Assembly (NCBI RefSeq): GCF_035325185.1
Contig: NZ_DAOLAJ010000005.1
Location: 5,166 to 69,165, forward strand
Source: Enterovirga sp.
GTDB lineage: Bacteria; Pseudomonadota; Alphaproteobacteria; Rhizobiales; Beijerinckiaceae
Length of the DNA: 64,000 nt
Direction of reading: 5' to 3'
Shown: positions 1 to 64,000 of the stretch, piece by piece
How the letters are laid out: each line of letters starts with the position of its first letter
How positions within the stretch are numbered: position 1 is the first letter of the stretch
Notes under the pieces: generated by a model
Told to the model about the DNA's origin: nothing
The model's input: only the letters and a program-made list of their open reading frames with translations
Database searches by the model: none
Program-made: the position numbers and the translations under genes

Positions 1-483
1 GCCGAGGAATACCGCGTGAAGGCCCGCAAGGCCGAGATCGGGGCCGACCTCGCCTCGCTCGAGGAGAAGCTGCGCCTCGCCATCGCCGAGAACCGCGACG
101 ATCTCGCCAAGGCCGCCATCGCGCGCCAGATCGACCTCGAGGCGCAGGTCACCGCTCTCGACCGCACCCTCGCCGACGTCAGGGGAGAGATCGAGGAGGG
201 CCAGCAGGCCCTCCAGGCGGTGCTCGCGACGCGCCGCGAGGCCGAGGCGCGGCTCGCCGATCTCGAGCGCAGCCTCGCCAAGCACGCGCCCGAGGAGATG
301 TCCGGCGGGCGCAGCAAGGGACGCGCGAGCGAGGGCAGCGCCCGCGCTGCCGCCGCGATCGCGCGCGTCACGGGCGTCCCGGCCGGCGCCGGCTCCCAGG
401 GGGTGGAACTCGACGAGCTGGACCGCCTCCACCGCGAGCGCGCCATCGCCGAGCGGCTCGCCCTCGCCAAGGGCAGCCGCTGA
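1..483 (+). CDS. pspA: PspA/IM30 family coiled-coil protein (5' truncated by window edge)
   Basis: Frame open from base 1 (AEEYRVKARK...). Motif A..ENRDDLAKAAIARQIDLE is typical of PspA/IM30. Lies upstream of yqiJ/flotillin. Confidence 0.8.
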   Translation, partial: AEEYRVKARKAEIGADLASLEEKLRLAIAENRDDLAKAAIARQIDLEAQVTALDRTLADVRGEIEEGQQALQAVLATRREAEARLADLERSLAKHAPEEMSGGRSKGRASEGSARAAAAIARVTGVPAGAGSQGVELDELDRLHRERAIAERLALAKGSR

Positions 484-499
484 GCGGACGGGGCGTGCC

Positions 500-1111
500 A
501 TGGAACTCCTGCTCGCCGCCGAGGTCCGGCCTTTCGCCGTCGCCGCGATGCTGCTGGCCGGGCTCGTCGGCGTCGAGGTCGTCATGCTGCTGGTGGGGGC
601 CTCGATCAGCGACCTCGTCGAGCATTCGCTCGACCACGGCCATGACGGCGGCGGGCTCAACTGGCTGAATGTCGGCCGCGTGCCCCTGCTCGTCCTGATC
701 ATGATCGCGCTCGGCGCCTTCGCGGGGACCGGCTTCGTGATCCAGGCCCTGGCCCGCGCCGCGGGCGCCCCCCTTTCGCCCGCGCTCGCGAGCCTCGGCG
801 CGCTGGTCCTCGCCGTGCCGATGACCCGGATCGGCAGCCGGGCCGTCGCCCGCATCGTGCCGCGCGACGAGACCTATGCAGTCGAGCTGGCCGATCTCGT
901 CGGGCGGACGGGCGAGGTCTCGCGCGGGCCGCTCGACCAGGGCCGGCCCGGCACCGTCCGCCTCAAGGACGCGCATGGCAACTGGCACAGCGTCCGCGCC
1001 CGCGCCGCGGCCGATTCCGCGCCGATGCCGACCGGCGCGGCCATCCTTCTCGTCGACCTTCGGGGCGGCGTCTTCACCGCCATCCCCGCGCCGCCGGACC
1101 TCGGCGGCTGA
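500..1111 (+). CDS. YqiJ/DUF1449-like (NfeD-type OB-fold) inner membrane protein
   Basis: N-terminal TM helices, LNWLNVGRVPLLVL motif, C-terminal GTVRLKDAHGNWHSV OB-fold; precedes flotillin. Confidence 0.8.
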   Translation: MELLLAAEVRPFAVAAMLLAGLVGVEVVMLLVGASISDLVEHSLDHGHDGGGLNWLNVGRVPLLVLIMIALGAFAGTGFVIQALARAAGAPLSPALASLGALVLAVPMTRIGSRAVARIVPRDETYAVELADLVGRTGEVSRGPLDQGRPGTVRLKDAHGNWHSVRARAAADSAPMPTGAAILLVDLRGGVFTAIPAPPDLGG

Positions 1112-1138
1112 GCGGCCGGCCTTCCAGGGAGCGAAACC

Positions 1139-2914
1139 ATGACCGCAGGCATGTACGAGATCATGATCCCCGCCGTGATCGGCCTCCTGGCGATCGTCGG
1201 CATCGGCGTCGTCCTCGCGACGCTCTATACGCGCTCGACGCGCGATCAGGCCTATGTCCGTACCGGGCTCGGCGGCCAGAAGGTCGTGCTGGACGGCGGC
1301 TCGGTGGTGCTGCCGATCTTCCACTCGATCGCCCGCGTGAACCTCAAGACGCTGCGCCTCGAAGTGCGGCGCGGCGAGGGCGACGCCCTCATCACCAAGG
1401 ACCGCATGCGCGTCGATATCGGGGCGGAATTCTACGTGCGCGTAAAACCCGACGGCTCCTCGATCGCCCTCGCCGCCCAGACGCTCGGCGACCGCACCAA
1501 CAATGCCGAGGAGCTGCGCCTTCTCATCGAGGCGAAATTCGTCGACGGCCTGCGCTCGGTCGCCGCCACCATGAATCTCGACGAGCTGCAGGAACAGCGC
1601 GCCGATTTCGTGAAGGCGGTGCAGGAGGCGGTGGGCGCGGACCTCCAGTCGAACGGCCTCGAGCTGGAATCGGTCTCGCTGACGCGGCTCGACCAGACCG
1701 ACATCAAGCATTTCAACGCCAACAACTTCTTCGACGCCCAGGGCCTCGCGACGCTGACCCGCATCACCGAAACCCGCAAGAAGGAGCGCAACGAGATCGT
1801 CCGCGACACCGAGGTCGCCATCGCCCAGAAGGACCTCGATGCGAGGAAGCAGACCCTCGCCATCGAGCGCAACCAGCGCGAATCCGAGCTGAACCAGGAG
1901 CGCGACATCGCCAATATCGCGGCCGCGACGCGCGCGGAGACGGCGCGGCAGGAACAGGCCGCCCAACTCGCCGAGTCGGAAGCGCGGATCGACCGCGAGC
2001 GCGCCGTCGCCGAGCGCGAGGCGACGGCCAAGCAGGCCCGCGAATCGGCCAATATCGCCTCGACCCTCGCCGTGCAGCAGCGCGACACCGAGGCCAAGCG
2101 CGACCTCCAGCTCATCGCCCAGGACAGCGCCATCGCGGTCGCCGACCGCTCGCGCCAGGAATCGGAGGCCCGCGCGGCGGCCGAACAGGCCCGCGCCGTC
2201 GCCATCGCGGCGACCGAGAAGGTCGAGACGGCGAAATCCGTCGAGATCGCCGAGCGCGAGCGCCAGATCGCGATCATCGCGGCCAAGAAGCACGCCGAGA
2301 CCGAGGCGACCTCCGTCACCGTCTCGGCCGATGCCGAGAAGCAGGCGGCGCATGACCGGGCCGAGGCGAGGCTCACCCTCGCGCGCGCCGACGCGGATGC
2401 CGCCACGATCGCCGCCAAGGGCATCGTCGATACCGGCAAGGCCAAGGCGGAGGCCGAGGCGCTGCTCATCGAGGCCAAGAACCGGATCTCGCGCGAGATC
2501 ATCGAATTCGAGATCCTGCGCGAGCGCATCCGGATCGTCCCGCTCGCGCTGGCCGAGATCGTCAAGCCGGCCGAGAAGATCTCCGACATCCGCATCTTCG
2601 ACACGGGCGGCATGCTCGGCCGGGGCGGCGAGGGCAACGGCTCGGGCGGCAGCGGGGGAGTCGGCATGGGCGAGGGCCTCGCCGGCCAGCTTCTCGCCTA
2701 CAACGCGCAGAGCCCTGTCCTCGCGGAGCTGCTCAAGGCGGCCGGCTTCACGGGACCCGACGCGGTGGCGGCGCTCATGCGCGAGGCCGCCGGCGGACAG
2801 CCGGCGCCCGCCCGGGGGAAGGGAGCGTCCGATGGAGCCGCCGTGGGAGCGAGCTTCGCTCCGGCCGCCTCGTTCAGGCCATCCTCGCCGGGGACGGCGA
2901 CGGACAAGGCCTGA
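1139..2914 (+). CDS. Flotillin/SPFH (YqiK-like) protein
   Basis: N-terminal TM, SPFH domain (ALITKDRMRVDIGAEFYVRV, NGLELESVSLT), long AE-rich coiled coil. Confidence 0.9.
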   Translation: MTAGMYEIMIPAVIGLLAIVGIGVVLATLYTRSTRDQAYVRTGLGGQKVVLDGGSVVLPIFHSIARVNLKTLRLEVRRGEGDALITKDRMRVDIGAEFYVRVKPDGSSIALAAQTLGDRTNNAEELRLLIEAKFVDGLRSVAATMNLDELQEQRADFVKAVQEAVGADLQSNGLELESVSLTRLDQTDIKHFNANNFFDAQGLATLTRITETRKKERNEIVRDTEVAIAQKDLDARKQTLAIERNQRESELNQERDIANIAAATRAETARQEQAAQLAESEARIDRERAVAEREATAKQARESANIASTLAVQQRDTEAKRDLQLIAQDSAIAVADRSRQESEARAAAEQARAVAIAATEKVETAKSVEIAERERQIAIIAAKKHAETEATSVTVSADAEKQAAHDRAEARLTLARADADAATIAAKGIVDTGKAKAEAEALLIEAKNRISREIIEFEILRERIRIVPLALAEIVKPAEKISDIRIFDTGGMLGRGGEGNGSGGSGGVGMGEGLAGQLLAYNAQSPVLAELLKAAGFTGPDAVAALMREAAGGQPAPARGKGASDGAAVGASFAPAASFRPSSPGTATDKA

Positions 2915-2981
2915 ACCGCGCCGGCTCTTGGCCGCCAGGATATCCACCGGCTATGAAGGTCCGCTGCCGCCCGAGGACTCC

Positions 2982-3197
2982 ATGCCGGACAAAGAGTCGT
3001 ATTCCAAGCTGCGCGCCGATCTCGGCGTGCTCGAGACGGTCGAGAGCGACAACATCGTGCGCTGGGACGGCGAGCGCCTCTATGTCGAGCAGGACGTCTA
3101 TCACAACGGCCAGCTCGTCCATCGCAAGTATCGCCGCAACATCACCGAGCCCGTGGCCCGCGCCATCTCGGCCCTTCTCCTCGCCCGCACGCACTGA
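2982..3197 (+). CDS. Small hypothetical protein (71 aa)
   Basis: ATG at 2982 with GAGGAC RBS; protein-like sequence MPDKESYSKLRADLGVLETVESDNIVRWDGERLYVEQDVYHNG... The ORF track extends it wrongly from 2331. Confidence 0.7.
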   Translation: MPDKESYSKLRADLGVLETVESDNIVRWDGERLYVEQDVYHNGQLVHRKYRRNITEPVARAISALLLARTH

Positions 3198-3205
3198 GCG
3201 GCGGG

Positions 3206-3562
3206 TCACGCCGCCTGAAGCCAGGTCCGCGCGGCATCGAGCTCGTCCGTATGAAAGGTGCGGATCTCGGCGGAGGTGAACAGGCGGCCGAAGCCGGCCG
3301 CGGCGCGGATCCAGGCCTGATCGGCGACGACGGCGACGTGGCTGATCTTCCCGGCCAGCGGGAAGGCGAGCTTCAGGTCCTGCCAGATCGCGGCCGGACC
3401 GATGCCGGCGAAGCCGGCGACGTTCTCCAGCACCTTGACGGTGCCCGAGACCTCGATGTCCCGCTCCATGCGGGCGCAGACATTCGTGATGTCGTCCTTG
3501 GTCACGGTCCCGCTCACCGTCAGCTCGACGAGGCCGGGACGGGAATTGTCGTAAGCGATCAT
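3206..3562 (-). CDS. STAS/SEC14 (SpoIIAA-like) domain protein
   Basis: 118 aa; AIWQDLKL...KISHVAVVADQAWI...EIRTF...ARTWL pattern. Confidence 0.8.
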   Translation of the reverse strand: MIAYDNSRPGLVELTVSGTVTKDDITNVCARMERDIEVSGTVKVLENVAGFAGIGPAAIWQDLKLAFPLAGKISHVAVVADQAWIRAAAGFGRLFTSAEIRTFHTDELDAARTWLQAA

Positions 3563-3611
3563 GACCGCCTCCTCTGCGGAGGCAACGCGAGGAGAGGACG
3601 GGGGTTCGGCC

Positions 3612-6600
3612 TCAATGGGCCGCGTCCCAGTTCGCCCCGGCCCTGGCCTCGACGGCGAGCGGCACGCGCAACCGCACCGCCGGATGGGCGGCCTCCTCCA
3701 TCACGCGCCGGATCACCGGCAGCGTCGCCTCGACCTCCCCGTCCGGGACCTCGAAGACGAGCTCGTCGTGGACCTGGAGCAGCATCCGCGCCGACAGCCC
3801 GGCCTCGGCCAGGGCGGCGTCCATGCGGATCATGGCGCGGCGGATGATGTCGGCGGCCGAGCCCTGGATGGGCGCGTTGATCGCCTGCCGCTCGACCGCC
3901 GCCCGCAGGGACGGGTTGGACGCCGTGATGTCCGGGTAATGGCAGATGCGGCCGAACAGCGTGCGCACATGGCCGTGCTCGCGGCAGAAGCGCTTGGTCT
4001 CGTCCATATAGGTCTTGATGCCGGGGAAGCGCTCGAAATAGCGGCGGATATAGTCGGACGCCTCGGCGCGCGCGATGCCGAGCTGGTTGGCGAGGCCGAA
4101 GGCCGAGATGCCGTAGATGATGCCGAAATTGATCGCCTTGGCCCGCCGCCTGATCTCGGGCGGCATGCCCGCCACCGGCACCCCGAACATCTCCGAGGCG
4201 GTGGTCGCGTGGATGTCGATGCCGCGGGCGAAGGATTCGACGAGCTGGGGGATGTCCGCCATGTGGGCGAGGACGCGCAGCTCGATCTGCGAGTAATCGG
4301 CCGAGACGAGTTTGGTGCCCGGCGCCGGCACGAAGGCGCGGCGGATCTTGCGGCCCTCCTCGGTGCGGATCGGGATGTTCTGGAGGTTCGGATCGGCCGA
4401 GGAGAGGCGGCCGGTCGTCGTCGCGGCGAGGGCGTAGGAGGTGTGGATGCGCCCGGTCGCCTCGTTGATATAGGTCGGCAGGGAATCGGTATAGGTCTTC
4501 AGCTTGGCGAGCTGGCGCCATTCCAGGACCTTGAGCGGCAGGGGATGGTCCGAGGTCTCGGCGAGATCCTCCAGAAGGCGCGCGCCGGTGGACCATTGGC
4601 CCGTCGCCGTCTTCTTCGCCCCCGGCAGGCCGAACTTGCCGAACAGGATGTCGGCGAGCTGCTTCGGGGAGCCGATGGTGAAGCGCTCTCCGGCCGTCTC
4701 GTAGACCTCCTCCTCCACCCGCGCGATGACCTGGGCGAAATCGCCCGACATGCGCGAGAGGATCTGGCGGTCCACCAGGATGCCGCGCTCCTCCATCCGG
4801 GCCAGCACCGGCACGAGGGGACGCTCCAGCGTCTCGTAGACGGTGGTCCGGCCCTCGGCCGCGAGGCGCGGCTTCAGCAGGCGGTGGAGGCGGATGGCGA
4901 GATCGGGCGCCCCGGCCGCATAGGCCGTGGCCCGGTCGAGCGGGGCGAGGTCGAAGCTTTTCGCCCCGCGGCCCTTGCCCGTGATCTCGACCAGCGGCAT
5001 CGGCGCATGGCCGAGATAGAAGCCGGCCGCGGCCTCCGGTCCGTGATTGGCGAGGCCGGCCCGCCCGGCGTCGAGCGCATAGGAAACGAGCATCACGTCG
5101 TCGAGCGGCGCCATGTCGATCCCGTGGCGCCGCAAAACGAGGCAATCCGCCTTGATATTGTGCCCGATCTTCAGAACCGCGGGATCCTCCAGCAGCGGCT
5201 TCAGGCGCGCGAGCGCCTCGGCCGCGCCCATCTGCCCCGGCAGGGGGCCGTTGCTGAGCAGGTCCTCACCCGAGCGATGGGCGAGAGGCAGGTAGGCCGC
5301 CCTCCCAGGCTCCGGCGCGAGCGCGATGCCGACGATCTCCTGGCGCATCGGATCGGGGCCCGAGAGCTGGAGGTCGAGGGCGATCTCGCCGCGCTCGCGC
5401 GCGGCGTCGATCCAGCCATCCAGCTCGTCGAGGGCGCCGATGGCACAGTAGGCCGCCGCGTCCCAGGGCAGGGCCCGCAGGGCGGCGCGGCGGGATTCGA
5501 CAAGAGCGGCGGGCGCCATCGCCCCCCCTCCCCCCTTGTGGGGGAGGTCGAGCGACGCCGAAGGCGTCGACCGGGAGGGGGGGCTCCCCGCGCCGGCATG
5601 TCCGCCCCCCTCCCGGTCGGCTGACGCCGACTCGACCTCCCCCACGAGGGGGGAGGGGGAGTCTCCGTCGAGCCATGTGCCGCTTGCCGCATCCCAGGGG
5701 CGGGAGAGAATGGGATCCGGCTCGATCTCCTCCGCCTCTACCTCGTAGAGGGCCGCGACGCGCTTGGCGAAAGCGTCGAGCCGCAAGGCCCTGGCGAAGG
5801 CGAGGAGGCGCCGAGGATCGAGATCCCCGAGCTTCGTCTCACCGAGCGGCACCTCGACCTCCATGTCGCAATCGAGCGTGACGAGCCGCTTCGAGAGGCG
5901 GGCGGCCTCGGCATGCGCGACCAGCGCCTCGCGCCGCTTCGGCTGCTTGATCTGCGGCGCCTTCTCGAGAAGCGTTTCGAGGTCGCCGTATTCGGTGATG
6001 AGCTGGGCGGCGGTCTTGATGCCGATTCCCGGCACGCCCGGGACGTTGTCGGTCGGATCGCCGATCAGCGCCTGGACGTCCGTGACATGCTCGGGCGGGA
6101 CGCCGAACTTGTCGATCACCCCCTCCCGGTCGAGCCGGCGCTCGGGCCGGTAGCCGGGCTTGCCGGGAATGCCGCTCTCGAAGTCGTAGAAGGTCACACC
6201 CGGGCGGACCACCTGCATCAGGTCCTTGTCGGAGGAGACGATGAGCACCTCCGCCCCGTTCCGCGCCGCCTCGCAGGCATAGGTCGCGATGATGTCGTCC
6301 GCCTCGAAGCCGGCCTGCTCGATCGGCACAAGGCCGAAGGCGCGCACGGCCTCGCGCATGAGTGCGAATTGCGGAACCAGCTCGGCCGGCGGGTCGGGCC
6401 GGTGCGCCTTGTATCCGGCAAAGAGATCGGTGCGGAACGACGCCTCGGACTTGTCGAAGACGATGGCGAGATGGGTCGGCCTGATCCCGGTCGCCCCCTC
6501 CCGGATGAACTGCATGAGCTTCGTGCAGAAGAGCCGGACCGCGCCGGTCGGCAGCCCGTCTCCCGCCCGCGTATTGTATTTCCGGTCCTGGTTCATGGAC

Positions 6601-6689
6601 TGGAAATAGGCGCGGAACACGAAGGACGAGCCGTCCACCAGGAAGACCTGGTCTCCGGGTCCGGGCATCTCGGGAGCTGGCGCGGTCAT
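3612..6689 (-). CDS. polA: DNA polymerase I
   Basis: Start MTAPAPEM...VFLVDGSSFVFRAY (5'-3' exonuclease); motif A DYSQIELR, motif B RRRAKAINFGIIYG, motif C LLQVHDELVFE. The track's 8525 start is a false extension. Confidence 0.97.
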   Translation of the reverse strand: MTAPAPEMPGPGDQVFLVDGSSFVFRAYFQSMNQDRKYNTRAGDGLPTGAVRLFCTKLMQFIREGATGIRPTHLAIVFDKSEASFRTDLFAGYKAHRPDPPAELVPQFALMREAVRAFGLVPIEQAGFEADDIIATYACEAARNGAEVLIVSSDKDLMQVVRPGVTFYDFESGIPGKPGYRPERRLDREGVIDKFGVPPEHVTDVQALIGDPTDNVPGVPGIGIKTAAQLITEYGDLETLLEKAPQIKQPKRREALVAHAEAARLSKRLVTLDCDMEVEVPLGETKLGDLDPRRLLAFARALRLDAFAKRVAALYEVEAEEIEPDPILSRPWDAASGTWLDGDSPSPLVGEVESASADREGGGHAGAGSPPSRSTPSASLDLPHKGGGGAMAPAALVESRRAALRALPWDAAAYCAIGALDELDGWIDAARERGEIALDLQLSGPDPMRQEIVGIALAPEPGRAAYLPLAHRSGEDLLSNGPLPGQMGAAEALARLKPLLEDPAVLKIGHNIKADCLVLRRHGIDMAPLDDVMLVSYALDAGRAGLANHGPEAAAGFYLGHAPMPLVEITGKGRGAKSFDLAPLDRATAYAAGAPDLAIRLHRLLKPRLAAEGRTTVYETLERPLVPVLARMEERGILVDRQILSRMSGDFAQVIARVEEEVYETAGERFTIGSPKQLADILFGKFGLPGAKKTATGQWSTGARLLEDLAETSDHPLPLKVLEWRQLAKLKTYTDSLPTYINEATGRIHTSYALAATTTGRLSSADPNLQNIPIRTEEGRKIRRAFVPAPGTKLVSADYSQIELRVLAHMADIPQLVESFARGIDIHATTASEMFGVPVAGMPPEIRRRAKAINFGIIYGISAFGLANQLGIARAEASDYIRRYFERFPGIKTYMDETKRFCREHGHVRTLFGRICHYPDITASNPSLRAAVERQAINAPIQGSAADIIRRAMIRMDAALAEAGLSARMLLQVHDELVFEVPDGEVEATLPVIRRVMEEAAHPAVRLRVPLAVEARAGANWDAAH
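5524..5659. repeat. Palindromic REP/RPE-like element inserted in frame in polA
   Basis: Outer arms 5524-5552 and 5631-5659 are near-perfect inverted repeats. Inner arms are ACCGGGAGGGGGG/CCCCCCTCCCGGT, plus hairpin CGACGCC-GAA-GGCGTCG. Confidence 0.85.
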
Positions 6690-6797
6690 GGCGAGGAGAT
6701 ACCTGCTCGCGCCCCGCCGCGCCACCGCCCGCTGCGACGATGGGAACGGCGGCGGGGCATGGACGCGCGCGGCCTTTGCGGTCAGAACGGAGCGGGC

Positions 6798-8783
6798 ATG
6801 CCGGTGTCCTTCCTCCGCAACCGCGTCTGGCCGCTCCAGGCCGTGGTGGCTCTCGTCTTCACGACGCTGATGGTCCTCTTCGCGGGCGGGCTCGTCCTCT
6901 ACAACCATGCCCAGCTCACCCGCTTCGCCAAGCGCGAGGCCCATGCGAATTTCGACGCCGTCACCCGGATGGTCCGCAACGACCGGCTGGCGAACCGGCG
7001 CACATCCGAATTGCTGCTCGATTTCGGCACCTCGATCATCGACCCGGACATGCCCCGCGAGAAGTTGCAGGAGACGCTGCGCGGGCTGATGCGGGATGTC
7101 GAGCGGGCCATGCCCTCGACCTTCGGCATCTTCATCGCCTTTCCCGACGGCGGCCGGATCGGCGTCCAGGACGTCACCAGGGAGCGCCCGAAGGAGATTT
7201 TCGGCCTCGGCGGCAGCGCGGCCGTGCTGGGCGTCGAGGTCATCGACCGCTCCTCGGGCCATTCCATCGAGACCTGGACCCTCTACGACGAGCAGGGGCG
7301 CGAGGTCGCCCGGGCCGGCCCCTTCGCCGTCGATGACGACGCCCGCACCCGCGGCTGGTACGAGCGGGCGATCTCGACGCCGGCCACGATCGTCAGCCGG
7401 CCCTATGCCTTTGCGAACGCGCCCGGCGCGGGCATCACGATGGCGCGGGCGATGCCCGGCCATCCCGGCACCGTCTTCGGCATCGACGTCACGCTCGCCG
7501 ATCTCGACCGCATCCTCGCCGAGGGACGCAAGCACGTGGCGGCGGAGGCGCTGATCTTCGATCGGGAAGGCCGGCTCATCGCGCATCCCGACGGCGCGGA
7601 GCTGCGCAAGCGCGCCCGGCCGATGCCTCCCGAGATCCTGCCCAGGATCGCCGATCTCGGCTCCCCCCTTCTCGCCGCGATGGTTCGGAGCTTCCTGGAA
7701 TCGGGGGAGAACCGCGACACTCATTTCACCGTGCAGGGCCGGCCCTATATCGCCCGGTTCGAGGGAGCGGGCACCTCGATGGGCGACTACCTGCTCGGCC
7801 TCGCCGTGCCCGAGGATGTCCTGATGGGCGACGCCTATCGCATCCGCTTCGTGCTCCTCGTCTCGGCCGCCGTCGCCCTCCTGATCGCGCTTGCCCTGAT
7901 TCTTCTCGCCGCCCGGCGCATCGTCGCCCCGCTCAAGCTCGCCTCCCAGGGGCTCGGCCACATCATGGAGCTTCGGTTCGGCCAGACCCGGCCGATCCGC
8001 TCGCGCATCGCCGAGGTGTCCGAACTCGGCCGCGCCGTCACGACCCTGGAGCCGCTGCTCCAGAACTTCGCGCGCTACGTGCCCTTCGCGGTGGTGCGCG
8101 GCATGATCGACGACACCTTTCCCACCGATCTCGGCGGCCGCCGGCAGACGATCTGCGTCTTCTTCTCCGATATCGAGGGCTTCACGGGCCTCGCCGAGAC
8201 GCTCGATCCCGACACCCTGACGCACCGCACCTCGCGCTATTTCGCCGGGATCGGCGAGGAGATCGTGCGCTCCGGGGGAACGATCGACAAATATATCGGC
8301 GATTCCATCATGGCGTTCTGGAACGCGCCGGAGCCGCAGGAGGATTACGTCCGGCTCGCCTGTCTCGGCGCGCTCCGCGCCTCCCGCCGCATCGACCGGC
8401 TCAATGCGGAGCTGCGGGCGGAGGGGGCGGCCGAGATGCCGACGCGCTTCGGCCTGCATGTCGGGGAGGCGGTCGTCGGCAATATCGGCTCGGCCGACCG
8501 GATCAACTACACCGCCCTCGGCCATGCGGTGAACCTCGCCTCGCGGCTCGAGGGGCTGAACCGCGAATTCGGCACGACCATCCTCGTCAGCGAGGCGGTG
8601 GTCGAGGCGGCCGGACCGGGCTTCGTCTTCCGCCCCGTGGGCTCGACCGTCCCGCGCGGCGCCTCCCGGCCGATCAAGCTCTACGAGCTGGTGGGAGCCT
8701 GGATCGAGGGCGAGCCGGCCCTGGCTCCCCAGGGCGGGAGAATGCAGGCCGAGGCGAGGCTCGTTCTCCAGGAGCCGGGATAG
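6798..8783 (+). CDS. Class III adenylate/guanylate cyclase with periplasmic Cache-like sensor and HAMP-like linker
   Basis: Two TM segments flank a sensor with the PYAF..APGAGITMA Cache-like motif. Catalytic motifs FSDIEGFT, DKYIGDSIMAFW, NLASRLEG. Start inferred from the GGAGCGGG RBS. Confidence 0.88.
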   Translation: MPVSFLRNRVWPLQAVVALVFTTLMVLFAGGLVLYNHAQLTRFAKREAHANFDAVTRMVRNDRLANRRTSELLLDFGTSIIDPDMPREKLQETLRGLMRDVERAMPSTFGIFIAFPDGGRIGVQDVTRERPKEIFGLGGSAAVLGVEVIDRSSGHSIETWTLYDEQGREVARAGPFAVDDDARTRGWYERAISTPATIVSRPYAFANAPGAGITMARAMPGHPGTVFGIDVTLADLDRILAEGRKHVAAEALIFDREGRLIAHPDGAELRKRARPMPPEILPRIADLGSPLLAAMVRSFLESGENRDTHFTVQGRPYIARFEGAGTSMGDYLLGLAVPEDVLMGDAYRIRFVLLVSAAVALLIALALILLAARRIVAPLKLASQGLGHIMELRFGQTRPIRSRIAEVSELGRAVTTLEPLLQNFARYVPFAVVRGMIDDTFPTDLGGRRQTICVFFSDIEGFTGLAETLDPDTLTHRTSRYFAGIGEEIVRSGGTIDKYIGDSIMAFWNAPEPQEDYVRLACLGALRASRRIDRLNAELRAEGAAEMPTRFGLHVGEAVVGNIGSADRINYTALGHAVNLASRLEGLNREFGTTILVSEAVVEAAGPGFVFRPVGSTVPRGASRPIKLYELVGAWIEGEPALAPQGGRMQAEARLVLQEPG

Positions 8784-8787
8784 GAAA

Positions 8788-9945
8788 TTACAGCTTCTCG
8801 ACCAGGACCGCCGAGCCGAGCCCGCCGGCCGCGGCGATCGCGGCGAGGCCGAGCGAGCCGGGAGGCGCCTCGCGCTCCATATCGGCCAGCAGCCGGACGA
8901 GGCTGACCGCGCCGGAAGCGCCGATCGGATGTCCGCGCGCGAGGCCGCCGCCGCCGCGGTTCAGGCATGCGGGTGCGATGCCCAGATCCGCCGCGAAGGC
9001 GAGAGCCAGGACCGCGAAGGCTTCGTGGACCTCGGCCCCCCAGAGCGCCGAGGAATCGCCGAGCAGCCGCGCAGCCGCCCGGGCGGCCCCCGCCATCGGC
9101 ATTTCCGGCGCGGTGCCGACCTGGACGCCGCCGCGCCAGCGGAACCGGGGCCGCGCGCCGAGGAGCGCCGCAGCGTCCGGCGCCGCGAGGAGGATGAAGG
9201 CCGCGCCGTCCGCCTGCGGGGCGATGGCGAGCCGGCTGACCGCATGCGCGCCCGGATCGGCGGCCGGCGCGGGCTCGTCCGTCACGGCCTCGACCGGCAT
9301 GCGCGCGGCGCGAACGGGGGTCAGGGCGCGGGCATAGCTGTCATGGTCCGCCTCGCCGATGGGGACGATCTCCCCCGCCATCTGCGCGCGGCCGGCGAGC
9401 GCCCGCTCGTGGCTGAGCCGGGCGAAGTCGTCCTGCGCCTCCCGCGAAATGCCCCGCCGCGCGGCATAGCGGGCGGCGGCGAGCAGCAGGTCGGGATCGC
9501 GCGCAGGATCGGGCGCGAAGGCCGGCCGCTCGTAGGACACCGGCGCCTCGCCGGCGTGGCGCGGGCGATGATGCCGCAGGGGCGAGCGGCTCCAGGCTTC
9601 GGCGCCCCCCGCCACGACCAGCCGGGCCTGTCCCGATGCGATCAGGCCGGCGCCGAGCGCGACGGCGTCCAGCCCCGAGCAGCATTGGGTATCGACCGAA
9701 AAGCCGGCGGTGCCGTCCGGCAGGCCGGCGGCGAGGGCGATCATGCGCGCCGGATTGCCGCCCGCGCCGAGCGCATTGCCGCAGACCACGGCGTCCACCG
9801 ACGCGGCCTCGACGCCGCCGCGCGCCAGCAGGGCCCGCACGACCGGCGCGCCGATCTCGTGGGCCGCAAGCGAGGCCAGGGCGCCGCCCCGCGGCGTCAC
9901 CGCACTGCGGGCCCAGCCGAGCAGCACCGGCGCATCCCGCCTCAT
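8788..9945 (-). CDS. Thiolase-family protein
   Basis: GNALGAGGNPAR, DTQCCSGL, HEAF, GHPIGASG. The start ATG at 9945 overlaps the upstream stop. Confidence 0.88.
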   Translation of the reverse strand: MRRDAPVLLGWARSAVTPRGGALASLAAHEIGAPVVRALLARGGVEAASVDAVVCGNALGAGGNPARMIALAAGLPDGTAGFSVDTQCCSGLDAVALGAGLIASGQARLVVAGGAEAWSRSPLRHHRPRHAGEAPVSYERPAFAPDPARDPDLLLAAARYAARRGISREAQDDFARLSHERALAGRAQMAGEIVPIGEADHDSYARALTPVRAARMPVEAVTDEPAPAADPGAHAVSRLAIAPQADGAAFILLAAPDAAALLGARPRFRWRGGVQVGTAPEMPMAGAARAAARLLGDSSALWGAEVHEAFAVLALAFAADLGIAPACLNRGGGGLARGHPIGASGAVSLVRLLADMEREAPPGSLGLAAIAAAGGLGSAVLVEKL

Positions 9946-11372
9946 GGAAGCGCAAGCCGCCAGGGCAGGATTCGCCAGCCCGGCGGTCCCTCGGGATGGG
10001 CCGCGAGCAGCCGCGCGAGGGCCGCGTGATCCGTCTTTCCGCTCACGGTGCGCGGCCAGCGATCGCAGACGAGGATGCGGCGCGGCGTCTTGTAGGGCTC
10101 GAGGCGCGCGCGGCACCACGCGGCCAATGTCGCGCGGTCGACGGGGGCGGCAAGCTCCAGCACCGCGACCGCCCGCAGGCCGCGCAGCGGGTCGGGCACA
10201 GCCTGGACCGAGACCGAGGCGACCGAGGGATGCGCGGCCAGGACGTGCTCCACCTCCTCGGGAAACAGGTTCTTGCCCTGCACGACGAACATGCGCTGGC
10301 GGCGCCCGGCGAGGTGAAGCAGGCCCTCGCCGTCGAGATGCCCCATGTCGCCGACCGATATCCAATCCCCGTCCCGCAGGAGCGCGGCGGGGCCATGGGC
10401 CGGCTCGGACGTCACGTAGCCCGTGAAGACCATGGGGCTGCGCACATAGATCAGCCCCGGCGCATGGTGGCCGGCACCCGGCGGCACGATGCGCAGCTCG
10501 ACATTCGCGAAAGGCCGCCCCACCGCCTCGGCCGGCAGGTCGGCCCGGCTGTCCGTCCAGGCGATGAAGCTGGTCTCGGAGGTGCCGTAGAACTCGACGA
10601 TGCGCGCATGGGGGAAGAGGGCCTGCAGGTGCGGCGTGCGCGCGCGGGGCCAGGGCGCGCCGCTGATCATCACGAGCTGTGTCGCCTCGACGGCGCGGGG
10701 GCCGTGGCGAGCGGCCTCCTCCAGCATCAGGATGAGCTGGCTCGGCACGGCGACGAGGCTTCGCGCATCGCCCCGCACGAGCGTCCGCAAGGCGGCACGG
10801 GCGGAGAAGCGCTGCTGGAGATGCGCGCCCACCCCGGTCCACAGGCCGAGCAGCGCGTTGAACAGGAACAGCGAATGCGAAAGCCGCCCCGGCGCCAGCA
10901 CCGGCGTGCGCACCGCCGGGCCGAAAGCGTCGATGCAGGCTTCGAAGCTCGTGGTCCACGAGCGGTGGCTGCGGATAAAGCCCTTCGGCATCCCGGTGCT
11001 GCCGGAGGTGAAGCCGATATAGAACGATCCCTCCGGCAGGGCCGGGGCGGCGAGCAGTCGCTCCGCGACCTCGCGGCGCAACTGCGCGGGCCAGTCGGGA
11101 TCGGCCACGGCGGCGACATGGCCCGCCGCCAGAATGGACAGGAATTCGACGAGCTGGTCGCCCGGTCCGAGTCCGGCATCGACCCACACGGCCCGGGGAG
11201 CGGGAGAGGCACCCTGAAAGGGGCCGGCGGCGACGCGCGCGGCCAGCTCCTCGAAGCTCAGGCGCAGCGTCCCGTCATCGATGGCCAATGCATCCGGCCT
11301 GCGCGCCGCCCAATGAGCCAGCGGCGCATGGACGCCAGGGCTCGGTTGCGCGTCCTCCCCCTTCCTCGTCAT
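9942..11372 (-). CDS. AMP-binding acyl-CoA synthetase/ligase
   Basis: FTSGSTGMPKG (A3), YGTSE (A5), GDMG (A7), SGK (A10). Start codon uncertain. Confidence 0.88.
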   Translation of the reverse strand: MTRKGEDAQPSPGVHAPLAHWAARRPDALAIDDGTLRLSFEELAARVAAGPFQGASPAPRAVWVDAGLGPGDQLVEFLSILAAGHVAAVADPDWPAQLRREVAERLLAAPALPEGSFYIGFTSGSTGMPKGFIRSHRSWTTSFEACIDAFGPAVRTPVLAPGRLSHSLFLFNALLGLWTGVGAHLQQRFSARAALRTLVRGDARSLVAVPSQLILMLEEAARHGPRAVEATQLVMISGAPWPRARTPHLQALFPHARIVEFYGTSETSFIAWTDSRADLPAEAVGRPFANVELRIVPPGAGHHAPGLIYVRSPMVFTGYVTSEPAHGPAALLRDGDWISVGDMGHLDGEGLLHLAGRRQRMFVVQGKNLFPEEVEHVLAAHPSVASVSVQAVPDPLRGLRAVAVLELAAPVDRATLAAWCRARLEPYKTPRRILVCDRWPRTVSGKTDHAALARLLAAHPEGPPGWRILPWRLALP

Positions 11373-11499
11373 GACCGGGCGGAACGATCTGCCGGATTTC
11401 GTCTCAACGCGCATCCCCATCGGCCGCGAGGCGCGCTTTAAGCACGGAACGCGCGAGGCGCCAAAATGCGGCGGCGGCGCGGCTCGCGGCGATGCCGTC

Positions 11500-12039
11500 T
11501 CAGGCGCGGAGCCTGGCTCCGTAGCGCTCATGAGCCTTCATGATCATCCCTTCCGCCTCGGCGGCGTCGCCCCAGCGCAGGATGCGGACCCATTTCCCCT
11601 CTTCGAGGTCTTTGTAATGGGTGAAGAAATGCTCGATCTGCTTCAGCGTGATCTCGGGCAGGTCCCGCGCCTGCGCGACGGCGTCGTAGCGGCGTGTCAG
11701 CCGGCGCGCCGGAACCGCGATGATCTTCTCGTCCGGCCCCGCCTCGTCCTGCATGACGAGGACGCCGACGGGACGGACCGCGATGACGGCCCCCGGGACC
11801 AGGGCACGGCTGTTGGCGACGAGGACGTCGCAAGGGTCTCCGTCCTCGGAGAGCGTGCGCGGCATGAATCCGTAATTGCCCGGATAGCGCATCGGCGTGT
11901 GGAGGAAGCGGTCGACGACGAGTGCGCCCGACGCCTTGTCGAATTCGTACTTGATCGGCTCCCCGCCGATGGGCACCTCGATGACGACGTTGACTTCCGA
12001 GGGAGCCTTCGCGCCGAGGGACAACGCTTCGAGGTTCAT
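11500..12039 (-). CDS. ppa: Family I inorganic pyrophosphatase
   Basis: [47 protein letters not shown]; GCAGGAG RBS upstream. Confidence 0.96.
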
Positions 12040-12104
12040 CACCCGATCTCCTGCTTCGGCCGATCGCCCACGCACAGGAATCCTGCACGCGGAGCGCGGC
12101 GTCC

Positions 12105-12151
12105 GTAGGAGTCATCAGCCGGAACGGCGGTTTCGGGGGAACCCCATCCCC
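12105..12151 (-). ncRNA. Fluoride riboswitch (crcB motif) leading ppa
   Basis: Minus strand reads GGGGAUGGGGUUCCCCCGAAACCGCCGUUCCGGCUGAUGACUCCUAC. P1 GGGGA/UCCCC, P2 GCC/GGC, pseudoknot GGGGU/ACUCC, conserved GAUG and GCUGAUGAC. Confidence 0.9.
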
Positions 12152-12161
12152 ATCACCCCGA

Positions 12162-12190
12162 AAGCTAGGCCGGGCCGGCCATCCGGTCAA
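12162..12190 (-). promoter_or_regulatory. sigma70-type promoter for the ppa riboswitch leader
   Basis: TTGACC-N17-TAGCTT on the minus strand, about 10 nt upstream of the aptamer. Confidence 0.65.
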
Positions 12191-12222
12191 TCCTTCGCAT
12201 GCTCCGTCACAGGGCGATCCCC

Positions 12223-12250
12223 TTGCGCTCCCGGCCTGCCGGCCTACATT
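12223..12250 (+). promoter_or_regulatory. sigma70-type promoter for the MutS-like operon leader
   Basis: TTGCGC-N16-TACATT, ending 6 nt before the first G of the aptamer. Confidence 0.6.
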
Positions 12251-12256
12251 CGGGGC

Positions 12257-12301
12257 GGGGATGGAGTCCCCCGATACGCCCCGTCCGCTGATGACTCCTG
12301 C
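12257..12301 (+). ncRNA. Fluoride riboswitch (crcB motif) leading the MutS-like pair
   Basis: GGGGAUGGAGUCCCCCGAUACGCCCCGUCCGCUGAUGACUCCUGC. P1 GGGGA/UCCCC, pseudoknot GGAGU/ACUCC, GCUGAUGAC core; P2 reduced to about 2 bp. Confidence 0.82.
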
Positions 12302-12345
12302 CTTTCCATTCGTGCGCCGCCCCACGGCGCCGAGGCAGGAGCGTC

Positions 12346-13968
12346 ATGAGGACCGACCTTTCCGATCCCCGTCCCCTCGCGGCCGAGCCCAGGCTCGATC
12401 CGGCCGATGATCGCGGCCTCTCTCTGGGCCCCGCGTTCCGCAGCGTCCTGTTCCCGCCGGGCCGCGAGCCCGCGCAGCCGGACGAGCGCGAGGCGCCCGC
12501 CTGCTTCGCGGACCTGAACCTCGACAAGGTGGTCTCGGCCCTGGCGGCCGGGCGCGACGAGGAGGTCCTGCGCCCGATCTTCCATACGCCCCGGCGGAGC
12601 GAGGAGATCGTCCGCTACCGGCAAGCCGTCTTCGGAGATCTCGAGCGGCCGGAGGTGTTTCGGGTCTTCCCGCCCTTCTGCGAGGCGATGCGCGCGGTCC
12701 GGGCGGATCTCGCCCAGGCCGGGAAGATCACCTGGCTCTGCCACAGGCACATGGTGATGCTGCGCGCGGCCGCGACCTATTGCAGGGCGCTCGGGGACCT
12801 GCTGGCCGGGCTCCGCCCGCTTCGCCTGCGTTCCGAAGGACTCGCGGGCTTCACCGCCTATCTGGGCGAATTCGCCACGTCCCCGGGCTTCCGGAACTTC
12901 TCGGCGGAGACGGCATCTCTCTGCCAGAAGCTGTTCGGCCTCGATTACGGCATGCTTTTCCGCGGCGACAAGGTCACGGTGCGCAAATATGCGGGCGAGC
13001 CGGATTACACCGTGTCGATCCGCGAGAGATTCGCGAGGTTCAGGGAGGCCGAGATCGAGCCCGCCTCCCCGAAGACGCGCAAGGGCGAGGCCGCGCTCAA
13101 CCACATCGAGGAGGGCATTCTCGAATTCGTGGGCCGGCTGTTTCCCGAGGAGTTCCGGCAGCTCGCGGATTACGCCCGGCGCCGCGGCTCCTTCATCGAC
13201 GAGACCGTGGCGCGGCTCGACCGGGAGATCGGCTTCTTCGTCGCCTATCTCGACTTCATCGCGCCTCTCCGGCAGGCCGGCCTGCCCTTCTGCCATCCCG
13301 AGGTCTCGACCTCGTGCAAGGAGACGGAGGTGTCCCGCGGCTTCGACCTCGCCCTGGCCGCGAAGCTCGTCGGCGAGAGGGCGCCGGTCGTCTGCAACGA
13401 TTTTCGCCTGTCGGGGCCCGAGAGGATGATCGTCGTGTCCGGCCCCAACCAGGGCGGCAAGACCACCTTCGCGCGCATGTTCGGCCAGTTGCACGTCCTG
13501 GCCGGGCTCGGCTGCCCCGTCCCCGGACGATCCGCCCGCCTCTTCCTCCCGGATGCGGTCTTCACGCATTTCGAGCGCGAAGAGGACATCGCGAACCTGC
13601 GCGGCAAGCTCGAGGACGAGCTGGTTCGCCTCCACGAGAGCTGCGAGGCGATGACGGCGAACAGCGTCGTCATCCTCAACGAGATCTTCAACTCGACGAG
13701 CCTCGACGACCAGGTCCTCCTCAGCCGGAAGATCCTCGACCGCATCCTCGCGGCCGATGCGATCGGCGTCTGCGTGACCTTCATCGACGCGCTCTCCACG
13801 CTGAGCGGGAAGACCGTCAGCATGGTCGCCGCGGTGCACCCCGAGGATCCCGCGCGCCGGACCTTCGAGCTGGTGCGCCGGCCCGCCGACGGGCTCGCCT
13901 ATGCGCTGTCGCTCGCGCAGGCGCACGGCGTCACCTACGAGCGCCTGCGCGAGAGGGTCCGGCCATGA
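12346..13968 (+). CDS. MutS-related ATPase (C-terminal domain V type; no recognisable mismatch-binding or Smr domain)
   Basis: VCNDFRLS..ERMIVVSGPNQGGKTT (Walker A), FTHFERE, VILNEIFNST, C-terminal YALSLA..HG helix-turn-helix. Confidence 0.85.
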   Translation: MRTDLSDPRPLAAEPRLDPADDRGLSLGPAFRSVLFPPGREPAQPDEREAPACFADLNLDKVVSALAAGRDEEVLRPIFHTPRRSEEIVRYRQAVFGDLERPEVFRVFPPFCEAMRAVRADLAQAGKITWLCHRHMVMLRAAATYCRALGDLLAGLRPLRLRSEGLAGFTAYLGEFATSPGFRNFSAETASLCQKLFGLDYGMLFRGDKVTVRKYAGEPDYTVSIRERFARFREAEIEPASPKTRKGEAALNHIEEGILEFVGRLFPEEFRQLADYARRRGSFIDETVARLDREIGFFVAYLDFIAPLRQAGLPFCHPEVSTSCKETEVSRGFDLALAAKLVGERAPVVCNDFRLSGPERMIVVSGPNQGGKTTFARMFGQLHVLAGLGCPVPGRSARLFLPDAVFTHFEREEDIANLRGKLEDELVRLHESCEAMTANSVVILNEIFNSTSLDDQVLLSRKILDRILAADAIGVCVTFIDALSTLSGKTVSMVAAVHPEDPARRTFELVRRPADGLAYALSLAQAHGVTYERLRERVRP

Positions 13969-15470
13969 AGACCTTCCTCATGCATCCCGGCCGCGACTTC
14001 GAAACGGAGCCGGCCTCGACGGCCTCGAAAGAGTCCCTCCCCTTCGCCCAGGATATCGAGCTGGACGTCCTCCTGGACGCCGCGGCTTCCGGCGACCGCT
14101 TCCTGCGGGAGATCATGTCGGCGGCCTGCGCCCGCGCCTGGACCAACGACATCGCCACGATCCGCTATCGCCAGGAGATCCTGAAGGATTGCCTCGCCAA
14201 TCCGGGCGTCGTCCGGGGCCTCTACGCCCTCGCCCTCGAGCCGTTCAGCCGCGAGCATAGCTGGAATTTCAGCCTCTACGGCCGCGATGCCGCCGTGATG
14301 GTCTCCAGCGGCGTGCGGACGCTCCAGGTCAGCCTCGACGTCCTCGAACGGCTCCGCAATCTCTGCCGCGACAACGCGGACCGCTTCGCCTCGCCCGGCT
14401 TCCGCCAGTTCTTCGCGACGCTCGAACGGAACCTCGACGACGCCTATCTCGCCGCCGCGCGGACCGATCTCGACACCCTGACCTTCCGCCACGGCCTTCT
14501 GCTCAGCGCCCGGCTCGGGGAAGGCGGCAAGGGCGTCGGGACGATGCTGCGCAAGCCCCAGAAGCGGGACCTGAACTGGATCGACCGGCTCCTCACGCCC
14601 GGGGCGAGGAGCTTCACCTTGCAGCTCCATCCCCGCGACGAGGCCGGGGCGCAGGCCTTCGCGGAGCTGGAAGGCCGGGGCCTCGTGCTCATCTGCGACG
14701 CGGTCTACGAATCCGCCGAGCACGTCCTCGGCTTCCTGAAGGCGCTGCGGGCGGAACTCGCCTTCTATCTCGGCGGCCTCAACCTGAAGGAAAGCCTCGA
14801 CCGGATCGGCGAGACGGTCGCCTTTCCCGATCCGCAGGCCGAGCGCGGCCGCTTCCACTGCCGGAACCTGCGCGACGCATGCCTCGCCCTGACGATGGAG
14901 AAGCCGGTCGTCGGAAACGACGTCGCCGCGGACGGCAGGCCGCTCGTGATCGTGACCGGGGCCAATCGCGGCGGCAAGTCGACCTTCCTGCGGAGCGTGG
15001 GCCTCGCCCATCTGATGATGCAATGCGGCCTGTTCGTCACGGCCGAGTCCTTCTCGGCCTCGCTGCGCTCCGGGCTCTTCACGCATTGCAAGCGGGAGGA
15101 GGACCGCAGCATGCGCAGCGGAAAATTCGACGAGGAACTGGTCCGCATGAGCGCGATCGCGGACGAGATCCGCGAGGGGGCGCTCGTCCTCTTCAACGAA
15201 TCCTTCGCCGCCACCCACGAGCGGGAGGGATCGGAAATCGCCCGGCAGATCGTCTCGGCCCTGCTGGAGCGGAACGTCACGGTCTTCTTCGTCTCGCACA
15301 TGCACGCCTTCGCCCGCTCCTTCCTGGAGGACGGGCGAACCCTGTTCCTGCGCGCCGAGAGAGGGGAGGAAGGCCGCAGGACCTTCCGTCTCCGGGAAGG
15401 CGCGCCCGAGGCGAAAAGCTTCGGCGCCGATCTCTACCGGCGCATTTTCGAGCAGCCCGCTGCCATCTGA
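13965..15470 (+). CDS. Second MutS-related ATPase, translationally coupled to the first
   Basis: ATGA overlap. VVGNDV..DGRPLVIVTGANRGGKST, GLFVTAESF, LFNESFAAT, VSH. Confidence 0.85.
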   Translation: MKTFLMHPGRDFETEPASTASKESLPFAQDIELDVLLDAAASGDRFLREIMSAACARAWTNDIATIRYRQEILKDCLANPGVVRGLYALALEPFSREHSWNFSLYGRDAAVMVSSGVRTLQVSLDVLERLRNLCRDNADRFASPGFRQFFATLERNLDDAYLAAARTDLDTLTFRHGLLLSARLGEGGKGVGTMLRKPQKRDLNWIDRLLTPGARSFTLQLHPRDEAGAQAFAELEGRGLVLICDAVYESAEHVLGFLKALRAELAFYLGGLNLKESLDRIGETVAFPDPQAERGRFHCRNLRDACLALTMEKPVVGNDVAADGRPLVIVTGANRGGKSTFLRSVGLAHLMMQCGLFVTAESFSASLRSGLFTHCKREEDRSMRSGKFDEELVRMSAIADEIREGALVLFNESFAATHEREGSEIARQIVSALLERNVTVFFVSHMHAFARSFLEDGRTLFLRAERGEEGRRTFRLREGAPEAKSFGADLYRRIFEQPAAI

Positions 15471-15477
15471 GGCCGGG

Positions 15478-16635
15478 TCAGGTCCGAAGAGCCCCGGTTT
15501 TCGCCATCTCCTCGATGCGATCCGCGCCGTAGCCGAGTTCCGCGAGGATCGAGGCGCCGTCCGCGCCGGGGGCGCGGGGCGGGCGGATCGCGGGGGCGGG
15601 CGTCCGCCCGAAGCGGGGGGCCGGGGCAGCCTGCAGGACGTCGCCCGCGCCCCTGACGAGCGTGCCCCGCGCCTTCAGCTGCGCGGCATGCTCCGATTCC
15701 GCGATCGTCAGCACGGGCGAGACGCAGGCGTCGGAGCCCTCGAAGATCGCCGCCCATTCGTCGCGGGTCCGTGTCCTGAACGCCGCCGCGAAGCGCGCGC
15801 CCTGCTCGGCCCAACGGCTGCGATGGTATTGCGCCTCGGCCGGCAGGCCGAGCCTCGCGCAGAACTCGGCATAGAATTGCGGCTCGAGGGGGCCGACCGC
15901 CATCGCCTTGCCGTCCGCCGTCTCGTAGCAGCGGTAGAAAGGGGCGCCGCCGTCGAGCAGGTTGCTCTCGCGCTCCGCCGACCACTCGCCGCGGGCGTGG
16001 AACATGTGGAAGATCGGCATCGTCGCCGCGACGCCGTCGACCATCGCGGCATCGACCACCTGCCCGCGCCCGGAACGCTGGCGCTCGATCAGCGCGGCCA
16101 GGATGCCGAAGATCAGGAACATCGTGCCGCCCCCGTAATCGCCGACGAAGTTCAGCGGCGGCACGGGCGGGGCGCCGCGCCGGCCCACCGCGTTCAAGGC
16201 TCCCGAGAGGGAGATGTAGTTGATGTCGTGCCCCGCGCTCCCGGCCCAGGGACCGTCCTGCCCCCAGCCCGTCATCCGGGCATAGACGAGGCGCGGATGG
16301 GCGGCGCAGATGTCGTCCGGCCCGAATCCGAGCCGCTCCATCACGCCCGGGCGGAAGCCCTCGATCAGCACGTCGGCGCGCGCGATCAGGCCGCGGCAGG
16401 CTTCGGCGGCCTCCGGCTTCTTGAGGTCCAGCGCGATCGAGCGCTTGTTCCGGCGGCTGATCTCGGTGGGATCGGCCGCGCCGGCCTCGCAGGCCTTGCC
16501 GGTCGCACCGGCCGCGCGGTCGACGCAGATCACCTCCGCCCCGAGATCGGCCAGCAGTTGCGCGGCCAGGGGGGCGGGGCCGAGCCCCGCCATCTCGACG
16601 ATGCGAATCCCCGCGAGCGGGCCGGCCGATGGCAT
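15478..16635 (-). CDS. CaiB/BaiF CoA-transferase (alpha-methylacyl-CoA racemase-like)
   Basis: GLGPAPLAAQLLADLGAEVI, EGFRPGVMERLGFG, GHDINY, PPLNFVGDYGGG. Confidence 0.92.
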   Translation of the reverse strand: MPSAGPLAGIRIVEMAGLGPAPLAAQLLADLGAEVICVDRAAGATGKACEAGAADPTEISRRNKRSIALDLKKPEAAEACRGLIARADVLIEGFRPGVMERLGFGPDDICAAHPRLVYARMTGWGQDGPWAGSAGHDINYISLSGALNAVGRRGAPPVPPLNFVGDYGGGTMFLIFGILAALIERQRSGRGQVVDAAMVDGVAATMPIFHMFHARGEWSAERESNLLDGGAPFYRCYETADGKAMAVGPLEPQFYAEFCARLGLPAEAQYHRSRWAEQGARFAAAFRTRTRDEWAAIFEGSDACVSPVLTIAESEHAAQLKARGTLVRGAGDVLQAAPAPRFGRTPAPAIRPPRAPGADGASILAELGYGADRIEEMAKTGALRT

Positions 16636-16673
16636 CCGATATTCCCGTTCCCGATGGCGGGAGGCGCCGCGCC

Positions 16674-17450
16674 TCAGTCGCGCCGGAAGATCACGCTGGC
16701 CACCCAGCCGAAGCCGAGGGACAGAATGCCGATGAGGAACGCATAAAGGAAGGACCGATCCTGCGACAGGTAGGAGATGCGCTCCTCGAATCCCTTCTTC
16801 ACCACCTCGAAGCTCGCGACGCGCCGGGCCACCAGCTTCTCGCCCGAGAGGATCACCACCTCGACCTCGTAATTCCCGGTGGGCGCGGTGGCCGGGATCG
16901 GCACCGCGGCCCGGAAGAACCCGTCCGCCACGAAGACCACCCCGCGCATGTCCTGCCGCCAGAGCCCTTCCTTCGTCTTCAGCCGGATCAGCGCCTCCCG
17001 GAACGGATCCTGCTCGGCGGTCTGCTCGAAGGTCATTTCCGGCGCGTGGACGATCTCGGCCAGGCCGAGGCGCAGGCGCCGGCGCACGGCCGGCGTCGCG
17101 ATCTCCGAAAGCGGGCGGGAGGTCGCCACGCCGAGCACCGTGGGAACCGCGACGAATTTCTGCTGGCTCCGGTTGATCCAGAGCGGGCCCACGCGCTCCT
17201 TCTGGCGGACCGTCATGCTCTCGCGCGGGCCCCGCACGGTGACCACGACATCGGTCGTCGCGGCGGGGGCGGGCTTGCGGTCGTCGCGCTCGACGACGCC
17301 GAAGAGCGCGAGCCGCGTGCCCGTATAGTTCGAGCCGATCGCGATCTCGTTCTCGGACAGCGACACCACCACCCGCTCCGCGCGCGCCGGAGAGACCCCG
17401 AAGAGGAGGGCGGCGAGAAGCGGGACGGCGAGGCGCGAGGGGGCGCTCAT
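16674..17450 (-). CDS. TIGR02186-like conserved membrane protein
   Basis: Signal peptide, IAIGSNYTGTRLALFG, GPLWIN, FRAAVPIPATAPTGNY, C-terminal TM; follows TauE. Confidence 0.8.
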   Translation of the reverse strand: MSAPSRLAVPLLAALLFGVSPARAERVVVSLSENEIAIGSNYTGTRLALFGVVERDDRKPAPAATTDVVVTVRGPRESMTVRQKERVGPLWINRSQQKFVAVPTVLGVATSRPLSEIATPAVRRRLRLGLAEIVHAPEMTFEQTAEQDPFREALIRLKTKEGLWRQDMRGVVFVADGFFRAAVPIPATAPTGNYEVEVVILSGEKLVARRVASFEVVKKGFEERISYLSQDRSFLYAFLIGILSLGFGWVASVIFRRD

Positions 17451-18373
17451 CGCCGGCTCTCCGGCACGTAGATCGAGAACGGCTCGGCCGGCTTGAGGAT
17501 CACCTCGACCCCGAACCGGATGCCGACCGCGAGGACGAGGGCGCCGAGCAGGATGCGGAACAAGTCCGCCCGGATGGCCCGCCCGGTCCGGGCGCCGAAC
17601 TGGGCGCCGAACACGCCGCCGACGATCAGCATGATCGCGAGGACGATGTCGACCGCCCCGTTGAAGGCGGCCTGGAGGATGACGGCGAGGAGCGACGTGC
17701 ACAGCACCTGGAGCTGGGAGGTGCCGATCACCACCGCCGTCGGCACGCGGAACAGATAGAGGAGGGCGGGGACCATGATGAAGCCGCCGCCGATGCCCAG
17801 GATCGTGCCCGCGAAGCCGACGAGGAGCGACAGGCCCGCGACGGGCAGGACGCTGACATAGAGCTTCGAGCGCGGAAACTTCATGCGCAGGGGCAGGCCG
17901 AAGATGGCCGGATGGCCCCCGGCCCGCCGCCGCGGCTTCACGATGCCGCGGCGGCGCGCCAGGAAGTCGCGCACGCTCTCGATCAGCATCAGGGAGCCGA
18001 TCGCCGTGAAGAGGGTGACGTAGGAGAGGACGACGACGAGGTCGAGCTGGCCCGCCCGCCGCATGGCCGCGAAGGCCCAGACGCCGACCACCGTGCCGAC
18101 GAAGCCGCCGAGGGTGAGGACGGTGGCGAGCTTGAGGTCGATCGCGTCCCGCCGCCAGGCCGCGAGGGCGCTCGTCGTGGAGGAGGCGGCGATCTGGGCG
18201 GACTGGGTGGCGACCGCGACGGCGGGGGGGATGCCGAGGAAGATGAGGAGCGGCGTCATCAGGAAGCCGCCGCCGATGCCGAACATGCCCGAGACGAAAC
18301 CGACCGCCGCGCCCATCGCGAGGATCAGCATGACGCTGACCGGCATCTCGGCGATCGGGAGATAGACCTGCAC
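17447..18373 (-). CDS. TauE/SafE sulfite-exporter family membrane protein
   Basis: (GTG)QVYLPIAEM, GMFGIGGGFLMTPLL, GIGGGFIMVPAL. Confidence 0.88.
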   Translation of the reverse strand: MQVYLPIAEMPVSVMLILAMGAAVGFVSGMFGIGGGFLMTPLLIFLGIPPAVAVATQSAQIAASSTTSALAAWRRDAIDLKLATVLTLGGFVGTVVGVWAFAAMRRAGQLDLVVVLSYVTLFTAIGSLMLIESVRDFLARRRGIVKPRRRAGGHPAIFGLPLRMKFPRSKLYVSVLPVAGLSLLVGFAGTILGIGGGFIMVPALLYLFRVPTAVVIGTSQLQVLCTSLLAVILQAAFNGAVDIVLAIMLIVGGVFGAQFGARTGRAIRADLFRILLGALVLAVGIRFGVEVILKPAEPFSIYVPESRR

Positions 18374-18493
18374 CTTGCCCTTCCGAAAAACCCGGCGCCC
18401 GCGCGAAAGCGGCGGGCGCAATGCGGCGCCCGCTTAGCCAGCCTCTAGCTGAACGATCGCTGAGCGCCGAGCCCGCCCGGCGCAGGGCTCGGC

Positions 18494-21400
18494 TCAGATC
18501 CGTGCTTCTTTCGAATGACGCCGGCCGGCGGAGAGGGGCTCGGTGAACCCCTTGGGCGGCACCAGCACCTCGTTGGCCGAGACCGCCGCCGGGGCGGCCT
18601 GCCAGCTCTCGACGCCGGCCTTGGCCCGGGCGAGGTCGGCCGGGGAGAGGCGCCGGCCCACGTCGTCGCGCTTCCTGGCCGCATCCTCGTCGCCCTGCTG
18701 CGCGGCGATGGCGAGCCAGTGATAGGCGCGGGCGAAATCCTGCGAGGTGCCGAGGCCCCGCGCATAGAGGACGGCGAGGTTGAACTGGCTGTCCTTGACG
18801 CCGTGCTCGGCGGCCTTGGAAAACCACTCGACGGCCCCCGCATAATCGGGCTTGCCCCCTGCGCCATCCGCCAGCAGGACGGCGAGATTGTGCATGGCCC
18901 GCACGTTCCCGCCCGCGGCGGCGCGCCGATACCAGCTCTTCGCCTTCTCGATATCCCTCGGCACGCCCAGCCCGCGCTCGTAGCTGTTGCCGAGGCGGTA
19001 TTGCGCCGGGACCAGCCCCTTCTCGGCCGCCTTGCCGAACAGGCTCGCCGCCATCTTCGGATCGCGCGCCACGCCGCGGCCATCGGCCGCCCGGGCGGCG
19101 AGATCGTACAGCGCCACGGGATCGCCCCGGTCGGCGGCCTCCTTGAGCCCGACCGGAAGCAGGGCCGCCGAATCGCCGGCATTGGCCTGCCGCGCCTGGA
19201 CGAGCGGCGCCGGAGCGGCGATGCGAGCCGGCTCCTTGGGAGCCGCCGCTTCCGGCGCAGCCGGGGGCGCCGTCTCCGGCGCGGGCGCGATCGATTGGGT
19301 CGTCACCGGATCGGCGACGGGAGGGGGAGCCGGATTCGTCGCCGCCGTGACTTCGGCGCGCTCCTCGATCCGCTCGGCCGCCGCGACCGGCGCGGCCGGC
19401 GCCTCGGCGGCCGGCCGGCGGCTCGCGACGACGGGAGCGGCCGGTGCGACCGGCTTCGCGGCCGTCACCGTGACAGTGGCGCCCGGGAGCCGGTCGGCCA
19501 TCTGGGTCCTGACGATCTGCACCGTCCCGAGCGCCAGAACGATGGCGGCGGCCGCGAGCAGCAGCGGACGACGCTTGGAATCGATCAGCGCCCGCACGCG
19601 TCCGAGCATGTCCGAGGGCGACATCGTCCCGCGCGCGCCGGCCTTCGCCGCCGGGCGGGCCTTCGCCGCGCTGGCGGATTCGGCCGCCGCCGCCTGGGCC
19701 GCGCGGCGCGCCGCCGCGATGAAGCTCGACTTGATGTCCGGGGAGTCGATCGCCGCGGCCGCGGCCGCGATCGCATCCGCCGTCGACGGCCTGGGCGTGC
19801 CGCGAGGACGGACGGGCGGACGGGCCGCGCCGGGCTCGAGCAGCACCTCGTCGGCGGGAGGCGGCGCGAGCGGGGCGTCGGCCTCCGCCGGAAGGGAGGC
19901 GGCGGGGCGCTGGAGCGGGGCCGCCGCCGCAGGCTCCTCCGCCCAGGACGGCGCGGCAGGAGGCGGAGCCGCGGCGGGACGCCGACTCTCGGCAGGGTGC
20001 CGCCCCTCGGCAGGGAGCCGGCCTTCGGCCGGGCCGGACCCGCTTTCGAGCGAGGACAGCCGCGTCATGACGTCGGAGAGCGCGGACTGCACCGCGGACA
20101 GGCTCTGGCGCGTGCGCTCCTCGGCGACGGCGTAGCGGTCGCCGATCTCCACGAGATGGCGCTCGACCTCGGCCGCCACCGGCATGGAATCGATCGTCTC
20201 GGCCACGGCCGTCCGGGCGGCATGCTCGGCCGCCTCGATGGCGCCGTCGCGCCAGGAGGAGACCTGGTCGAGGATCGCGGACATCGAGCGCTCGAGCCCG
20301 GCAATGGCGGGATCGCGGCTCGGCGCCTCTCCCATCCGCGCGGCGATGGCCTGGATCTGGCGCTCCAGATGGTCGAGCGCCTCCGGGTCGGAAACCCGGC
20401 GCTCGACCCGCTCGATCTTGTCGACCAGGGCGGTGAGCGTGGCCTCGATGGGGCGGCCGATTTCGCGCAGGGCCTTGGCGGCCTCCTCGCGCGGGCTGGA
20501 GGTGCGCGCCAGGGACTCGAGGGAGGCGCGAAGCTCCTCGACCGCGCCGCGAAGCGTCTCGAATTCGCGCGGAGCCACCTGCCGGCCGCCGATCTCCGCG
20601 ATCTCGCGGCGGATGGCCGAAAGCTGCTGGTCCACGGCGCCGAGCGCCCGCGGGGCGTTCGCCTCGGCGAGGCCGCGGCGGACTTGCTCGATCTGGTCCG
20701 ACAGCGAGACGATCACCGAGGGATCGACGCCGCCATCGGCCACGCGGTCGAGCTTGCGCGAGAGGCTCTGGATGCCCTGCGCGATCGGCGCCATATCGAC
20801 GACGGGCGCCGGCTTCTGCTCGGAGAGCCGGCGGATCTCCGCCTGCAACCCCGCGAGATCGGGGGCCGGGCGATGCTCGGAGAGCCGACGGATCTCGGAC
20901 TGGAGCGCGGCGATCTCCTGGCTGGCGGTGGATTTCTCGCCGGCCCGGCGCAGCTCCATGATGTCTTCGGTGAGGGATTGCAGCCCCTTCTCCAGCCGCG
21001 AGAGATCGTCGCGGCGCGCCACCTCGGCCATCGAGCGCCGCAGCGTCTCGACCTCGCGCTGGACCTGCTGCTCCTTCTCGCCCGGCACCGGCATCTCGTT
21101 GATGCGGGTGGCGAGCTGGGAGATCTCCTGCCGGAGCGTGGTGAGCATCGCGGTCTGGGAACGGGCCAGGGTGCCGAGAGCCGGCAGCCCCGAGGGGCGG
21201 CGCATCTCGGGGGGATCGCGCTCCAGACGGGTCTGATGGGACCTGATCTCCTCCACGGCCGATTTCAGCTCCGCGCCGGATTTCAGCGGCCGGCGGCCGG
21301 CCGTTCCGGGCGCGGCGCCCAGCCTTCCGGCGACCTCGCCGAGCCGCGCCTCGAAGCCGCGCAGCGTCTCGTCGAGATCGGGGATGGCGCGGGCGGAGGA

Positions 21401-21865
21401 GCGCTGGCCCTGATCGGAGAGCCGGTCCTCGAGGCGCCGGATGGCGGCCAGGGCTTCGGACAATGTCCCGTCCCCCGATTCGGGACGGGCGGCGGAGTCG
21501 GGGCGGCCGGCCGCCGGCGCGGCCCCGGCGAGCTGTTGCTGGGCCTTCTCGATCCAGCTCGCGACCGAGTCGAGCGTCTCGGACATCCGCGAGGGCGCCT
21601 CCGGCTCCTGATCCTGCCCCGGGCCATGGCGATACTCCTCGCGCGGCCACGACTCCCGATGCGTGTCCCGCCGCTGCCCGCGGCCCTGCGCCTCGGCGTC
21701 GGCCCGGCCATGGCTCTCCTCCGCCTCCCGGCGCGGGTGGCCCTCGCGCCGCGCGCCGAAGCGCGAATCGTCGTCCGGCGAGGAGCCGAAATCGCTGGAG
21801 CGAACGTGCCTTCTCATCATCGCGGCGGCACTCACGTCGGAGGCGGGACGTCTCGAACCGGCCAC
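18494..21865 (-). CDS. podJ: PodJ-like polar organizing protein (coiled coil, TM, Sel1 repeats)
   Basis: Long coiled coil, PA-rich region, FIAAARRAAQAA, TM, Sel1 repeats (AQYRLG..YERG.GV, AMHNLA, SQFNLA). Synteny with TauE/TIGR02186 and ACAD. Start uncertain (21865 or about 21820). Confidence 0.78.
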   Translation of the reverse strand: MAGSRRPASDVSAAAMMRRHVRSSDFGSSPDDDSRFGARREGHPRREAEESHGRADAEAQGRGQRRDTHRESWPREEYRHGPGQDQEPEAPSRMSETLDSVASWIEKAQQQLAGAAPAAGRPDSAARPESGDGTLSEALAAIRRLEDRLSDQGQRSSARAIPDLDETLRGFEARLGEVAGRLGAAPGTAGRRPLKSGAELKSAVEEIRSHQTRLERDPPEMRRPSGLPALGTLARSQTAMLTTLRQEISQLATRINEMPVPGEKEQQVQREVETLRRSMAEVARRDDLSRLEKGLQSLTEDIMELRRAGEKSTASQEIAALQSEIRRLSEHRPAPDLAGLQAEIRRLSEQKPAPVVDMAPIAQGIQSLSRKLDRVADGGVDPSVIVSLSDQIEQVRRGLAEANAPRALGAVDQQLSAIRREIAEIGGRQVAPREFETLRGAVEELRASLESLARTSSPREEAAKALREIGRPIEATLTALVDKIERVERRVSDPEALDHLERQIQAIAARMGEAPSRDPAIAGLERSMSAILDQVSSWRDGAIEAAEHAARTAVAETIDSMPVAAEVERHLVEIGDRYAVAEERTRQSLSAVQSALSDVMTRLSSLESGSGPAEGRLPAEGRHPAESRRPAAAPPPAAPSWAEEPAAAAPLQRPAASLPAEADAPLAPPPADEVLLEPGAARPPVRPRGTPRPSTADAIAAAAAAIDSPDIKSSFIAAARRAAQAAAAESASAAKARPAAKAGARGTMSPSDMLGRVRALIDSKRRPLLLAAAAIVLALGTVQIVRTQMADRLPGATVTVTAAKPVAPAAPVVASRRPAAEAPAAPVAAAERIEERAEVTAATNPAPPPVADPVTTQSIAPAPETAPPAAPEAAAPKEPARIAAPAPLVQARQANAGDSAALLPVGLKEAADRGDPVALYDLAARAADGRGVARDPKMAASLFGKAAEKGLVPAQYRLGNSYERGLGVPRDIEKAKSWYRRAAAGGNVRAMHNLAVLLADGAGGKPDYAGAVEWFSKAAEHGVKDSQFNLAVLYARGLGTSQDFARAYHWLAIAAQQGDEDAARKRDDVGRRLSPADLARAKAGVESWQAAPAAVSANEVLVPPKGFTEPLSAGRRHSKEARI

Positions 21866-21958
21866 CCGGCCCCGCGGCGGATGGCGTCGCGTGATCGGAG
21901 AGATCCTTGCCGGATTCCCCCCTTGCCACGAGATATTCCCGACCTTTGCGGGTCAGGG

Positions 21959-21981
21959 TAAACACCGGGTTAATTGGTTAA
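21959..21981. promoter_or_regulatory. Putative CtrA-binding site upstream of podJ
   Basis: TAAA-CACCGGG-TTAA (1 mismatch to TTAA-N7-TTAA), followed by TTGGTTAAC. Confidence 0.45.
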
Positions 21982-22087
21982 CGCTTTCCGGGCAGGCGCC
22001 GGCAGGTCCTGCTCGCGAGGTCGTGTTTACGGTTCGGACCCCATAGATTGCGGACCGGGCCGCTGGGCCGAGGCGGGGAGAAGCACG

Positions 22088-23881
22088 ATGGCGATCTACA
22101 AGGCGCCCGTGGAGGACGTCCTGTTCATTCTCGGGGAGGTGCTGCACTACGAGCGGTACAGCAACCTTCCCGGCTTCTCCGACGCGCCCCCGGATGTCCT
22201 GGAGGCGATTCTCGCCGAGGGGGCGAAGCTCTGCGAGGAGGCGATCCAGCCCCTCAACGCCGTCGGCGACCGGGAGGGCTGCACGCGCCATCCCGACGGC
22301 TCCGTGACGACGCCGGCGGGCTTCAAGGCGGCCTACGACGCCTATCGGAACGGCGGCTGGCTCGGCCTGTCGGCGCCCGCGGACTATGGCGGCCAGGGCC
22401 TGCCGATGACGCTGAACACCGTCATGCAGGAATTCATCTCCTCCGCGAACCTCGCCTTCGGCATGTATCCGGGCCTGACGCAGGGCGCGATCGCGGCCCT
22501 CCTCGTCCACGGCTCGCAGGAGCAGAAGCGGACCTACCTGCCGAAGATGATCACCGGCGAATGGGCCGGCACCATGAACCTGACCGAGCCCCATTGCGGC
22601 ACCGATCTCGGCCTCCTCAAGACGAAGGCGGTGCCGCAGCCGGACGGCTCCTACGCCCTTTCGGGCACCAAGATCTTCATCTCGGCCGGCGAGCACGACC
22701 TCGCCGAGAACATCATCCATCTCGTCCTCGCGCGGATCGAGGGGGCGCCGGAGGGCACGCGGGGCATCTCGCTCTTCGTCGTGCCGAAATTCCTGGTCCA
22801 GGCGGACGGCGCCCTCGGCGCGCACAACGGCGTCTCCTGCGGCTCGATCGAGCACAAGATGGGCATCCACGGCAACGCGACCTGCGTGATGAACTACGAC
22901 GGCGCCAGGGGCTGGCTCGTCGGGGGCGAGAACAAGGGCCTCGCCGCCATGTTCGTGATGATGAACGAGGCGCGGCTCGCGGTCGGCATGCAGGGGCTCT
23001 CCCAGTCCGAGGTCGCCTGCCAGAACGCCGCCGCCTATGCGCGGGAGCGTCTCCAGGGCCGCGCGCTGACCGGGCCGAAATTCCCGGACAAGCCGGCCGA
23101 TCCGATCATCGTCCATCCCGACGTGCGCCGGACCCTCTTGCAGATCCGCGCCTTCAACGAGGGCGCCCGGGCGCTCGCGCTCTGGGCGGCGCTCTCCTCC
23201 GACGTCGCCCATCGCTCGCCGGATCCCAAGGAGCGGCAAGCGGCGGACGACCGGCTCCAGCTCCTGACCCCCGTCATCAAGGGCGTCTTCACCGAGCTCG
23301 GCTTCGCCAATGCCGTCCAGGCGCAGCAGGTCTTCGGCGGCCACGGCTATATCGAGGAGACGGGCATGTCGCAGTTCGTGCGCGATGCCCGCATCACCAT
23401 GGTCTATGAAGGCGCCAACGGCGTCCAGGCCATGGATCTCGTCGGCCGCAAGCTCGGCCGCGACGGGGGCCGGGCCGTCATGACCTTCTTCGGCGAGGTG
23501 GCCGCCTTCTGCCGCGAGAACGCCGGGGAGGAGGCGCTGAAGCCTTTCGTCGCCTCCCTCGCCAAGAGCCTGGAGCACGCTCAGGCGAGCGCGATGTGGT
23601 TCGCCCAGAACGCCATGGCCAAGCCCGACAATGCCGGCGCGGGCGCGACCGACTTCATGCATCTCCTGGGCCTTCTCGCCATGGGCTACATGTGGGGCCG
23701 CATGGCCAAGGCGGCGCTGGCGAAGAAGGCGGCGGGCGAGGATCCGGGCGGGCGCATGGAGGCGAAGCTGATCACGGCCCGCTTCTTCGCCGAGCACATG
23801 CTGCCCGAGACGAGCCTTCGCTATCGCCGCATCCAGGCCGGCGCCAGCGCCGTCATGGCGATGCCGGCGGAGATGTTCTAG
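22088..23881 (+). CDS. Acyl-CoA dehydrogenase
   Basis: MAIYKAPVED, GTMNLTEPHCGTDLG, KIFISAGEHD, HKMGIHGNATC, GGHGYIEE, YEGANGVQAMDL. Confidence 0.95.
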   Translation: MAIYKAPVEDVLFILGEVLHYERYSNLPGFSDAPPDVLEAILAEGAKLCEEAIQPLNAVGDREGCTRHPDGSVTTPAGFKAAYDAYRNGGWLGLSAPADYGGQGLPMTLNTVMQEFISSANLAFGMYPGLTQGAIAALLVHGSQEQKRTYLPKMITGEWAGTMNLTEPHCGTDLGLLKTKAVPQPDGSYALSGTKIFISAGEHDLAENIIHLVLARIEGAPEGTRGISLFVVPKFLVQADGALGAHNGVSCGSIEHKMGIHGNATCVMNYDGARGWLVGGENKGLAAMFVMMNEARLAVGMQGLSQSEVACQNAAAYARERLQGRALTGPKFPDKPADPIIVHPDVRRTLLQIRAFNEGARALALWAALSSDVAHRSPDPKERQAADDRLQLLTPVIKGVFTELGFANAVQAQQVFGGHGYIEETGMSQFVRDARITMVYEGANGVQAMDLVGRKLGRDGGRAVMTFFGEVAAFCRENAGEEALKPFVASLAKSLEHAQASAMWFAQNAMAKPDNAGAGATDFMHLLGLLAMGYMWGRMAKAALAKKAAGEDPGGRMEAKLITARFFAEHMLPETSLRYRRIQAGASAVMAMPAEMF

Positions 23882-23917
23882 AGGCTGTCACGACGCTTCG
23901 CTGAGAGGACGAGGATC

Positions 23918-24757
23918 ATGCGGGCCTTCCTGATCGCGCTTCTGTGCATGACCGTCTCGACGGCGGCGCTCGCGACGGACACGCTGAAGCGGGTCCGCGA
24001 GACGGGCACGCTGCGGCTCGGCGTGCGGTCCGACGCGCCGCCCTATTCCTACCGGGCGGCCAACGGCGATCCGGCCGGCTATATCGTCGATCTCTGCCGG
24101 GAGGTCGCAGCCGCCATCGCGAAGGCGGAGAAGGTCCCCTCGCTGAAGATCGACTATGTCGACGTCTCCTCGACGACCCGCCTGACCGCGGTGCGGGACG
24201 GCAAGGTCGATCTTCTCTGCGACCCGACCTCGATGACGATGTCGCGCCGCTCCCTGGTGGATTTCTCGCTGCCGACCTTCATCGACGGCGCCGGCGTGCT
24301 GCATCGGGCCAACGAATCGTACCGGCTCGAGGATCTGGACGGCAAGAAGATCGGCGTCCTCCAGGGCACGACGACCGAGGAATCCCTGCGCTCGACCCTG
24401 GCGCAGCTCGGAACCAAGGTCGAGATCGTCCCCATGCAGACTCATCCCGAGGGGGTGCGCAGCCTCTCCGCGGGAAAGATCGACGCCTATTTCGGCGATC
24501 GCGGCATCCTCAGCTATCACCTGATCAACAGCCGGGCCTCCACCGCCCTGAAGCTCGCCGACCAGTACTACACCTTCGAGACCTATGCGCTGGCCCTGCC
24601 GCGCGGCGACGAGAAGCTGCGCCTGCTCGTCGATGCCACGCTGGCGGATCTCTACCGCACGGACCGCGTGAAGAAGATCTACAACCAGAGCTTCGGGACC
24701 TTCCCGCCCGACCAGTTCATCCGGGCGCTCTTCGTCATCAACGGCGTGCCGAAATAG
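23918..24757 (+). CDS. Amino-acid ABC transporter substrate-binding protein (GltI-like)
   Basis: Signal peptide, LRLGVRSDAPPYS, RLTAVRDGKVDL, VDFSLPTF. Confidence 0.85.
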   Translation: MRAFLIALLCMTVSTAALATDTLKRVRETGTLRLGVRSDAPPYSYRAANGDPAGYIVDLCREVAAAIAKAEKVPSLKIDYVDVSSTTRLTAVRDGKVDLLCDPTSMTMSRRSLVDFSLPTFIDGAGVLHRANESYRLEDLDGKKIGVLQGTTTEESLRSTLAQLGTKVEIVPMQTHPEGVRSLSAGKIDAYFGDRGILSYHLINSRASTALKLADQYYTFETYALALPRGDEKLRLLVDATLADLYRTDRVKKIYNQSFGTFPPDQFIRALFVINGVPK

Positions 24758-24785
24758 GGAGCGGTTCTCCCCGCCAGCGGCAGGG

Positions 24786-25097
24786 CTATCGCATCTGGCG
24801 GCTTCCGCCGCGCCGCCCCTCCCCCGAGGCCCGGCCCTGGTCGCGAAGCTCGGCGAGCGCGCGGCGCAGGCCGTGCAACTGGTCCATCAGGTGGAGCACC
24901 ACGTCGACGCCCTCGTGATTGACGCCGAGGTCGCGGATCAATTCCTGGATGAGATGGGCGCGGGCGACGTCGCGGTCCGAGAAGCGGGAGCCGGCCGGCG
25001 TCTCCGCCGGGACGAGCCATTGCCGCTCGATCCAGAATTCCAGCGTCTGGACCTGGAGTCCCGAGGAGGTCAGGAATTCCTGCTTGGTCATGATCAT
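24786..25097 (-). CDS. cbpM: Chaperone modulator CbpM
   Basis: [33 protein letters not shown]; overlaps the cbpA stop. Confidence 0.85.
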
Positions 25098-25999
25098 GAC
25101 GCGCCGGCCTCACGGGGATTGTGGTCCTTGCCCTGGCTCCACTTCGCCACGAACTCCTCGAGCTCGGGATCGGGGGACTTGGGCAGCACCACCTTCAGCT
25201 TGACGTATTGATCGCCGTGGCCGCCCTCGCGGCGGGGAGCCCCCTTGCCTTTCAGGCGCAGCCTCGTGCCCGTATTCGAGCCTTTCGGCACCGCCATCGA
25301 CACCTCGCCGGTCGGGGTCGGGACGATGACGCGCCCGCCCAGGATCGCCTCGGCGAGCGAGACGGGAAGCTCGAGCGTGATGTCGTCGCCCTCGCGCGTG
25401 AAGCGCGGATCGGGCAGCACCTCCACCTCGATGAGGGCGTCGCCGGGGCCGCCCGTCCCGGCGCCCGGCGCCCCCTTGCCCTTGAGGCGCAGGACCTGCC
25501 CGTCGAGCATGCCGGGGGGAATCTTGACGTCGAGCGTGCCGCCCTCGGGCAGCGTCAGGCGCTTCGTCGCCCCCGCGATCGATTCGGAGAACTCGATCGG
25601 CAGCCGGTAATGGAGATCGGCGCCCCGCCGGTTCGCGCGGGCCCGCTGCCCGCGCCGCAGGAGTTCCGCGAAGGCGTCGTCGGCCTCCGCGAAATCGGCG
25701 AAGCCGGCATTGCTCGTATAGGCGTGGCCGTCATCCTCCGCCGCGAAGTCGCGGTAATAGCGATATTGCGGCTTCTCCGCCCCGGCGGCATCGATCTCGC
25801 CGGCATCGAAGCGCCGGCGCTTCTCGGCATCGCCGAGGAGGTCGTAGGCGCCCGCGACCTCCTTGAACTTCTCCTCGGCCGCCTTGTCGCCGGGATTGAG
25901 ATCCGGGTGCAGCTTCTTGGCGAGGCCCCGATAGGCCTTCTGGATCTCGGCCGCCGTTGCGGTCCGGGCGACGCCGAGAACCTCGTAGGGGTCCCTCAC
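25094..25999 (-). CDS. cbpA: CbpA/DnaJ-class co-chaperone
   Basis: J domain with HPD, DnaJ C-terminal domain, no zinc finger. Confidence 0.9.
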
Positions 26000-26220
26000 G
26001 GCGCATTCCCCCGCTCGTCCGCGGCACCGTCGGCCAAGGTCATCGAGACGCCCTCGATCTTCATCGCCCGCCCCGGCGGCGGCGCGGCCGGAGCCTATCC
26101 GCCGCGCCCCGCCCCGCCAAGATCGCCCCCGCCCCCTCCCGATGGAAAACGGATGGCCCGTTCAATCCGTCACCCTGCGGCCTTATCCTGCCGGGATCGC
26201 GAGGGATGGCGAGGGACCGA

Positions 26221-27150
26221 ATGACGGCACGCAACTGCATTCTGATCGGCGCCCCGGTCCAGGACGGGGCGGGCCGGCTCGGCTGCGACATGGGGCCCAG
26301 CGCCTATCGCGCCGCCGGCCTGCGCGAGACCCTGGCGGAACTGGGCCTCGCGGTGGAGGATCGCGGCAATCTCGCCCCGGCGCCCTTCCGGAACCTGTCC
26401 CATCCCAACCCGGCGATCCGCAACCTCGCGGCCTTCGACGCCTGGACGCGCGCCCTCGACGAGGCCGCCTTCGCGGCGAGCGGCGCGGGGCTGCCGATCT
26501 TCCTCGGTGGGGACCATTCGCTGTCGGCGGGCACGGTGGCGGGGATGGCGCGGCGGGCGCGGCACGAGGGACGCGAATTCTTCGTGCTCTGGCTCGATTC
26601 CCATCCCGATTTCCACACGCTGGAGACGACGACGAGCGGCAATCTCCACGGCGTCCCCATGGCCTATGTCACGGGCCTCCCCGGCTTCGGCGATGTCCTG
26701 CCCGCGCCGGCCGCGCCCGTGCGGCCGGAGAACGTCTGCATGATCGGCATCCGCAGCGTCGATCCCGCCGAGCGCCGGGCGCTGGCCGGGACGGGCGTCT
26801 TCGTCTGCGACATGCGCGCGATCGACGAGAACGGCATCGCGGTGCTGCTGCGCCGCTTCCTCGACCGCGTCGAGGCGGTGGACGGGATGATTCACGTCTC
26901 CCTCGACGTCGATTTCCTCGACCCCGCCATCGCGCCCGGCGTCGGCACGACGGTGCCGGGCGGGGCCACCTTCCGCGAGGCGCACCTGGCGATGGAGATG
27001 CTGCACGACAGCGGCCGGGTCTCCTCGCTCGACCTCGTCGAGCTGAACCCCTTCCTGGACGAGCGCGGGCGCACCGCGCTGCTCATGGCCGATCTCGCCG
27101 CAAGCCTGATGGGCCGCAAGATCCTCGACCGTCCGACCAGGAGCTACTGA
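26221..27150 (+). CDS. rocF: Arginase
   Basis: [45 protein letters not shown]. Confidence 0.93.
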
Positions 27151-27153
27151 GCC

Positions 27154-28191
27154 ATGCAGGCCCGGCTGAACATCGTCCCCTTCGTCAGCGTCGACCACAT
27201 GATGAAGCTCGTGCTCGCGACCGGCGTCGAGCGCTTCATCAAGGAGCTGGCGGGCGTCATCGAGGAGGATTTCCGGCGCTGGCACGTTTTCGACAAGAAG
27301 CCGCGCATCGCCTCCCATTCCGCCAAGGGGGTCATCGAGCTGATGCCGACCTCGGACGGCACCACCTACGGCTTCAAATACGTCAACGGCCATCCGGCGA
27401 ACATGCGCGAGGGACGCCAGACGGTGACGGCCTTCGGGGTGCTCGCCGATGTCGGCAGCGGCTATCCGATGCTGCTCACCGAGATGACCATCCTCACGGC
27501 CCTGCGCACCGCCGCAACCTCGGCCCTCGCCGGCTCCCGTCTCGCCCGCAGGGATGCGCGCACCATGGCGGTGATCGGCAACGGGGCGCAGGCCGAGTTC
27601 CAGGCCCTCGCCTTCAAGGCGCTGCTCGGGATCGACCGGCTCCGGCTCTACGACATCGACCCCACCGCGACGGCGAAATGCGTGCGCAACCTCTCGAGGT
27701 TCGGCTTCGAGATGCGATCCTGCTCCAGCGTCGAGGAGGCGGTCCAGGGCGCCGACATCGTGACGACGGTGACGGCGGACAAGCGCAACGCCACGATCCT
27801 GACCGACAATCTCGTCGGTGCGGGCCTCCACATCAACGCCGTGGGCGGGGACAGCCCAGGCAAGACCGAGCTGCATGCCGACATCCTGCACCGCTCCGAC
27901 ATCTTCGTCGAATATGCCCCGCAGACGCGGATCGAGGGCGAGATCCAGCAGCTCGCCCACGACCATCCCGTCACCGAGCTGGCGGAGGTGATCGCCGGAC
28001 GCGCGCCGGGGCGGCGCGATGCCGGGCAGATCACGCTCTTCGATTCGGTCGGGTTCGCCGTCGAGGATTTCTCGGCGCTCCGCTATGTGCGCGCGAAGCT
28101 CGAAGGCACGGGCTTCTTCGAGGAGCTGGACCTCCTCGCGGATCCCGACGAGCCGCGCGACCTCTTCGGCATGCTGCTGCGGGCGGCCTGA
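27154..28191 (+). CDS. ocd: Ornithine cyclodeaminase
   Basis: GVIELMP, FKYVNGHP, RTAATSA, GNGAQAEFQ, FDSVGFAVED. Confidence 0.94.
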   Translation: MQARLNIVPFVSVDHMMKLVLATGVERFIKELAGVIEEDFRRWHVFDKKPRIASHSAKGVIELMPTSDGTTYGFKYVNGHPANMREGRQTVTAFGVLADVGSGYPMLLTEMTILTALRTAATSALAGSRLARRDARTMAVIGNGAQAEFQALAFKALLGIDRLRLYDIDPTATAKCVRNLSRFGFEMRSCSSVEEAVQGADIVTTVTADKRNATILTDNLVGAGLHINAVGGDSPGKTELHADILHRSDIFVEYAPQTRIEGEIQQLAHDHPVTELAEVIAGRAPGRRDAGQITLFDSVGFAVEDFSALRYVRAKLEGTGFFEELDLLADPDEPRDLFGMLLRAA

Positions 28192-28200
28192 TCCCGGCGA

Positions 28201-28461
28201 TCACTCGGGCGCCCTGCGGCAGCGCCAGGTTCCGTCCGCAGCCTTCGAGAGCTGCCACGTCCTGCCCTCGACGGCATGCTTCCTGGCCGTCCGGTAGGGA
28301 GGCACATGGAGCAGGATGTCTTCGCCCTCCATCCGGCATTCGGACATCACGATGGTCCCATCGGAGAATTCGACGAGGCATCCCGGCCCCGGCTCGCCAT
28401 CCTCCTCGACCGAGACGCGGCTGCCGGGAAATGCGTGGCTATGGGTGAAGACGAAGCGCAT
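28201..28461 (-). CDS. Hypothetical protein (86 aa)
   Basis: Non-shadow, protein-like composition in an otherwise empty gap. Confidence 0.65.
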   Translation of the reverse strand: MRFVFTHSHAFPGSRVSVEEDGEPGPGCLVEFSDGTIVMSECRMEGEDILLHVPPYRTARKHAVEGRTWQLSKAADGTWRCRRAPE

Positions 28462-28539
28462 CGGATGTCTCCTGCCGCCCGGGGACCGCGTCCGCAGGCG
28501 AGCGGCGGCGGGGACAGGAGCTCCGCCTCCCGTCCACGG

Positions 28540-28848
28540 CTATTTTCCAGCCGTCGCGACCAGGGCGTTGAGGCGGTTGCGATCGAGCTTCCCGCGCGTC
28601 TTGGGCTCGGCCTCCGCCGGACGGGGAGCGCCCGCGCTCATCCGCAGCATGCGGTCGATCTCGCCGCGGCGCACGAGCCCCGCCGAATGCCAGCCCGCGA
28701 TCACCGTCAGACATCCGACCACGAGGCAGGCCATCAGAGAGCGCAGGCCGAGCCTGCGCCATGCCCGGGGGCGGGCGGGCGGCTGGGGGGGGGGGGGCGG
28801 CGCTTGGGGGGCGGGGGCTGGGCGGCGGGGCTGGCGGGGCGAGGCCAT
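28540..28848 (-). CDS. Hypothetical Pro-rich small membrane protein (102 aa)
   Basis: Poly-Pro N-terminus, one TM (LMACLVVGCLTVIAGW). Confidence 0.5.
   Translation of the reverse strand: MASPRQPRRPAPAPQAPPPPPQPPARPRAWRRLGLRSLMACLVVGCLTVIAGWHSAGLVRRGEIDRMLRMSAGAPRPAEAEPKTRGKLDRNRLNALVATAGK
28767..28839 (+). repeat. G-run cluster including a G13 homopolymer (28785-28797)
   Basis: At least eight runs of 3 or more G within 73 nt. Confidence 0.85.
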
Positions 28849-28970
28849 GCCCGATCCTCCCGCATCGCCCTTAGCGAGCCGATAATGGCGACCGGGCTTC
28901 CCGGCGGAATGTGGCCCGCGAGCGATGGACGCGGGCGGGAAGCGATGCGAGATACGGCCGCGACAGACGG

Positions 28971-30320
28971 GTGCCCCGCATCGTGACGACCGAATCCGAG
29001 CCGCGCCTCCAGGCGCTGCGAGCCTTCCTGACCGATCTCGGCCAGTCCCTCCAGGCCGATTTCTCCCTGAAGCTGTGGGACGGCTCGCATGTCCCGCTGG
29101 GGCCGGGCGCGCGGGACGATCTCAGCATCGCGATCAACTCGCCGCGGGCGATCACGCGCCTCCTCCGGCGCCCCCGCCTCTCGACCCTGATCGACCTGTC
29201 GGCCGAGGGCCTGATCACGATCGAGGGCGGCACGCTGCTCGACATCGCGGCCCGGCGCGGCGGCGCCACCAAGGGCACGCTCAGGAAGGTCGACAAGATG
29301 CGCGCCGTGAAGGGGCTCGCTCCCTTCCTCTTCGGCAGCGCGGGGGCGGGCGCCACGAACGCCTACGACAAGGCCCAGACGGCGAAATTCGATGCCGGCC
29401 GCGACGACAAGGCCCTGGTCCAGTTCCATTACGACCTCTCGAACGCCTTCTACGCGCTCTTCCTCGACCCGGAGATGGTCTATTCCTGCGCCTATTTCCC
29501 GGACTGGGAGGCGGGAATCGAGGAGGCCCAGCAGGCCAAGCTCGAAATGATCTGCCGCAAGCTCCGCCTGCGGCCGGGCGAGCGTTTCCTCGATATCGGC
29601 TGCGGCTGGGGCGGGCTCGTCTGCCACGCCGCCCGCCATCACGGCGTCGAGGCGCACGGCGTCACCCTGTCCCAGGCGCAGTTCGATTTCGCGCAGGCCA
29701 AGATCCGGCGGCTCGGGCTGGAGGGCCGGGTCACGATCGAGCTGAAGGATTTCCGGGAGCTGACGGGGACCTTCGACAAGATCGCCTCGATCGGCATGTT
29801 CGAGCATGTCGGGCTCGCGAACCGGGACGCCTATTACCGGCAGATGCGCGACCTCCTGAGGCCGCGCGGCCTCCTTCTGCACCACGCCATCACGCGCCCG
29901 GCCAAGAAGAGCACGCGCGCCTTCCGGCGCAAGCGGCCCGAATATGCGGCCATCGTCAACTACATCTTCCCCGGCAGCGAGCTGGATCATATCGGCGACA
30001 CCGTGACCTCGCTCGAGCGCAACGGCTTCGAGGTGCACGACGTCGAGGCGTGGCGGGAGCATTACGCCCGCACGACGAGACTCTGGTGCGAGCGCCTCCA
30101 CGCCGCCCGCGAGGCGGCCGAGGCGGAGGTGGGGCCGGGCAAGCTGCGCCTGTGGCTGCTCTATCTCGCGGGGGTCTCGCTCGGCTTCGAGCGCGGCACG
30201 ATCGGCATCTACCAGTCCCTGGCCTCGCGCCGCGCCCGCGGCCTGTCCGGGCTGCCCCCGACCCGGGCCGATCTCTACGAGGACGGCCCGGCCCCCCGGG
30301 AGGCCCCCGCCGGCGCGTGA
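28971..30320 (+). CDS. cfa: Cyclopropane-fatty-acyl-phospholipid synthase family SAM methyltransferase
   Basis: HYDLSN, MVYSCAYF, LDIGCGWGG, SIGMFEHVG, YIFPGSEL. Start uncertain (28911, 28971 or 28983). Confidence 0.88.
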   Translation: MPRIVTTESEPRLQALRAFLTDLGQSLQADFSLKLWDGSHVPLGPGARDDLSIAINSPRAITRLLRRPRLSTLIDLSAEGLITIEGGTLLDIAARRGGATKGTLRKVDKMRAVKGLAPFLFGSAGAGATNAYDKAQTAKFDAGRDDKALVQFHYDLSNAFYALFLDPEMVYSCAYFPDWEAGIEEAQQAKLEMICRKLRLRPGERFLDIGCGWGGLVCHAARHHGVEAHGVTLSQAQFDFAQAKIRRLGLEGRVTIELKDFRELTGTFDKIASIGMFEHVGLANRDAYYRQMRDLLRPRGLLLHHAITRPAKKSTRAFRRKRPEYAAIVNYIFPGSELDHIGDTVTSLERNGFEVHDVEAWREHYARTTRLWCERLHAAREAAEAEVGPGKLRLWLLYLAGVSLGFERGTIGIYQSLASRRARGLSGLPPTRADLYEDGPAPREAPAGA

Positions 30321-31603
30321 GCGTGGCCGTGGATATCCTCTCCCTCCACCTGCGCGCCGATCTCCTCACCTGGTGCATCGCCGGGGCCGCGACGGCCGGG
30401 GTGATCCTGCGGCCCTTCCGTTGGCCCGAGGCCGTCTGGGCGATGGCGGGGGCGGCGCTCCTCCTGCTGCTCCGGCTCCTCACGCCCGGCCTCGCCTGGG
30501 CGGGCGTCATGAGGGGGCTCGACGTCTATCTCTTCCTGGCCGGCATGATGCTGCTCTCCGAGCTGGCGCGGCGGGAGGGCCTCTTCGACTGGCTGGCAGC
30601 GCTCGCGACCGCCGCCGCGAAAGGGTCCGCGACGCGCCTCTTCGCCCTCGTCTATGCGGTCGGGATCCTCGTGACGGCGTTCCTGTCGAACGACGCGACC
30701 GCCGTGGTCCTGACGCCGGCCGTCTATGCGGCGGCGAGGGCGGCGCGGGTCGCCGATCCCCTCCCCTATCTCCTCGCCTGCGCCTTCGTCGCCAATGCGG
30801 CGAGCTTCGTGCTGCCGATCTCGAACCCCGCCAATCTCGTCGTCTATGGCGGCGGCCGCATGCCGCCCCTGGCCGAATGGCTCGGCACCTTCGCCCTGCC
30901 CTCCGCCGCCGCGATCGCGACCACCTATGCCGCGCTCCGCCTCGCCTGCCGCCGCGCCCTCGCGGCGGAGACGATCGCCGCCCATGTCGAGCGGCCGGCG
31001 CTCTCGCTCCCCGGCCGGATCGCGGGGATCGCGATCCTTCTCACCACGCTGATCCTGGTCGGCTCCTCCTGGGCGGGGCTCGATCTCGGCCTGCCGACGC
31101 TGGCGGCGGGCGGCGCGGCGGCCCTGGTCGTGACCCTCCTGAACCGCGAGGCCCCGACGGCCCTCCTGAAGGGCGTCTCCTGGGGCGTCCTTCCGCTCGT
31201 CGCGGGGCTCTTCGTGCTGGTCGAGGCGCTCGACCGGACGGGCGTCGTCGCGCTGCTGGCGGAGGAGCTGCGCCGCGTCGTCCGCACGACGGGCCCGGGA
31301 GAAGCCTCGGCCATCCTCGGAAGCCTCGTCGCGCTCGCCACCAATCTCGGCAACAACCTGCCCGTCGGCCTCCTCGCCGCGAGCGCCGTTCAGGAAGCGG
31401 GGACACCGCCCCGGATCGCGGCCGCGATCCTCGTCGGCGTCGATCTCGGCCCGAACCTCTCGGTGACCGGCTCCCTCGCCACGATTCTCTGGCTCGCCGC
31501 GCTCCGGCGCGAGGGGCTGCGCGTCACGGCCTGGCAGTTCCTGAAGATCGGCCTCGTCGTGATGCCGCCCGCCCTCGTCCTGGCCCTCGCGGTCCTGCGC
31601 TGA
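30317..31603 (+). CDS. ArsB/NhaD-family ion permease
   Basis: Many TMs; GMMLLSELARREGLFD, FLSNDATAVVLTP, LPISNPAN, NNLP, DLGPNLSVTGSLAT. GTGA overlap with cfa. Confidence 0.85.
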   Translation: MSVAVDILSLHLRADLLTWCIAGAATAGVILRPFRWPEAVWAMAGAALLLLLRLLTPGLAWAGVMRGLDVYLFLAGMMLLSELARREGLFDWLAALATAAAKGSATRLFALVYAVGILVTAFLSNDATAVVLTPAVYAAARAARVADPLPYLLACAFVANAASFVLPISNPANLVVYGGGRMPPLAEWLGTFALPSAAAIATTYAALRLACRRALAAETIAAHVERPALSLPGRIAGIAILLTTLILVGSSWAGLDLGLPTLAAGGAAALVVTLLNREAPTALLKGVSWGVLPLVAGLFVLVEALDRTGVVALLAEELRRVVRTTGPGEASAILGSLVALATNLGNNLPVGLLAASAVQEAGTPPRIAAAILVGVDLGPNLSVTGSLATILWLAALRREGLRVTAWQFLKIGLVVMPPALVLALAVLR

Positions 31604-31615
31604 TCTCCACGCCGG

Positions 31616-32221
31616 TCAGGTCGGACAGACGCCGGGGCTCTGCACCTCCTTCGCGTCCCGGACCGGCCAGGGCAGGGAATCCTGGAGCTGGATGGTGCCC
31701 ATGATCGTGTAGCCGATATTGGGCGTGTAGGGATATTGCGTCTCGACCAGGATGAAGGAGGAGGTCGAGTCGTTCTGGAAGCTGGGCGGCACCGGGTAGC
31801 TCCCGGACCTCTTCTGGAGATCGCCGGCCGCGGGCTTCGCATTCGGGGGCCAGGCGCAGCTCCATTTCACCGTGCCGGTATATCCCGACCCGGACGTCTT
31901 CGGCGCGACGCCGATGGAGGTGATCACCATCTGCGTCGTCCCGGCATTGTCGTAGGGCCGCATGACGGCCACCGTGGCGCCGAAGATGCTCTTCAGGTCG
32001 GAGGTGGTGAGGGTCCCCGAACGGGTCGTCAGGTCCGCGAGCGTCCGCGTCGCGAGCGTCAGCTTGCGCTTGATGGACAGCCCGGGCTGCACCTCGTTCA
32101 GGCCGAGATAGAAGGCGATCAGGACCGGCAGGACCAGCGCGAACTCGACGGCCGCGACGCCGCGCGCATCGCGCAGGAGGCGCCGGAGACGGCCGGCCGG
32201 CCGGGGGGAGGACGTGTTCAT
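31616..32221 (-). CDS. TadE/TadG-like pseudopilin
   Basis: RGVAAVEFALVLP prepilin-like motif. Confidence 0.85.
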   Translation of the reverse strand: MNTSSPRPAGRLRRLLRDARGVAAVEFALVLPVLIAFYLGLNEVQPGLSIKRKLTLATRTLADLTTRSGTLTTSDLKSIFGATVAVMRPYDNAGTTQMVITSIGVAPKTSGSGYTGTVKWSCAWPPNAKPAAGDLQKRSGSYPVPPSFQNDSTSSFILVETQYPYTPNIGYTIMGTIQLQDSLPWPVRDAKEVQSPGVCPT

Positions 32222-32236
32222 CGCGCGATCCTCGAT

Positions 32237-32863
32237 TCAGTAGGGTTCCGCCATGAAGGCCGCCGTCGAGATGAGGAGCCTGTTGCCGTTGGCGAGCGTT
32301 CCGAGCGAGAGGGGGGGGAAGAAGGTCTTGTACTGCGTCGAGGCCGTGACGAGGCCGATCTGCTTGGCGCCGATCGTCTGGTAGCCGTAGGAGGAGGCGT
32401 CGTATTCCTTCTGCGCGTTGACGGGATTGAGCATCGTCGCCGAGCCGAATGCGTCGATGCCGCAGGTATCCGCGGTGCTGCCGGTGCAGATGGGGCGCAC
32501 GTCCACGTCGATGCTGCCGCAATCGACGAGGGAGCCGACCTCCGCGCAGATCGCCTTCTGCACCTTCGTCCGAAGATCCTTGCTCGACAGGCCCGCATTC
32601 GAGGCGCTGCTCTGGAACTCGCCCGTATAGATCTTGCGCGCGGCGGTCGCGACGGCGTGATCGAGCACCTCGCTCGTCCACATCACCATCGCCACCTCCA
32701 CCGTGGCGAGGAGAGCGAAGAGAAACGGACCGGCGACCAGGGCGAACTCGATGGCCGTCGCCCCCTCCTGCCCCTTTCGGAACCGGGCGAAAACCGGGGC
32801 CGGACGGCGCCCCGCCCCTTTTGCTCTGATCCTCATCGCTCGCGCCTCGCGGCTGGCGGCCAC
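32237..32863 (-). CDS. TadE-like pseudopilin
   Basis: QEGATAIEFALVAGPF; start may be at 32836. Confidence 0.85.
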   Translation of the reverse strand: MAASREARAMRIRAKGAGRRPAPVFARFRKGQEGATAIEFALVAGPFLFALLATVEVAMVMWTSEVLDHAVATAARKIYTGEFQSSASNAGLSSKDLRTKVQKAICAEVGSLVDCGSIDVDVRPICTGSTADTCGIDAFGSATMLNPVNAQKEYDASSYGYQTIGAKQIGLVTASTQYKTFFPPLSLGTLANGNRLLISTAAFMAEPY

Positions 32864-32931
32864 AGATCGGCCGCCATCGGAGATAGCGCGAAAAGTTTTC
32901 CCGTTGGTTGAGGCGATCCCCGGCTTTCGCC

Positions 32932-33510
32932 CTATCGCGAGACGGCGAACTGGTTGTGCGAGTCCGCCTGCCCGCGTGCGTCGTCAAAATAGGTCTTGTC
33001 GTCTCCGAGATTGACCGAGGGCTGGCAGACCGGATTGCAGGAATAGGAATAGCGCCGATCCGCCTTCTGGAGGATCACGAGCCCGTCGGTCTGCGCGACC
33101 ACGTTGACGAGGGATTCGGCCAGCATGTTGCCCGCCGCGTCGAGGGCGATGAGATTCGTGGCGCCGTAGCTCTTGCCGGTCACGACCACGATTCCGTTCT
33201 TCTGCACCGAGAGGTCGGCGATGGCGGGATTGCCGACGATCACCGTCTGGACCCGCTCCGGCAGCCGGATCACCTTGGCCCGGTTGATCGTGACGAAGAG
33301 CCCGCCGCGCTCGACCGCGGCCGCCGGCGGCGCGGACGATGCGGAGGGAGCCGGAGCCTCGGCGGGCGGCGCGGACTCGGTGCCGGCCGAAGCGGGGAGC
33401 GGAGCCGGAACGCCATGCACGAGGCGGACGCCGTCGCGGGCGGCGGCTGAGCCTGCCGCGAGAGCGAGGACCAAGGCTGCCGAGAAGGCCGTCGGAATCT
33501 GGGGGCGCAT
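32932..33510 (-). CDS. Pilus assembly protein with secretin N-terminal (T2SS-T3SS_pil_N) domain
   Basis: Signal peptide, VTINRAKVIRL..VIVGNPAIAD, GKSYGATNLIALD, YSCNPVCQP. Confidence 0.82.
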   Translation of the reverse strand: MRPQIPTAFSAALVLALAAGSAAARDGVRLVHGVPAPLPASAGTESAPPAEAPAPSASSAPPAAAVERGGLFVTINRAKVIRLPERVQTVIVGNPAIADLSVQKNGIVVVTGKSYGATNLIALDAAGNMLAESLVNVVAQTDGLVILQKADRRYSYSCNPVCQPSVNLGDDKTYFDDARGQADSHNQFAVSR

Positions 33511-33572
33511 GTGGAACCCAAGCGAGCGCTGATGCCCCGACCATGCCGCGAATTTGGTGAATATTCGGCTAA

Positions 33573-33733
33573 GAGACCGTTTGAGAACTCGGCGGCTGAG
33601 GTCCGGCGAGGGATTTTTTCGTCCCGCAGGGAGCCGTCCTTGCCGATATGAAATCATATCGGCAAGGACGGCGACGCGGCGGGGCGGAAAAAGGCCCGGC
33701 GGACCGACCCGTCCGACGTTCTCAAACGGTCTC
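33573..33733. mobile_element. 161-bp MITE, IS5-family-like
   Basis: Perfect 16-bp TIRs GAGACCGTTTGAGAAC, TAA direct repeats on both sides, internal perfect 19-bp hairpin at 33633-33672, no transposase. Confidence 0.85.
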
Positions 33734-33829
33734 TAACCTCGTCTTTTCGGTTGAATGCCGTCCGGGACAGCGGCCGTGCGGGCCGGGCGCGTCTTGACTC
33801 GGCCGCCCCTCCGGGCTCGTCGGTGGCGG

Positions 33830-34747
33830 ATGGGGGCGAAGGCAGATTCGGCAAGCCGGACGGGCGGCGGCGGTCATCTCGGGATGGCGGTCCTGTGGAT
33901 GACGGGCGCGCTCCTGTCCTTCTCGATCTCCGCCGTCTCCATCCGCGAATTGGCGAGAACCCTCTCGATCTTCGAGGCCCTGAGCCTGCGCTCGCTGTTC
34001 GGGGTCCTCGCGATTCTCGCGATCGCCCTCCCCGGCCCGGGAGGATTGCGGCAGCTGGTCCTGCGGCGCGCGAGGCTTCAGCTCTTCCGCAACGGCGTGC
34101 ACTGGATCGGACAGGCGACCTGGGCCTACGGCGTCACGATGCTGCCGCTCGCGACGGTCTTCGCAATCGAGTTCACGGCGCCGATCTGGGTGACGCCGCT
34201 CGCCGTCGTCTTCCTGGGCGAGCGCATCTCGGCCGCACGGATCGGCGCCGTCGCGCTCGGCGTCGCGGGCGTGCTGATCATCCTGCGCCCCGGCTACCTG
34301 CCGCTCGACGGGGCGACCTTCGCGGTCCTGCTCGCGGCCGTGTCCTTCGCCGCGACCGCGGTCGCGACCAAGCGGCTCACGGCGAGCGAGACGACGCTCG
34401 CCATCCTGTTCTGGATGAACCTGTTCCAGCTTCCGCTGAACCTCGCCTGGTGCGATCCGGCCTTCCCGCTGCGGATCGTCCCGGGGCAGATCCCGGCCGT
34501 TCTGGGCGTATGCGTCTCCGGCCTCTCGTCGCATTTCTGCCTGACGCAGGCGTTCCGCAACGCGGATGCGACGCTCGTCGTCCCGATGGACTTCCTGCGC
34601 GTTCCGCTGATCGCGCTGGTCGGCTGGCGCTTCTACGGCGAGCCGCTCGACCCGGTCGTCTTCCTCGGCGCGGCGACGGTCGTCGCCGGCGTCACCTGGA
34701 ACCTCCTGGCCGCCTCGCGCCCGGCGCGCGGAGAGGGCGCCCGCTGA
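33830..34747 (+). CDS. DMT/EamA family transporter
   Basis: About 10 TMs; LPLATVFAIEFTAP, GVLIILRPG, VVPMDFLRVP. Confidence 0.88.
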   Translation: MGAKADSASRTGGGGHLGMAVLWMTGALLSFSISAVSIRELARTLSIFEALSLRSLFGVLAILAIALPGPGGLRQLVLRRARLQLFRNGVHWIGQATWAYGVTMLPLATVFAIEFTAPIWVTPLAVVFLGERISAARIGAVALGVAGVLIILRPGYLPLDGATFAVLLAAVSFAATAVATKRLTASETTLAILFWMNLFQLPLNLAWCDPAFPLRIVPGQIPAVLGVCVSGLSSHFCLTQAFRNADATLVVPMDFLRVPLIALVGWRFYGEPLDPVVFLGAATVVAGVTWNLLAASRPARGEGAR

Positions 34748-34753
34748 TCCCGC

Positions 34754-35722
34754 TCACTTGAGGGCCATGATCTGGATGATGGCCGGCGTCATGATCACGA
34801 CGAAGAGGACCGGCAGGAAGAACAGGATCATCGGCACGGTCAGCTTCGGCGGCAGGCCGGCGGCCTTCTTCTCCGCCTCCATCATGCGCGTGTCGCGGCT
34901 CTCCTGGGCGAGGACGCGCAAGGCCGTGCCGAGCGGGGTGCCGTAGCGCTCCGCCTGGATGAGGGCGGTCGTGATCGACTTCACCGGCTCGAGGCCCGTG
35001 CGCTTGGCGAGGTTCTCGTAGGCGACGCGGCGCTCGGGCAGGTAGGACAATTCGGCCGTGGTGAGGGTCAGCTCCTCGGCCAGCGCGACCGATTGCGCGC
35101 CGACCTCCTCGCCGACGCGGCGGAAAGCCTGCTCGATCGACATGCCCGCCTCGACGCAGATCAGCAGGAGGTCGAGCGAATCGGGCCAGGCGCGGCGGAT
35201 CGAGAGCTGGCGCTTGTCGGTGACGTTCTTCAGGAACAGCTCGGGCACCTTGATGCCGAGATAGGTGCAGCCCAGGACGCAGGCGAGGCGCATGGTGACG
35301 CTCAGGCCGAAATCCTTCACCAGGAACAGATAGGCGCCCCCCGCAAGGGCGCAGGCGAGGGGGCTGACGAGACGGAAGAACAGGAAGGTCACCTCGGCGC
35401 CGCTGCCGCGATAGCCCGCCATGACGAGCTTGCTCTTCGCCGTCTCGGTGCCGAGCCAGTCGCCGAGCTTGAAGCGCTCGACGACGGCCTTCATGTAGGC
35501 TTTCGGCGTCTGGCGGAGGACGACCTTCCTCTCGACCAGCCGCTCGCGCTCGCGCTGGCGGATCTTCTCGCGTTCCTCGCCGACCGCCTTCATGCGGCGC
35601 CCGAGCGTGTCGCCCTCCACGAGCGGGAGGGCGAGCGTGAGCACGGTCGCGCCGGCGGCTACGGCCGCCAGCAGAGCGGCCATGAATTGCGGATCGATGA
35701 GCTTGAGCAGAAGCTCGGACAT
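34754..35722 (-). CDS. tadC: Flp pilus assembly protein TadC
   Basis: WPDSLDLLLICVEAGMSIE, QAERYGTPL, KLTVPMILFFLP. Confidence 0.93.
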   Translation of the reverse strand: MSELLLKLIDPQFMAALLAAVAAGATVLTLALPLVEGDTLGRRMKAVGEEREKIRQRERERLVERKVVLRQTPKAYMKAVVERFKLGDWLGTETAKSKLVMAGYRGSGAEVTFLFFRLVSPLACALAGGAYLFLVKDFGLSVTMRLACVLGCTYLGIKVPELFLKNVTDKRQLSIRRAWPDSLDLLLICVEAGMSIEQAFRRVGEEVGAQSVALAEELTLTTAELSYLPERRVAYENLAKRTGLEPVKSITTALIQAERYGTPLGTALRVLAQESRDTRMMEAEKKAAGLPPKLTVPMILFFLPVLFVVIMTPAIIQIMALK

Positions 35723-35735
35723 GCCGCCCGCCTCC

Positions 35736-36710
35736 TCACATGTCGAAATTGATCATCCTGCGCATGACCGCGACGCCGATCGACATCCAGACGGCGCAAA
35801 GGACGAGCGCGACCTTGCCGGGATTGGTGATCCACAGGAGCTCGATATATTTCGGGCTCGACAGATAGGTCAGGACCGCCACCGTGGGGGGCAGGCAGGC
35901 GATGATGGCGGCGGAGGCTTTCGCCTCCTGGCTCATGGCCTGGATCTTTCCCTTCATCTTCTTGCGCTCGCGCAGGACGCGCGACAGGTTGCCGAGCGAT
36001 TCCGACAGGTTGCCGCCGGCCTTGGCCTGGATCGAGATGACGATGGCGAAGAAGTTCGATTCCGGCACCGGCACCCGCTCGTAGAGCTTGCTGATCGCGT
36101 CCGCGATCGACAGGCCGAGCGATTGCTGCTCGACGATGGCCCTGAATTCCGAGCGCACCGGCTCCTGCGCCTCGGAGGCGATCATGCGGATGCAGTCGTT
36201 GAGCGGCAGGCCCGACTTGATGCCGCGCACGATGATGTCCATCGCGTTCGGCAGCTCCTCGAGATATTTCGCGATGCGCCGCGCCTTCAGGAAGCGGAGC
36301 AGCCAGCGCGGGAGCCCGAAGGCGCCGGCGAAGAAGCCGAAGGCCCCCATCAGGGGACTTCCCGTGAGCGCCGTCACGAGCAGCCCCAGGACCAGCCCGG
36401 CGGCGACGCTGACGAGAAGGAATTTCCGCTTCGACCATTTCAGGCCGGCCTGGACGATGCGGCCTTCCAGGGTCACCTTGTGGCGGCTCTTCTCGCGCCG
36501 CTCGAGATCCCTGAGGCTCTGCGCGACCTGGTCGCGCCGGCTGAGCCCCGAGCTGCGCTCGGCGCGGCGGGCGCCCTTGGTCTCGACGAGCGCCTTCTGG
36601 CGCTTCTCCGCGCGCACCTCCCCGTTGAGAAGGGGATAGAGGAGCGCATAGGCGAGCCCGCCCGCCGCCCCGGCGGCCAGGATCACCGCCGCGATCATCG
36701 TCAGATCCAT
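35736..36710 (-). CDS. tadB: Flp pilus assembly protein TadB
   Basis: LPNAMDIIVRGIKSGLP, IQAKAGGNLSE. Confidence 0.93.
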   Translation of the reverse strand: MDLTMIAAVILAAGAAGGLAYALLYPLLNGEVRAEKRQKALVETKGARRAERSSGLSRRDQVAQSLRDLERREKSRHKVTLEGRIVQAGLKWSKRKFLLVSVAAGLVLGLLVTALTGSPLMGAFGFFAGAFGLPRWLLRFLKARRIAKYLEELPNAMDIIVRGIKSGLPLNDCIRMIASEAQEPVRSEFRAIVEQQSLGLSIADAISKLYERVPVPESNFFAIVISIQAKAGGNLSESLGNLSRVLRERKKMKGKIQAMSQEAKASAAIIACLPPTVAVLTYLSSPKYIELLWITNPGKVALVLCAVWMSIGVAVMRRMINFDM

Positions 36711-36747
36711 GACGGAGGCTCCCTTTCGGACAGGCGCGCCGCGCCGT

Positions 36748-38199
36748 TCATGCCACCTTCCCGCGTCCGGCGGTCTCCATCGCGTCGAGCGCCGCCGCGA
36801 GCCGCCCCTCCTCGTTGAAGTAGCGTGCCCGCTCCCAGAATCGCGGCCGGCCGAGGCCGGTCGAGCGGTGCACGCCCGTCAGCCGCCCGGCAGCGTCCTC
36901 CCCGAGGATGTCGTAGGTGACGATGTCCTGGGTGGTGATGACGTCGCCCTCCATCCCCACCACCTCGGTGATGTGGGTGATGCGGCGCGAGCCGTCGCGC
37001 AGGCGCGCCGCCTGCACGATCACGTCCACCGAGGTGGCGATCATCTCCTTGATGGTGCGCGAGGGGAGCGAGAAGCCGCCCATGGTGATGAGCGATTCCA
37101 GGCGCGAGAGGCATTCGCGCGGCGAGTTCGAGTGCACCGTGCCCATCGAGCCGTCATGGCCCGTATTCATCGCCTGGAGCAGGTCGAAGGCTTCCGGCCC
37201 GCGCACCTCGCCGACGATGATCCGCTCGGGACGCATGCGCAGGCAGTTGCGCACGAGGTCGCGCATGGTGACCTGCCCCTGCCCCTCGAGATTCGGGGGG
37301 CGCGTCTCGAGGCGCACCACGTGCGGCTGCTGGAGCTGCAGCTCGGCGGCGTCCTCGCAGGTGATGATGCGCTCGTCCGCCTCGATATAGCGGGTGAGGC
37401 AGTTGAGCAGCGTCGTCTTGCCCGAGCCCGTGCCGCCCGAGATGACGACGTTGCAGCGCACCTTGCCGATGATCTGGAGGATCGTCGCGCCTTCCGGCGA
37501 GATGGCGCCGAAGCGCACGAGCTGCTCCAGCGTCAGCTTGTCCTTCTTGAACTTGCGGATGGTGAGGGTGGGCCCGTCGATCGCGAGCGGGGGCGCGATC
37601 ACGTTGACGCGCGAGCCGTCCGGCAGGCGCGCGTCGCAGATGGGCGAGGATTCGTCGACGCGCCGGCCGACCTGGCTGACGATCCGCTGGCAGATGTTCA
37701 TCAGCTGCCCGTTGTCGCGGAAGCGCACGTTGGTGAGCTGGATCTTGCCGGCCACCTCGATATAGGTGTTGCCCGCGCCGTTGACCATGATGTCGGCGAT
37801 GTCGTCGCGCGAGAGCAGCGGCTCGAGGGGACCGTATCCGAGCACGTCGTTGCAGATGCCGTCGAGCAGCTCCTCCTGCTCGGCGATCGACATCACGACG
37901 TTCTTGATCGCCACGATCTCGTTGACGATGTCCCGGATCTCGTCGCGCGCCGATTCGGGATCGAGCCGCGCGAGCTGGGCGAGGTCGATGGCCTCGATCA
38001 GCGCGCCGAACACCATGCTCTTGGTGGCGTGGTAGGCGTCCGACTTGCGCTTGTCGTGCGCGACGACCTCCTCCGCCGGCGCCGCGGAATGCCTCTCCCG
38101 GCCGGGCTCGACATGGACCGGAGCCGAGGGACCCTGGGAGGGAGCCTGGTCCCGCTTCGGGGGCGTGGGAGCGGAGGGGCTTGAGCGCTTTCCGAACAT
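36748..38199 (-). CDS. cpaF: Pilus assembly ATPase CpaF/TadA
   Basis: [36 protein letters not shown]. Confidence 0.96.
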
Positions 38200-38210
38200 G
38201 CTTGCGATCC

Positions 38211-39455
38211 TCAGGACGCCTTGCGCCGCCCGAGCCGGGCCATCAGCGGCTCGAACAGGCTCGCGCGGCCGCGCTTCGGCTCGGCCTTGCCGGTGAGGAG
38301 CGAGGCGAGCGAGACGAAGATCTCGGCATGTTTCGATCCCGCCTGCACCTCGGCGATCATCTGCCCGTTATTGGCGGCCGTGCCGAAGAGGGCCGCGTCG
38401 TGCGGCAGCACCGCGGCGAACTCGACCCCCAGCGCCTTGGCGAACTCGGCCGGCGCGATCTCGGGCCGCTTCGGCAGCCCGACCGCGTTCAGCACCACGC
38501 GCGGGGCCGCGTCGTTGGGGCGGTTGGCCCGCAGCCCGTCGAGCAGGTTCTTCGTGTTGCGCAGGGAGGCGAGGTCGGGCGTCGCCACGATCACGATCTC
38601 GTCCGAGGAGACGAGCAGGCGCCGCGACCAGGCCGTCCAGACATGCGGCAGGTCGAGCACGATGGTCGGGGTCGAGGCGCGCAGGATGTCGATCAGGGCG
38701 TCGACCGCCGTCTCGGTCAGGTCGGTGGTGCGGTCGAGCACGGCCGGGGCGACCAGCAGCGAGAGATGGTCGGAGCATTTAGAGAGCAGCCGGTCGACGA
38801 GGTTCGCATCGAGCCGGTCGGGCGCGAAGATCGCCTCGGCGATGCTCTGCGGAGGGTCCTGGTTGAAATCGAGCCCGGCCGTCCCGAAGGCGATGTCGAG
38901 ATCGACGATCAGGGTCTGGCTCTTCAGGTTGCGCGAGATCGCCCAGCCGACGTTGTGCGCGACGGTCGAGGAGCCCGCGCCCCCTTTCGCCGCGGCGACG
39001 GCGATCGTGCGCCCGAGGGGCTCGGCGCCCGGCGTCGTGTACAGTTCCGAGACGGCGCGCACGAAGTCGAGCAGGCTGATGGGGGCGATGAGGTATTCGC
39101 TCACCCCCCGCCGCGTCAGCTCGCGATAGAGCAGGACATCGTTGACGTGGCCGATCACCAGCACCTTCGTGCCGGCGTCGCAGACCGAGGCGAGCTGGTC
39201 GAGCGACTCGAGGATCGAGCCCGAATCCGTCTGGAATTCCAGGACGACGATATTCGGGGTCGGCGCCTGGCGGAACGCCTCGAGGGCGGCGGCGGCTCCC
39301 CCCATCTGCACCTTCACATGCGCCTTCTGCATGCGCCGGTCGCGGGAGGCGGCCTCGATCGTCTCGGCCACCACGGCGCTGACGCAGAATGCCTGGAGCG
39401 TCACGCGTGGCACGGGGGCGATGATCTCGCCGGCGGGGTCGGTTTCGTCAGACAT
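38211..39455 (-). CDS. cpaE: CpaE/TadZ (receiver-like plus ParA/MinD domain)
   Basis: KVLVIGHVNDVLLYREL, AKGGAGSSTVAHN, DFNQDP. Confidence 0.93.
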   Translation of the reverse strand: MSDETDPAGEIIAPVPRVTLQAFCVSAVVAETIEAASRDRRMQKAHVKVQMGGAAAALEAFRQAPTPNIVVLEFQTDSGSILESLDQLASVCDAGTKVLVIGHVNDVLLYRELTRRGVSEYLIAPISLLDFVRAVSELYTTPGAEPLGRTIAVAAAKGGAGSSTVAHNVGWAISRNLKSQTLIVDLDIAFGTAGLDFNQDPPQSIAEAIFAPDRLDANLVDRLLSKCSDHLSLLVAPAVLDRTTDLTETAVDALIDILRASTPTIVLDLPHVWTAWSRRLLVSSDEIVIVATPDLASLRNTKNLLDGLRANRPNDAAPRVVLNAVGLPKRPEIAPAEFAKALGVEFAAVLPHDAALFGTAANNGQMIAEVQAGSKHAEIFVSLASLLTGKAEPKRGRASLFEPLMARLGRRKAS

Positions 39456-39488
39456 GGCGCTCCATTCCCCTCTGCTGTCCTTGGGGGC

Positions 39489-40190
39489 TCACTGGCCGAT
39501 GCCTTGGGCGACGCTCGCAGCCTCGGTCCGCCACATGGTGGAGGGGTCCTTGCCCTTGCGGAGCTGGTCGAAATTGTACATCCGCCGCAGCGTGTCCGGC
39601 CGGCTTTCCTGGCGGCCGCGGACGAGGTCGACGGGATCGGCGACCTGCGAGGCGAGGTTCGCCTGCGAGGCACAGCCGAAATTGTAATATTGCTCGTTGC
39701 GCCAGGACTGCCTGGCATCCGACACGCCGAGATCGTCCGGCCACAGGCCGCATTGCGAGCCGACCTTCGCCTGAAGGCGGCGGAAGCTCAGGCGAATGGG
39801 AGAGGCGACGTTCGGATCGGCGGGCTGGTAGGTCGTGATGGCGAGCCTGCCGCCGGCATAGGAGCGCAGCGTCTCGACGGCCCGGCGCGTCGCCGGGTTC
39901 GTGCCGTAGCCGTGCGGCACCTGCGCCATCATCACGCCGGTCCCGTGCTTGGCGTATTCCGCGAAGAAGGCGCCGATATCCTGGCGCTCGCGGCTCACGA
40001 GCCCGCCCGGGCCGCCGACGAAGACGTCGAGGACGCGCGGGCGGTCCGCCAGCACGATCGGGTGCCGGTCCCGATAGTCGCTCGGATAGATCGAGCCGGT
40101 GATCTGCTCCTGGCTCTGGCAGGCCGCGAGGGCGGGCACGCAGAGGGCCAGGGCCGCGAGGGCGGGAATGCGGGGGGGCGAGGCTTTCAT
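39489..40190 (-). CDS. cpaD: CpaD pilus lipoprotein
   Basis: Lipobox LAAC, DYRDRHPI, NFGCASQANLA..VADPVDL. Confidence 0.88.
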   Translation of the reverse strand: MKASPPRIPALAALALCVPALAACQSQEQITGSIYPSDYRDRHPIVLADRPRVLDVFVGGPGGLVSRERQDIGAFFAEYAKHGTGVMMAQVPHGYGTNPATRRAVETLRSYAGGRLAITTYQPADPNVASPIRLSFRRLQAKVGSQCGLWPDDLGVSDARQSWRNEQYYNFGCASQANLASQVADPVDLVRGRQESRPDTLRRMYNFDQLRKGKDPSTMWRTEAASVAQGIGQ

Positions 40191-40240
40191 CTGGCTCTCC
40201 GGCGGCGCGGTCGGGGCGCCCGCTGTCGGTGTCGTTGCGG

Positions 40241-41758
40241 TCAGTCGGTGATGAAGCCGAAGCGGCCGGGCATCTGGCGTCCGCGGCCGGGGCCGGAGGT
40301 GCCGTAGAGGCGGTTGAGGCGGCCCATCAGCAAAGCCTGCGGATCGCTCGAATCCTGGAAGCCGTCATCGGGACGGGCGACCTGGGCGGCCTCCTGGGGC
40401 TTCGCGAGATAGGGCGTCACCATGATCATCAGCTCGCTATCCTGGCGCTGGAAGTCCCGCGAGCGGAACAGGGCGCCGAGGACGGGCAGGTTGATGAGGC
40501 CCGGGATGCCCGTCAGCGTCTGGGTGGTCTGCGACTGGATCAGCCCGGCCGTCACCATCGTGCCGCCCGAGGGCAGCTCGACCGTGGTCGAGGTCTTGCG
40601 GGTCTTGAAGCCGACATTGCCGTTGACCATCGTCTCCTTGTCGAGCTCGTTGACCTCCGTCGACACGCGCAGGCTGATCCGGCCCGGCGAGAGGGCGATG
40701 GGCGTGAAGGCGAGAGCGACGCCGTAGGGCTTGTAGGTCACGGTCGGGGGGCAGTACTGGCCCGTCGGGCAGGTCGCCGTGACGACGATCGGAATCTCGC
40801 CGCCGGCATGGAAGGTGGCCGATTCGCCCGAGATCGCGACGAGGGTCGGCTCCGCCAGGACCCGCGAGACGCCGGCCTTCTCGAGCGCCTGCAAGGTGCC
40901 GCCGATATTGGCGTTCTTGTTGATCCCGGCCTGTCCCTGGAAATTCAGGCCGCCCGAGCTGTCCCGCCCGGCCAGGATGCCGGTCGCGAAGCCGACCAGC
41001 CCCGAGGCCGGGTTGGCCATGGCGACGGCGCCGTCCTTGGCCGCATCCAGCACGTTCCAGTTGCCGCCGACATTGATGCCGAGCTGCTTGATGGCGGTGC
41101 GCTGCATCTCGACCACCGTGACCTTGATCATCACCTGGTCGCGCTCGGCGATGGTCAGGGCGTTGATGACGAGGCCGGTCGAGGCCCCGGCCCCGCCGGA
41201 GGTCGAGGAGGGGGCGCCTCCGCCTCCCCCGATCGTGCTCATCCCGACGAAGGCGCGGGCGATGTCGGCGGCCTGCTGGGCGTCGCCCGCCGTCTGCACC
41301 GTGCCCGTGAGCAGGATGGAATCGCCCGCGGGGCGGACGTCGATGCGGGCGGTCGGGATCGCGCGCTGGAGCGTCTGGCGGAGAGGGTTCAGGTCGCGCC
41401 CGACCGTGACCTCGAAGGCGGCGATCTGGCGGCCTTCCGCGTCGGTCGCGATGACGGAGGTGCCGCCGCCGGCGACGCCGATCAGGAACATCTTGCGGGC
41501 GGAGCGCACCACCGCGTTGGCGACGGCCGGATTGGCGACGAAGACCTCCTTGGCGTCGCGCGGCAGCTCGATGATCACCGAGCGGCCGACCGAGAGGTCG
41601 ATGCGCCGCGCGCCGTCGACCTCGGTGCCGGCATTGCGGGGATAGGCACCGTAGGGGGCCGCATCCGCCGGGATGGCGCCCGCCGGCAGGAGGGCGAAGG
41701 CCGCAAGGCCGGCCCGCAGGCAGCCTGCGAGCGAGGAGCGGGACCGGAGCATCTTCAT
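40241..41758 (-). CDS. cpaC: CpaC/RcpA secretin
   Basis: LAEPTLVAISGESATF.AGGEIP, IPGL..LPVLGALFRSRDFQ. Confidence 0.93.
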   Translation of the reverse strand: MKMLRSRSSLAGCLRAGLAAFALLPAGAIPADAAPYGAYPRNAGTEVDGARRIDLSVGRSVIIELPRDAKEVFVANPAVANAVVRSARKMFLIGVAGGGTSVIATDAEGRQIAAFEVTVGRDLNPLRQTLQRAIPTARIDVRPAGDSILLTGTVQTAGDAQQAADIARAFVGMSTIGGGGGAPSSTSGGAGASTGLVINALTIAERDQVMIKVTVVEMQRTAIKQLGINVGGNWNVLDAAKDGAVAMANPASGLVGFATGILAGRDSSGGLNFQGQAGINKNANIGGTLQALEKAGVSRVLAEPTLVAISGESATFHAGGEIPIVVTATCPTGQYCPPTVTYKPYGVALAFTPIALSPGRISLRVSTEVNELDKETMVNGNVGFKTRKTSTTVELPSGGTMVTAGLIQSQTTQTLTGIPGLINLPVLGALFRSRDFQRQDSELMIMVTPYLAKPQEAAQVARPDDGFQDSSDPQALLMGRLNRLYGTSGPGRGRQMPGRFGFITD

Positions 41759-41782
41759 GGGGCCGTTTCCCTTATCGTCCGG

Positions 41783-42580
41783 TCAGCGCCGCGCGGCCTG
41801 ACGAGCGACGCCGTAGCGCACGAGGGTGATGGAGGGGTCGTCCTTGGAGGCCGTCTCGTCGGCCTGGGCGGGATTCGCATCGGCGAGGCTGCGCAGCGCG
41901 AGCGACAGCGAGCCCGTCTTCTGGGCGAGCGCGAGGGTCTCGGCCTGGCTCGGCGAGACTTCGAGCGTCGCGGTATCGCCGATGACGACCTTCTCGCCGT
42001 TCTTGTCCTGCACGTTCTGGCCGATGGCGAGGACGCGGATGTTGCGCAGGATCGTCTCGGTGGTCTGCGAGTCGCCGGCGCCCTTGGGGCCGTCCTCCTC
42101 GCGATAGGTCTTCATGATGTCGACGCGGTCGTTGGGCAGGACGAAGCCGCCGGCCGAGGACGAACCGGTCCGGTCGATCGTGATCGCCACGGCCCGCATC
42201 CCGGAGGGCAGGATCGCCGACATGAAGGCGTTGGAATTGGCCCGCACCAGCTTCTCGCGCCGCACCGGCTCGCCCGCGAAGAGGGCGATGCGGACGATGG
42301 CGCCGTCGAATTCCTGGATGCCGCCGGGCAGATCGGCCTGGGTCAGCGCCCCGCCCGGGACGTAGTCGGCCGGCCAGGGCTGCCAGCGCAGCTGGCCCGG
42401 CTTGATCGTGCTGCCGATCGGAAGCTCCGCCGTCGTGACGAGCACGTCCGTTGTCTGGACGGAGGCTTTCCGCTCGACCATGACCGGCGCGGGCGCCCGT
42501 CCCGACCGGGCCATCAGCAGGGCGGCCCCGCAGGCCGCGAGGCCCGCAATGCCAAGGACGATGAGACGGGCAGGTTTCAT
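41783..42580 (-). CDS. cpaB: CpaB/RcpC
   Basis: MKPARL, SAF domain, ILPSGMRAV, FVLPNDRVD, TATLEVSP.QAE.L.LA. Confidence 0.92.
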   Translation of the reverse strand: MKPARLIVLGIAGLAACGAALLMARSGRAPAPVMVERKASVQTTDVLVTTAELPIGSTIKPGQLRWQPWPADYVPGGALTQADLPGGIQEFDGAIVRIALFAGEPVRREKLVRANSNAFMSAILPSGMRAVAITIDRTGSSSAGGFVLPNDRVDIMKTYREEDGPKGAGDSQTTETILRNIRVLAIGQNVQDKNGEKVVIGDTATLEVSPSQAETLALAQKTGSLSLALRSLADANPAQADETASKDDPSITLVRYGVARQAARR

Positions 42581-42629
42581 AGGGAGCGTCCGACGCAGAC
42601 TCTTCTCGTTGGACATTGGCGGCCAATGG

Positions 42630-42644
42630 TCAAAACATGGTTAA
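42630..42644 (-). promoter_or_regulatory. Putative CtrA-binding site upstream of cpaB
   Basis: Minus strand TTAA-CCATGTT-TTGA (1 mismatch; contains TTAACCAT), 50 bp from the start codon. Confidence 0.55.
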
Positions 42645-42827
42645 TTGAACCTGTCCGCGGCCGCATATCTTCGACGGATCGTTAATCTTGATGCGCGTTA
42701 AGTATTTTCGAGCATTGGCCCGGGCCGCCTCGACCGAAGGCGGAAGCGGCGGGTATGCTCCCTCCTCCCATCGTCGGACGGACGGGCCGGCTTCGCCGTG
42801 TTAACCAGCAGGCAGGGAGGAGCGCCG

Positions 42828-44909
42828 ATGACGCAAGCGAGGGAGCCGGATTTCGAGGCCAAGGCGCTCCGCATCGGCCAGGGCGACGCCGCCGCCCCCC
42901 CGGACGAATCGGACGCCATCTCGAACGAGGCCCTCAGGAAGGCCGAGGAATTCATCGAGCAGGAAGAAGGGGCGACGAACCGCCTCGCCGGCTGGGGCGC
43001 CCGCATCGTCACGACCATCGCCGTGACGATGAGCCTCTTCCATCTCTATGCGGCCTACTGGATCGTCCCGACCCAGGAGCTGCGCTACACGCACGTCGCC
43101 TTCGTCCTGCTGCTCTCCTACCTGCTCTTCCCCGTCGCGGCGCGCTTCCGCAACCGGATCGCGTGGTGGGACGTGATGCTCGGCCTCGCGGCCGTCGCCA
43201 TCATCGGCTACGCGCTCTGGGGGGGCGAGGATTTCACCGACCGCGCCACGGTGCCGGACCGGCTCGACGTCGTCCTCGGCGTCGCCTTCATCGTGATCCT
43301 GCTCGAGGCGACGCGGCGCACGACCGGGCTGATCATGCCGGTCGTCTCGCTCTTCTTCATCGCCTATGCGATGCTCGGCCCCCACCTGCCGCCGCCCTGG
43401 ACCCATCACGGCTACACGCTCACCCGCATCGTCGGTCACCTCTTCATCACGCTGGAGGGCATCTTCGGCGTCGCGGTGGACGTCTCGGCGACGCTGATCG
43501 TGCTGTTCACGATCTACGGCGCGTTCCTGCAGCATTCGGGGGCGGGGAAGTTCTTCATCGACTTCTCGCTCGCGCTGATGCGGGGCAAGGCCAATGCGCC
43601 GGGCCGGACGGTGGTGCTCTCCTCCTTCCTGCTCGGCGGCCCCTCGGGCTCGGGCGTCGCGACGACGGTGATGATCGGCACCGTCGCCTATCCGATGATG
43701 AAGAAGGCCGGCTTCTCGGCCAATGCGGCCGGCGGATTGCTGGCGGCGGGCGGGCTCGGGGCGATCCTCTCGCCCCCGGTGCTGGGCGCCGCCGCCTTCC
43801 TGATCGCCGAGTTCCTGAAGCTCTCCTATCTCGACGTCATCTGGATGGCGACGATCCCGACCATCCTCTATTACCTCTCGCTGCTCTTCATGGTGGAACT
43901 CGACGCCAAGCGCTTCGGCGCCAAGGAGATCGAGTACGAGCAGGAGCTGTCGACCGGCGCGATGCTGCGCCGCTACGGCTTCCATTTCCTCTCGCTGCTC
44001 GCCGTGGTCGGCTTCATGGTCTGGGGCTATTCGCCCCAGCTCTCGGTCTTCTACGCGGTGCTGGTCACCACGGCCCTGTCCTTCCTGCGCCCGGAATGCG
44101 CGCTGGTCACCTTCAGGCCGAAGCTCGATCCGACGCGGCTCGTCAAGGCGCTGTCGGACGGCGCCGTCGGCGTGCTGAGCGCCGCCACGACCTGCGCCTC
44201 CGCCGGCATCGTCGTCGGCATCGTGACCCTGACCGGGCTCGGGCTGAAGTTCTCCTCGATCGTGATCTCCTATGCGGGGGGCTCGCTGCTCCTGACGGCG
44301 ATCTATACCGCGCTGATCGTCTGGGTGATCGGGCTCGCGGTGCCGGTGACGGCCTCCTACATCATCTGCGCGGTGATCGCCGCGCCGGCCCTGACGCATC
44401 TCGGCGTGCCGGACTACGCCGCGCATATGTTCATCTTCTATTATGCGGTGCTGTCGGAGGTCTCGCCGCCGACCGCGCTCTCGCCCTTCGCCGCGGCGGC
44501 CATCACCGGCGGCGATCCCTATGCGACGACGCTGCAAAGCTGGAAATACACGCTGCCGGCCTTCCTCGTGCCCTTCGTCTTCGTGCTCGACCCGGACGGG
44601 GTCGGCCTCCTGCTGAAGATGCCCAAGGACGGCACGGTCTGGTCGATCATCTGGATCACGATCAAGACCGGGCTCGGCCTCGCGGCGCTCGCGGCCTGTG
44701 CGCAGGGCTGGGCCTTGCGCCGGACGGTCCTCTGGGAGCGCGTGGCGCTCGGGATCTCCGGCCTGTTCCTGGTCTTCCCGAGCCTGCTCGAGGCCATCGC
44801 CGAAGCCATCGTCGGCCGCGACATCGCCTATACCTGGGCCGTGGGCATCGTGCTCGCCGCGCTCGTGCTGCTGGCGCAGCGGGCGAGGCGCGGCGAGGCG
44901 GCGGCATGA
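42828..44909 (+). CDS. TRAP transporter fused 4TM/12TM permease
   Basis: EATRRTTG, GIFGVAV, SGSGVATT, PPVLGAAAFLIAE, EVSPPTAL. Confidence 0.92.
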   Translation: MTQAREPDFEAKALRIGQGDAAAPPDESDAISNEALRKAEEFIEQEEGATNRLAGWGARIVTTIAVTMSLFHLYAAYWIVPTQELRYTHVAFVLLLSYLLFPVAARFRNRIAWWDVMLGLAAVAIIGYALWGGEDFTDRATVPDRLDVVLGVAFIVILLEATRRTTGLIMPVVSLFFIAYAMLGPHLPPPWTHHGYTLTRIVGHLFITLEGIFGVAVDVSATLIVLFTIYGAFLQHSGAGKFFIDFSLALMRGKANAPGRTVVLSSFLLGGPSGSGVATTVMIGTVAYPMMKKAGFSANAAGGLLAAGGLGAILSPPVLGAAAFLIAEFLKLSYLDVIWMATIPTILYYLSLLFMVELDAKRFGAKEIEYEQELSTGAMLRRYGFHFLSLLAVVGFMVWGYSPQLSVFYAVLVTTALSFLRPECALVTFRPKLDPTRLVKALSDGAVGVLSAATTCASAGIVVGIVTLTGLGLKFSSIVISYAGGSLLLTAIYTALIVWVIGLAVPVTASYIICAVIAAPALTHLGVPDYAAHMFIFYYAVLSEVSPPTALSPFAAAAITGGDPYATTLQSWKYTLPAFLVPFVFVLDPDGVGLLLKMPKDGTVWSIIWITIKTGLGLAALAACAQGWALRRTVLWERVALGISGLFLVFPSLLEAIAEAIVGRDIAYTWAVGIVLAALVLLAQRARRGEAAA

Positions 44910-44957
44910 GGGGCGCCCCCGCCCGCGATCCAATCAACTGAAAGGGAGAAACACCAG

Positions 44958-45926
44958 ATGAAGAGACGCACCCTCCTCGGCCTCGGGGCCGCCATCATCG
45001 CCGCCCCGCGCGGCATCGGGGCCGCGCTCGCGCAGCAGAAGACCATTGCGATCGGCACGGGCGGCACGGGCGGCGTCTATTATCCCCTGGGCGGCGCGGT
45101 CGCGAACGTGCTCTCGAAGAAGCTGCCGGGCGTGCAGGCGACGGCCGAGGTCACGGGCGGCTCGGTCGACAACCTCAAGCTCATCGCCTCCGGCCAGAGC
45201 GAGATCGGCTTCACCATGGCCGATGCGGCGCTCGACGCGCAGGAAGGCAAGGACAAGTTCAAATCCGGCAAGGTGCCGCTGCGCACGCTCCTCGTCCTCT
45301 ATCCCAACCGCATGCATGTCGTGACGGTCGAGGGCCGGGGCATCGAGAAGATGAGCGACCTCAAGGGCAAGCGCGTCTCGACCGGCTCCCCCGGCTCGGC
45401 CACCGAGGTCATGGCCTTCCGCGTGATCGAGGCGGCGGGGCTCGACAAGGACAAGGACATGAAGCGCGAGCGCCTCTCGGTCGCCGAGAGCGTGAACGCC
45501 ATCAAGGACGGCAAGATCGATGCCTTCTTCTGGGTCGGCGGCATTCCGACGGCAGGCGTCACCGACCTCGCCGCGACGCCCGGCACCAAGATCAAGTTCA
45601 TCGACCATGCCGATCTCGCCGAGAAGATGAACGCCAAATACGGCAAGCTCTACTCGCCCTCGGTCATCCCGAAGGGCACCTATCCGGGCATGGATGCCGA
45701 CAACAAGAACACCGAGGTCTGGAACATCCTGGTCACGGGCGACAAGATGTCGGACGAGGACGCCTATGCCATCGTCAAGACCCTGGTCGAGAACAAGGAC
45801 GACCTCGTCGCCGTGCACAAGGAGGCCGCCGCCTTCTCGCTCGACAACCAGGTGCAGTCCCGCTCCCCGATCCCCTTCCATCCCGGCGCGCTGAAATATT
45901 TCAAGGAACGGGGCGTGAAGGAATAA
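44958..45926 (+). CDS. TAXI-family TRAP substrate-binding protein
   Basis: IGTGGTGGVYYPLGG, TGGSVDN, GSPGSATE, IPFHPGA. Confidence 0.93.
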   Translation: MKRRTLLGLGAAIIAAPRGIGAALAQQKTIAIGTGGTGGVYYPLGGAVANVLSKKLPGVQATAEVTGGSVDNLKLIASGQSEIGFTMADAALDAQEGKDKFKSGKVPLRTLLVLYPNRMHVVTVEGRGIEKMSDLKGKRVSTGSPGSATEVMAFRVIEAAGLDKDKDMKRERLSVAESVNAIKDGKIDAFFWVGGIPTAGVTDLAATPGTKIKFIDHADLAEKMNAKYGKLYSPSVIPKGTYPGMDADNKNTEVWNILVTGDKMSDEDAYAIVKTLVENKDDLVAVHKEAAAFSLDNQVQSRSPIPFHPGALKYFKERGVKE

Positions 45927-45942
45927 GCTGCCCATCCAGGCG

Positions 45943-45972
45943 CCGGCGGGAGAGCTTCGGACCTCCCGCCGG
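45943..45972 (+). terminator. GC hairpin after the TRAP operon
   Basis: CCGGCGGGAG-N10-CTCCCGCCGG. Confidence 0.5.
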
Positions 45973-45974
45973 AA

Positions 45975-46024
45975 CGCGTTTTCTTCGCGCGAGCCGGATC
46001 CTCCGTCACACGAAAATGCTCTAA
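45975..46024 (-). repeat. Partial Rhizobiales-type TAGAGCA... short repeat
   Basis: Minus strand TTAGAGCATTTTCGTGTGACGGAGGATCCGGCTCGCGCGAAGAAAACGCG; same terminus type as the copy at 53062. Confidence 0.55.
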
Positions 46025-46078
46025 CGTGCCGACACGGCATCGGAGAAGGGATGCGTCCCTTCCGAAGGCGAGGAACAC

Positions 46079-47110
46079 ATGATGAAGGTTCGGATGAGGA
46101 TTCCCCTGGGCTCCGCGCTCGTTGCCTCCGCCCTGCTGCTCGGAACGGCGGCCCAGGCCCAGACCTGCACCAATCGCGGCCAGCTCGACGACGCCTATTG
46201 CGACGAGAACAAGGATCTCGTCGCCGACGTTCCGGCCAAGACGCGCGATCCCAGCGTCCTCGTCTTCGCCTATACGCCGGTCGAGGACCCGGCCGTCTAC
46301 GAGAACGCCTTCAGGCCCTTCACCGAATATCTCTCCAAATGCACCGGCAAGCGGGTCGTGTACTACCCGGTCCAGTCCAACTCGGCCGAGATCGAGGCAA
46401 TGCGCTCGGGACGCCTGCACGTGGCCGGCTTCTCGACGGGCCCCGTCGGCTTCGCCGTCAACATGGCGGGCGCCGTGCCCTTCGCCGGCAAGGGCACCGA
46501 GAAGGGCATCGAGGGCTATCACCTCATCGTGCTGGTGAAGGCGTCGAGCCCCTACCAGAAGCTCTCCGACCTCAAGGGCAAGCGCGTCGCCCATACCTCG
46601 CCCTCGTCCAATTCGGGCGGCCTCGCGCCCAAGGCGCTGTTTCCGGACCAGGGCCTGAAGCCCGGCGAGGATTACCAGATCCTCTTTTCCGGCGGCCATG
46701 ACAAATCCGCCCTCGGCGTCAATTCGGGCGATTACGACGCCGCGCCCGTCGCCTCGGACGTCTTCGAGCGGATGGTCGCGCGCGGCGATCTCAAGGCGGA
46801 GAATTTCCGCATCATCTACCGCAGCGAGCGCTTCCCCAGCTCGGGCTTCGCCTATGCGCATGATCTCAAGCCGGAACTGGCCGAGAAGATCAAGCAATGC
46901 TTCTACGACTTCCGCTTCCCGTCGCAGATGGTGAAGGATTTCGAGGGCGACGACCGCTTCGCGCCGATCACCTACCTCAAGGACTGGGCCGTGGTGCGCA
47001 AGGTCGCCGAGGATTCCGGCACGCCCTTCAACAAGGCCGCCTACCAGAAGGAACTGGCCCGCGAGGCCGAGGCCGCGAAGAAGAAGGCCGAAGGCGCCAA
47101 GAAGCCGTGA
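46079..47110 (+). CDS. phnD: PhnD-like phosphate/phosphonate ABC substrate-binding protein
   Basis: [33 protein letters not shown]. Confidence 0.85.
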
Positions 47111-47901
47111 GCGCGGCCCCGGCCCTCGACGCCGGCGCGGCCTCCGCGCAGGCGCTCGTGATCCGCGATCTCGTCAAGGAATACCGGCCGGGCCAGCCGG
47201 TGCTGCGCGGCGTCAGCCTCGTCGTCCCGCCGACCGGGCTCACCGCGATCATCGGCCCCTCGGGGACGGGCAAGAGCACGCTGATCCGCTGCATCAACGG
47301 GCTCGTGCGCCCGACCTCCGGCGAGATCCTGTTCGGCGGCCACGACCTCGTCGGGCTCTCGGGCGGCGCGCTGCGCCGCGCCCGGCGGCGCATCGGCATG
47401 GTGTTCCAGGAATACAACCTCGTCGAGCGCCTGACCGTCATGGAGAACCTGCTCTGCGGGCGGCTCGGCTATGTCCCGGCCTGGCGGGCCTGGCTGCGCA
47501 AGTTTCCCCAGCGCGACATCGACCGCGCCTTCGACCTCCTCGACGCGGTCGGCCTCTCGGGCTTCGCGACGCGGCGGGCGGACGCGCTCTCGGGCGGCCA
47601 GCGCCAGCGCGTCGGCATCGCCCGGGCCATCATGCAGGAGCCGGACATCATCCTCGCCGACGAGCCGACCTCCTCGCTCGATCCGAAGACCTCGGTCGAG
47701 ATCATGGAGATCCTGTCCCGCCTCGGCGCGGAGCGGAACATCCCGGTCGTGGTCAATATCCACGACGTGGAGCTGGCGCGCCGCTTCGCGAGCCGCGTGA
47801 TCGGCATGTCCGGCGGACAGGTCGTCTATGACGGGCCGCCCTCCGGCCTCGCCGAGCGCGACCTCAAGCAGATCTATGGCGGGGAGAGCTGGCTCGCATG
47901 A
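47107..47901 (+). CDS. phnC: PhnC-like ABC ATPase
   Basis: [27 protein letters not shown]; GTGA overlap. Confidence 0.88.
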
Positions 47902-48671
47902 GCGCGCGCGCCGCCTTCCGGCCGAACTGGTGGGCGCGCCTCGGCTGGCTGCTCCTCGCCGCCTATGTCGTCTATGCCGGGCTGCACCTCGGCTTCGTGC
48001 CCGAGCGCTTCGCGACCGGCCTCGACCATGGCGGGCGGTTCATCGCCCGGATGTTCCCGCCGAATTTCTCGCGCTGGGAGCTGATCGTCTCGGGGATCGC
48101 AGAGAGCATCCAGATCGCGGTCATCGCGACCTTCTTCGGCGTCGTGCTGTCGCTTCCCATCGGGTTCCTGGCCGCCCGCAACCTGATGCCGCCCTGGGTG
48201 ACCTGGCCCGCCCGCGCCTTCATCGCGCTCTGCCGCTCGTTTCACCCGATCATCGTCGCGATCCTGTTCGTGAAGGCGATCGGCTTCGGCGCCCTCGCCG
48301 GCGTCATGGCGCTCATCGTCGGCTCCATCGGCTTCATCGCCAAGCTCTTCGCCGAGGCGATCGAGGAGATCTCGCTCAAGCAGGTCGAGGCCGTGCGCGC
48401 GACGGGGGCCGGCTTCCTCTCCGTCCTGACGATGGGCGTCCTGCCGCAGGTCCTGCCGCGCTTCATCGGCTTTTCGACCTACCAGCTCGATTCGAACCTG
48501 CGGAACTCGACCATGGTCGGGATCGTCGGCGGCGGCGGCATCGGGGCGGCCTTGTTCACGGCCTATCAGCGCTTCGATTTCGACGTCGTGCTCGCGATCC
48601 TGATCGTCATCGTGACGCTCATCATGCTGGCCGAGATCGTCTCGGGCTGGGCGCGCAAGGTGTTCCAGTGA
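47898..48671 (+). CDS. phnE: PhnE-like permease
   Basis: [34 protein letters not shown]. Confidence 0.85.
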
Positions 48672-49489
48672 GCGCGCCGGCCCTCGCGGCCTCCTCTCCC
48701 GTGCAGGAGCGGCGCTGGATCCGCTTCTCTCCGCTGAAGCGCCTCTCGCGCTTCGCCTTCTATCTCTTCACGGTCGCGGCGGTCGTCGTCTCGCTGCGCA
48801 CGATCGACGTGATTCCCGAATTCCTCTCCGACGCGCCCGAGCAGATGGCCGACCTCGTCGGGCGGATGTGGCCGCCGGACTGGAGCTACCTCCCGACGAC
48901 GCTCGCGGCCCTCGTCGAGACGTTGCACATCGCGACGCTCGGCACGCTGATTGCGCTCGTCCTGGCGATTCCGGTGGGGCTTCTCGCCGCCCGCAACGTC
49001 ACCCCGAGCCCGGTCCTGAACCTCTTCGCGAAATTCGTCTTCGTGACCTCGCGCTCGGTCAATTCGCTGGTCTGGGCCCTGCTCTTCGTCGCCGTCTTCG
49101 GGCCGGGGCCGCTCGCGGGGACGCTCGCCATCGCCTTCCGGTCGATCGGCTTCACGGGCAAGCTCTTCGCGGAGGCGGTCGAGGAGGCCCATCGGGGCCC
49201 GATCGAGGCGCTGAGCGCGGCCGGCGCCCCTCCCCTCTCGACGCTGCTCATGGGCTACTGGCCGCAGATCAAGCCGGCCTTCTATTCGATCGCCCTGTTC
49301 CGCTGGGACATCAATATCCGCGAATCCGCCGTGCTCGGCCTCGTCGGCGCGGGCGGGATCGGGGTCGCGCTCGATACCGCGCTGAACCTTCTCTACTGGG
49401 ACCAGGTGGCAGTCGTTCTGATCGTCATCTTCGCGGTCGTCGTGCTGACGGAAATCCTCGTCACGGCCGTGCGCAGCAGGATCATATAG
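48668..49489 (+). CDS. phnE: Second PhnE-like permease
   Basis: RWDINIRESAVLGLVGAGGIG. Confidence 0.85.
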   Translation: MSAPALAASSPVQERRWIRFSPLKRLSRFAFYLFTVAAVVVSLRTIDVIPEFLSDAPEQMADLVGRMWPPDWSYLPTTLAALVETLHIATLGTLIALVLAIPVGLLAARNVTPSPVLNLFAKFVFVTSRSVNSLVWALLFVAVFGPGPLAGTLAIAFRSIGFTGKLFAEAVEEAHRGPIEALSAAGAPPLSTLLMGYWPQIKPAFYSIALFRWDINIRESAVLGLVGAGGIGVALDTALNLLYWDQVAVVLIVIFAVVVLTEILVTAVRSRII

Positions 49490-49497
49490 AGCTGCGA

Positions 49498-49530
49498 AAG
49501 CCCGGCCGTCGCGAGGCGGCGGCCGGGCTT
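49498..49530. terminator. Hairpin between convergent genes
   Basis: AAGCCCGGCCG-N11-CGGCCGGGCTT. Confidence 0.55.
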
Positions 49531-49559
49531 CGACGTTCCCGGGATGGGAAGATATCGGG

Positions 49560-49793
49560 TCAGAAGTTGCACTTGACGGCCGGGACCCGGGTGAACGTGC
49601 CGGTGAAGGGGTTGAACACGGCGCGGGAGCCCACGGCGCAGGCCCGTCCGTCGAGCCTGCCGTCGTCGAAGATCTTCCGGCCGCTATTGGCGTCGAAGAC
49701 GGCGAAGCGGTGTCCGCGGGCTTCGCTCGCCGTGGCGATGACGGTCAGCGAGAGGGCGGCGAGGGCGAGGGTGAGAGACGACTTGAGGGACAT
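49560..49793 (-). CDS. Small secreted protein (77 aa)
   Basis: Signal peptide ending ASEA, two Cys, GGAG RBS. Confidence 0.7.
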   Translation of the reverse strand: MSLKSSLTLALAALSLTVIATASEARGHRFAVFDANSGRKIFDDGRLDGRACAVGSRAVFNPFTGTFTRVPAVKCNF

Positions 49794-49901
49794 GGCGGGC
49801 TCCGTCCGGTGAAGGGGGCCGGACCATCCGACCCCATGCCCATTGGTGTCGGAGCCTCCTCGCCGGGTTCACGATGCCTGCGAAATTTTTTCGGGCCTGC
49901 T

Positions 49902-52900
49902 TTATCCCCCGGCTTCGTGGGCGGGGCGGGCCGAAGCGGCAGAGCGCGGGTGGCCGGATTCGCTCCCGCCTTCCGTCTGGGCGGGAAAGGGCGACAGGCG
50001 CGAGAACCTGCGCAGCCCTGACTGGACGCGGTCGGATGCCTCTCCCGTCAGCTTGAGCGTCGCCGGCACGAAGACGAGCGAGAGGATCGTCGAGAACAGA
50101 AGCCCGCCGATCACCGTGATGGCCATCGGCGCGCGAAACTCGCCCCCGGCGCCGATCGCGAGCGCGCTCGGGATCATGCCCGCGGCCATGGCGATCGTCG
50201 TCATGACGATCGGGCGGGCGCGCTTTCGGCCGGCATCGATGATGGCGGCGTCGCGCGGCACGCCGTCCCGCATCGATTCCACCGCGAAATCGACCAGCAT
50301 GATCGCATTCTTGGTCACGATGCCCATCAGCATCAGGAGGCCGATGAAGACCGGTGTCGTGAGCTGGTTCCCGGTCAGGAGGAGCGCGCCGACGGCGCCC
50401 CCGATCGAGATCGGCAGCGAGATCAGGATCACGAGCGGCTGGAGGAAGCTGCCGAACAGCAGCACGAGAACCGCATAGACCACCATCAGCCCGAGGGTCA
50501 TCGCGTGGACGAAGCCGTCCGCGAGTTCGTTCAGGTTCTCGGCGTCGCCCGACTGGCTGAGCGTGACGCCCTTGGGAATGTTGCGGACGATGGGGAGGTC
50601 CTGGATCGTCTTCAGCACGTCCCCGAGCGCCGCATAGCCGACGAGATCGGCCTCGACCGTCGCCTGGCGCTGCCGGTCGTAGCGCGCGATATTGGCCGGC
50701 CCGAGATCCGGCCGGATGTCGGCGACGACGCTGAGCGGCACCGTCCTCGGCCCCCCGGCCATGGGGACCTTCAGGTCCTTCAGCGCCTCGAGATTGCCGC
50801 GGGCATCGTCGTTGAGCTGGACCCGGATCGGGACGAGCGTGTCGCCGATGCTGAACTTCGCGAGCGCCTGGGGAGAGTCGCCGATCGTGGCGACCGAGAT
50901 GGTCTCGGAGATCGCGCTCGCGGTCACCCCGAGCCGGGCGGCGAGATCCTTGCGCGGGCGGATGCGCAGCTCCGGCCGGTCGAGCGTCGCGCTGGAGACG
51001 ACGTTGCTGAGCGTCGGAAGCCCGCGCATCTGGCTCGCCAACTCGTTCGCGAAGCCCGAGACCGCCTCCGGCACGTCGCCCGTCACCACGAGCGAGACCG
51101 CTCGCATGCCCAGTTCGTCGAGCAGCCAGTAGCGGATATCGGGGATGCGCTGGAGGCGCCGCTCGATCTCCTGCTCCAGCTCGCGCTGGCTGAGCTTGCG
51201 CTCCTTCTTGTCGGTGAAGTTGACGACCATGGTGGCGCGCCGGACATCCACGTTGCCCTGCGGCGAGCGCCCCCCGTCGACGAAGATGCTGCGGACCTGC
51301 GGGATGCCGCGCAGGTCGCGCGCGATCGCGTCGGTGACCGCCTGGGTGTCGCTCGCCTGCGAGCCGGGCGACAGCTCGATCGAGATCAGCGTCCGGGCGG
51401 TGTCCGATCGCGGCATGAAGCCCTTGGGAAGCAGCATCATGCTGAAGATCGAGCCCCCGAGCACGCTCATTCCGACGAGGAAGGTCAGCACGTAATGCCT
51501 GACCGAGAAGGTCACGAGGCGCGTGTAGAGGCGCTCGATCCGTCCGGGCGGCTTTTCCGGGCTGAGGTCCTGCTTGAGCAGATAGGCGGCGAGCATCGGC
51601 GTCACGAGCCGTGCGGCCAGAAGCGAGAAGAAGACCAGAACCGCGACCGTGATGCCGAACTGCTTGAAGAACTGGCCGACGATGCCGGGCATGAAGCTCG
51701 CCGGGACGAAGATGGCGATGATGGTGAGGCTGATCGCGATCACGGCGAGCCCGATCTCGTCCGCCGCGTCGATGGCCGCCTGGTAGGGCGACTTGCCCAT
51801 GCGGATATGGCGGGCGATGTTCTCGATCTCGACGATGGAATCGTCGACCAGGATGCCCGTGGACAGCGTGACCGCGAGGAAGCTCACCGAGTTCAGCGAG
51901 AAGCCCAGCAGGTCCATGACCCAGAAGGCGGGGAAGATCGACAGCGGCAGCGAGATCACGACGATGAGCGTCGCCCGGATGTTCCGCAGGAACAGGAAGA
52001 CGATGAGTACCGCCAGCAGCGCACCCTCGAACAGGGTGTCGACCGTCGCCTTGTAGTTGCCGAGCGTATGGTCGACCTGGGTCGAGATCAGCACGAGCTG
52101 GATGTCCGGATGGTCGGCGTTCAGCCTGTCGACGGTGGCCTTGACGGCCTGGCCGACGGCGACGTCGCTCGCGCCCCGCGAGCGCTTGATGTTGAAGGCG
52201 ACGACCGGCTTCCCATCGAGGCTCGCGAAGGTGCGCCTGTCGGCGACCGTGTCGATCACGGTGCCGAGATCCTTGAGCTGCACCTCCCCGCCGCTCGCGA
52301 GGCCGAGCATCGTGCCCGCCAGATCCTCGAGCGAGCGGGCGCCGCCGAGGGTGCGGATCGCATGGTCGCGCCCGCCGAGGGAGGCGCGCCCGCCCGCCAC
52401 ATCCGCGTTGATGGCGCGCAGCCGCCGGCTGACGTCGATGGTGGTGAGGCCGTAGGCGTCGAGGCGGTCGGGATCGAGCGAGACGAGAATTTCCCGATCC
52501 GTCCCGCCGACGGTCTCGACCTCGGCGACCCCGCGGATTCCCTGGATCTCCCGCGTGACGACATTCCTCACATAGGCGGAGAGGTCCTCGGCCGTCTTGT
52601 CGGTTCCGACCGCCGCGTAGCTGAGGATCGGAAGGCCCGCGACCTCGACGCGCTGGATCAGGGGCTCCTGGGAGAGCTGGGGCAGGCTGGACCGGATGCG
52701 GGTGACCCCATCCTTGACGTCGTTCAGCGCGCGATCGGTATTGGTCTCGATACGGAACTCGACCGTCGTCAGGGACACGCCGTCGTTCACGACCGAGGAG
52801 ATGTGGCGGATGCCTTCGATGCCGGCGAGTCCGTCCTCGATCGTGCGGGTCACCTCCCTCTCGATCTCGGCCGGTCCCGCGCCGAACTGCGTCACCAGCA

Positions 52901-53045
52901 CCGTGATCACCGGGATATCGGCGTTCGGCATGTTCGTGACGGGCAGGCGCGAGAAGCTGAGCCAGCCCAAGGCGAGCAGGATCAGCGAGATGAGGATCGG
53001 AGGAAGCGGACGCCTGATCGACCAGGTGGACACGTTCAACGACAT
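49902..53045 (-). CDS. RND efflux permease (AcrB/MdtB-like)
   Basis: WSIRRPLP, GILVDDSIVEIEN, GIVTKNAIMLVD, RARPIVMTT. Confidence 0.95.
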   Translation of the reverse strand: MSLNVSTWSIRRPLPPILISLILLALGWLSFSRLPVTNMPNADIPVITVLVTQFGAGPAEIEREVTRTIEDGLAGIEGIRHISSVVNDGVSLTTVEFRIETNTDRALNDVKDGVTRIRSSLPQLSQEPLIQRVEVAGLPILSYAAVGTDKTAEDLSAYVRNVVTREIQGIRGVAEVETVGGTDREILVSLDPDRLDAYGLTTIDVSRRLRAINADVAGGRASLGGRDHAIRTLGGARSLEDLAGTMLGLASGGEVQLKDLGTVIDTVADRRTFASLDGKPVVAFNIKRSRGASDVAVGQAVKATVDRLNADHPDIQLVLISTQVDHTLGNYKATVDTLFEGALLAVLIVFLFLRNIRATLIVVISLPLSIFPAFWVMDLLGFSLNSVSFLAVTLSTGILVDDSIVEIENIARHIRMGKSPYQAAIDAADEIGLAVIAISLTIIAIFVPASFMPGIVGQFFKQFGITVAVLVFFSLLAARLVTPMLAAYLLKQDLSPEKPPGRIERLYTRLVTFSVRHYVLTFLVGMSVLGGSIFSMMLLPKGFMPRSDTARTLISIELSPGSQASDTQAVTDAIARDLRGIPQVRSIFVDGGRSPQGNVDVRRATMVVNFTDKKERKLSQRELEQEIERRLQRIPDIRYWLLDELGMRAVSLVVTGDVPEAVSGFANELASQMRGLPTLSNVVSSATLDRPELRIRPRKDLAARLGVTASAISETISVATIGDSPQALAKFSIGDTLVPIRVQLNDDARGNLEALKDLKVPMAGGPRTVPLSVVADIRPDLGPANIARYDRQRQATVEADLVGYAALGDVLKTIQDLPIVRNIPKGVTLSQSGDAENLNELADGFVHAMTLGLMVVYAVLVLLFGSFLQPLVILISLPISIGGAVGALLLTGNQLTTPVFIGLLMLMGIVTKNAIMLVDFAVESMRDGVPRDAAIIDAGRKRARPIVMTTIAMAAGMIPSALAIGAGGEFRAPMAITVIGGLLFSTILSLVFVPATLKLTGEASDRVQSGLRRFSRLSPFPAQTEGGSESGHPRSAASARPAHEAGG

Positions 53046-53061
53046 GGACGCTCCGATCCGC

Positions 53062-53166
53062 CTAGAGCATGATCCGAAAAAGTGGATCCCGGTTTTTCGA
53101 AAAGATCATGCTCGAACAAAAGGCTGGAGCGTGATGGCGATTCAGCGAAGCGCCATCACGCTCCAG
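53062..53166. repeat. Two-hairpin Rhizobiales-type intergenic repeat (CTAGAGCATGATC...)
   Basis: IRs GAGCATGATC/GATCATGCTC and CTGGAGCGTGATGGCG/CGCCATCACGCTCCAG. Confidence 0.75.
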
Positions 53167-53185
53167 ATTCGGGAGGGGAGGCCCG

Positions 53186-54103
53186 TCACAGAGCACCCGC
53201 CGCGTTCGCGATGACCCCCTCGCCCTCGGAGAGGCCAGAGCGGATCTCCACGAATTCGCTCGACGACAGGCCGATCTCCACGCGGCGGGCCTCGGGCTTT
53301 CCGTTCCTCACCACGAGGACGGAAGTGGTGTTGTTCTGGCGCACGATCGACGTCTTCGGCACGCTCGGGCCGCAGCTTTCGGTCGTGTCGACCGTGCCCC
53401 GCCCGAACATGCCCGGCCGCAGCCCGGAGCCGGCGGGAAGCGCGAGGCGCGCACGCGCGAACTGGGTGCGGGCATCGATCTCGGCCGGCGGCACCCGGAC
53501 CGTCGTCCCAACCTCCGACCCGTCCCCAAGGAGGATCCTGGCGCCCCCGCCCGCCTTGACCCGCGCGGCATAGGCCCCGGGGATATCGACGACGAGATCG
53601 AGGTCGCGGTCCGTGCCGATGCGCAGGAGGGGCTCGCGCGCGGTGGCGAGCGCGCCGAGACGCGCCGTGCTCGCCGATACGACGCCCGCGGCAGGCGCCT
53701 TGAGGACGATGACGGGCGGACGGGCGCGCGCCGCCGCGGCCTCCGCAGATCCCGCGCCCCCCGGCGGGGTGGCACCCCCCGGCGGGGAGGGGAACGCGGC
53801 TTCGAGGCGGATCAGATCCTGGCCGGCCGCGACCGTATCGCCCTCATGGACCAGGATCGCCCCGATCCGAAACCCGTCGAGCCCCATCACGAAAGCCTCG
53901 GCCCGCTGGGCGAGAAAGCCCGAGACGCGCACGTTGTCCACGAAACAGCGCCTTTGCACCTGCACCGTCGAGGTCGAGCCGAAGGCCGAGGGCAGGTCGA
54001 TCGCCGCCGCAGGACCGGCCATCGCCGCGCAGGCCGCCGCCAGCGCAAGGCACGGGAGAATCGTCCTCCCGCGCGGTCCCGGATCGTGGGCTGGCGCGGC
54101 CAC
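53186..54103 (-). CDS. RND periplasmic adaptor (MFP), lacking the alpha-hairpin
   Basis: Lipoyl halves ILVHEGDTVAAGQDL and LKAPAAGVV are joined by a short PG/A linker; LRPGMFG; GLSEGEGVI. Confidence 0.82.
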   Translation of the reverse strand: MAAPAHDPGPRGRTILPCLALAAACAAMAGPAAAIDLPSAFGSTSTVQVQRRCFVDNVRVSGFLAQRAEAFVMGLDGFRIGAILVHEGDTVAAGQDLIRLEAAFPSPPGGATPPGGAGSAEAAAARARPPVIVLKAPAAGVVSASTARLGALATAREPLLRIGTDRDLDLVVDIPGAYAARVKAGGGARILLGDGSEVGTTVRVPPAEIDARTQFARARLALPAGSGLRPGMFGRGTVDTTESCGPSVPKTSIVRQNNTTSVLVVRNGKPEARRVEIGLSSSEFVEIRSGLSEGEGVIANAAGAL

Positions 54104-54104
54104 G

Positions 54105-54746
54105 TCAGCGCGACGCCGACTTGACTTCGCTGAGGTTGGTGGCCTGCACGCGCCTGTTTTCGTTGGCGTTCGGCTTGTCCTTGAACTTGAGATGCGTCTT
54201 GCCGTAGCCCACGGTGATCAGGCTCTGCGGCGGGATCTTGAATTTCTGGATGAGATAATGCCTCACCGAGGCCGCGCGGCGCTCCGAAAGCCGCTGGTTC
54301 AGCTCGTCGCTGCCCCGGGCGTCGGTATAGCCGGCGATCATGAAGGTGCCCTCCTTCAGCGCCGGACGCGACAAGGCCGCCCCGAGCGCATTCACGATCG
54401 GCCGCGCCTTGGCCGAGATCGTCGCGGAATTCAGCCCGAAGGGGATGTCGAGATCGATGCTCGGCTTGCCCTCGGCGATGGTGGAGAGCCTCTCGCGCTC
54501 GCCGGTCGAGAGCGAGCGCGTGGTCGCGGATTTCAGGCTGTCGAGAAAGGCGGCCTCGTCGGCATTGCCCGGCCGCGGCTGGGCAGCGGGGGCGGTCGAG
54601 AGGCTGCGCGTCGCGGGCTTGGGCGTCAGCGCATCGAGGATCTGGCCCTCCGTGGGCACCTGGGCCACGGCGGCCGAGGCGGCGAAAATCGCCCCCGACA
54701 AGACAAGAGCGATCCGAGCCCCCGGCTTGACTGCAAACGCCATCAT
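54105..54746 (-). CDS. OmpA-family C-terminal domain protein
   Basis: Signal peptide, IPFGLNSA, IAGYTDARGSDELNQRLSERRA, VGYGK, NRRV. Confidence 0.9.
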   Translation of the reverse strand: MMAFAVKPGARIALVLSGAIFAASAAVAQVPTEGQILDALTPKPATRSLSTAPAAQPRPGNADEAAFLDSLKSATTRSLSTGERERLSTIAEGKPSIDLDIPFGLNSATISAKARPIVNALGAALSRPALKEGTFMIAGYTDARGSDELNQRLSERRAASVRHYLIQKFKIPPQSLITVGYGKTHLKFKDKPNANENRRVQATNLSEVKSASR

Positions 54747-54789
54747 GGAACCCTCCTCCGGCACGGGCTGCGCGGGCAGCCGGCTTGCA

Positions 54790-54840
54790 GAGCATGATCC
54801 GAAAAGGAAAGAGCGGTTTTTCGAAATGATCATGCTCGAA
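54790..54840. repeat. Second copy of the GAGCATGATC hairpin repeat
   Basis: GAGCATGATCCGAAAA...GGTTTTTCGAAATGATCATGCTCGAAC matches 53065-53117. Confidence 0.75.
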
Positions 54841-54849
54841 CGATCAAGA

Positions 54850-56475
54850 CTATGGATTGACTCCGAACAACGAGAATTGTTCACCGATCTGGGGATCGAT
54901 GGCGAGCGCGAGCTTCACGTCGCGATCCCCGTGGCCCTTCTCCCCGAGGCGACGATAGGCGATGCCGCGGCCGTAGAGCGCCGAGGCATGCTTGCTGTTG
55001 ATCTTCAAGGCCGCCTCGTAATCGCTGATGGCGCGCCGCGGCAGGTTGATCTTGAGCATCACGAAGCCGCGGCTGTCCAGGGCGTCGAGAAATTCGGGCC
55101 GAAGCTTGAGAGCGGCGTTGCAATCGAGGATCGCGGAATCGAGATCGTCGATGATCGCCTTGATCCAGCAGCGGTTGTTCAGGGCCTCGACGTCCTTCGG
55201 ATCGATTTGCAGGACGCGGTCGAAATCGGCGAGAGCCCGGACGAAATCATAATGAAGGGCGTAGAGCTGCCCCCGCGTATAGAGGGACGCCGCATCCTTC
55301 GGGTTGCGGGCGATCGCGGCGTCCAGATCCTTCAACTGCCCCTCGTCGGCGGGGCTGTAGTCGATCTGCGCGATCCGAAGCTTCTTCGAAGGCGCCTCGG
55401 CAGCCGGGGCGGCAGCGACCGGCACCGGCGCCGCAGGCGGCACCGGCGGCTCGGCAGGTGCCGGCGGCTCCGCTGCCGCCGGCGTGGCAGGGGGCGGAGG
55501 AGCGGACGGCGGAGGAGCAGGCGGCGGCTCGGCAGGGGCCTTGGGACTTTCCGCCGCAATCCCCGCCTCGGGCTTCGGGGGAGGCGGGCCGGCATCCTTG
55601 CCCGCCTCGCCGGCCGGTCCGCTCTCCTGCGGAGGCGCCGCGGGCACGGGCGGCGGGGCCATCGCGGGCGGCTCGGCCGGCTTGGCGCCGGCCTCCGGCA
55701 GCATCGCGGTCTTGGCGGGAGGCGCCGGCGGCTCGCGCGGCACGGAGAGAATCCAGGGCGTCTGGGAGCCGTTCGACGCGGACATGACGGCCGTCCGCGT
55801 CTTGTCGAGGACGTTCAGCGAAATACCGCGCGCGGCGGCCAGTTGCCTGACCAGTTCCGCGGAGAGGAGGCCGCGGGGCTTGGCCGAAGGACTCAGGACC
55901 GCCCCCGGCGCGGCCGACAGCATCAGCGTCGAGCCGGCCGGCAGGGTGGCGACGGAGGCCAGCCCGATCGAATAGTTGCGAAAGCGGCGCTCATATTGGT
56001 TGCGGTTCGCTCCCTCGACGATCAGATAGGTGTCGGCCGCCCCCCGGCGCTCGATCTCCCCCAGGAGCTGGCCGATGCCGAGGCCGGCGCGCTGGACGTC
56101 CGTTTCCGTCCAGATGTTGACGTCGACCGGGATCAGGTAGTTCTGTCGGCCGGACTGGATCGCAAAGCCGTTGAAATAGACGACCACGGTGGCCCCGCCG
56201 GCGATCGCGCCCAGGAGCCGCTCGCTGCGCGCGACGAGATCGGCCTGGGTCGCGTTCTCGACCAGATCGACGGAGAACCCCTGCCGGCCCAGCTCCGCCG
56301 CCACCGCGGCCGCATCAGCCGAGGCGGCCGGCAACTGGGCGTCGGAATCGCCGTATTTCGCGTTGCCGATCACGAGAGCCAGACGCAGCGTCGAGGCATC
56401 CTGCGCGAGGGCGAGGCCGATTTGCGTGGGCACGAACAGGCACAGCGCTAAGGTCACAATCTGCCAGGCACGCAT
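54850..56475 (-). CDS. Secreted caspase-like (peptidase C14) domain, Pro-rich linker and TPR repeats
   Basis: Signal peptide, RLALVIGNAKY, NYLIPVD, SAAPG..., SNGSQTPW, C-terminal TPRs. Confidence 0.85.
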   Translation of the reverse strand: MRAWQIVTLALCLFVPTQIGLALAQDASTLRLALVIGNAKYGDSDAQLPAASADAAAVAAELGRQGFSVDLVENATQADLVARSERLLGAIAGGATVVVYFNGFAIQSGRQNYLIPVDVNIWTETDVQRAGLGIGQLLGEIERRGAADTYLIVEGANRNQYERRFRNYSIGLASVATLPAGSTLMLSAAPGAVLSPSAKPRGLLSAELVRQLAAARGISLNVLDKTRTAVMSASNGSQTPWILSVPREPPAPPAKTAMLPEAGAKPAEPPAMAPPPVPAAPPQESGPAGEAGKDAGPPPPKPEAGIAAESPKAPAEPPPAPPPSAPPPPATPAAAEPPAPAEPPVPPAAPVPVAAAPAAEAPSKKLRIAQIDYSPADEGQLKDLDAAIARNPKDAASLYTRGQLYALHYDFVRALADFDRVLQIDPKDVEALNNRCWIKAIIDDLDSAILDCNAALKLRPEFLDALDSRGFVMLKINLPRRAISDYEAALKINSKHASALYGRGIAYRRLGEKGHGDRDVKLALAIDPQIGEQFSLFGVNP

Positions 56476-56617
56476 GCCTCGATCGACTCCCTGCCGGCAC
56501 TTTCCCTCTTTGCTAGATTAGCCGCCCCCCGGGCACGAGACAAGCTGAACTGGCGCTCTACTGTCGGGCTCCGATGACGCATGCCGCCGGCACAGGCGCG
56601 GCCAGGGCCTCCCGCCT

Positions 56618-58489
56618 CTACCTGTCGGCATCCGGACGGCTGTCGGGCATGCTCAGCCTGATGATGATCCGGCGGATCAGCACGAGCACCATCGTGATCG
56701 CGACGAGCTGCACCCAGCCGAACGACGTGAAGCGGGAGATGACATGGTCCCAGTCGATCGTGTGGCCGAACCATCTTTTCGCGATGCTGTCGGAGAGCAC
56801 CGCGATGCCGAGAACGGCCGTGACCAGATAGCCCAGGCGCATGAGCAGGCGCACGATATACGCGATCTTGCCGACCACGGCCCTGAACTGGAGGATCGGC
56901 TCCTCGACATTGCGCTGCACCTTGAACATGAACTGGCTCGCGAGGTCTCCCAGTTCCTCCAATGCCAGGTAATCGGCATCCGTCGGCCCCGTCAGGCGCT
57001 CGCGCAGGCGCCGGCGCATCCGGTGGCGCGCCTCCCGCGAGATCTGGCGCAGGAAGGCCCGGTATTCCTGCGCCACGTCCAGCTCCTTGTTGAGCCTGTT
57101 GACGATGGCGTCGTAGGAGAAGGCGGCGCGAAAATACTGGATCGTCTCGAAGCTCATGGGCATCTGGTATTGCTGCGCCACCTCCATCGTCCGGATCCAG
57201 ATCTGGACCATGCTGCGCTCCCACCATTCGGCGTCGCGGCTCTTCTGCGTGTAGACCCAGTCGGCATAGACCTTCGTCAGCTCCCGCCGGATCGACTCGA
57301 CGTCGATCGGCGGCAGCGGGCCGGCGAGGCCGAGGGAGGCGTTCACCATCCGGCTGATGTCGCCCCGGATCATGTGGTGGGACAGTTCCCGGAAGGTCTT
57401 GCGGCTCTGCGTCGAGAAGCGGCCGACCGCGCCGAAATCGATGAAGCAGATGCAGTTGTTCGGCATGACCACCAGGTTCGCCGGATGCGGGTCGGCGTGA
57501 TAGAACGGCTCCTGGTGGATCTCCCGGTTCATCGCCAGCATGAGGTTGCTGGCGAGGGATTTCGGCTCGATGCCCTGCTCGCGGATCTTGGCCAGGAACT
57601 CCCGGTCGTCGTGCTCGACGGCGGCCATGATCTCCCACATCCACACGCCGGAGACGAACTCGCTGACCATCACCTCCTCGGAGCAATGCGGGAAGTAGAT
57701 CTTCGGCGCGGTGACGTTGGCCTTGCGGCGTTCCGCCCGCCGGCGGAAGAGGTCGGTGTAGCGGGCCTCGGTGCGGAAGTTCAGCTCCCGGAAGAGGATG
57801 GATTGCAGGTCCTGCCGGAAGCTGCGGGTCGTGCCCGGCGTGATGATGGTGAGCGTTTCCGCGAGCACCAGCAGCCAGTCCAGCGCGCGCAGATCCGCCG
57901 CGATGAGGGGCCCGATCCCGGGACGCCGCACCTTCACCGCCACCCGCTCGCCGCTGTGGAGCCGCGCCTGGTACACGCAGGAGATCGAGGCCGAGCCGAT
58001 GGGGTCCGGGTCGAACGCCTCGAAGACGTCCTCGAGCTTCTTGCCCAGGCTGCGCTCGACGATGGCGATCGCGTCGGCCGTCGGGAAAGGCGGCGACTGG
58101 TCGAGCATCCGGCTCAGCTCGGCGCAATAGGCATAGGGAATGACGTCGGCGCGGATCGACAATTGCTGGCCGAATTTCGCGAAGGTGCCGCCGGCCTCCT
58201 CGAAGATGCGGCGCAGCCGCTTGGCCCGGCGCTCCTCGCTGTCGCGCCGCCTCAGGACGTCGCGGAGATTGCCGTAGTAGAAGCGCAGGGCGCCCCAGAG
58301 CCAGACCAGCAGCCGCATCGCGGTGCTGAGGATGCTGGCCTCGAAATGGACCCGCCGGGCGCGCGGCAGCGCGACGCTGAGATTGGCGATCGAGGACGAG
58401 ACCTTCCGGCGCGGAAGCGGCCGGATGACGGGCAGGTCCTTGCGCGCGGGAGCGGGCAACTGCATCTCGGCCACCGAATGATCGTGCAT
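56618..58489 (-). CDS. ABC1/UbiB/AarF family atypical kinase
   Basis: TFAKFGQQLS.R.D, PIGSASISCVY.A, VAVKVRRPG, ELNFRTEA, YHADPHPAN, IDFG. Confidence 0.9.
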   Translation of the reverse strand: MHDHSVAEMQLPAPARKDLPVIRPLPRRKVSSSIANLSVALPRARRVHFEASILSTAMRLLVWLWGALRFYYGNLRDVLRRRDSEERRAKRLRRIFEEAGGTFAKFGQQLSIRADVIPYAYCAELSRMLDQSPPFPTADAIAIVERSLGKKLEDVFEAFDPDPIGSASISCVYQARLHSGERVAVKVRRPGIGPLIAADLRALDWLLVLAETLTIITPGTTRSFRQDLQSILFRELNFRTEARYTDLFRRRAERRKANVTAPKIYFPHCSEEVMVSEFVSGVWMWEIMAAVEHDDREFLAKIREQGIEPKSLASNLMLAMNREIHQEPFYHADPHPANLVVMPNNCICFIDFGAVGRFSTQSRKTFRELSHHMIRGDISRMVNASLGLAGPLPPIDVESIRRELTKVYADWVYTQKSRDAEWWERSMVQIWIRTMEVAQQYQMPMSFETIQYFRAAFSYDAIVNRLNKELDVAQEYRAFLRQISREARHRMRRRLRERLTGPTDADYLALEELGDLASQFMFKVQRNVEEPILQFRAVVGKIAYIVRLLMRLGYLVTAVLGIAVLSDSIAKRWFGHTIDWDHVISRFTSFGWVQLVAITMVLVLIRRIIIRLSMPDSRPDADR

Positions 58490-59009
58490 GACAAGCCAGT
58501 CCCGGTCAGAGAATTCGATCCGTATCCGTCCCTGGATCAGCGCATCCGGCCGCCGCGGCGGGAGGCGCGAGAGGCGTCCCCGGCAGTCGATTTCAGTTAG
58601 TCATAGATTCCCCATGAATTCAAACCGATCTCCGGCGGTCCCGCTTCCCGGCTCCGGCAGCGCTTCCCGCCTCGGATCGTGCGCCCGCGCGAAGCAGTTG
58701 CACAGACGAACGAAGTGTGTAACCTCCGCTCGCTGCTCTCGATCTTGTCGGCGTTAAGATATGATGGTCTCGGCTGAGAGCCAGGAGATTTTCTATAGCA
58801 GGTCTCTCAACTTGCAAGGGAAGGCGATCGCGCTGCCGGCCGGCAGCGCGAAGTTCTCGGGCAGAAAGGGCAAGTCGTTCCGCGAGCCGGCGATATGTGG
58901 GCCGGCGGTCCGGAGCGCGTTTTCCGCTGCGGCCCGGCGCCTCGGGCGCATCCTTCGCCTGAAAGGCTCCGCGCCCCGCCTGTGGCCGACCTATGGATGA
59001 ACGACGCTC

Positions 59010-62000
59010 ATGAAGCCCGATGACGTGATCGTCCTTGCGAGGGAAGGAGCCGGAGGGGCGCCGCTCGCCGTCGCCGGCGCCCGCGCGGGCGCCCGCGGCT
59101 TCCTCGACCTGGAGAATGCCGACGACGCCGATGCGGCCCTTGCGGCCCTCGCGACGATGGAACGCGGCGTGCCGGAAAGGTTCGGGATCAGGATCGGCGG
59201 CGGCGACCGGCCCCTGGCGCGGCGCCTCCTCGAAGCCCGGACAGGGAAATGGCGCGAGGTCCTGCTCGCCGCGGGAGACGACGACCTCGCCGGCTCGGCC
59301 GAGCTGTTCCGGCGGGCCGGGATCGAGGTCTTCGCCGAGGCGGCGAGCGTCGCGGAGGCGCAGCGCGCGCGGAGCGCCGGCATCGCGCGCATCGTCCTGA
59401 AAGGACACGAAGCCGGCGGCCGGGTCGGGGACGAGACGGCTTTCGTCCTGCTCCAGCATTGGCTGCACGCGGCGCAGGCATCGGGAGACGAGGCGGCCGC
59501 CGTCTGGGTCCAGGGCGGCGTCGGCCTTCACACGGCCGCCGCCTGCCTCGCCGGCGGCGCGGCGGGCGTCGTCCTCGACCATCAGCTTCTTCTCGCGCGG
59601 GAATCGCAGCTTCCCGAGAGCGAGCGCGAATGGATCGGCGCCTTCGACGGCAGCGACACGGCCTGCCTCGGCGAAAGCCTCGGCGCGCCCTATCGCTTCC
59701 ACCTCCAGCGCGGCGCGGCCGCGATCGAGGAACTGGGCGCGGTGGAGGATCGCCTGAGGCAGGGCGACTTCCCGGCGGAGGAGAGGCTGCGGCTCTGGCA
59801 CGAAGCCGTCCGCGAGCGGCTGGCGGCGGGCACCCTCCGGCCGCTCGGGCAGGATGCCTGTTTCGCGAGACCGCTCGCGCAGCGCTTCGTGACGGTAGCG
59901 GGCATCGTCCAGGCGATTTGCAGCCGGAGCCGCCGGCACCTGGAAGACGCGCGGCGCCTGCGGCCCCTGGCCGAGGGCGCGCCCCTCGCCGTCCGGCACG
60001 ACACGCGATATCCCCTCGTGCAGGGCCCCATGACGCGCGTCAGCGACACCGCGCCTTTCGCCGCCGCCGTCGCCGAGGGGGGCGCGCTGCCCTTCGTCGC
60101 GCTCGCGCTCCTGCGCAAGCCGGAGGTGGAGAAGCTCCTTGCCGGGACGCGCGACCTCGCCGCCGGCCGCTCCTGGGGCGCGGGCATCCTCGGCTTCGTC
60201 CCGGCCGAGCTGCGCCGCGAGCAGATCGAGGCCGTCCTGGCCTGCCGCCCGCCCTTCGCGCTGATCGCGGGAGGCCGGCCGGACCAGGCCCGCGAACTCG
60301 AGCAGCATGGCATCGTGACCTATCTGCACGTGCCCTCGCCCGGCCTCCTCAGGATGTTCCTGAGCGAGGGGAGCCGCCATTTCGTCTTCGAGGGGCGTGA
60401 ATGCGGCGGGCATGTCGGGCCGCGCACGAGCTTCGTCCTCTGGGAAACGATGTGCGAGATCCTTCTCGAGCACATCGAGAAGCACGGCCGGGGCGAGGAG
60501 CTGCAGGTGATCTTCGCCGGCGGCATCCACGATGCGCGCTCGGCCGCCATGGTCTCGGCCCTCTCCGCGGGCCTCGCCGCGCGGGGCGTCGCGGTCGGGG
60601 CGCTGATGGGCACGGCCTATCTCTTCACCGAGGAGGCTGTCTCCGGCGGTGCCGTCGTGCCGCGCTTCCAGCAGGAGGCTTTGGGCTGCGCCGAGACGGT
60701 GCTCCTGCAAACGAGCCGGGGCCACGCGATCCGCTGCATCGGGACGCCCTATTGCGAGGTCTTCGACAGCGAGAAGCAGAGGCTGCAAGCCGAAGGCAAG
60801 TCGCACGAGGAGATCGTCAAGGCGCTCGAATGGATGAATATGGGCCGGCTGCGGATCGCCTCCAAGGGAGTCGAGCGCGTCTCCGGCAACGGCACCGAGT
60901 CCGGGGGGGGCGCACCGCAGGCGGCCCTCGCCCCCTTGTCCGGCGACGAGCAGCATGCCCGCGGCATGTACATGATCGGCCAGGTGGCGGCCATGCACGA
61001 CGATGTGACGACCATCGCGCATCTGCACGAGGAGGTCTGCGGCGGCGCCCAGGCGATTCTCGACGCGGTGAAGGCGGACGGAAGCAGCCGGCCGGCCATC
61101 GCGCAGCCGCCTTGCGACATCGCGATCATCGGCATGTCCTGCTATTTTCCGCAGGCGGCCGACCGCACGCAATACTGGGAGAATATCCTAGGCAAGAAGA
61201 ACACCGTCACGGAAATCCCGGGCCGCCTCTGGGATTGGCGGCTCTATTACGATCCCGACCCGCGGGCGCCCGACAAGATCATCTCGAAATGGGGCGGGTT
61301 CCTCGACGACCTCGATTTCGATCCCCTGGCCTACGGCATCACGCCGGCCAGCATGACCTCCATCGATCCGCTCCAGCTCTACCTGCTCGAATCCGTCCGG
61401 CTCGCGATCGGCGATGCCGGCTATACGAGCCGCCCCTTCGACCGGGAGCGGACCTGCGCGATGCTCGGCATCGGCGGGGGCGCGAGCCCGCTGCCGGTCG
61501 CCTACGGCTTCCGCACCTCCCTGCCGCTGCTCGATTGCATCGAGGGGCTCGGGGTGACCTCCGGGGACGTGCTCGGGCGGATCGGCCCATACCTGCCGTC
61601 CTGGACGGAGGACAGCTTCCCCGGCATCCTGGCGAACGTGGCGGCCGGGCGCGTCGCCAACCGCTTCAATTTCGGCGGCACGAACTACGCCATCGACGCC
61701 GCCTGCGGCTCCTCGCTCGCCGCCGTGCAGGCCTGCATCCGCGAACTCGTCTCCGGGACGAGCGACGTGGCCTTCGCCATGGCCGCGGACATGGTGCAGA
61801 CGCCCTATGCCTATCTCGCCTTCAGCAAGACGCATGCGCTCTCCCCGCGCGGGCAATGCCGGCCCTTCGACGCGACGGGCGACGGCATCGTCCTCAGCGA
61901 GGGCATCTCGACGGTCGTCCTGAAGCGGCTCGCCGATGCGGAGCGCGACGGAGACCGGATCTACGCCGTGATCCGCGGCATCGGCTCCTCCAGCGACGGG

Positions 62001-64000
62001 CGGGCGAAGGGGCTCACCGCGCCCCTCGCCGAGGGGCAGTTGCGCGCCTTGCGCCGGGCCTATGAGGGCTCGGGCCTCTCGCCGGCGCGGGTCGAACTCG
62101 TCGAGGCCCACGGCACCGGCACGGTGGCGGGAGACGACACCGAGGCGAAGGCGCTGAACCAGGTGTTCCGCGAGGCCGGGGCCGAGCCGCGCTCCTGCGC
62201 CATCGGCTCGGTCAAGTCGATGATCGGGCACAGCAAATGCGCCGCCGGCATGGCCGGGCTGATCAAGACGTCGCTTGCCCTGCACCACAAGGTCCTGCCG
62301 CCGACCCTCGTCGAGACGCCCAATCCGAAATGCGGCTTCGGCGAAGGCCCGCTCTACTTGAACGGCGAGGCGCGCCCCTGGATCAAGGGCTCCGGCGAGA
62401 CACGCTGCGCGGGCGTCAGCGCCTTCGGCTTCGGCGGCACCAATTTCCACGTCGTGCTGGAGGAATATGAAGGCGCGATCGGGCAGGAGGCGGCGGCCTG
62501 CCTTGCGCATTGGCCGGCCGATCTTCTCGTCTGGCGCCGGCCGACACCCGCCGCGATCCTGGCGGAGGTCGAGCAATGCCTCGACGGGATCGGGCGCGGC
62601 GCGACGCCCGATCCCGGCGATCTCGCCTTGTCGCTCTGGAAGGCCGATCGCGGCGAGACGGCGCAGCCCGTGCTCGCGATCGTCGCCACCTCCCTCGACG
62701 ACCTGAAGGACAAGCTCGCCGTCGCCCGCGACGGCCTGCGCGCCGGCTCATCGAGCCTGCGCGATCCGCGCGGCGTCTATTTCGCCGCCGATCCCGCCGC
62801 GCGCTCCGGCAAGGTCGCGTTCCTGTTCCCCGGCCAGGGCTCGCAATATCCCGACATGCTGGCGCAGCTGGCCATCGCCTTCCCGGAGGTGCGCCGCTCC
62901 TTCGACGAGGCCGAGAGCCGGCTCGCCGGCCTCCTGGAGCAGCCGCTCGGCCGCTTCGTCTTCCCGCCGACCGCCTTCACGCCCGCGGAGGAGGAACAGG
63001 CGAGGACCGCCCTGACGCGGACCGAGGTGGCCCAGCCCGCGATGGGCGCTGCCGATCTCGGCATGTTCCGCCTGCTCACGGAACTGGGGCTGGAGCCGGA
63101 TTTCCTCGCCGGGCACAGCTACGGCGACTACGTCGCCCTCTGCGCCGCGGGCGCGCTCGACGAGCGGGACCTGCCCCGGCTCTCGCACCGGCGCGGCCGG
63201 GTCATCGTCGAGGCGAGCGCGGAATCGCCGGGCGGCATGGTGGCCTTCGACGCGCCCGCCGCGGCCGTCGAGGAGGCCATCGCCGGCACCGGCGCCACGG
63301 TGGCGAACGAGAACTCCCCCCGCCAGACCGTCGTCTCGGGAACGCCCGAGAGCCTGGAGGCCGCGCTCGCCCAGGCGAAGGAGCGCAAGATCGCGGGCCA
63401 CAGGATCAACGTCTCGCGCGGCTTCCACTCGCCGCTCGTGGCCGGCGCCCGCGAGCCCCTGGCGGAAGCTCTCGCGCAGGCGCGCTTCGCGGCGCCCCGC
63501 CGCCCGGTCTTCTCCAACACCACGGCGGCGCCCTATCCCGGCGATCCCGCCGTGATCGCCGATCTCCTGGCCGAGCACCTCGTCGCGCCGGTGCGCTTCC
63601 AGGACGAGATCGTCGCGATGCACGAGGCCGGGGCGCGCGTCTTCGTCGAGGTCGGGCCGCAGGCGGTGCTGACCGGGCTCGTCCACCAGATCCTCGGCGA
63701 GAAGCCCTTCGTCGCGCTCGCCTCCGACATCAAGGGCCGGCCGGGCCTCCTCCAGCTCCAGCACCTGCTCGGGCAGCTCCTCGTCTGCGGCCTTCCCGTC
63801 CGGCTCGACCGGCTCCATGCCGGGCGCGGGCTGCGCCGGCTCGACCTCGCCGATCTCGTCGAGGCGACCCGCAAGCCGAAGCCCTCGCCGACCGGCTGGG
63901 TCATCAACAGCGTGCGGGTGCGCCCCACCGGGGCGCCGGAGCCTTTCGTCCTCGGCGCCAGGTCGCCGGAGCCGGCATCTTCGGCATCCCAGGCGAACGG
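59010..64000 (+). CDS. Type I polyketide/fatty-acid synthase (NMO-like x2, KS, AT, ...), 3' truncated by window edge
   Basis: Translated by hand; absent from the ORF track because there is no stop in the window. One frame from ATG 59010 contains KGHEAGGR, PLVQGPM, EGRECGGH, IAIIGMSC, DAACGSSL, EAHGTGT, KSMIGH, FPGQGSQY, GHSYG, GFHS. Confidence 0.92.
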   Translation, partial: MKPDDVIVLAREGAGGAPLAVAGARAGARGFLDLENADDADAALAALATMERGVPERFGIRIGGGDRPLARRLLEARTGKWREVLLAAGDDDLAGSAELFRRAGIEVFAEAASVAEAQRARSAGIARIVLKGHEAGGRVGDETAFVLLQHWLHAAQASGDEAAAVWVQGGVGLHTAAACLAGGAAGVVLDHQLLLARESQLPESEREWIGAFDGSDTACLGESLGAPYRFHLQRGAAAIEELGAVEDRLRQGDFPAEERLRLWHEAVRERLAAGTLRPLGQDACFARPLAQRFVTVAGIVQAICSRSRRHLEDARRLRPLAEGAPLAVRHDTRYPLVQGPMTRVSDTAPFAAAVAEGGALPFVALALLRKPEVEKLLAGTRDLAAGRSWGAGILGFVPAELRREQIEAVLACRPPFALIAGGRPDQARELEQHGIVTYLHVPSPGLLRMFLSEGSRHFVFEGRECGGHVGPRTSFVLWETMCEILLEHIEKHGRGEELQVIFAGGIHDARSAAMVSALSAGLAARGVAVGALMGTAYLFTEEAVSGGAVVPRFQQEALGCAETVLLQTSRGHAIRCIGTPYCEVFDSEKQRLQAEGKSHEEIVKALEWMNMGRLRIASKGVERVSGNGTESGGGAPQAALAPLSGDEQHARGMYMIGQVAAMHDDVTTIAHLHEEVCGGAQAILDAVKADGSSRPAIAQPPCDIAIIGMSCYFPQAADRTQYWENILGKKNTVTEIPGRLWDWRLYYDPDPRAPDKIISKWGGFLDDLDFDPLAYGITPASMTSIDPLQLYLLESVRLAIGDAGYTSRPFDRERTCAMLGIGGGASPLPVAYGFRTSLPLLDCIEGLGVTSGDVLGRIGPYLPSWTEDSFPGILANVAAGRVANRFNFGGTNYAIDAACGSSLAAVQACIRELVSGTSDVAFAMAADMVQTPYAYLAFSKTHALSPRGQCRPFDATGDGIVLSEGISTVVLKRLADAERDGDRIYAVIRGIGSSSDGRAKGLTAPLAEGQLRALRRAYEGSGLSPARVELVEAHGTGTVAGDDTEAKALNQVFREAGAEPRSCAIGSVKSMIGHSKCAAGMAGLIKTSLALHHKVLPPTLVETPNPKCGFGEGPLYLNGEARPWIKGSGETRCAGVSAFGFGGTNFHVVLEEYEGAIGQEAAACLAHWPADLLVWRRPTPAAILAEVEQCLDGIGRGATPDPGDLALSLWKADRGETAQPVLAIVATSLDDLKDKLAVARDGLRAGSSSLRDPRGVYFAADPAARSGKVAFLFPGQGSQYPDMLAQLAIAFPEVRRSFDEAESRLAGLLEQPLGRFVFPPTAFTPAEEEQARTALTRTEVAQPAMGAADLGMFRLLTELGLEPDFLAGHSYGDYVALCAAGALDERDLPRLSHRRGRVIVEASAESPGGMVAFDAPAAAVEEAIAGTGATVANENSPRQTVVSGTPESLEAALAQAKERKIAGHRINVSRGFHSPLVAGAREPLAEALAQARFAAPRRPVFSNTTAAPYPGDPAVIADLLAEHLVAPVRFQDEIVAMHEAGARVFVEVGPQAVLTGLVHQILGEKPFVALASDIKGRPGLLQLQHLLGQLLVCGLPVRLDRLHAGRGLRRLDLADLVEATRKPKPSPTGWVINSVRVRPTGAPEPFVLGARSPEPASSASQAN

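Follow-up and report, generated by a model that had tools for sequence, protein, structure and literature searches.

The 64-kb stretch of DNA analysed here, referred to at its full length as the window, contains an intergenic region at 12040-12345 from which a pyrophosphatase gene (ppa) is read on the minus strand and a pair of MutS-like genes on the plus strand. Each of the two leaders contains a match to the fluoride riboswitch family. The genes and aptamers, in window coordinates, are the following:

11500-12039, minus strand: ppa, family I inorganic diphosphatase of 179 codons (PF00719, 187.7 bits; NF002317, 263.5 bits against a cut-off of 200)
12099-12160, minus strand: aptamer 1, canonical (P1, 4-bp P2 and pseudoknot), in the ppa leader (RF01734, 57.8 bits, E = 2e-13)
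12248-12307, plus strand: aptamer 2, short-P2 variant (GC, 7 nt, GC), in the leader of the MutS-like operon (RF01734, 35.8 bits, E = 3.2e-06)
12346-13968, plus strand: MutS-like ATPase 1, MutS4A-like, 540 aa, domain V only (PF00488, 54.1 bits)
13965-15470, plus strand: MutS-like ATPase 2, MutS4B-like, 501 aa, from translation (PF00488, 66.9 bits)

The family matches agree with the neighbours named in an initial annotation of this DNA, a ppa gene (12039-11500, minus strand) and a MutS-like gene (12346-13968, plus strand). The start of ppa lies 59 nt, and that of the first MutS-like gene 38 nt, downstream of the respective RF01734 match, and the NF002317 equivalog match spans residues 1-173 of the 179 residues of the pyrophosphatase. 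The annotation had placed one mutS-like gene behind the plus-strand switch. This first gene stands, and it is followed by a second one, an overlapping paralog at 13965-15470 whose start overlaps the stop of the first (ATGA, 13965-13968). The two proteins are 24% identical over their full length, and the reading frame of the second is backed by GC3 phase analysis. In both proteins MutS domain V (PF00488) is the sole family match, with neither the mismatch-binding domain I nor Smr, and in the PDB their sequences match MutS, MutS2 and MSH proteins over the ATPase domain only. The two genes are adjacent in 80 related loci wherever the contig is long enough, the exceptions being L085, which is without a full match to the second gene, and L075, where the second gene lies upstream. 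In domain content and gene arrangement the pair fits the published description of MutS4A and MutS4B, MutSac-only proteins encoded by adjacent genes in which the stop of A overlaps the start of B, with a patchy distribution suggestive of horizontal transfer and with unknown function (Lin, Nei and Ma 2007, PMC2190696). The likeness, which covers ATPase-only proteins, adjacent overlapping genes and patchy spread, was drawn from the description, and the paper draws no connection between the pair and fluoride. Elsewhere on the minus strand of the window, a 799-codon frame (8788-11187) has a thiolase (Thiolase_N/C) as its C-terminal half and an N-terminal half of ~400 residues with no family match, and may be either a fusion or two genes. 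Thiolases of the genus are only 34-36% identical to this frame and cover its C-terminal half.

The crcB RNA motif, reportedly established as a fluoride riboswitch by Baker et al. in 2012, corresponds to Rfam family RF01734 (Fluoride), which has a gathering score (GA) of 34 bits. When the whole 64-kb window was scanned with cmscan against all families of Rfam 15, exactly two matches above GA were obtained, both to RF01734, and both recurred in a whole-genome search with this model (per-genome E of 2.9e-15 and 4.5e-8). The initial annotation had proposed back-to-back fluoride riboswitches, one per strand, with cores at 12151-12105 (minus) and 12257-12301 (plus), and had suggested checking them with the covariance model; this check places both strands above GA and both cores inside the matches. 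The 5' ends of the two matches have 87 nt between them. The plus-strand aptamer exceeds the threshold by 1.8 bits only. With R1, a covariance model built in this analysis, the minus aptamer scored 63.1 bits and the plus aptamer, itself a member of the R1 training set, 56.5 bits.

P1 consists of 4 bp in both aptamers (GGGG/CCCC) and closes the conserved GAUGGNGU loop, which has the form GAUGG(G/A)GU and reads AUGGGGUU in the minus and AUGGAGUC in the plus aptamer; GCUGAUGACUCCU is likewise present in both. The pseudoknot comprises 5 bp on either strand, GGGGU/ACUCC with one G.U in the minus aptamer and GGAGU/ACUCC in the plus aptamer. The P2 helix of the minus aptamer has 4 bp (GCCG/CGGC), the family consensus being ~4 bp before CUGAUGA. 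In the plus aptamer P2 is reduced to 2 bp, GC/GC round a 7-nt loop, as the initial annotation had observed, and the J1/2 junction is 2 nt shorter. With the fluoride riboswitch family both elements share P1, the conserved loop, the pseudoknot and the 3' CUGAUGACUCCU. Among 55 aptamers collected in this analysis and aligned as A2, P1, pseudoknot and P2 together are 92% paired with 91 double-change cells, a level reached by 0 of 500 shuffles; the pseudoknot helix is 99.6% paired and has three covarying pairs, and covariation is also present in P1. These comparisons support the view that both sequences are real fluoride-riboswitch aptamers that face outward into two transcription units, so that fluoride should induce genes in both directions. 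To call this a bidirectional fluoride-sensing hub goes too far: nothing suggests a coupling of the two sides, which are two independent cis-acting leaders in a common intergenic region.

The aptamers also form an inverted repeat with each other, with 79% identity over ~60 nt in a self-match. A recent inverted duplication was considered as the origin of the pair and rejected, each aptamer being closer to the aptamers of its own gene class than to its partner.

The elements predicted between the aptamers and the start codons, and upstream of the aptamers, are as follows:

12037-12118, minus strand: predicted expression platform of ppa (ViennaRNA MFE folds)
12288-12348, plus strand: predicted expression platform of the MutS-like operon (MFE fold; RNAalifold consensus of 12 loci)
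12162-12190, minus strand: weak promoter-like hexamers in the ppa leader, TTGACC, 17 nt, TAGCTT (8/12 matches in a loose scan)
12223-12250, plus strand: weak promoter-like hexamers in the MutS-like leader, TTGCGC, 16 nt, TACATT (7/12 in a loose scan)

In the MFE fold of the ppa leader, computed from 12165, CUGAU..CUCCU (12118-12107) pairs with AGGAGAUCGG (12052-12043), 8 nt before the AUG at 12039-12037; the paired stretch includes the Shine-Dalgarno sequence AGGAG (12052-12048), and a stable hairpin is predicted between the pairing strands. When the leader is cut at P1 the fold differs in detail, and the Shine-Dalgarno region is still paired. This platform is not kept in the two other aptamer-led ppa leaders that were found (L104 and L125). 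In the MFE fold of the plus-strand leader, the aptamer 3' strand at 12288-12302 (UGAUGA.CUCCUGCC) pairs with GGCAGGAG (12334-12341), the Shine-Dalgarno sequence, and also with CGUCA.G (12342-12348), which takes in the AUG at 12346; the two strands of this sequestering helix are separated by a hairpin at 12310-12333. In each leader the Shine-Dalgarno/AUG region has its complement in the 3' strand of the aptamer (UGAUGACUCCU...), and a promoter/terminator scan of the two leaders returned no hairpin with a U tract that resembles an intrinsic terminator. On these two grounds the folds point to both leaders as likely translational ON switches.

The folding energies of the plus-strand leader bear on how such a switch could operate. 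Its MFE is -51.6 kcal/mol, compared with -30.5 kcal/mol under a constraint that enforces the aptamer, to which the pseudoknot adds about -5.4 kcal/mol, and the OFF helix is predicted to exceed the aptamer fold in stability by ~15-20 kcal/mol. With a gap of this size switching would have to be kinetic, that is, co-transcriptional, or else the plus switch would be poorly inducible. A co-transcriptional decision of this kind would also fit a mechanism that acts mainly on transcription or mRNA stability, for example through Rho-dependent termination or RNase access in the untranslated leader, rather than on translation initiation itself. Of the fluoride riboswitches characterised so far many control transcription, terminators overlapping the motif were noted in its description (Weinberg 2010, PMC2864571), and a block in translation often leads to secondary Rho termination. 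However, in both leaders the alternative helix covers exactly the Shine-Dalgarno sequence and the AUG, and a terminator-like hairpin with a U tract is found in neither, so we consider such a mechanism unlikely, while granting it a real chance, and prefer translational control by sequestration of the ribosome-binding site. As to the promoters, a strict consensus scan of the leaders found none, and a loose scan of 12140-12270 returned only the two hexamer pairs listed above, one per strand. If these are used, transcription would start a few bases before the respective P1.

As another check, the initial annotation had suggested a search of other genomes for the combination of ppa and a mutS-like gene behind divergent switches. 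This exact layout was absent from 80 MutS-like loci from genomes and 80 ppa loci from metagenomes. The more general arrangement does recur. An aptamer was located within 450 nt upstream of the MutS-like pair in 55 of the 80 loci by nhmmer with a sequence-only profile, and in ~62 of the 80 by a hand count of matches to R1, a model to which many of these same loci had contributed. Pairs of aptamers that face outward and lie within 350 nt of each other were found at 8 loci by nhmmer and at 16 of 81 by R1, with the window counted; the divergent pairs are those of L022, L027, L028, L039, L052, L053, L072, L084-L086, L088 and L090-L093. Like the window, these loci have two outward-facing aptamers, one of which leads the MutS-like pair, whereas the partner gene differs and is ppa only in the window. 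The divergent partners comprise crcB with DUF190 (L091), enolase (L092), a Na+/H+ exchanger (L052, L086 and L090), a complex-I-like NADHdh protein (L028, L085 and L088), an MFS protein (L084), His_Phos_1 (L027) and DUF6062 (L093). These are classic fluoride-regulon genes, and the context supports even low-scoring aptamer matches. Of 150 genomes drawn at random at the class level, 15 have the motif, and none has a pair as close as that of the window.

The recurrence also bears on whether the inverted repeat might act as DNA, for example as a palindromic operator for divergent promoters, with the likeness to riboswitches being incidental. The identity of 79% between the arms is what such an operator would offer, but each arm independently matches a structured covariance model, each is more similar to same-class aptamers from other genomes than to the opposite arm, and the spacing of paired aptamers varies from ~40 to 300 nt across loci. 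We regard a DNA operator as extremely improbable and treat the two arms as separate RNA elements.

Several other loci came to light in these searches. In the class-level sample, another genome of the same class packs three fluoride aptamers, two of them plus-strand and one minus-strand, into 2.4 kb (G155:C165:22841-25206), which looks like another multi-switch fluoride island. The closest homolog of the window ppa, with 75% identity, is that of L104 and is itself aptamer-led. This metagenome contig (OFJB01001357.1) has four fluoride aptamers in 3.6 kb (L104:1843-5416), a dense fluoride island in which a back-to-back pair lies between a dynamin-like gene and a short frame, one aptamer precedes ppa and one precedes a NUDIX gene. 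Very divergent ppa genes are located on the same strand as, and within ~3 kb of, MutS-like pairs at L064:3992-6140, L056:917-1411 and L061:23-508. These same-strand genes come from three distant phyla, and ppa and the MutS4-like pair thus co-occur repeatedly, though not in the divergent layout.

The plus copy had been singled out from the start as the weaker candidate. This holds for its score, 35.8 bits, and does not hold for its short P2, which is a conserved variant of a clade with a conserved expression platform. A pattern search in the loci of the MutS-like relatives detected the short-P2 form in L017, L018, L020-L025, L027, L028 and L030, and it is also present in L104. Twelve short-P2 leaders were aligned from aptamer to start codon (alignment A1), and 12 of 12 have the same architecture: aptamer, CUCCUGCC, GC-rich hairpin, GGCAGG and AUG. 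The RNAalifold consensus of the 12 loci recovers the helix between CUCCUGCC and GGCAGG. In A1 the ON fold is 90% paired, compared with 44-56% in slid controls, and the OFF fold has 82.5% of its cells paired, compared with 31-56%. No covariation was detected within the 12 leaders and shuffle controls were not exceeded; every paired position is invariant, so what A1 contributes is conservation only. Scored against RF01734 in Rfam E-value mode, the relatives of the plus aptamer reach 23.2-34.0 bits, and the plus aptamer of the window stands at the top of a clade that is mostly under the threshold.

A marginal score (35.8 bits against a GA of 34), a P2 of 2 bp and close relatives that fall below GA are what one would expect of a decayed, non-functional aptamer relic, with the MutS-like operon otherwise regulated or constitutive. 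Yet the core nucleotides, the pseudoknot strands and the anti-Shine-Dalgarno/Shine-Dalgarno helix are invariant in the 12 loci, in leaders that vary elsewhere (mean column identity of 77%), and in a relic the two competing pairings would not both have been retained. Moreover, an aptamer precedes the MutS-like pair in the majority of the 80 loci, in different phyla. This makes decay very unlikely, and judged by its conservation the plus aptamer is probably an intact element with a 2-bp P2 as a conserved variant, and a putative fluoride binder.

Conservation of the variant raises a different question, namely whether it has a changed ligand, affinity or kinetics, in which case the two switches would answer different signals or different fluoride thresholds. 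The structural difference, a J1/2 2 nt shorter and a 2-bp P2, is conserved and is tied to particular genes, since the variant precedes, besides MutS-like genes, genes for dynamin-like GTPases (L020:954-2912, L025:23-1835 and L104:89-1901). Variant subclasses with changed specificity exist in riboswitch families other than fluoride. Against this, the family-conserved nucleotides (GAUGG.GU and CUGAUGACUCCU) are unchanged, and in other phyla the same gene pair is preceded, and would be controlled, by canonical aptamers of 48-55 bits, which argues that the short-P2 variant still senses fluoride. We find a switch with an altered response rather unlikely and take both aptamers to be responsive to fluoride. 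The dynamin-like GTPases of the three loci are ~570-600 aa long and have Dynamin_N together with a weak match to DUF6062; in L020 the dynamin-like gene is followed by the MutS-like pair.

A more specific version can be put forward as a speculation to which we attach a low, though not trivial, probability: the short-P2 form would be a distinct alphaproteobacterial subclass, tied to MutS4-like and dynamin-like NTPases and mostly below the Rfam threshold, with a different affinity or kinetics, and the region studied here would combine two thresholds. If this were true, the two thresholds would amount to early enzyme replacement by ppa and a later damage response by the MutS4 pair. A sub-threshold variant also means that the Rfam gathering score under-counts fluoride riboswitches in Alphaproteobacteria. 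Conserved fluoride-aptamer variants that fall short of the gathering score of RF01734 also make up a cluster described in a 2026 preprint (bioRxiv 10.64898/2026.10.21.760802). Those variants lie next to crcB and reach no more than 28.9 bits, whereas the variant described here leads MutS-like and dynamin-like genes of Alphaproteobacteria, with scores of 23-36 bits.

Profile searches found no CrcB or CLC gene in the window, in agreement with the initial annotation, which had reported no CrcB/Fluc or CLC exporter there. The step taken from this, that the regulated genes serve damage mitigation rather than export, fails when the whole genome is considered (assembly of 3.87 Mb, 92.7% complete). The only CRCB match of the genome is on another contig, no Voltage_CLC match was found in the genome, and the whole-genome RF01734 search returned a third fluoride riboswitch at G000:C3:36866-36928 (54.8 bits). 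Behind it lies a complex-I/hydrogenase-like operon (L005:1867-10078, equivalent to G000:C3:36866-45077) with the subunits NADHdh, a 49/30 kDa fusion, a 20 kDa subunit with Fer4, and Proton_antipo_M, which ends in crcB followed by DUF190. The window holds the mitigation, non-export branch of a regulon that also includes export. No enolase (PF00113) match was obtained in the assembly, while one is present in 14 of 14 control genomes; the assembly therefore lacks at least that region, and further riboswitch-led genes could be unassembled.

The genome has a second ppa copy, on G000:C100, which is 71% identical to the window copy. A ppa tree groups the C100 copy with those of the genus (support of 100/99), to which it is 82-89% identical, and puts the ppa of the window outside this clade, beside the aptamer-led genes of L104 and L125, the latter placement without resolved support. 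A search of 40 relatives, 14 of them from the same genus, found the MutS-like gene in none. In these 14 genus mates RF01734 gave two sub-threshold matches and none over threshold, and synteny was restricted to the ppa coding region (75-78%), so that the borders of an insertion are not definable. The GC content of the region does not differ from its surroundings and gives no island signal. From its relationships, the ppa of the window is best classed as an accessory second copy, and the ppa/MutS-like module as accessory and, judged by its distribution, probably acquired by transfer. Among the genus relatives (G001-G014) 11 of 14 have crcB, which may be constitutive there or led by a divergent, sub-threshold aptamer.

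Taken together, we think it highly probable that the region contains two independent outward-facing fluoride switches of the translational ON type, one for ppa and one for a MutS4A/B-like pair, that these genes form an accessory module, and that the module belongs to a three-switch regulon. In this scheme the intergenic region at 12040-12345 would hold both switches, and each leader would begin with its aptamer or immediately upstream of it. As long as fluoride is absent, pairing between the 3' half of the aptamer and the Shine-Dalgarno/start-codon region would block translation initiation. Fluoride, bound together with Mg2+, would lock ACUCC into its pseudoknot pairing to the P1 loop and free the ribosome-binding site. 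The minus switch would then yield more of an accessory family I pyrophosphatase, an enzyme class inhibited by fluoride, and the plus switch more of the translationally coupled pair of MutS-domain-V ATPases. These two switches and the third one, in front of the crcB/DUF190 operon, would make up the fluoride regulon of the organism.

Much of this follows what is known of the family. The crcB motif has been described upstream of mutS and formate hydrogen lyase genes (Weinberg 2010, PMC2864571), both elements occupy 5' leaders whose genes (mutS-like and pyrophosphatase) are among those previously listed for the fluoride riboswitch, and the predicted ON logic is alike in that the aptamer 3' strand is common to the alternative helix. 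The platforms predicted here differ in that they sequester the Shine-Dalgarno sequence and AUG and are not intrinsic terminators, and the plus copy departs by its 2-bp P2 and shorter junction. A comparable system is the fluoride-resistance operon of Enterobacter cloacae FRM, in which one fluoride riboswitch leads one six-gene operon, ppaC-uspA-eno-gpmA-crcB-orf5249, and induces ppaC ~100-fold (PMC5533749). Both cases involve a riboswitch-led extra pyrophosphatase, inhibited by fluoride, in accessory DNA, which in E. cloacae is a genomic island. The E. cloacae enzyme is PpaC (family II by name) and that of the window a family I Ppa, and here ppa stands alone behind its own switch with the exporter on another contig. 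Thus, the associations with mutS and pyrophosphatase genes are already published, the back-to-back layout recurs widely, and nothing departs from the logic of the family. Specific to this locus are ppa as the divergent partner, the predicted sequestering platforms on both sides, and the presence of a canonical aptamer 87 nt from a minimal-P2 one.

With these two aptamer types side by side in one 300-nt region, each with a simple predicted platform that sequesters the Shine-Dalgarno sequence and AUG, the locus offers a compact test case for comparing affinity and switching. The survey gives further grounds for counting the MutS4A/B ATPase pair among the core members of the fluoride regulon, with an aptamer directly upstream in 55 to ~62 of 80 loci from many phyla, and this orphan family thereby gains a testable inducer, fluoride.

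What the first reader, a model, noticed from the sequence alone, without database searches (positions are those of the whole stretch)
12257..15470. Fluoride-controlled heteromeric pair of MutS-like ATPases: candidate undescribed system
Two divergent paralogs (540 and 501 aa) are coupled by an ATGA overlap. Each has a helical N-terminal region and a MutS domain V ATPase, with no recognisable mismatch-recognition or Smr nuclease domain. The riboswitch ties them to fluoride stress. As I recall, MutS-annotated genes occur in published crcB-riboswitch gene contexts, but I know of no function for them. Hypothesis (inference): a heterodimeric clamp/ATPase that rescues complexes trapped by metal-fluoride phosphate mimics, such as stalled ribosomes by analogy to MutS2, or nucleotide-processing enzymes.
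Basis: partly seen in the sequence, partly recalled or inferred. Interest (0 to 1): 0.88.

Follow-up and report, generated by a model that had tools for sequence, protein, structure and literature searches.

The report
Fluoride-switched MutS4A/MutS4B ATPase pair
Two overlapping MutS-like ATPase genes behind a fluoride-sensing RNA switch are real, but they belong to the already named MutS4A/MutS4B pair, whose link to this switch was published in 2010 and whose biochemical job is still unknown.

Summary
ORF A (12346-13968, 540 aa) and ORF B (13965-15470, 501 aa) overlap by ATGA. Each has only a MutS domain V hit, and each folds like the MutS2 core (lever, small clamp, ATPase). A fluoride riboswitch (12248-12307) lies 38 nt upstream, and its 3' strand can pair with the ribosome-binding site.

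The system is not undescribed. The pair meets the published definition of MutS4A/MutS4B (Lin, Nei and Ma 2007), and mutS genes behind the crcB motif were reported by Weinberg et al. 2010. This scan has also reached the same conclusion on at least eight other genomes.

In 80 homologous loci from many phyla:
- B follows A in 78.
- The 4-nt overlap is kept in 74 of 77.
- A same-strand fluoride riboswitch lies upstream in 55.
- A further 13 sit in crcB/enolase-type clusters.

Family features seen here:
- The Walker B Asp is Asn in both subunits.
- The H-loop His is Phe in A only.
- Only B has a basic clamp tip.

My reading is a fluoride-induced, asymmetric heterodimeric clamp, probably on nucleic acid and not mismatch repair. 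The substrate is unknown.

The parts
12248..12307 (+). Fluoride riboswitch aptamer (crcB motif, RF01734) in the 5' leader of the pair
   Evidence: Rfam cmscan gives 35.8 bits (gathering score 34), E 3.2e-6, full model 1-64. It aligns with the aptamers at the same position in L004-L007.
12288..12348 (+). Expression platform. The aptamer 3' strand (CUGAUGACUCCUGCC, 12288-12302) is complementary to the ribosome-binding site and start codon (GGCAGGAGCGUCAUG, 12334-12348).
   Evidence: The minimum-free-energy fold of 12245-12360 pairs these segments: -60.7 kcal/mol, z = -4.65 against shuffles. The reading as a translational ON switch is an inference.
12346..13968 (+). MutS4A-type subunit (540 aa): core/lever helices, small neutral clamp tip, ATPase with Walker A GPNQGGKTT, Walker B Asn445-Glu446, and Phe479 in place of the H-loop His
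13965..13968 (+). ATGA stop/start overlap (translational coupling)
   Evidence: The same 4-nt overlap (ATGA or GTGA) is found in 74 of 77 homologous loci.
13965..15470 (+). MutS4B-type subunit (501 aa): core/lever helices, basic clamp tip, ATPase with Walker A GANRGGKST, Walker B Asn411-Glu412, and the H-loop His445 retained
12099..12160 (-). Second, divergent fluoride riboswitch in the same intergenic region
   Evidence: Rfam 57.8 bits, E 2e-13. Its unliganded fold also pairs CUCCU with the AGGAG ribosome-binding site.
11500..12039 (-). Riboswitch-controlled extra copy of family I inorganic pyrophosphatase (ppa)
   Evidence: Pfam Pyrophosphatase 1.5e-55 and NCBIfam inorganic diphosphatase 263 bits against a cut-off of 200. 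A second ppa lies on contig C100.

Best explanation
The two genes are a MutS4A/MutS4B pair, a widespread, horizontally spread and always-coupled pair of short MutS paralogs. Here they are placed under a translational fluoride ON-riboswitch.

Shown:
- With no fluoride, the aptamer's 3' CUCCUGCC strand can pair with the ribosome-binding site and start codon. The fluoride-bound pseudoknot would free them.
- The ATGA overlap couples translation of B to A.
- Each protein folds as MutS core/lever plus a small clamp plus an ABC-type ATPase. Neither has a mismatch-binding domain, connector, Smr or KOW domain.

Inferred:
- The proteins form a 1:1 asymmetric heterodimer, like MSH2-MSH6. One nucleotide site is likely degenerate, because A has Phe where MutS has the H-loop His. 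The other site is competent, because B keeps the His.
- Both Walker B motifs read Asn-Glu instead of Asp-Glu. In E. coli MutS the D693N change weakens Mg2+ binding and slows switching. The pair is therefore probably a slow ATP switch that depends little on Mg2+. This could also make it less prone to metal-fluoride trapping, but that last point is speculative.
- Only B's clamp tip is conserved as basic, so I think the dimer clamps a polyanion. DNA seems most likely (stalled or branched replication or recombination intermediates that arise when fluoride and accumulated pyrophosphate poison Mg-dependent nucleotide enzymes).
- It acts independently of MutL and is not mismatch repair.

My confidence is about 0.9 for the identity and fluoride control, about 0.7 for the heterodimer, and about 0.35 for DNA as the substrate.
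For: - Gene structure and domains.
- Riboswitch. Unliganded fold sequestering the ribosome-binding site.
- Published MutS4 definition, including the stop/start overlap.
- Conservation across 80 loci from more than 10 phyla: B follows A in 78 of 80, and the 4-nt overlap is kept in 74 of 77.
- Fluoride link: an aptamer lies within 450 nt upstream in 41 loci and 0.5-2.5 kb upstream in co-directional operons in 14 more. Thirteen of the 23 loci without an aptamer still sit in crcB/enolase/DUF190/Usp/dynamin clusters.
- Phylogeny: A and B are reciprocally monophyletic (98/96 and 100/95). The window's A and B have the same nearest neighbours.
- Structure: AF2 models have pLDDT 87 and 80. Foldseek aligns both full length to the Thermus MutS2 core, MutS and MutSbeta.
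- Motifs: Asn-Glu Walker B is invariant in A and at least 90% in B. Phe479 is invariant in A and His445 is invariant in B.
- D693N phenotype in E. coli MutS: PMC2857095.
- Clamp tip charge: +5.5 +/- 1.6 for B against -0.2 +/- 3.2 for A.
- The genome already has a canonical 902-aa MutS1.
- Precedent for a DNA-level effect: a mycobacterial MutS4 operon raised recombinant recovery in M. smegmatis (PMC5742357).
Against: - There are no experimental data for this locus, and induction by fluoride is inferred.
- The aptamer only just passes Rfam's threshold (35.8 against 34 bits).
- Heterodimer formation was not modelled, because no multimer tool was available.
- The DNA substrate rests on homology, one basic tip, and a single small heterologous experiment: 55 against 22 colonies, with 75% against 31% confirmed recombinants.
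- A basic tip would equally suit rRNA.
- About 10 of 80 loci show no fluoride context within 4 kb.
- The link between Walker B Asn and fluoride resistance is speculation.
Confidence: 0.6

Rival explanations
1. Translation rescue. The heterodimer clamps ribosomes or translational GTPases stalled by GDP-metal-fluoride complexes and splits or releases them, as B. subtilis MutS2 splits collided ribosomes.
For: Both subunits fold like the MutS2 core, with top Foldseek hits 7vuf and 7qv3. The architecture, with no domain I or II, matches the MutS2 core. A basic tip could contact rRNA. A dynamin-family GTPase recurs in the same operons in 11 of 80 loci, which shows that nucleotide-switch proteins are part of this regulon.
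Against: [quoted passage not shown] TIGR01069 scores are 38-67 bits against a cut-off of 400. No ribosome-associated gene recurs in the neighbourhoods.
Confidence: 0.15
2. Enzyme reactivase. The ATPase pair pries tightly bound Mg-fluoride-(phosphate) complexes out of poisoned enzymes such as enolase or pyrophosphatase. This would be analogous to MutS-like ATPases that reactivate a B12 enzyme.
For: NCBIfam has a MutS-like model named 'lysine 5,6-aminomutase reactivase ATPase KamC', about 500 aa long, and it is B's best NCBIfam hit (67.9 bits). Enolase lies in the same operon or cluster in 11 of 80 loci. Here a riboswitch-controlled ppa is the divergent neighbour.
Against: The KamC score is far below its cut-off of 300, and the match covers only the ATPase domain. 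A family I ppa is adjacent in only 3 of 80 loci. Enolase is absent from most loci, so no single client enzyme travels with the pair. I found no paper on KamC in the library, so the analogy rests on a model name.
Confidence: 0.12
3. Ordinary mismatch repair or mutation avoidance by a spare MutS.
For: Database names call it 'DNA mismatch repair protein MutS'. It has a MutS_V domain.
Against: There is no domain I or II. Scores are 57-70 bits against cut-offs of 480-642 for the MutS1 models. Walker B Asn corresponds to a repair-defective E. coli mutant. A full MutS1 is present elsewhere in the genome. According to Lin 2007, MutS4 occurs in lineages without MutS1 or MutL (Thermoplasma, Ferroplasma; also mycobacteria per Kim 2017).
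Confidence: 0.03
4. The upstream aptamer is a decayed or non-functional riboswitch, and the pair is expressed independently of fluoride in this genome.
For: The Rfam score is marginal at 35.8 bits. The equivalent aptamers in L004, L006 and L007 fall below Rfam's threshold.
Against: All invariant aptamer positions are kept (alignment A2). The position is conserved in orthologous loci. The complementarity between the aptamer's 3' strand and the ribosome-binding site is intact.
Confidence: 0.05

Closest known systems
MutS4A/MutS4B subfamily (Lin, Nei and Ma 2007, Nucleic Acids Res 35:7591, PMC2190696; mycobacterial MutS4 operon, Kim et al. 2017, PMC5742357)
   Same: Only the MutS ATPase domain is recognisable by sequence. 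The two paralogs are adjacent, and the stop of A overlaps the start of B. A and B form separate clades. The distribution is patchy and shaped by horizontal transfer, and it includes Thermoanaerobacter, Chloroflexi and archaea. The function is unknown.
   Different: Nothing structural differs. Neither of those two papers mentions the fluoride riboswitch (zero occurrences in Kim 2017). I could not place the window's proteins in a tree with the named reference sequences.
Fluoride riboswitch (crcB motif, RF01734) regulon (Weinberg et al. 2010, PMC2864571; Baker et al. 2012, Science 335:233, cited from memory because the paper is not held)
   Same: The aptamer sits in the 5' leader. mutS is listed among crcB-motif genes. 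Companion genes here and in related loci are the classic set: ppa, enolase, crcB, Na+/H+ antiporter, Usp, MFS and DUF190.
   Different: Those papers established the exporters (CrcB, EriC-F). No role has been assigned to the MutS-like genes.
MutS2 / RqcU (Thermus thermophilus MutS2 core 7vuf; B. subtilis MutS2-disome 7qv3)
   Same: It has the same core/lever, clamp and ATPase architecture without domains I and II, and gives the best structural matches.
   Different: MutS2 is a homodimer with KOW and Smr domains and an Asp-Glu Walker B. This pair is a heterodimer of two paralogs, lacks both domains, and has Asn-Glu.
MSH2-MSH6 / MSH2-MSH3 and heterodimeric ABC ATPases with one degenerate site
   Same: They have two diverged paralogous subunits with unequal nucleotide sites.
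   Different: The eukaryotic proteins keep the mismatch and connector domains and work with MutL homologs.

Membership tests
MutS4A/MutS4B | Only the MutSac (domain V) region is recognisable; no MutS-I, MutS-II or Smr | tested here: met
   Pfam finds MutS_V only in both proteins.
MutS4A/MutS4B | [quoted passage not shown] | tested here: met
   ATGA at 13965-13968. The same overlap is found in 74 of 77 homologous loci.
MutS4A/MutS4B | A-type and B-type proteins form two separate clades | tested here: met
   Maximum-likelihood tree of 35 A, 35 B and the genome's own MutS1: A 98/96, B 100/95.
MutS4A/MutS4B | Patchy distribution across distant bacteria and archaea, consistent with horizontal transfer | tested here: met
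   0 of 40 close relatives and 4 of 300 genomes of the class carry it. Loci come from more than 10 phyla, including Thermoanaerobacter, Chloroflexota and an archaeon. Identity of 75-83% across phyla.
MutS4A/MutS4B | Clusters with the named reference MutS4 sequences (T. tengcongensis, R. baltica, C. aurantiacus, T. volcanium) | not tested
   Named reference sequences could not be fetched. A Thermoanaerobacter locus (L021) is in the family.
Fluoride riboswitch RF01734 | Covariance-model score at or above the curated gathering score, full-length match | tested here: met
   35.8 bits against 34, model positions 1-64.
Fluoride riboswitch RF01734 | Lies in the 5' leader on the coding strand, with an expression platform that overlaps the aptamer's 3' strand | tested here: met
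   38 nt upstream of the ATG. The unliganded fold pairs 12288-12302 with 12334-12348.
Fluoride riboswitch RF01734 | Binds fluoride and changes expression | not testable with these tools
   Needs in-line probing or a reporter assay.
MutS1 (mismatch repair MutS) | N-terminal mismatch-binding domain I and connector domain II; equivalog score | tested here: not met
   No MutS_I or MutS_II. TIGR01070 scores 57-67 bits against 641.7, and NF003810 scores 64-70 bits against 480.
MutS2 / RqcU | C-terminal Smr nuclease domain (and KOW); equivalog score | tested here: not met
   No Smr or KOW. TIGR01069 scores 38-67 bits against 400.
MutS2 / RqcU | Core/lever, clamp and ATPase fold | tested here: met
   Foldseek top hits include 7vuf, E 4.5e-18, TM (target) 0.58-0.61 for A. 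7vuf, 7qv3 and 9a5o are hits for B.
KamC (lysine 5,6-aminomutase reactivase ATPase, NF052383) | Equivalog score of at least 300 bits | tested here: not met
   35.5 bits (A) and 67.9 bits (B), ATPase region only.
Anti-phage defence systems (PADLOC) | Match to any defence-system protein model | tested here: not met
   No hit for A. One P-loop-only hit at E 0.004 for B.

The most novel reading that the evidence does not exclude
MutS4AB is a dedicated fluoride-damage machine. It would be an ATP-driven clamp whose own active sites (Asn-Glu Walker B, one degenerate site) are built to resist metal-fluoride trapping. It would recognise and release nucleotide-processing complexes frozen on DNA or RNA by MgF3-/AlF4- transition-state mimics. 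That would be a new class of stress repair, in which the lesion is a poisoned enzyme-nucleic acid complex and not a damaged base.
Probability: 0.12. Interest if true: 0.8.

Novelty: new member of a known kind. Interest (0 to 1): 0.38.

Why it matters
Fluoride riboswitches are among the best understood riboswitches, yet a large part of their regulon has no assigned function. The MutS-like pair has been listed there since 2010. The survey here suggests that fluoride control is the normal state of the whole MutS4A/MutS4B family. At least 55 of 80 loci from more than ten phyla have an upstream aptamer, and about 70 of 80 show some fluoride context. That gives a long-orphaned MutS subfamily a physiological setting and gives the fluoride field a concrete target. 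The sequence features found here make simple bench predictions: Asn in both Walker B motifs, loss of the H-loop His in one subunit, and a basic clamp tip on one subunit only. For this particular window the finding is not new. It is one more instance of something this scan has already reported several times.

Tried and rejected
- Baker et al. 2012 could not be read; it is not held. Its gene list is cited from memory only.
- Full-text searches for any functional study of fluoride-linked MutS genes found nothing relevant.
- A search for papers on KamC also found nothing.
- A first regular-expression scan for aptamers missed most of them. My own covariance model, built from alphaproteobacterial aptamers, under-scored those of other phyla. 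I therefore ran Rfam on all 80 loci.
- The 1026-aa protein P0159 looked like a natural A-B fusion. Its A part loses similarity after about residue 420, so I treat it as a probable frameshift or assembly artefact and give it no weight.
- I tested the idea that ppa is a conserved partner and rejected it: it is adjacent in 3 of 80 loci.
- A defence-system reading was rejected.
- A-proximal aptamers score slightly lower than other aptamers in the same loci (median 43.3 against 48.2 bits, p about 0.05, with non-independent data). That is too weak to support a claim.
- The promoter and terminator scan found nothing useful in this 70% GC DNA.
- Heterodimer modelling could not be done, because only single chains can be folded.
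Full report
**What is in the window**

The + strand carries ORF A at 12346-13968 (540 aa) and ORF B at 13965-15470 (501 aa). The stop of A and the start of B share ATGA at 13965-13968. The two proteins are distant paralogs, with 24% identity over about 500 residues and E 2e-19.

Pfam finds only MutS domain V in each, at A 363-491 and B 328-451. NCBIfam gives weak hits far below the cut-offs for MutS1, MutS2 and a model named KamC reactivase ATPase.

Rfam finds two fluoride riboswitches back to back in the 306-nt intergenic region:
- 12248-12307 (+), 35.8 bits against a gathering score of 34, lies 38 nt before the ATG of A.
- 12099-12160 (-), 57.8 bits, lies before a family I inorganic pyrophosphatase gene at 12039-11500.

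Downstream of B, a convergent CoA-transferase gene ends 7 nt away, so the operon is A and B only.

**How the switch is wired**

The minimum-free-energy fold of 12245-12360 pairs the aptamer's 3' strand with the ribosome-binding site and start codon. The paired segments are CUGAUGACUCCUGCC at 12288-12302 and GGCAGGAGCGUCAUG at 12334-12348. The fold has -60.7 kcal/mol and z = -4.65 against shuffles. In the ligand-bound aptamer that 3' strand is used in the pseudoknot. The design therefore reads as a translational ON switch. The ppa leader shows the same CUCCU/AGGAG pairing. This is inference from sequence; induction was not measured.

**The rest of the genome**

- The assembly has a third fluoride riboswitch on another contig. 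It sits in front of a NuoH/Hyf-like membrane-protein operon, and crcB lies 7.4 kb downstream.
- It has a full-length canonical MutS1, an open frame of 902 aa.
- It has a second ppa without a riboswitch.

The locus studied here is therefore an accessory fluoride-response unit. It is not the cell's mismatch repair system and not its housekeeping PPase.

None of 40 relatives from the same genus, family or order has a homolog of A at E 1e-20. Only 4 of 300 evenly drawn, nearly complete genomes of the class have one at E 1e-40. The nearest relatives of both A and B are a Nitrobacteraceae MAG and a Rhizobium plasmid. This fits acquisition by horizontal transfer.

**What the family is**

Lin, Nei and Ma (2007) defined the MutS4 subfamily by these features:
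- Only the MutS ATPase domain is recognisable.
- There are two copies, MutS4A and MutS4B.
- The genes are adjacent, with the stop of 4A overlapping the start of 4B.
- The distribution is patchy, covering Thermoanaerobacter, Chloroflexus, Rhodopirellula, Thermoplasma and Ferroplasma.
- The function is unknown.

Kim et al. (2017) found the same signature in 15 mycobacterial species. They reported that the M. yongonense operon raised recovery of homeologous recombinants in M. smegmatis: 55 against 22 colonies, with 75% against 31% confirmed. This is the only functional claim I found.

Weinberg et al. (2010) listed mutS among the genes behind the crcB motif. As I recall, Baker et al. (2012) did the same, but I could not read that paper.

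The pair here meets every feature of the MutS4 definition that I could test. I could not compare it with the named reference sequences.

**Survey of relatives**

An exhaustive search found about 930 representative clusters (at 50% identity) related to A at E 1e-30 or better. I kept the best 80 loci. They come from Alphaproteobacteria, Chloroflexota, Binatia, Bacillota, Thermodesulfobacteriota, Nitrospirota, Verrucomicrobiota, Actinomycetota, Atribacterota, Thermotogota and an archaeon.

Results for the 80 loci:
- B follows A directly in 78. The other two are truncated or unclear.
- The junction is a 4-nt ATGA or GTGA overlap in 74 of the 77 where it could be read.
- I combined Rfam at its gathering threshold with my own covariance model. 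A same-strand fluoride aptamer lies within 450 nt upstream of A in 41 loci.
- In 14 more the aptamer lies 0.5-2.5 kb upstream, with co-directional genes in between (dynamin-family GTPase, enolase, Na+/H+ exchanger plus Usp).
- Two loci have an aptamer elsewhere in the locus, and 23 have none.
- Of those 23, 13 still lie in same-strand clusters with crcB, enolase, DUF190-CBS, MFS, Usp or the dynamin-like GTPase. Some of these loci are also cut short by contig ends.

Recurrent neighbours are CrcB (14 loci), enolase (11), dynamin-family GTPase (11), MFS (10), DUF190-CBS (10), Na+/H+ exchanger (8), Usp (8) and a histidine phosphatase (7). Family I ppa is a neighbour in only 3 loci, so the divergent ppa here is a local arrangement.

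**Evolution**

On a maximum-likelihood tree of the ATPase regions, A-type and B-type sequences are reciprocally monophyletic (98/96 and 100/95). Both have long stems and short crowns, and phyla are intermingled within each clade. Thermoanaerobacter-type A proteins are 75-83% identical to proteins from Chloroflexi, Proteobacteria, Verrucomicrobia and others. The pair moves as a unit.

**Structure and motifs**

AlphaFold2 with family alignments gave confident models: A has pLDDT 87 and pTM 0.85, and B has pLDDT 80 and pTM 0.81. Foldseek aligns both over their full length to the Thermus MutS2 core region (7vuf), to E. coli MutS and to human MutSbeta. For B it also aligns to B. subtilis MutS2 on the disome. 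The 'helical N-terminal region' is thus the MutS core/lever, with a small beta-hairpin clamp at its tip. Domains I and II are absent.

| Motif | A | B |
|---|---|---|
| Walker A | intact | intact |
| Walker B | Asn-Glu, invariant in 40 sequences | Asn-Glu, at least 90% of 37 sequences |
| H-loop position | invariant Phe479 | invariant His445 |
| Clamp tip net charge | -0.2 +/- 3.2 | +5.5 +/- 1.6 over about 54 residues |

MutS and MutS2 have Asp-Glu at the Walker B position. The matching E. coli mutant, D693N, has lower Mg2+ affinity and slow switching, and it is defective in repair (PMC2857095). The rest of both proteins is acidic.

**Mechanism**

Shown:
- The gene structure, folds, motifs and aptamer.
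- The conserved coupling of the two genes.
- The conserved fluoride context.

Inferred with good support:
- A 1:1 heterodimer with unequal nucleotide sites.
- Production only when fluoride rises.
- Action independent of MutL. The family occurs in MutL-less lineages according to Lin 2007 and Kim 2017.

Inferred with weak support:
- The dimer clamps nucleic acid through B's basic tip.
- The substrate is DNA in a stalled or branched state.

The DNA idea is plausible because fluoride blocks PPase and other Mg-dependent nucleotide enzymes, and because characterised lever-clamp MutS proteins bind DNA or, for MutS2, the ribosome.

Speculative:
- Asn in the Walker B motif makes the ATPase resistant to metal-fluoride trapping.

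**Rivals**

- Ribosome rescue is possible but lacks the Smr and KOW recruitment domains.
- An enzyme-reactivase role rests only on the name of an NCBIfam model that scores far below its cut-off. No client enzyme is consistently linked.
- Plain mismatch repair is very unlikely.
- A dead riboswitch is unlikely, because the conserved positions and the complementarity to the ribosome-binding site are intact.
- No defence-system model matches.

**Novelty and score**

This is a new instance of a known gene pair in a known regulon. The scan's own records show that the same conclusion was reached on at least eight other genomes. I reached it independently before reading them. What remains open, and interesting, is the biochemical role of MutS4AB in fluoride stress. 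The motif and charge asymmetries above give direct tests. I score interest at 0.38.

Noticed in passing
window 11500-12160 (-): A riboswitch-controlled family I inorganic pyrophosphatase is a second copy. The genome has another ppa on contig C100 without a riboswitch, which suggests a fluoride-induced spare enzyme.
   Followed up: partly
L002 (G000:C3:35366-38428), aptamer at 1501-1563 (+): A third fluoride riboswitch in the genome (54.8 bits) precedes a NuoH/HyfC-like membrane protein and further membrane subunits. The only crcB lies 7.4 kb downstream on the same strand, so it may be the last gene of that operon.
   Followed up: partly
L047, L081, L082, L045, L035, L065 and others: A dynamin-family GTPase of about 580 aa (Pfam Dynamin_N) recurs in 11 of 80 MutS4AB loci. 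In several it lies directly between the fluoride aptamer and MutS4A. DUF6062 proteins also recur (5 loci).
   Followed up: partly
L005 (Rhizobium sp. plasmid pSYY.PMSO-B) and L068 (Rhizomicrobium MAG): These are dense multi-riboswitch islands, with four and five fluoride aptamers within about 9.5 kb. The aptamers drive Usp, an ABC ATPase, small unknown proteins and MutS4AB. In L033, L051 and L068 two aptamers sit back to back, as in the window.
   Followed up: partly
L004:2259-3655: A cyclopropane-fatty-acyl-phospholipid synthase (Pfam CMAS, 3e-93) sits directly behind a fluoride aptamer in a Nitrobacter MAG, just upstream of the MutS4AB aptamer.
   Followed up: no
P0159 (1026 aa, from the representative library): This looks like an A-B fusion protein. 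The A part loses similarity after about residue 420 and the B part is intact. It is probably a frameshift at or before the ATGA junction, not a true fusion.
   Followed up: partly
L004:3678-3737, L006:3667-3724, L007:3858-3916; window 12248-12307: The aptamers in front of alphaproteobacterial MutS4A share a shortened second helix (ACGCC...GC). They fall at or below Rfam's gathering score, although every invariant position is kept. Rfam therefore under-counts this subtype.
   Followed up: partly
P0276-P0390: MutS4A proteins that are 75-83% identical occur in Thermoanaerobacteraceae, Moorella, Chloroflexi, Proteobacteria, Poribacteria and Verrucomicrobia. This indicates recent inter-phylum transfer of a strongly constrained protein.
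   Followed up: no

What the first reader, a model, noticed from the sequence alone, without database searches (positions are those of the whole stretch)
59010..64000. Type I PKS with two N-terminal NMO/FabK-like flavin barrels
About 700 aa ahead of the KS form two tandem nitronate-monooxygenase/FabK/PfaD-like domains. The first has KGHEAGGR (catalytic His replaced by Arg, probably dead). The second has EGRECGGH (intact). The KS triad (C, H, H) and AT (GHSYG, GFHS, malonyl-like) are intact. A cis-fused flavin enoyl reductase in front of KS-AT suggests an iterative, Pfa-like synthase for an unusual lipid; the product is unknown to me.
Basis: partly seen in the sequence, partly recalled or inferred. 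Interest (0 to 1): 0.7.

Follow-up and report, generated by a model that had tools for sequence, protein, structure and literature searches.

The report
ArsA-like fatty acid megasynthase, variant operon
The gene encodes a relative of ArsA, the Azotobacter enzyme that builds very long saturated fatty chains, and it sits in an unstudied four-gene operon with no phenolic-lipid enzymes, so the enzyme type is known but its lipid product is not.

Summary
The ORF starting at 59010 opens with two FabK/NMO-like FMN barrels. D1 covers aa 1-325 and carries HEAGGR. D2 covers aa 330-690 and carries RECGGH. An intact KS and a malonyl-type AT follow.

The architecture is not new. The protein aligns end to end (40% identity) with Azotobacter vinelandii ArsA, the type I fatty acid synthase that makes C22-C26 acyl chains for alkylresorcinols. 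ArsA has the same tandem barrels, and its first barrel also lacks the catalytic His. The barrels are FabK-like, not PfaD-like.

The full protein is about 2469 aa: ER0-ER-KS-AT-ACP-KR. The operon continues past the window with three more genes:
- AT2-DH-PPTase-like, which is an ArsD homologue carrying an extra PfaB-like acyltransferase and a degenerate PPTase motif;
- a stand-alone ACP;
- an alpha/beta hydrolase.

No type III PKS was found in the operon or in the genome. A KS tree places the protein in a sister clade to true ArsA. That clade is common in Gemmataceae and patchy in this organism's own genus.

Likely function: iterative synthesis of a long saturated acyl chain that is handed off through AT2/ACP/hydrolase. 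The product has not been determined.

First-stage readers flagged the same tandem-barrel architecture in three other genomes. Verdict: a new variant of a known kind, of moderate interest.

The parts
59010..59984 (+). D1: the first FabK/NMO-like TIM barrel (aa 1-325), read as a pseudo-enoyl-reductase. Motif III is HEAGGR (Arg138, codon 59421-59423) where the catalytic His should be. Motif I is VLAREG, with no FMN-contacting Met.
   Evidence: FabK TIGR03151 E 6e-12. The family profile aligns it full-length to FabK structures at E 1e-25. The model has pLDDT around 90. The residue after GG is R/W/S/L in about 97% of 227 homologues.
59997..61079 (+). D2: the second FabK/NMO-like barrel (aa 330-690), the presumed active FMN enoyl-ACP reductase. 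Motif I is YPLVQGPMTRVSD. Motif III is FEGRECGGH (His468, codon 60411-60413).
   Evidence: Pfam NMO E 8.5e-16 and FabK E 7.5e-19. E461/G462/E464-H468 are invariant in 15 of 15 sequences. The roles of the motifs are taken from PMC13311796.
61116..62489 (+). Ketosynthase domain with its C-terminal extension (aa 703-1160). Cys899 (61704-61706), His1034 (62109-62111), His1074 (62229-62231).
   Evidence: PF00109 E 2e-61, PF02801 E 2e-39, PF16197. Codons checked.
62820..63698 (+). AT1 (aa 1271-1563), a malonyl-type acyltransferase with PGQGSQ, GHSYG (Ser1370, 63117-63119), Arg1395 (63192-63194) and GFHS.
   Evidence: PF00698 E 1e-36 and FabD TIGR00128 E 5e-55. Aligned with the AT of A. vinelandii ArsA.
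63699..64000 (+). Post-AT region running into a Pro/Ala-rich linker. The gene continues past the window end to a single ACP (Ser in LGVDSI, aa about 1827) and a KR (aa about 2167-2391). The full length is about 2469 aa.
   Evidence: Own contig L008 and the 99.7% identical twin P0002.
56618..58489 (-). Divergently transcribed ABC1/UbiB-family kinase. It is possibly part of the same acquired unit, but the association is unproven.
   Evidence: It is adjacent to the synthase in G005 (79% identity) and in L044 (85%). It was not found at E <= 1e-100 in the other 13 genomes of the genus.

Best explanation
This is the first gene of a four-gene operon encoding an ArsA-family iterative type I fatty acid synthase.

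Shown by sequence:
- Gene 1 (about 2469 aa) is ER0-ER-KS-AT-ACP-KR.
- Gene 2 (1140 aa) is AT2-DH-PPTase-like. Its last 550 aa are an ArsD homologue.
- Gene 3 (96 aa) is a free-standing ACP.
- Gene 4 (279 aa) is a Ser alpha/beta hydrolase.

Inferred cycle, by analogy with ArsA/ArsD, which make C22-C26 saturated acids from malonyl-CoA:
1. AT1 loads malonyl onto the integrated ACP.
2. KS condenses.
3. KR reduces the keto group.
4. The gene-2 DH dehydrates in trans.
5. The second barrel (FMN, His468) reduces the enoyl thioester.
6. Iteration gives a long, fully saturated chain.

Inferred role of the first barrel: it has lost the catalytic His and the motif-I Met but keeps its glycine loops and its fold. 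It most likely acts as a non-catalytic partner that stands in for the second subunit of the normally homodimeric FabK-type ER.

Inferred hand-off: no type III PKS is present to take the chain. AT2 has a Ser-His dyad but lacks the malonyl-binding Arg and Gln, as PfaB does. AT2 is proposed to move the finished acyl chain to the free ACP. The hydrolase would then release it or pass it on. Export to the envelope would use the RND/MFP system nearby (MacB-ABC in relatives).

The PPTase-like end of gene 2 reads GIALA where GxDxE is expected, so it is probably inactive. Another PPTase would then have to prime the ACPs.
For: ArsA family:
- End-to-end alignment with A. vinelandii ArsA (aa 19-2442 vs 17-2486, 40.4% identity, 1464 bits), which has the same tandem barrels (HESGGW / GECGGH).
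- The ars locus was read directly in A. vinelandii DJ and Beijerinckia mobilis: arsA, two type III PKS genes, then DH-PPTase.

Catalytic residues:
- KS, AT1, ACP, KR and DH residues are intact.
- Gene 2 aa 582-1134 align with the ArsD-like protein (hhalign probability 100, E 1e-58).
- The AT2 motifs are conserved in 9 of 9 homologues: PGEGxQ, GHSxGE, no Arg, PYHTP. The PfaB precedent is in PMC12895367.

Accessory genes:
- The free ACP matches PP-binding in 10 of 10 homologues and has an invariant Ser43.
- The hydrolase and the free ACP are present in ten loci of this sub-family (ours, L044, Frigoriglobus and seven Gemmataceae). Type III PKS genes are present in none of the sub-family loci tested and in both ars loci.
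- No type III PKS was found in the genome, which is 92.7% complete.

ER barrels:
- D1 and D2 have FabK folds and the didomain is confidently packed (pTM 0.92).
- ER domains act as dimers, and His is the proposed catalytic residue (PMC13311796).
- D1 averages 43% identity and D2 64% across the family, and both are retained in every member.
Against: - No product is known for this sub-family. Chain length and saturation are extrapolated from ArsA, which is only 40% identical and sits in the sister KS clade.
- The direction of AT2 is not determined: it could off-load product or load a starter onto the free ACP.
- The hydrolase belongs only to a generic alpha/beta family, with best hits PcaD/BioH-like and all below cut-off.
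- D1 keeps its phosphate-loop glycines and Glu134, so FMN binding or another activity cannot be excluded. A few family members, including B. mobilis, retain His in D1.
- I could not superpose the model on a FabK dimer, so the 'intramolecular pseudo-dimer' idea is untested.
- Only an AcpS-size PPTase (156-aa ORF) was found in the genome, so how the carrier domains are primed is open.
- The ArsA biochemistry papers (Funa 2006, Miyanaga 2008) were not held. Their content is cited second-hand from PMC3098273 and PMC4824345.
Confidence: 0.68

Rival explanations
1. It is a true Ars system. The fatty acyl chain is handed to type III PKSs encoded elsewhere, and the product is an alkylresorcinol or alkylpyrone.
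For: ArsA-like and ArsD-like proteins are both present. The genome is only 92.7% complete, so a type III PKS could be missing from the assembly.
Against: - No PF02797 match anywhere in the genome.
- No type III PKS in any locus of this sub-family that I tested, including a complete Frigoriglobus genome region. Both genuine ars loci have two.
- The KS falls in a separate, fully supported clade.
- The operon has its own off-loading parts: AT2, ACP and hydrolase.
Confidence: 0.07
2. It is a Pfa-type PUFA or polyene synthase that makes an unsaturated secondary lipid.
For: The best NCBIfam hit for the KS-AT and ACP-KR regions is PfaA TIGR02813 (715 and 279 bits). AT2 resembles PfaB in lacking the malonyl Arg.
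Against: - The scores are below the PfaA cut-off of 1010.
- There is a single ACP.
- There is no second KS/CLF gene and no FabA-type dehydratase/isomerase. The only DH is the PS-DH type.
- A cis ER is present for every cycle.
- The ER fold matches FabK (TM 0.83-0.88) far better than PfaD (about 0.5).
- The closest characterised relative makes saturated chains.
Confidence: 0.1
3. Both barrels are catalytic. D1 is a second flavin oxidoreductase that uses Arg or another residue. For example, it could be a dedicated NAD(P)H:FMN half-site, or an ER for a particular chain-length range.
For: D1 keeps E134, G136/G137, the GG(x)G loop and Q192 invariant in 15 of 15 sequences, and its fold is confidently predicted. 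His is retained in D1 of B. mobilis ArsA and a few others.
Against: - The proposed catalytic His is replaced by R, W, S, L or Y in about 97% of 227 homologues. There is no single conserved substitute.
- The motif-I Met that contacts FMN is absent in all.
- D1 evolves much faster than D2 (43% vs 64% identity).
Confidence: 0.15

Closest known systems
ArsA/ArsD type I fatty acid synthase of Azotobacter vinelandii (arsABCD; 'Type P' secondary lipid synthase of Shulse & Allen 2011, PMC3098273)
   Same: - Same domain order in one polypeptide of about 2500 aa: pseudo-ER, ER, KS, malonyl-AT, one ACP, KR.
- 40% identity end to end.
- A DH-PPTase-type partner protein.
- A lipid exporter gene is often next to the operon.
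   Different: - No arsB/arsC type III PKS genes.
- The partner protein carries an extra N-terminal acyltransferase, and its PPTase motif is degenerate.
- A free ACP and an alpha/beta hydrolase have been added.
- The KS lies in a sister clade.
- The product is unknown.
FabK (FMN-dependent enoyl-ACP reductase II) and related NMO-fold enzymes
   Same: Both N-terminal barrels have the FabK fold. D2 keeps motif I (GPM) and motif III (ECGGH).
   Different: Here the barrels are fused in tandem to a megasynthase instead of forming a free homodimer. D1 lacks the catalytic His and the motif-I Met.
Pfa PUFA synthase (PfaA/PfaB/PfaD)
   Same: The KS-AT and ACP-KR regions are PfaA-like. AT2 shares PfaB's loss of the malonyl Arg/Gln, and the PfaB precedent supports a role as terminal acyltransferase.
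   Different: - One ACP rather than several.
- No KS-CLF and no FabA-like DH.
- The ER is cis-fused and FabK-like, not a free PfaD.
- AT2 keeps GHSxG rather than PfaB's GYSxG.
Schizochytrium ERb/ERc heterodimer (PMC13311796)
   Same: Two different ER-fold domains pair with each other instead of forming a homodimer. This is a precedent for ER domains serving as dimerisation elements.
   Different: There, both ER domains keep the catalytic His and sit on different subunits. Here the two lie in tandem on one chain, and one has lost the His.

Membership tests
ArsA-type type I FAS (ars / Type P) | A single polypeptide of about 2500 aa with ER-KS-AT-ACP-KR and full-length homology to A. vinelandii ArsA | tested here: met
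   Domains. BLASTP 19-2442 vs 17-2486, 40.4% identity, 1464 bits.
ArsA-type type I FAS (ars / Type P) | An ArsD partner providing DH and an active Sfp-type PPTase | tested here: inconclusive
   The DH-PPTase-like region aligns with the ArsD-like protein (probability 100, E 1e-58). The DH motifs His618 and D808xxxH812 are invariant. The PPTase GxDxE motif reads GIALA and Pfam ACPS gives no hit. The motif is intact in only 2 of 9 sub-family members.
ArsA-type type I FAS (ars / Type P) | Two type III PKS genes (arsB, arsC) in the operon to receive the acyl chain | tested here: not met
   None in the operon, in the genome (92.7% complete), or in any related locus of this sub-family tested. Both ars loci have them.
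ArsA-type type I FAS (ars / Type P) | KS groups with A. vinelandii ArsA | tested here: not met
   FastTree of 60 KS regions shows two clades split with 100% local support, and ours is in the non-Ars clade. Caveat: the groups came from two top-120 hit lists.
ArsA-type type I FAS (ars / Type P) | Product is a C22-C26 saturated fatty acyl-ACP | not testable with these tools
   Needs biochemistry or lipidomics.
Pfa PUFA synthase | PfaA-level score, tandem ACPs, a KS-CLF subunit, FabA-like DH, and a free PfaD ER | tested here: not met
   TIGR02813 scores 715 bits against a cut-off of 1010. There is one ACP. The operon has no second KS and only a PS-DH. The ER is fused and FabK-like.
FabK/NMO FMN TIM-barrel enoyl reductase | TIM-barrel fold with motif I (xPMxG) and motif III (xE[AC]GGH, catalytic His) | tested here: met
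   This row refers to D2: QGPMTRVSD and RECGGH, invariant in 15 of 15. Fold.
FabK/NMO FMN TIM-barrel enoyl reductase | The same motifs in the first barrel (D1) | tested here: not met
   The fold is met. Motif I lacks Met and motif III has Arg138. Across 227 homologues His is present in only about 2%.
PfaB-like terminal acyltransferase (for AT2 of the next gene) | Ser-His dyad retained, malonyl-binding Arg and oxyanion Gln lost, Tyr in GYSxG, and a pseudo-KS in front | tested here: inconclusive
   The dyad is present and Arg/Gln are lost in 9 of 9. However, the motif is GHSxG rather than GYSxG, only a KS-AT linker remnant precedes it, and TIGR02816 scores 29 bits against a cut-off of 144.

The most novel reading that the evidence does not exclude
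This sister clade of ArsA defines an uncharacterised route to a very-long-chain envelope lipid, found in Gemmataceae and scattered in other phyla. In this reading, a megasynthase-bound chain is moved ACP-to-ACP by a PfaB-like acyltransferase fused to the dehydratase. The tandem N-terminal barrels would form an obligate intramolecular pseudo-dimer in which a dead FabK domain has become a structural or regulatory pseudoenzyme. If so, the product would be a new lipid class rather than an ArsA-type saturated acid.
Probability: 0.3. Interest if true: 0.6.

Novelty: new variant of a known kind. Interest (0 to 1): 0.42.

Why it matters
**Annotation.** The result turns an apparently exotic 'PKS with two flavin barrels' into something that can be named: an ArsA-family type I FAS. 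At present such genes are labelled 'type I PKS' or 'SDR family oxidoreductase'.

**Family scale.** The family is large. D1 alone finds 175 sequence clusters at E <= 1e-30. I found no paper in the held library that describes the pseudo-ER barrel or this operon variant.

**A testable hypothesis.** The sub-family found here swaps the type III PKS acceptors of the ars system for an acyltransferase, a free ACP and a hydrolase. This gives a concrete hypothesis for how iterative lipid megasynthases off-load their chains. It also points to an unknown lipid in culturable Planctomycetes such as Frigoriglobus.

**Pseudoenzyme case.** The dead/live ER pair is a clean natural case of pseudoenzyme retention inside a megasynthase.

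Tried and rejected
- **The search for related loci** on genome contigs with the N-terminal 697 aa returned only one locus, an Enterovirga sp. MAG. I used the genome search instead.
- **Planctomycetota sampling.** Sampling the phylum evenly found the gene in only 3 of 151 genomes, so 'ubiquitous in Planctomycetes' was rejected. It is concentrated in Gemmataceae (10 of 61) and is patchy there too.
- **Literature.** Searches for an ER-KS-AT architecture, for ArsA domain descriptions and for a planctomycete type I PKS lipid found nothing specific. The two primary ArsA papers are not held. I could not see Figure 1 of PMC3098273, so I cannot say whether its uncharacterised 'Type O' or 'Type J' equals this operon.
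- **Island borders.** I tried to define the borders of the acquired unit from flanking genes (ABC1 kinase, pseudo-caspase, YggS). The genus is too divergent and the assemblies too fragmented, so the result was inconclusive.
- **Possible second product.** I considered that the long reverse-strand ORFs (for example 1867 aa on L008) were genes. They have no Pfam match and are shadows of the high-GC coding strand.
Full report
**1. What is in the window**

An ATG at 59010 opens a frame that is still open at the window end, giving 1663 aa. Pfam and NCBIfam place the following:
- a KS at aa 703-1100
- a KS C-terminal extension
- an AT at aa 1271-1563
- NMO/FabK matches in the first 700 aa

Scanned separately, aa 1-330 hit NMO (E 1e-4) and FabK TIGR03151 (E 6e-12). 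Aa 331-697 hit NMO (E 8.5e-16) and FabK (E 7.5e-19).

I checked their codons:

| Residue | Window codon |
|---|---|
| D1 Arg138 | 59421-59423 |
| D2 His468 | 60411-60413 |
| KS Cys899 | 61704-61706 |
| AT Ser1370 | 63117-63119 |

**2. The rest of the gene and the operon**

The window is G000:C5:5166-69165. In the contig the gene runs into a 10-N scaffold gap at C5:69468-69477, with about 20 garbled codons after it. A 99.7% identical twin from a public assembly (P0002, 2469 aa) reads straight through the gap.

The full protein is D1-D2-KS-AT-ACP-KR. It has a single ACP (LGVDSI) and an intact KR (TGGARGIT, YAAGN).

Three genes follow directly downstream:
- **Gene 2 (1140 aa).** It has a KS-AT linker remnant, an acyltransferase (GHSLG), a PS-type dehydratase (invariant His618 and D808xxxH812) and a C-terminal Sfp-type PPTase-like domain.
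- **Gene 3 (96 aa).** A free-standing ACP. PP-binding matches 10 of 10 homologues, Ser43 is invariant, and the best PDB matches are ACPs, including the mycobacterial AcpM.
- **Gene 4 (279 aa).** An alpha/beta hydrolase with a GHSYG nucleophile elbow.

**3. Both barrels are real FabK-like domains**

A profile of 15 family members aligns D1 over nearly the whole length of FabK crystal structures at E about 1e-25. An AlphaFold model of aa 1-697 built on that alignment has pLDDT 88.8 and pTM 0.92. It shows two (beta/alpha) barrels. Foldseek ranks FabK structures first, with target TM 0.83-0.88. PfaD and trans-AT ER domains score only about 0.5.

The literature proposes the His of motif III (xEAGGH) as the catalytic residue in FabK and PfaD. 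The Met of motif I contacts FMN (PMC13311796).
- D2 keeps both (QGPMTRVSD, RECGGH), and they are invariant in 15 of 15 sequences.
- D1 has neither (LTPxG-type motif I, HEAGGR).
- In 227 homologues, the D1 residue after GG is R (169), W (25) or S (11), and only rarely H. D2 has H in 210.
- D1 is less conserved than D2 (43% vs 64% mean identity to ours). It still keeps its glycine loops.
- D1-like sequences form 175 clusters at E <= 1e-30 in a library of 1.84 billion representatives. In the 150 listed hits the match begins within about the first 50 residues in nearly all, apart from a few mostly short proteins where it lies further in.

**4. Identity of the family**

A relative in the same GTDB family carries the gene at 45% identity in the N-terminal region. 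That genome (G016) is Beijerinckia mobilis by its 100% match to P0124. There the gene sits in a textbook ars operon: megasynthase, two type III PKS genes, then a DH-PPTase gene.

The hit list for that protein includes 'Type I fatty acid synthase ArsA [Azotobacter vinelandii CA]' (P0206). I read the A. vinelandii DJ locus directly. It contains arsA (NMO...KR), arsB, arsC, arsD (PS-DH + ACPS), and then an ABC/MacB exporter.

Our protein aligns with ArsA over aa 19-2442 vs 17-2486 at 40.4% identity. ArsA has the same tandem barrels: HESGGW in D1 and GECGGH in D2. The cis-fused double barrel is therefore a family trait of a characterised enzyme, not a novelty of this window.

According to PMC3098273 and PMC4824345:
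- ArsA makes the C22-C26 fatty acyl moiety of the cyst alkylresorcinols.
- ArsD is described as the PPTase.
- The chain is passed directly to the type III PKSs (also PMC6274091).

**5. How this operon differs from ars**

*No type III PKS.* None was found in the genome, which is 92.7% complete. None is present in any of the related loci I tested, while both ars loci have two.

*Gene 2 is an ArsD with an extra acyltransferase.* Residues 582-1134 align with the ArsD-like protein (hhalign probability 100, E 1e-58). In front of this is AT2. AT2 keeps the Ser-His dyad. In 9 of 9 homologues it has lost the malonyl-binding Arg and carries PGEGxQ in place of PGQGSQ. AT1 and the ArsA AT keep all malonyl signatures. 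The same losses characterise PfaB, recently shown to be a long-chain terminal acyltransferase (PMC12895367).

*The PPTase motif is degenerate.* GxDxE reads GIALA here. It is intact in only 2 of 9 sub-family members, and one of those is detected by Pfam ACPS. The genome shows only one PF01648 match, a 156-aa ORF.

*Conserved accessory genes.* The free ACP and the hydrolase are conserved in ten loci of the sub-family: ours, L044, Frigoriglobus tundricola and seven Gemmataceae genomes.

*Separate KS clade.* A KS tree of 60 sequences splits our group from the ArsA group with full local support. The caveat is that the two groups come from two hit lists.

*Other variants exist.*
- One planctomycete fuses the DH to gene 1 and has an AT-PPTase gene.
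- Others have KS-AT-ACP-DH-PPTase as gene 2.

**6. Distribution**

The N-terminal region is found in:
- 1 of 14 other genomes of the organism's genus (the Enterovirga sp. MAG, 71%)
- 3 of 24 genomes in the family (two of these are weak single-barrel matches; only the B. mobilis ars gene is a full relative)
- 10 of 61 sampled Gemmataceae
- 3 of 151 evenly sampled Planctomycetota

This patchiness argues for horizontal spread and against a housekeeping role.

The closest full-length relative is P0003 (73%), on a 237-kb metagenome contig. It has the same four genes plus a Rieske oxygenase. Its ABC1 kinase and RND/MFP genes are 84-85% identical to those flanking our operon.

**7. Mechanism**

*Shown:* the domain content, the intact catalytic residues, the homology to ArsA/ArsD, and the absence of type III PKS.

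*Inferred from ArsA biochemistry:* iterative, fully reducing elongation from malonyl-CoA to a long saturated chain.

*Inferred from motif loss and the PfaB precedent:* AT2 as the off-loading enzyme, passing the chain to the free ACP. It appears exactly where the type III PKS acceptors are absent.

*Inferred from ER domains acting as dimers (PMC13311796) and the confident didomain packing:* D1 as a non-catalytic partner of D2.

*Open questions:* chain length, the final acceptor, the role of the hydrolase, and which PPTase primes the carriers.

**8. Verdict**

The operon is a new variant of a known kind with an unknown product. First-stage readers flagged the same tandem-barrel architecture in three other genomes of this scan, which fits a large family.

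Noticed in passing
L008:5294-5303 (G000:C5:69468-69477, just past the window end): A 10-N scaffold gap lies inside the megasynthase gene, in the Pro/Ala-rich linker before the ACP. About 20 codons after the gap do not match the 99.7% identical twin P0002. Automatic annotation of this assembly would split or truncate the gene.
   Followed up: yes
window 56618-58489 (-): An ABC1/UbiB-family kinase is transcribed divergently from the synthase. The same pairing occurs in the Enterovirga MAG G005 (79% identity) and on metagenome contig L044 (85%). The gene was not found at E <= 1e-100 in the other 13 genomes of the genus.
   Followed up: partly
window 49902-54103 (-) and L044:23583-27500: The RND (ACR_tran/MMPL) plus MFP pair upstream of our operon is 84% identical to a pair lying immediately downstream of the homologous operon on contig L044. 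In Gemmataceae and in both ars loci, a MacB/FtsX-ABC exporter takes that place instead. This suggests the exporters serve the lipid product.
   Followed up: partly
L008:12669-13517 (+): A YggS-family PLP protein lies just after the operon. It is a second copy in this genome (the other is on C30). It is only 39-56% identical to the YggS genes of the other genomes in the genus, so the region downstream also looks like accessory DNA.
   Followed up: partly
L031:9525-17801 (-) (Beijerinckia mobilis) vs L045:8001-15512 (A. vinelandii): The first barrel of B. mobilis ArsA still reads HEAGGH, while A. vinelandii ArsA reads HESGGW. Loss of the His in D1 is therefore not complete across the family.
   Followed up: partly
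L032:6591-17290 (-), L042:4-13662, L043:31-12164: Other domain shuffles occur in the same family. One has gene 1 with a fused DH plus an AT-PPTase gene, next to polysaccharide-export and phosphodiesterase genes. In L042 the second gene is KS-AT-ACP-DH-PPTase, and in L043 it has KS-AT.
   Followed up: partly
L016:7358-8548 (-), L044:22394-23572, L039:12730-13827: A Rieske/ring-hydroxylating oxygenase (46% identical between loci) recurs next to the operon in 3 of the related loci. It is absent from ours and could be a tailoring hydroxylase.
   Followed up: no
window 58761-59000 (+): A 79-aa ORF was called just upstream of the synthase in the twin contig (L015:9752-9991). It has no NCBIfam match and no counterpart in the Frigoriglobus locus, so it is probably not a gene.
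   Followed up: partly
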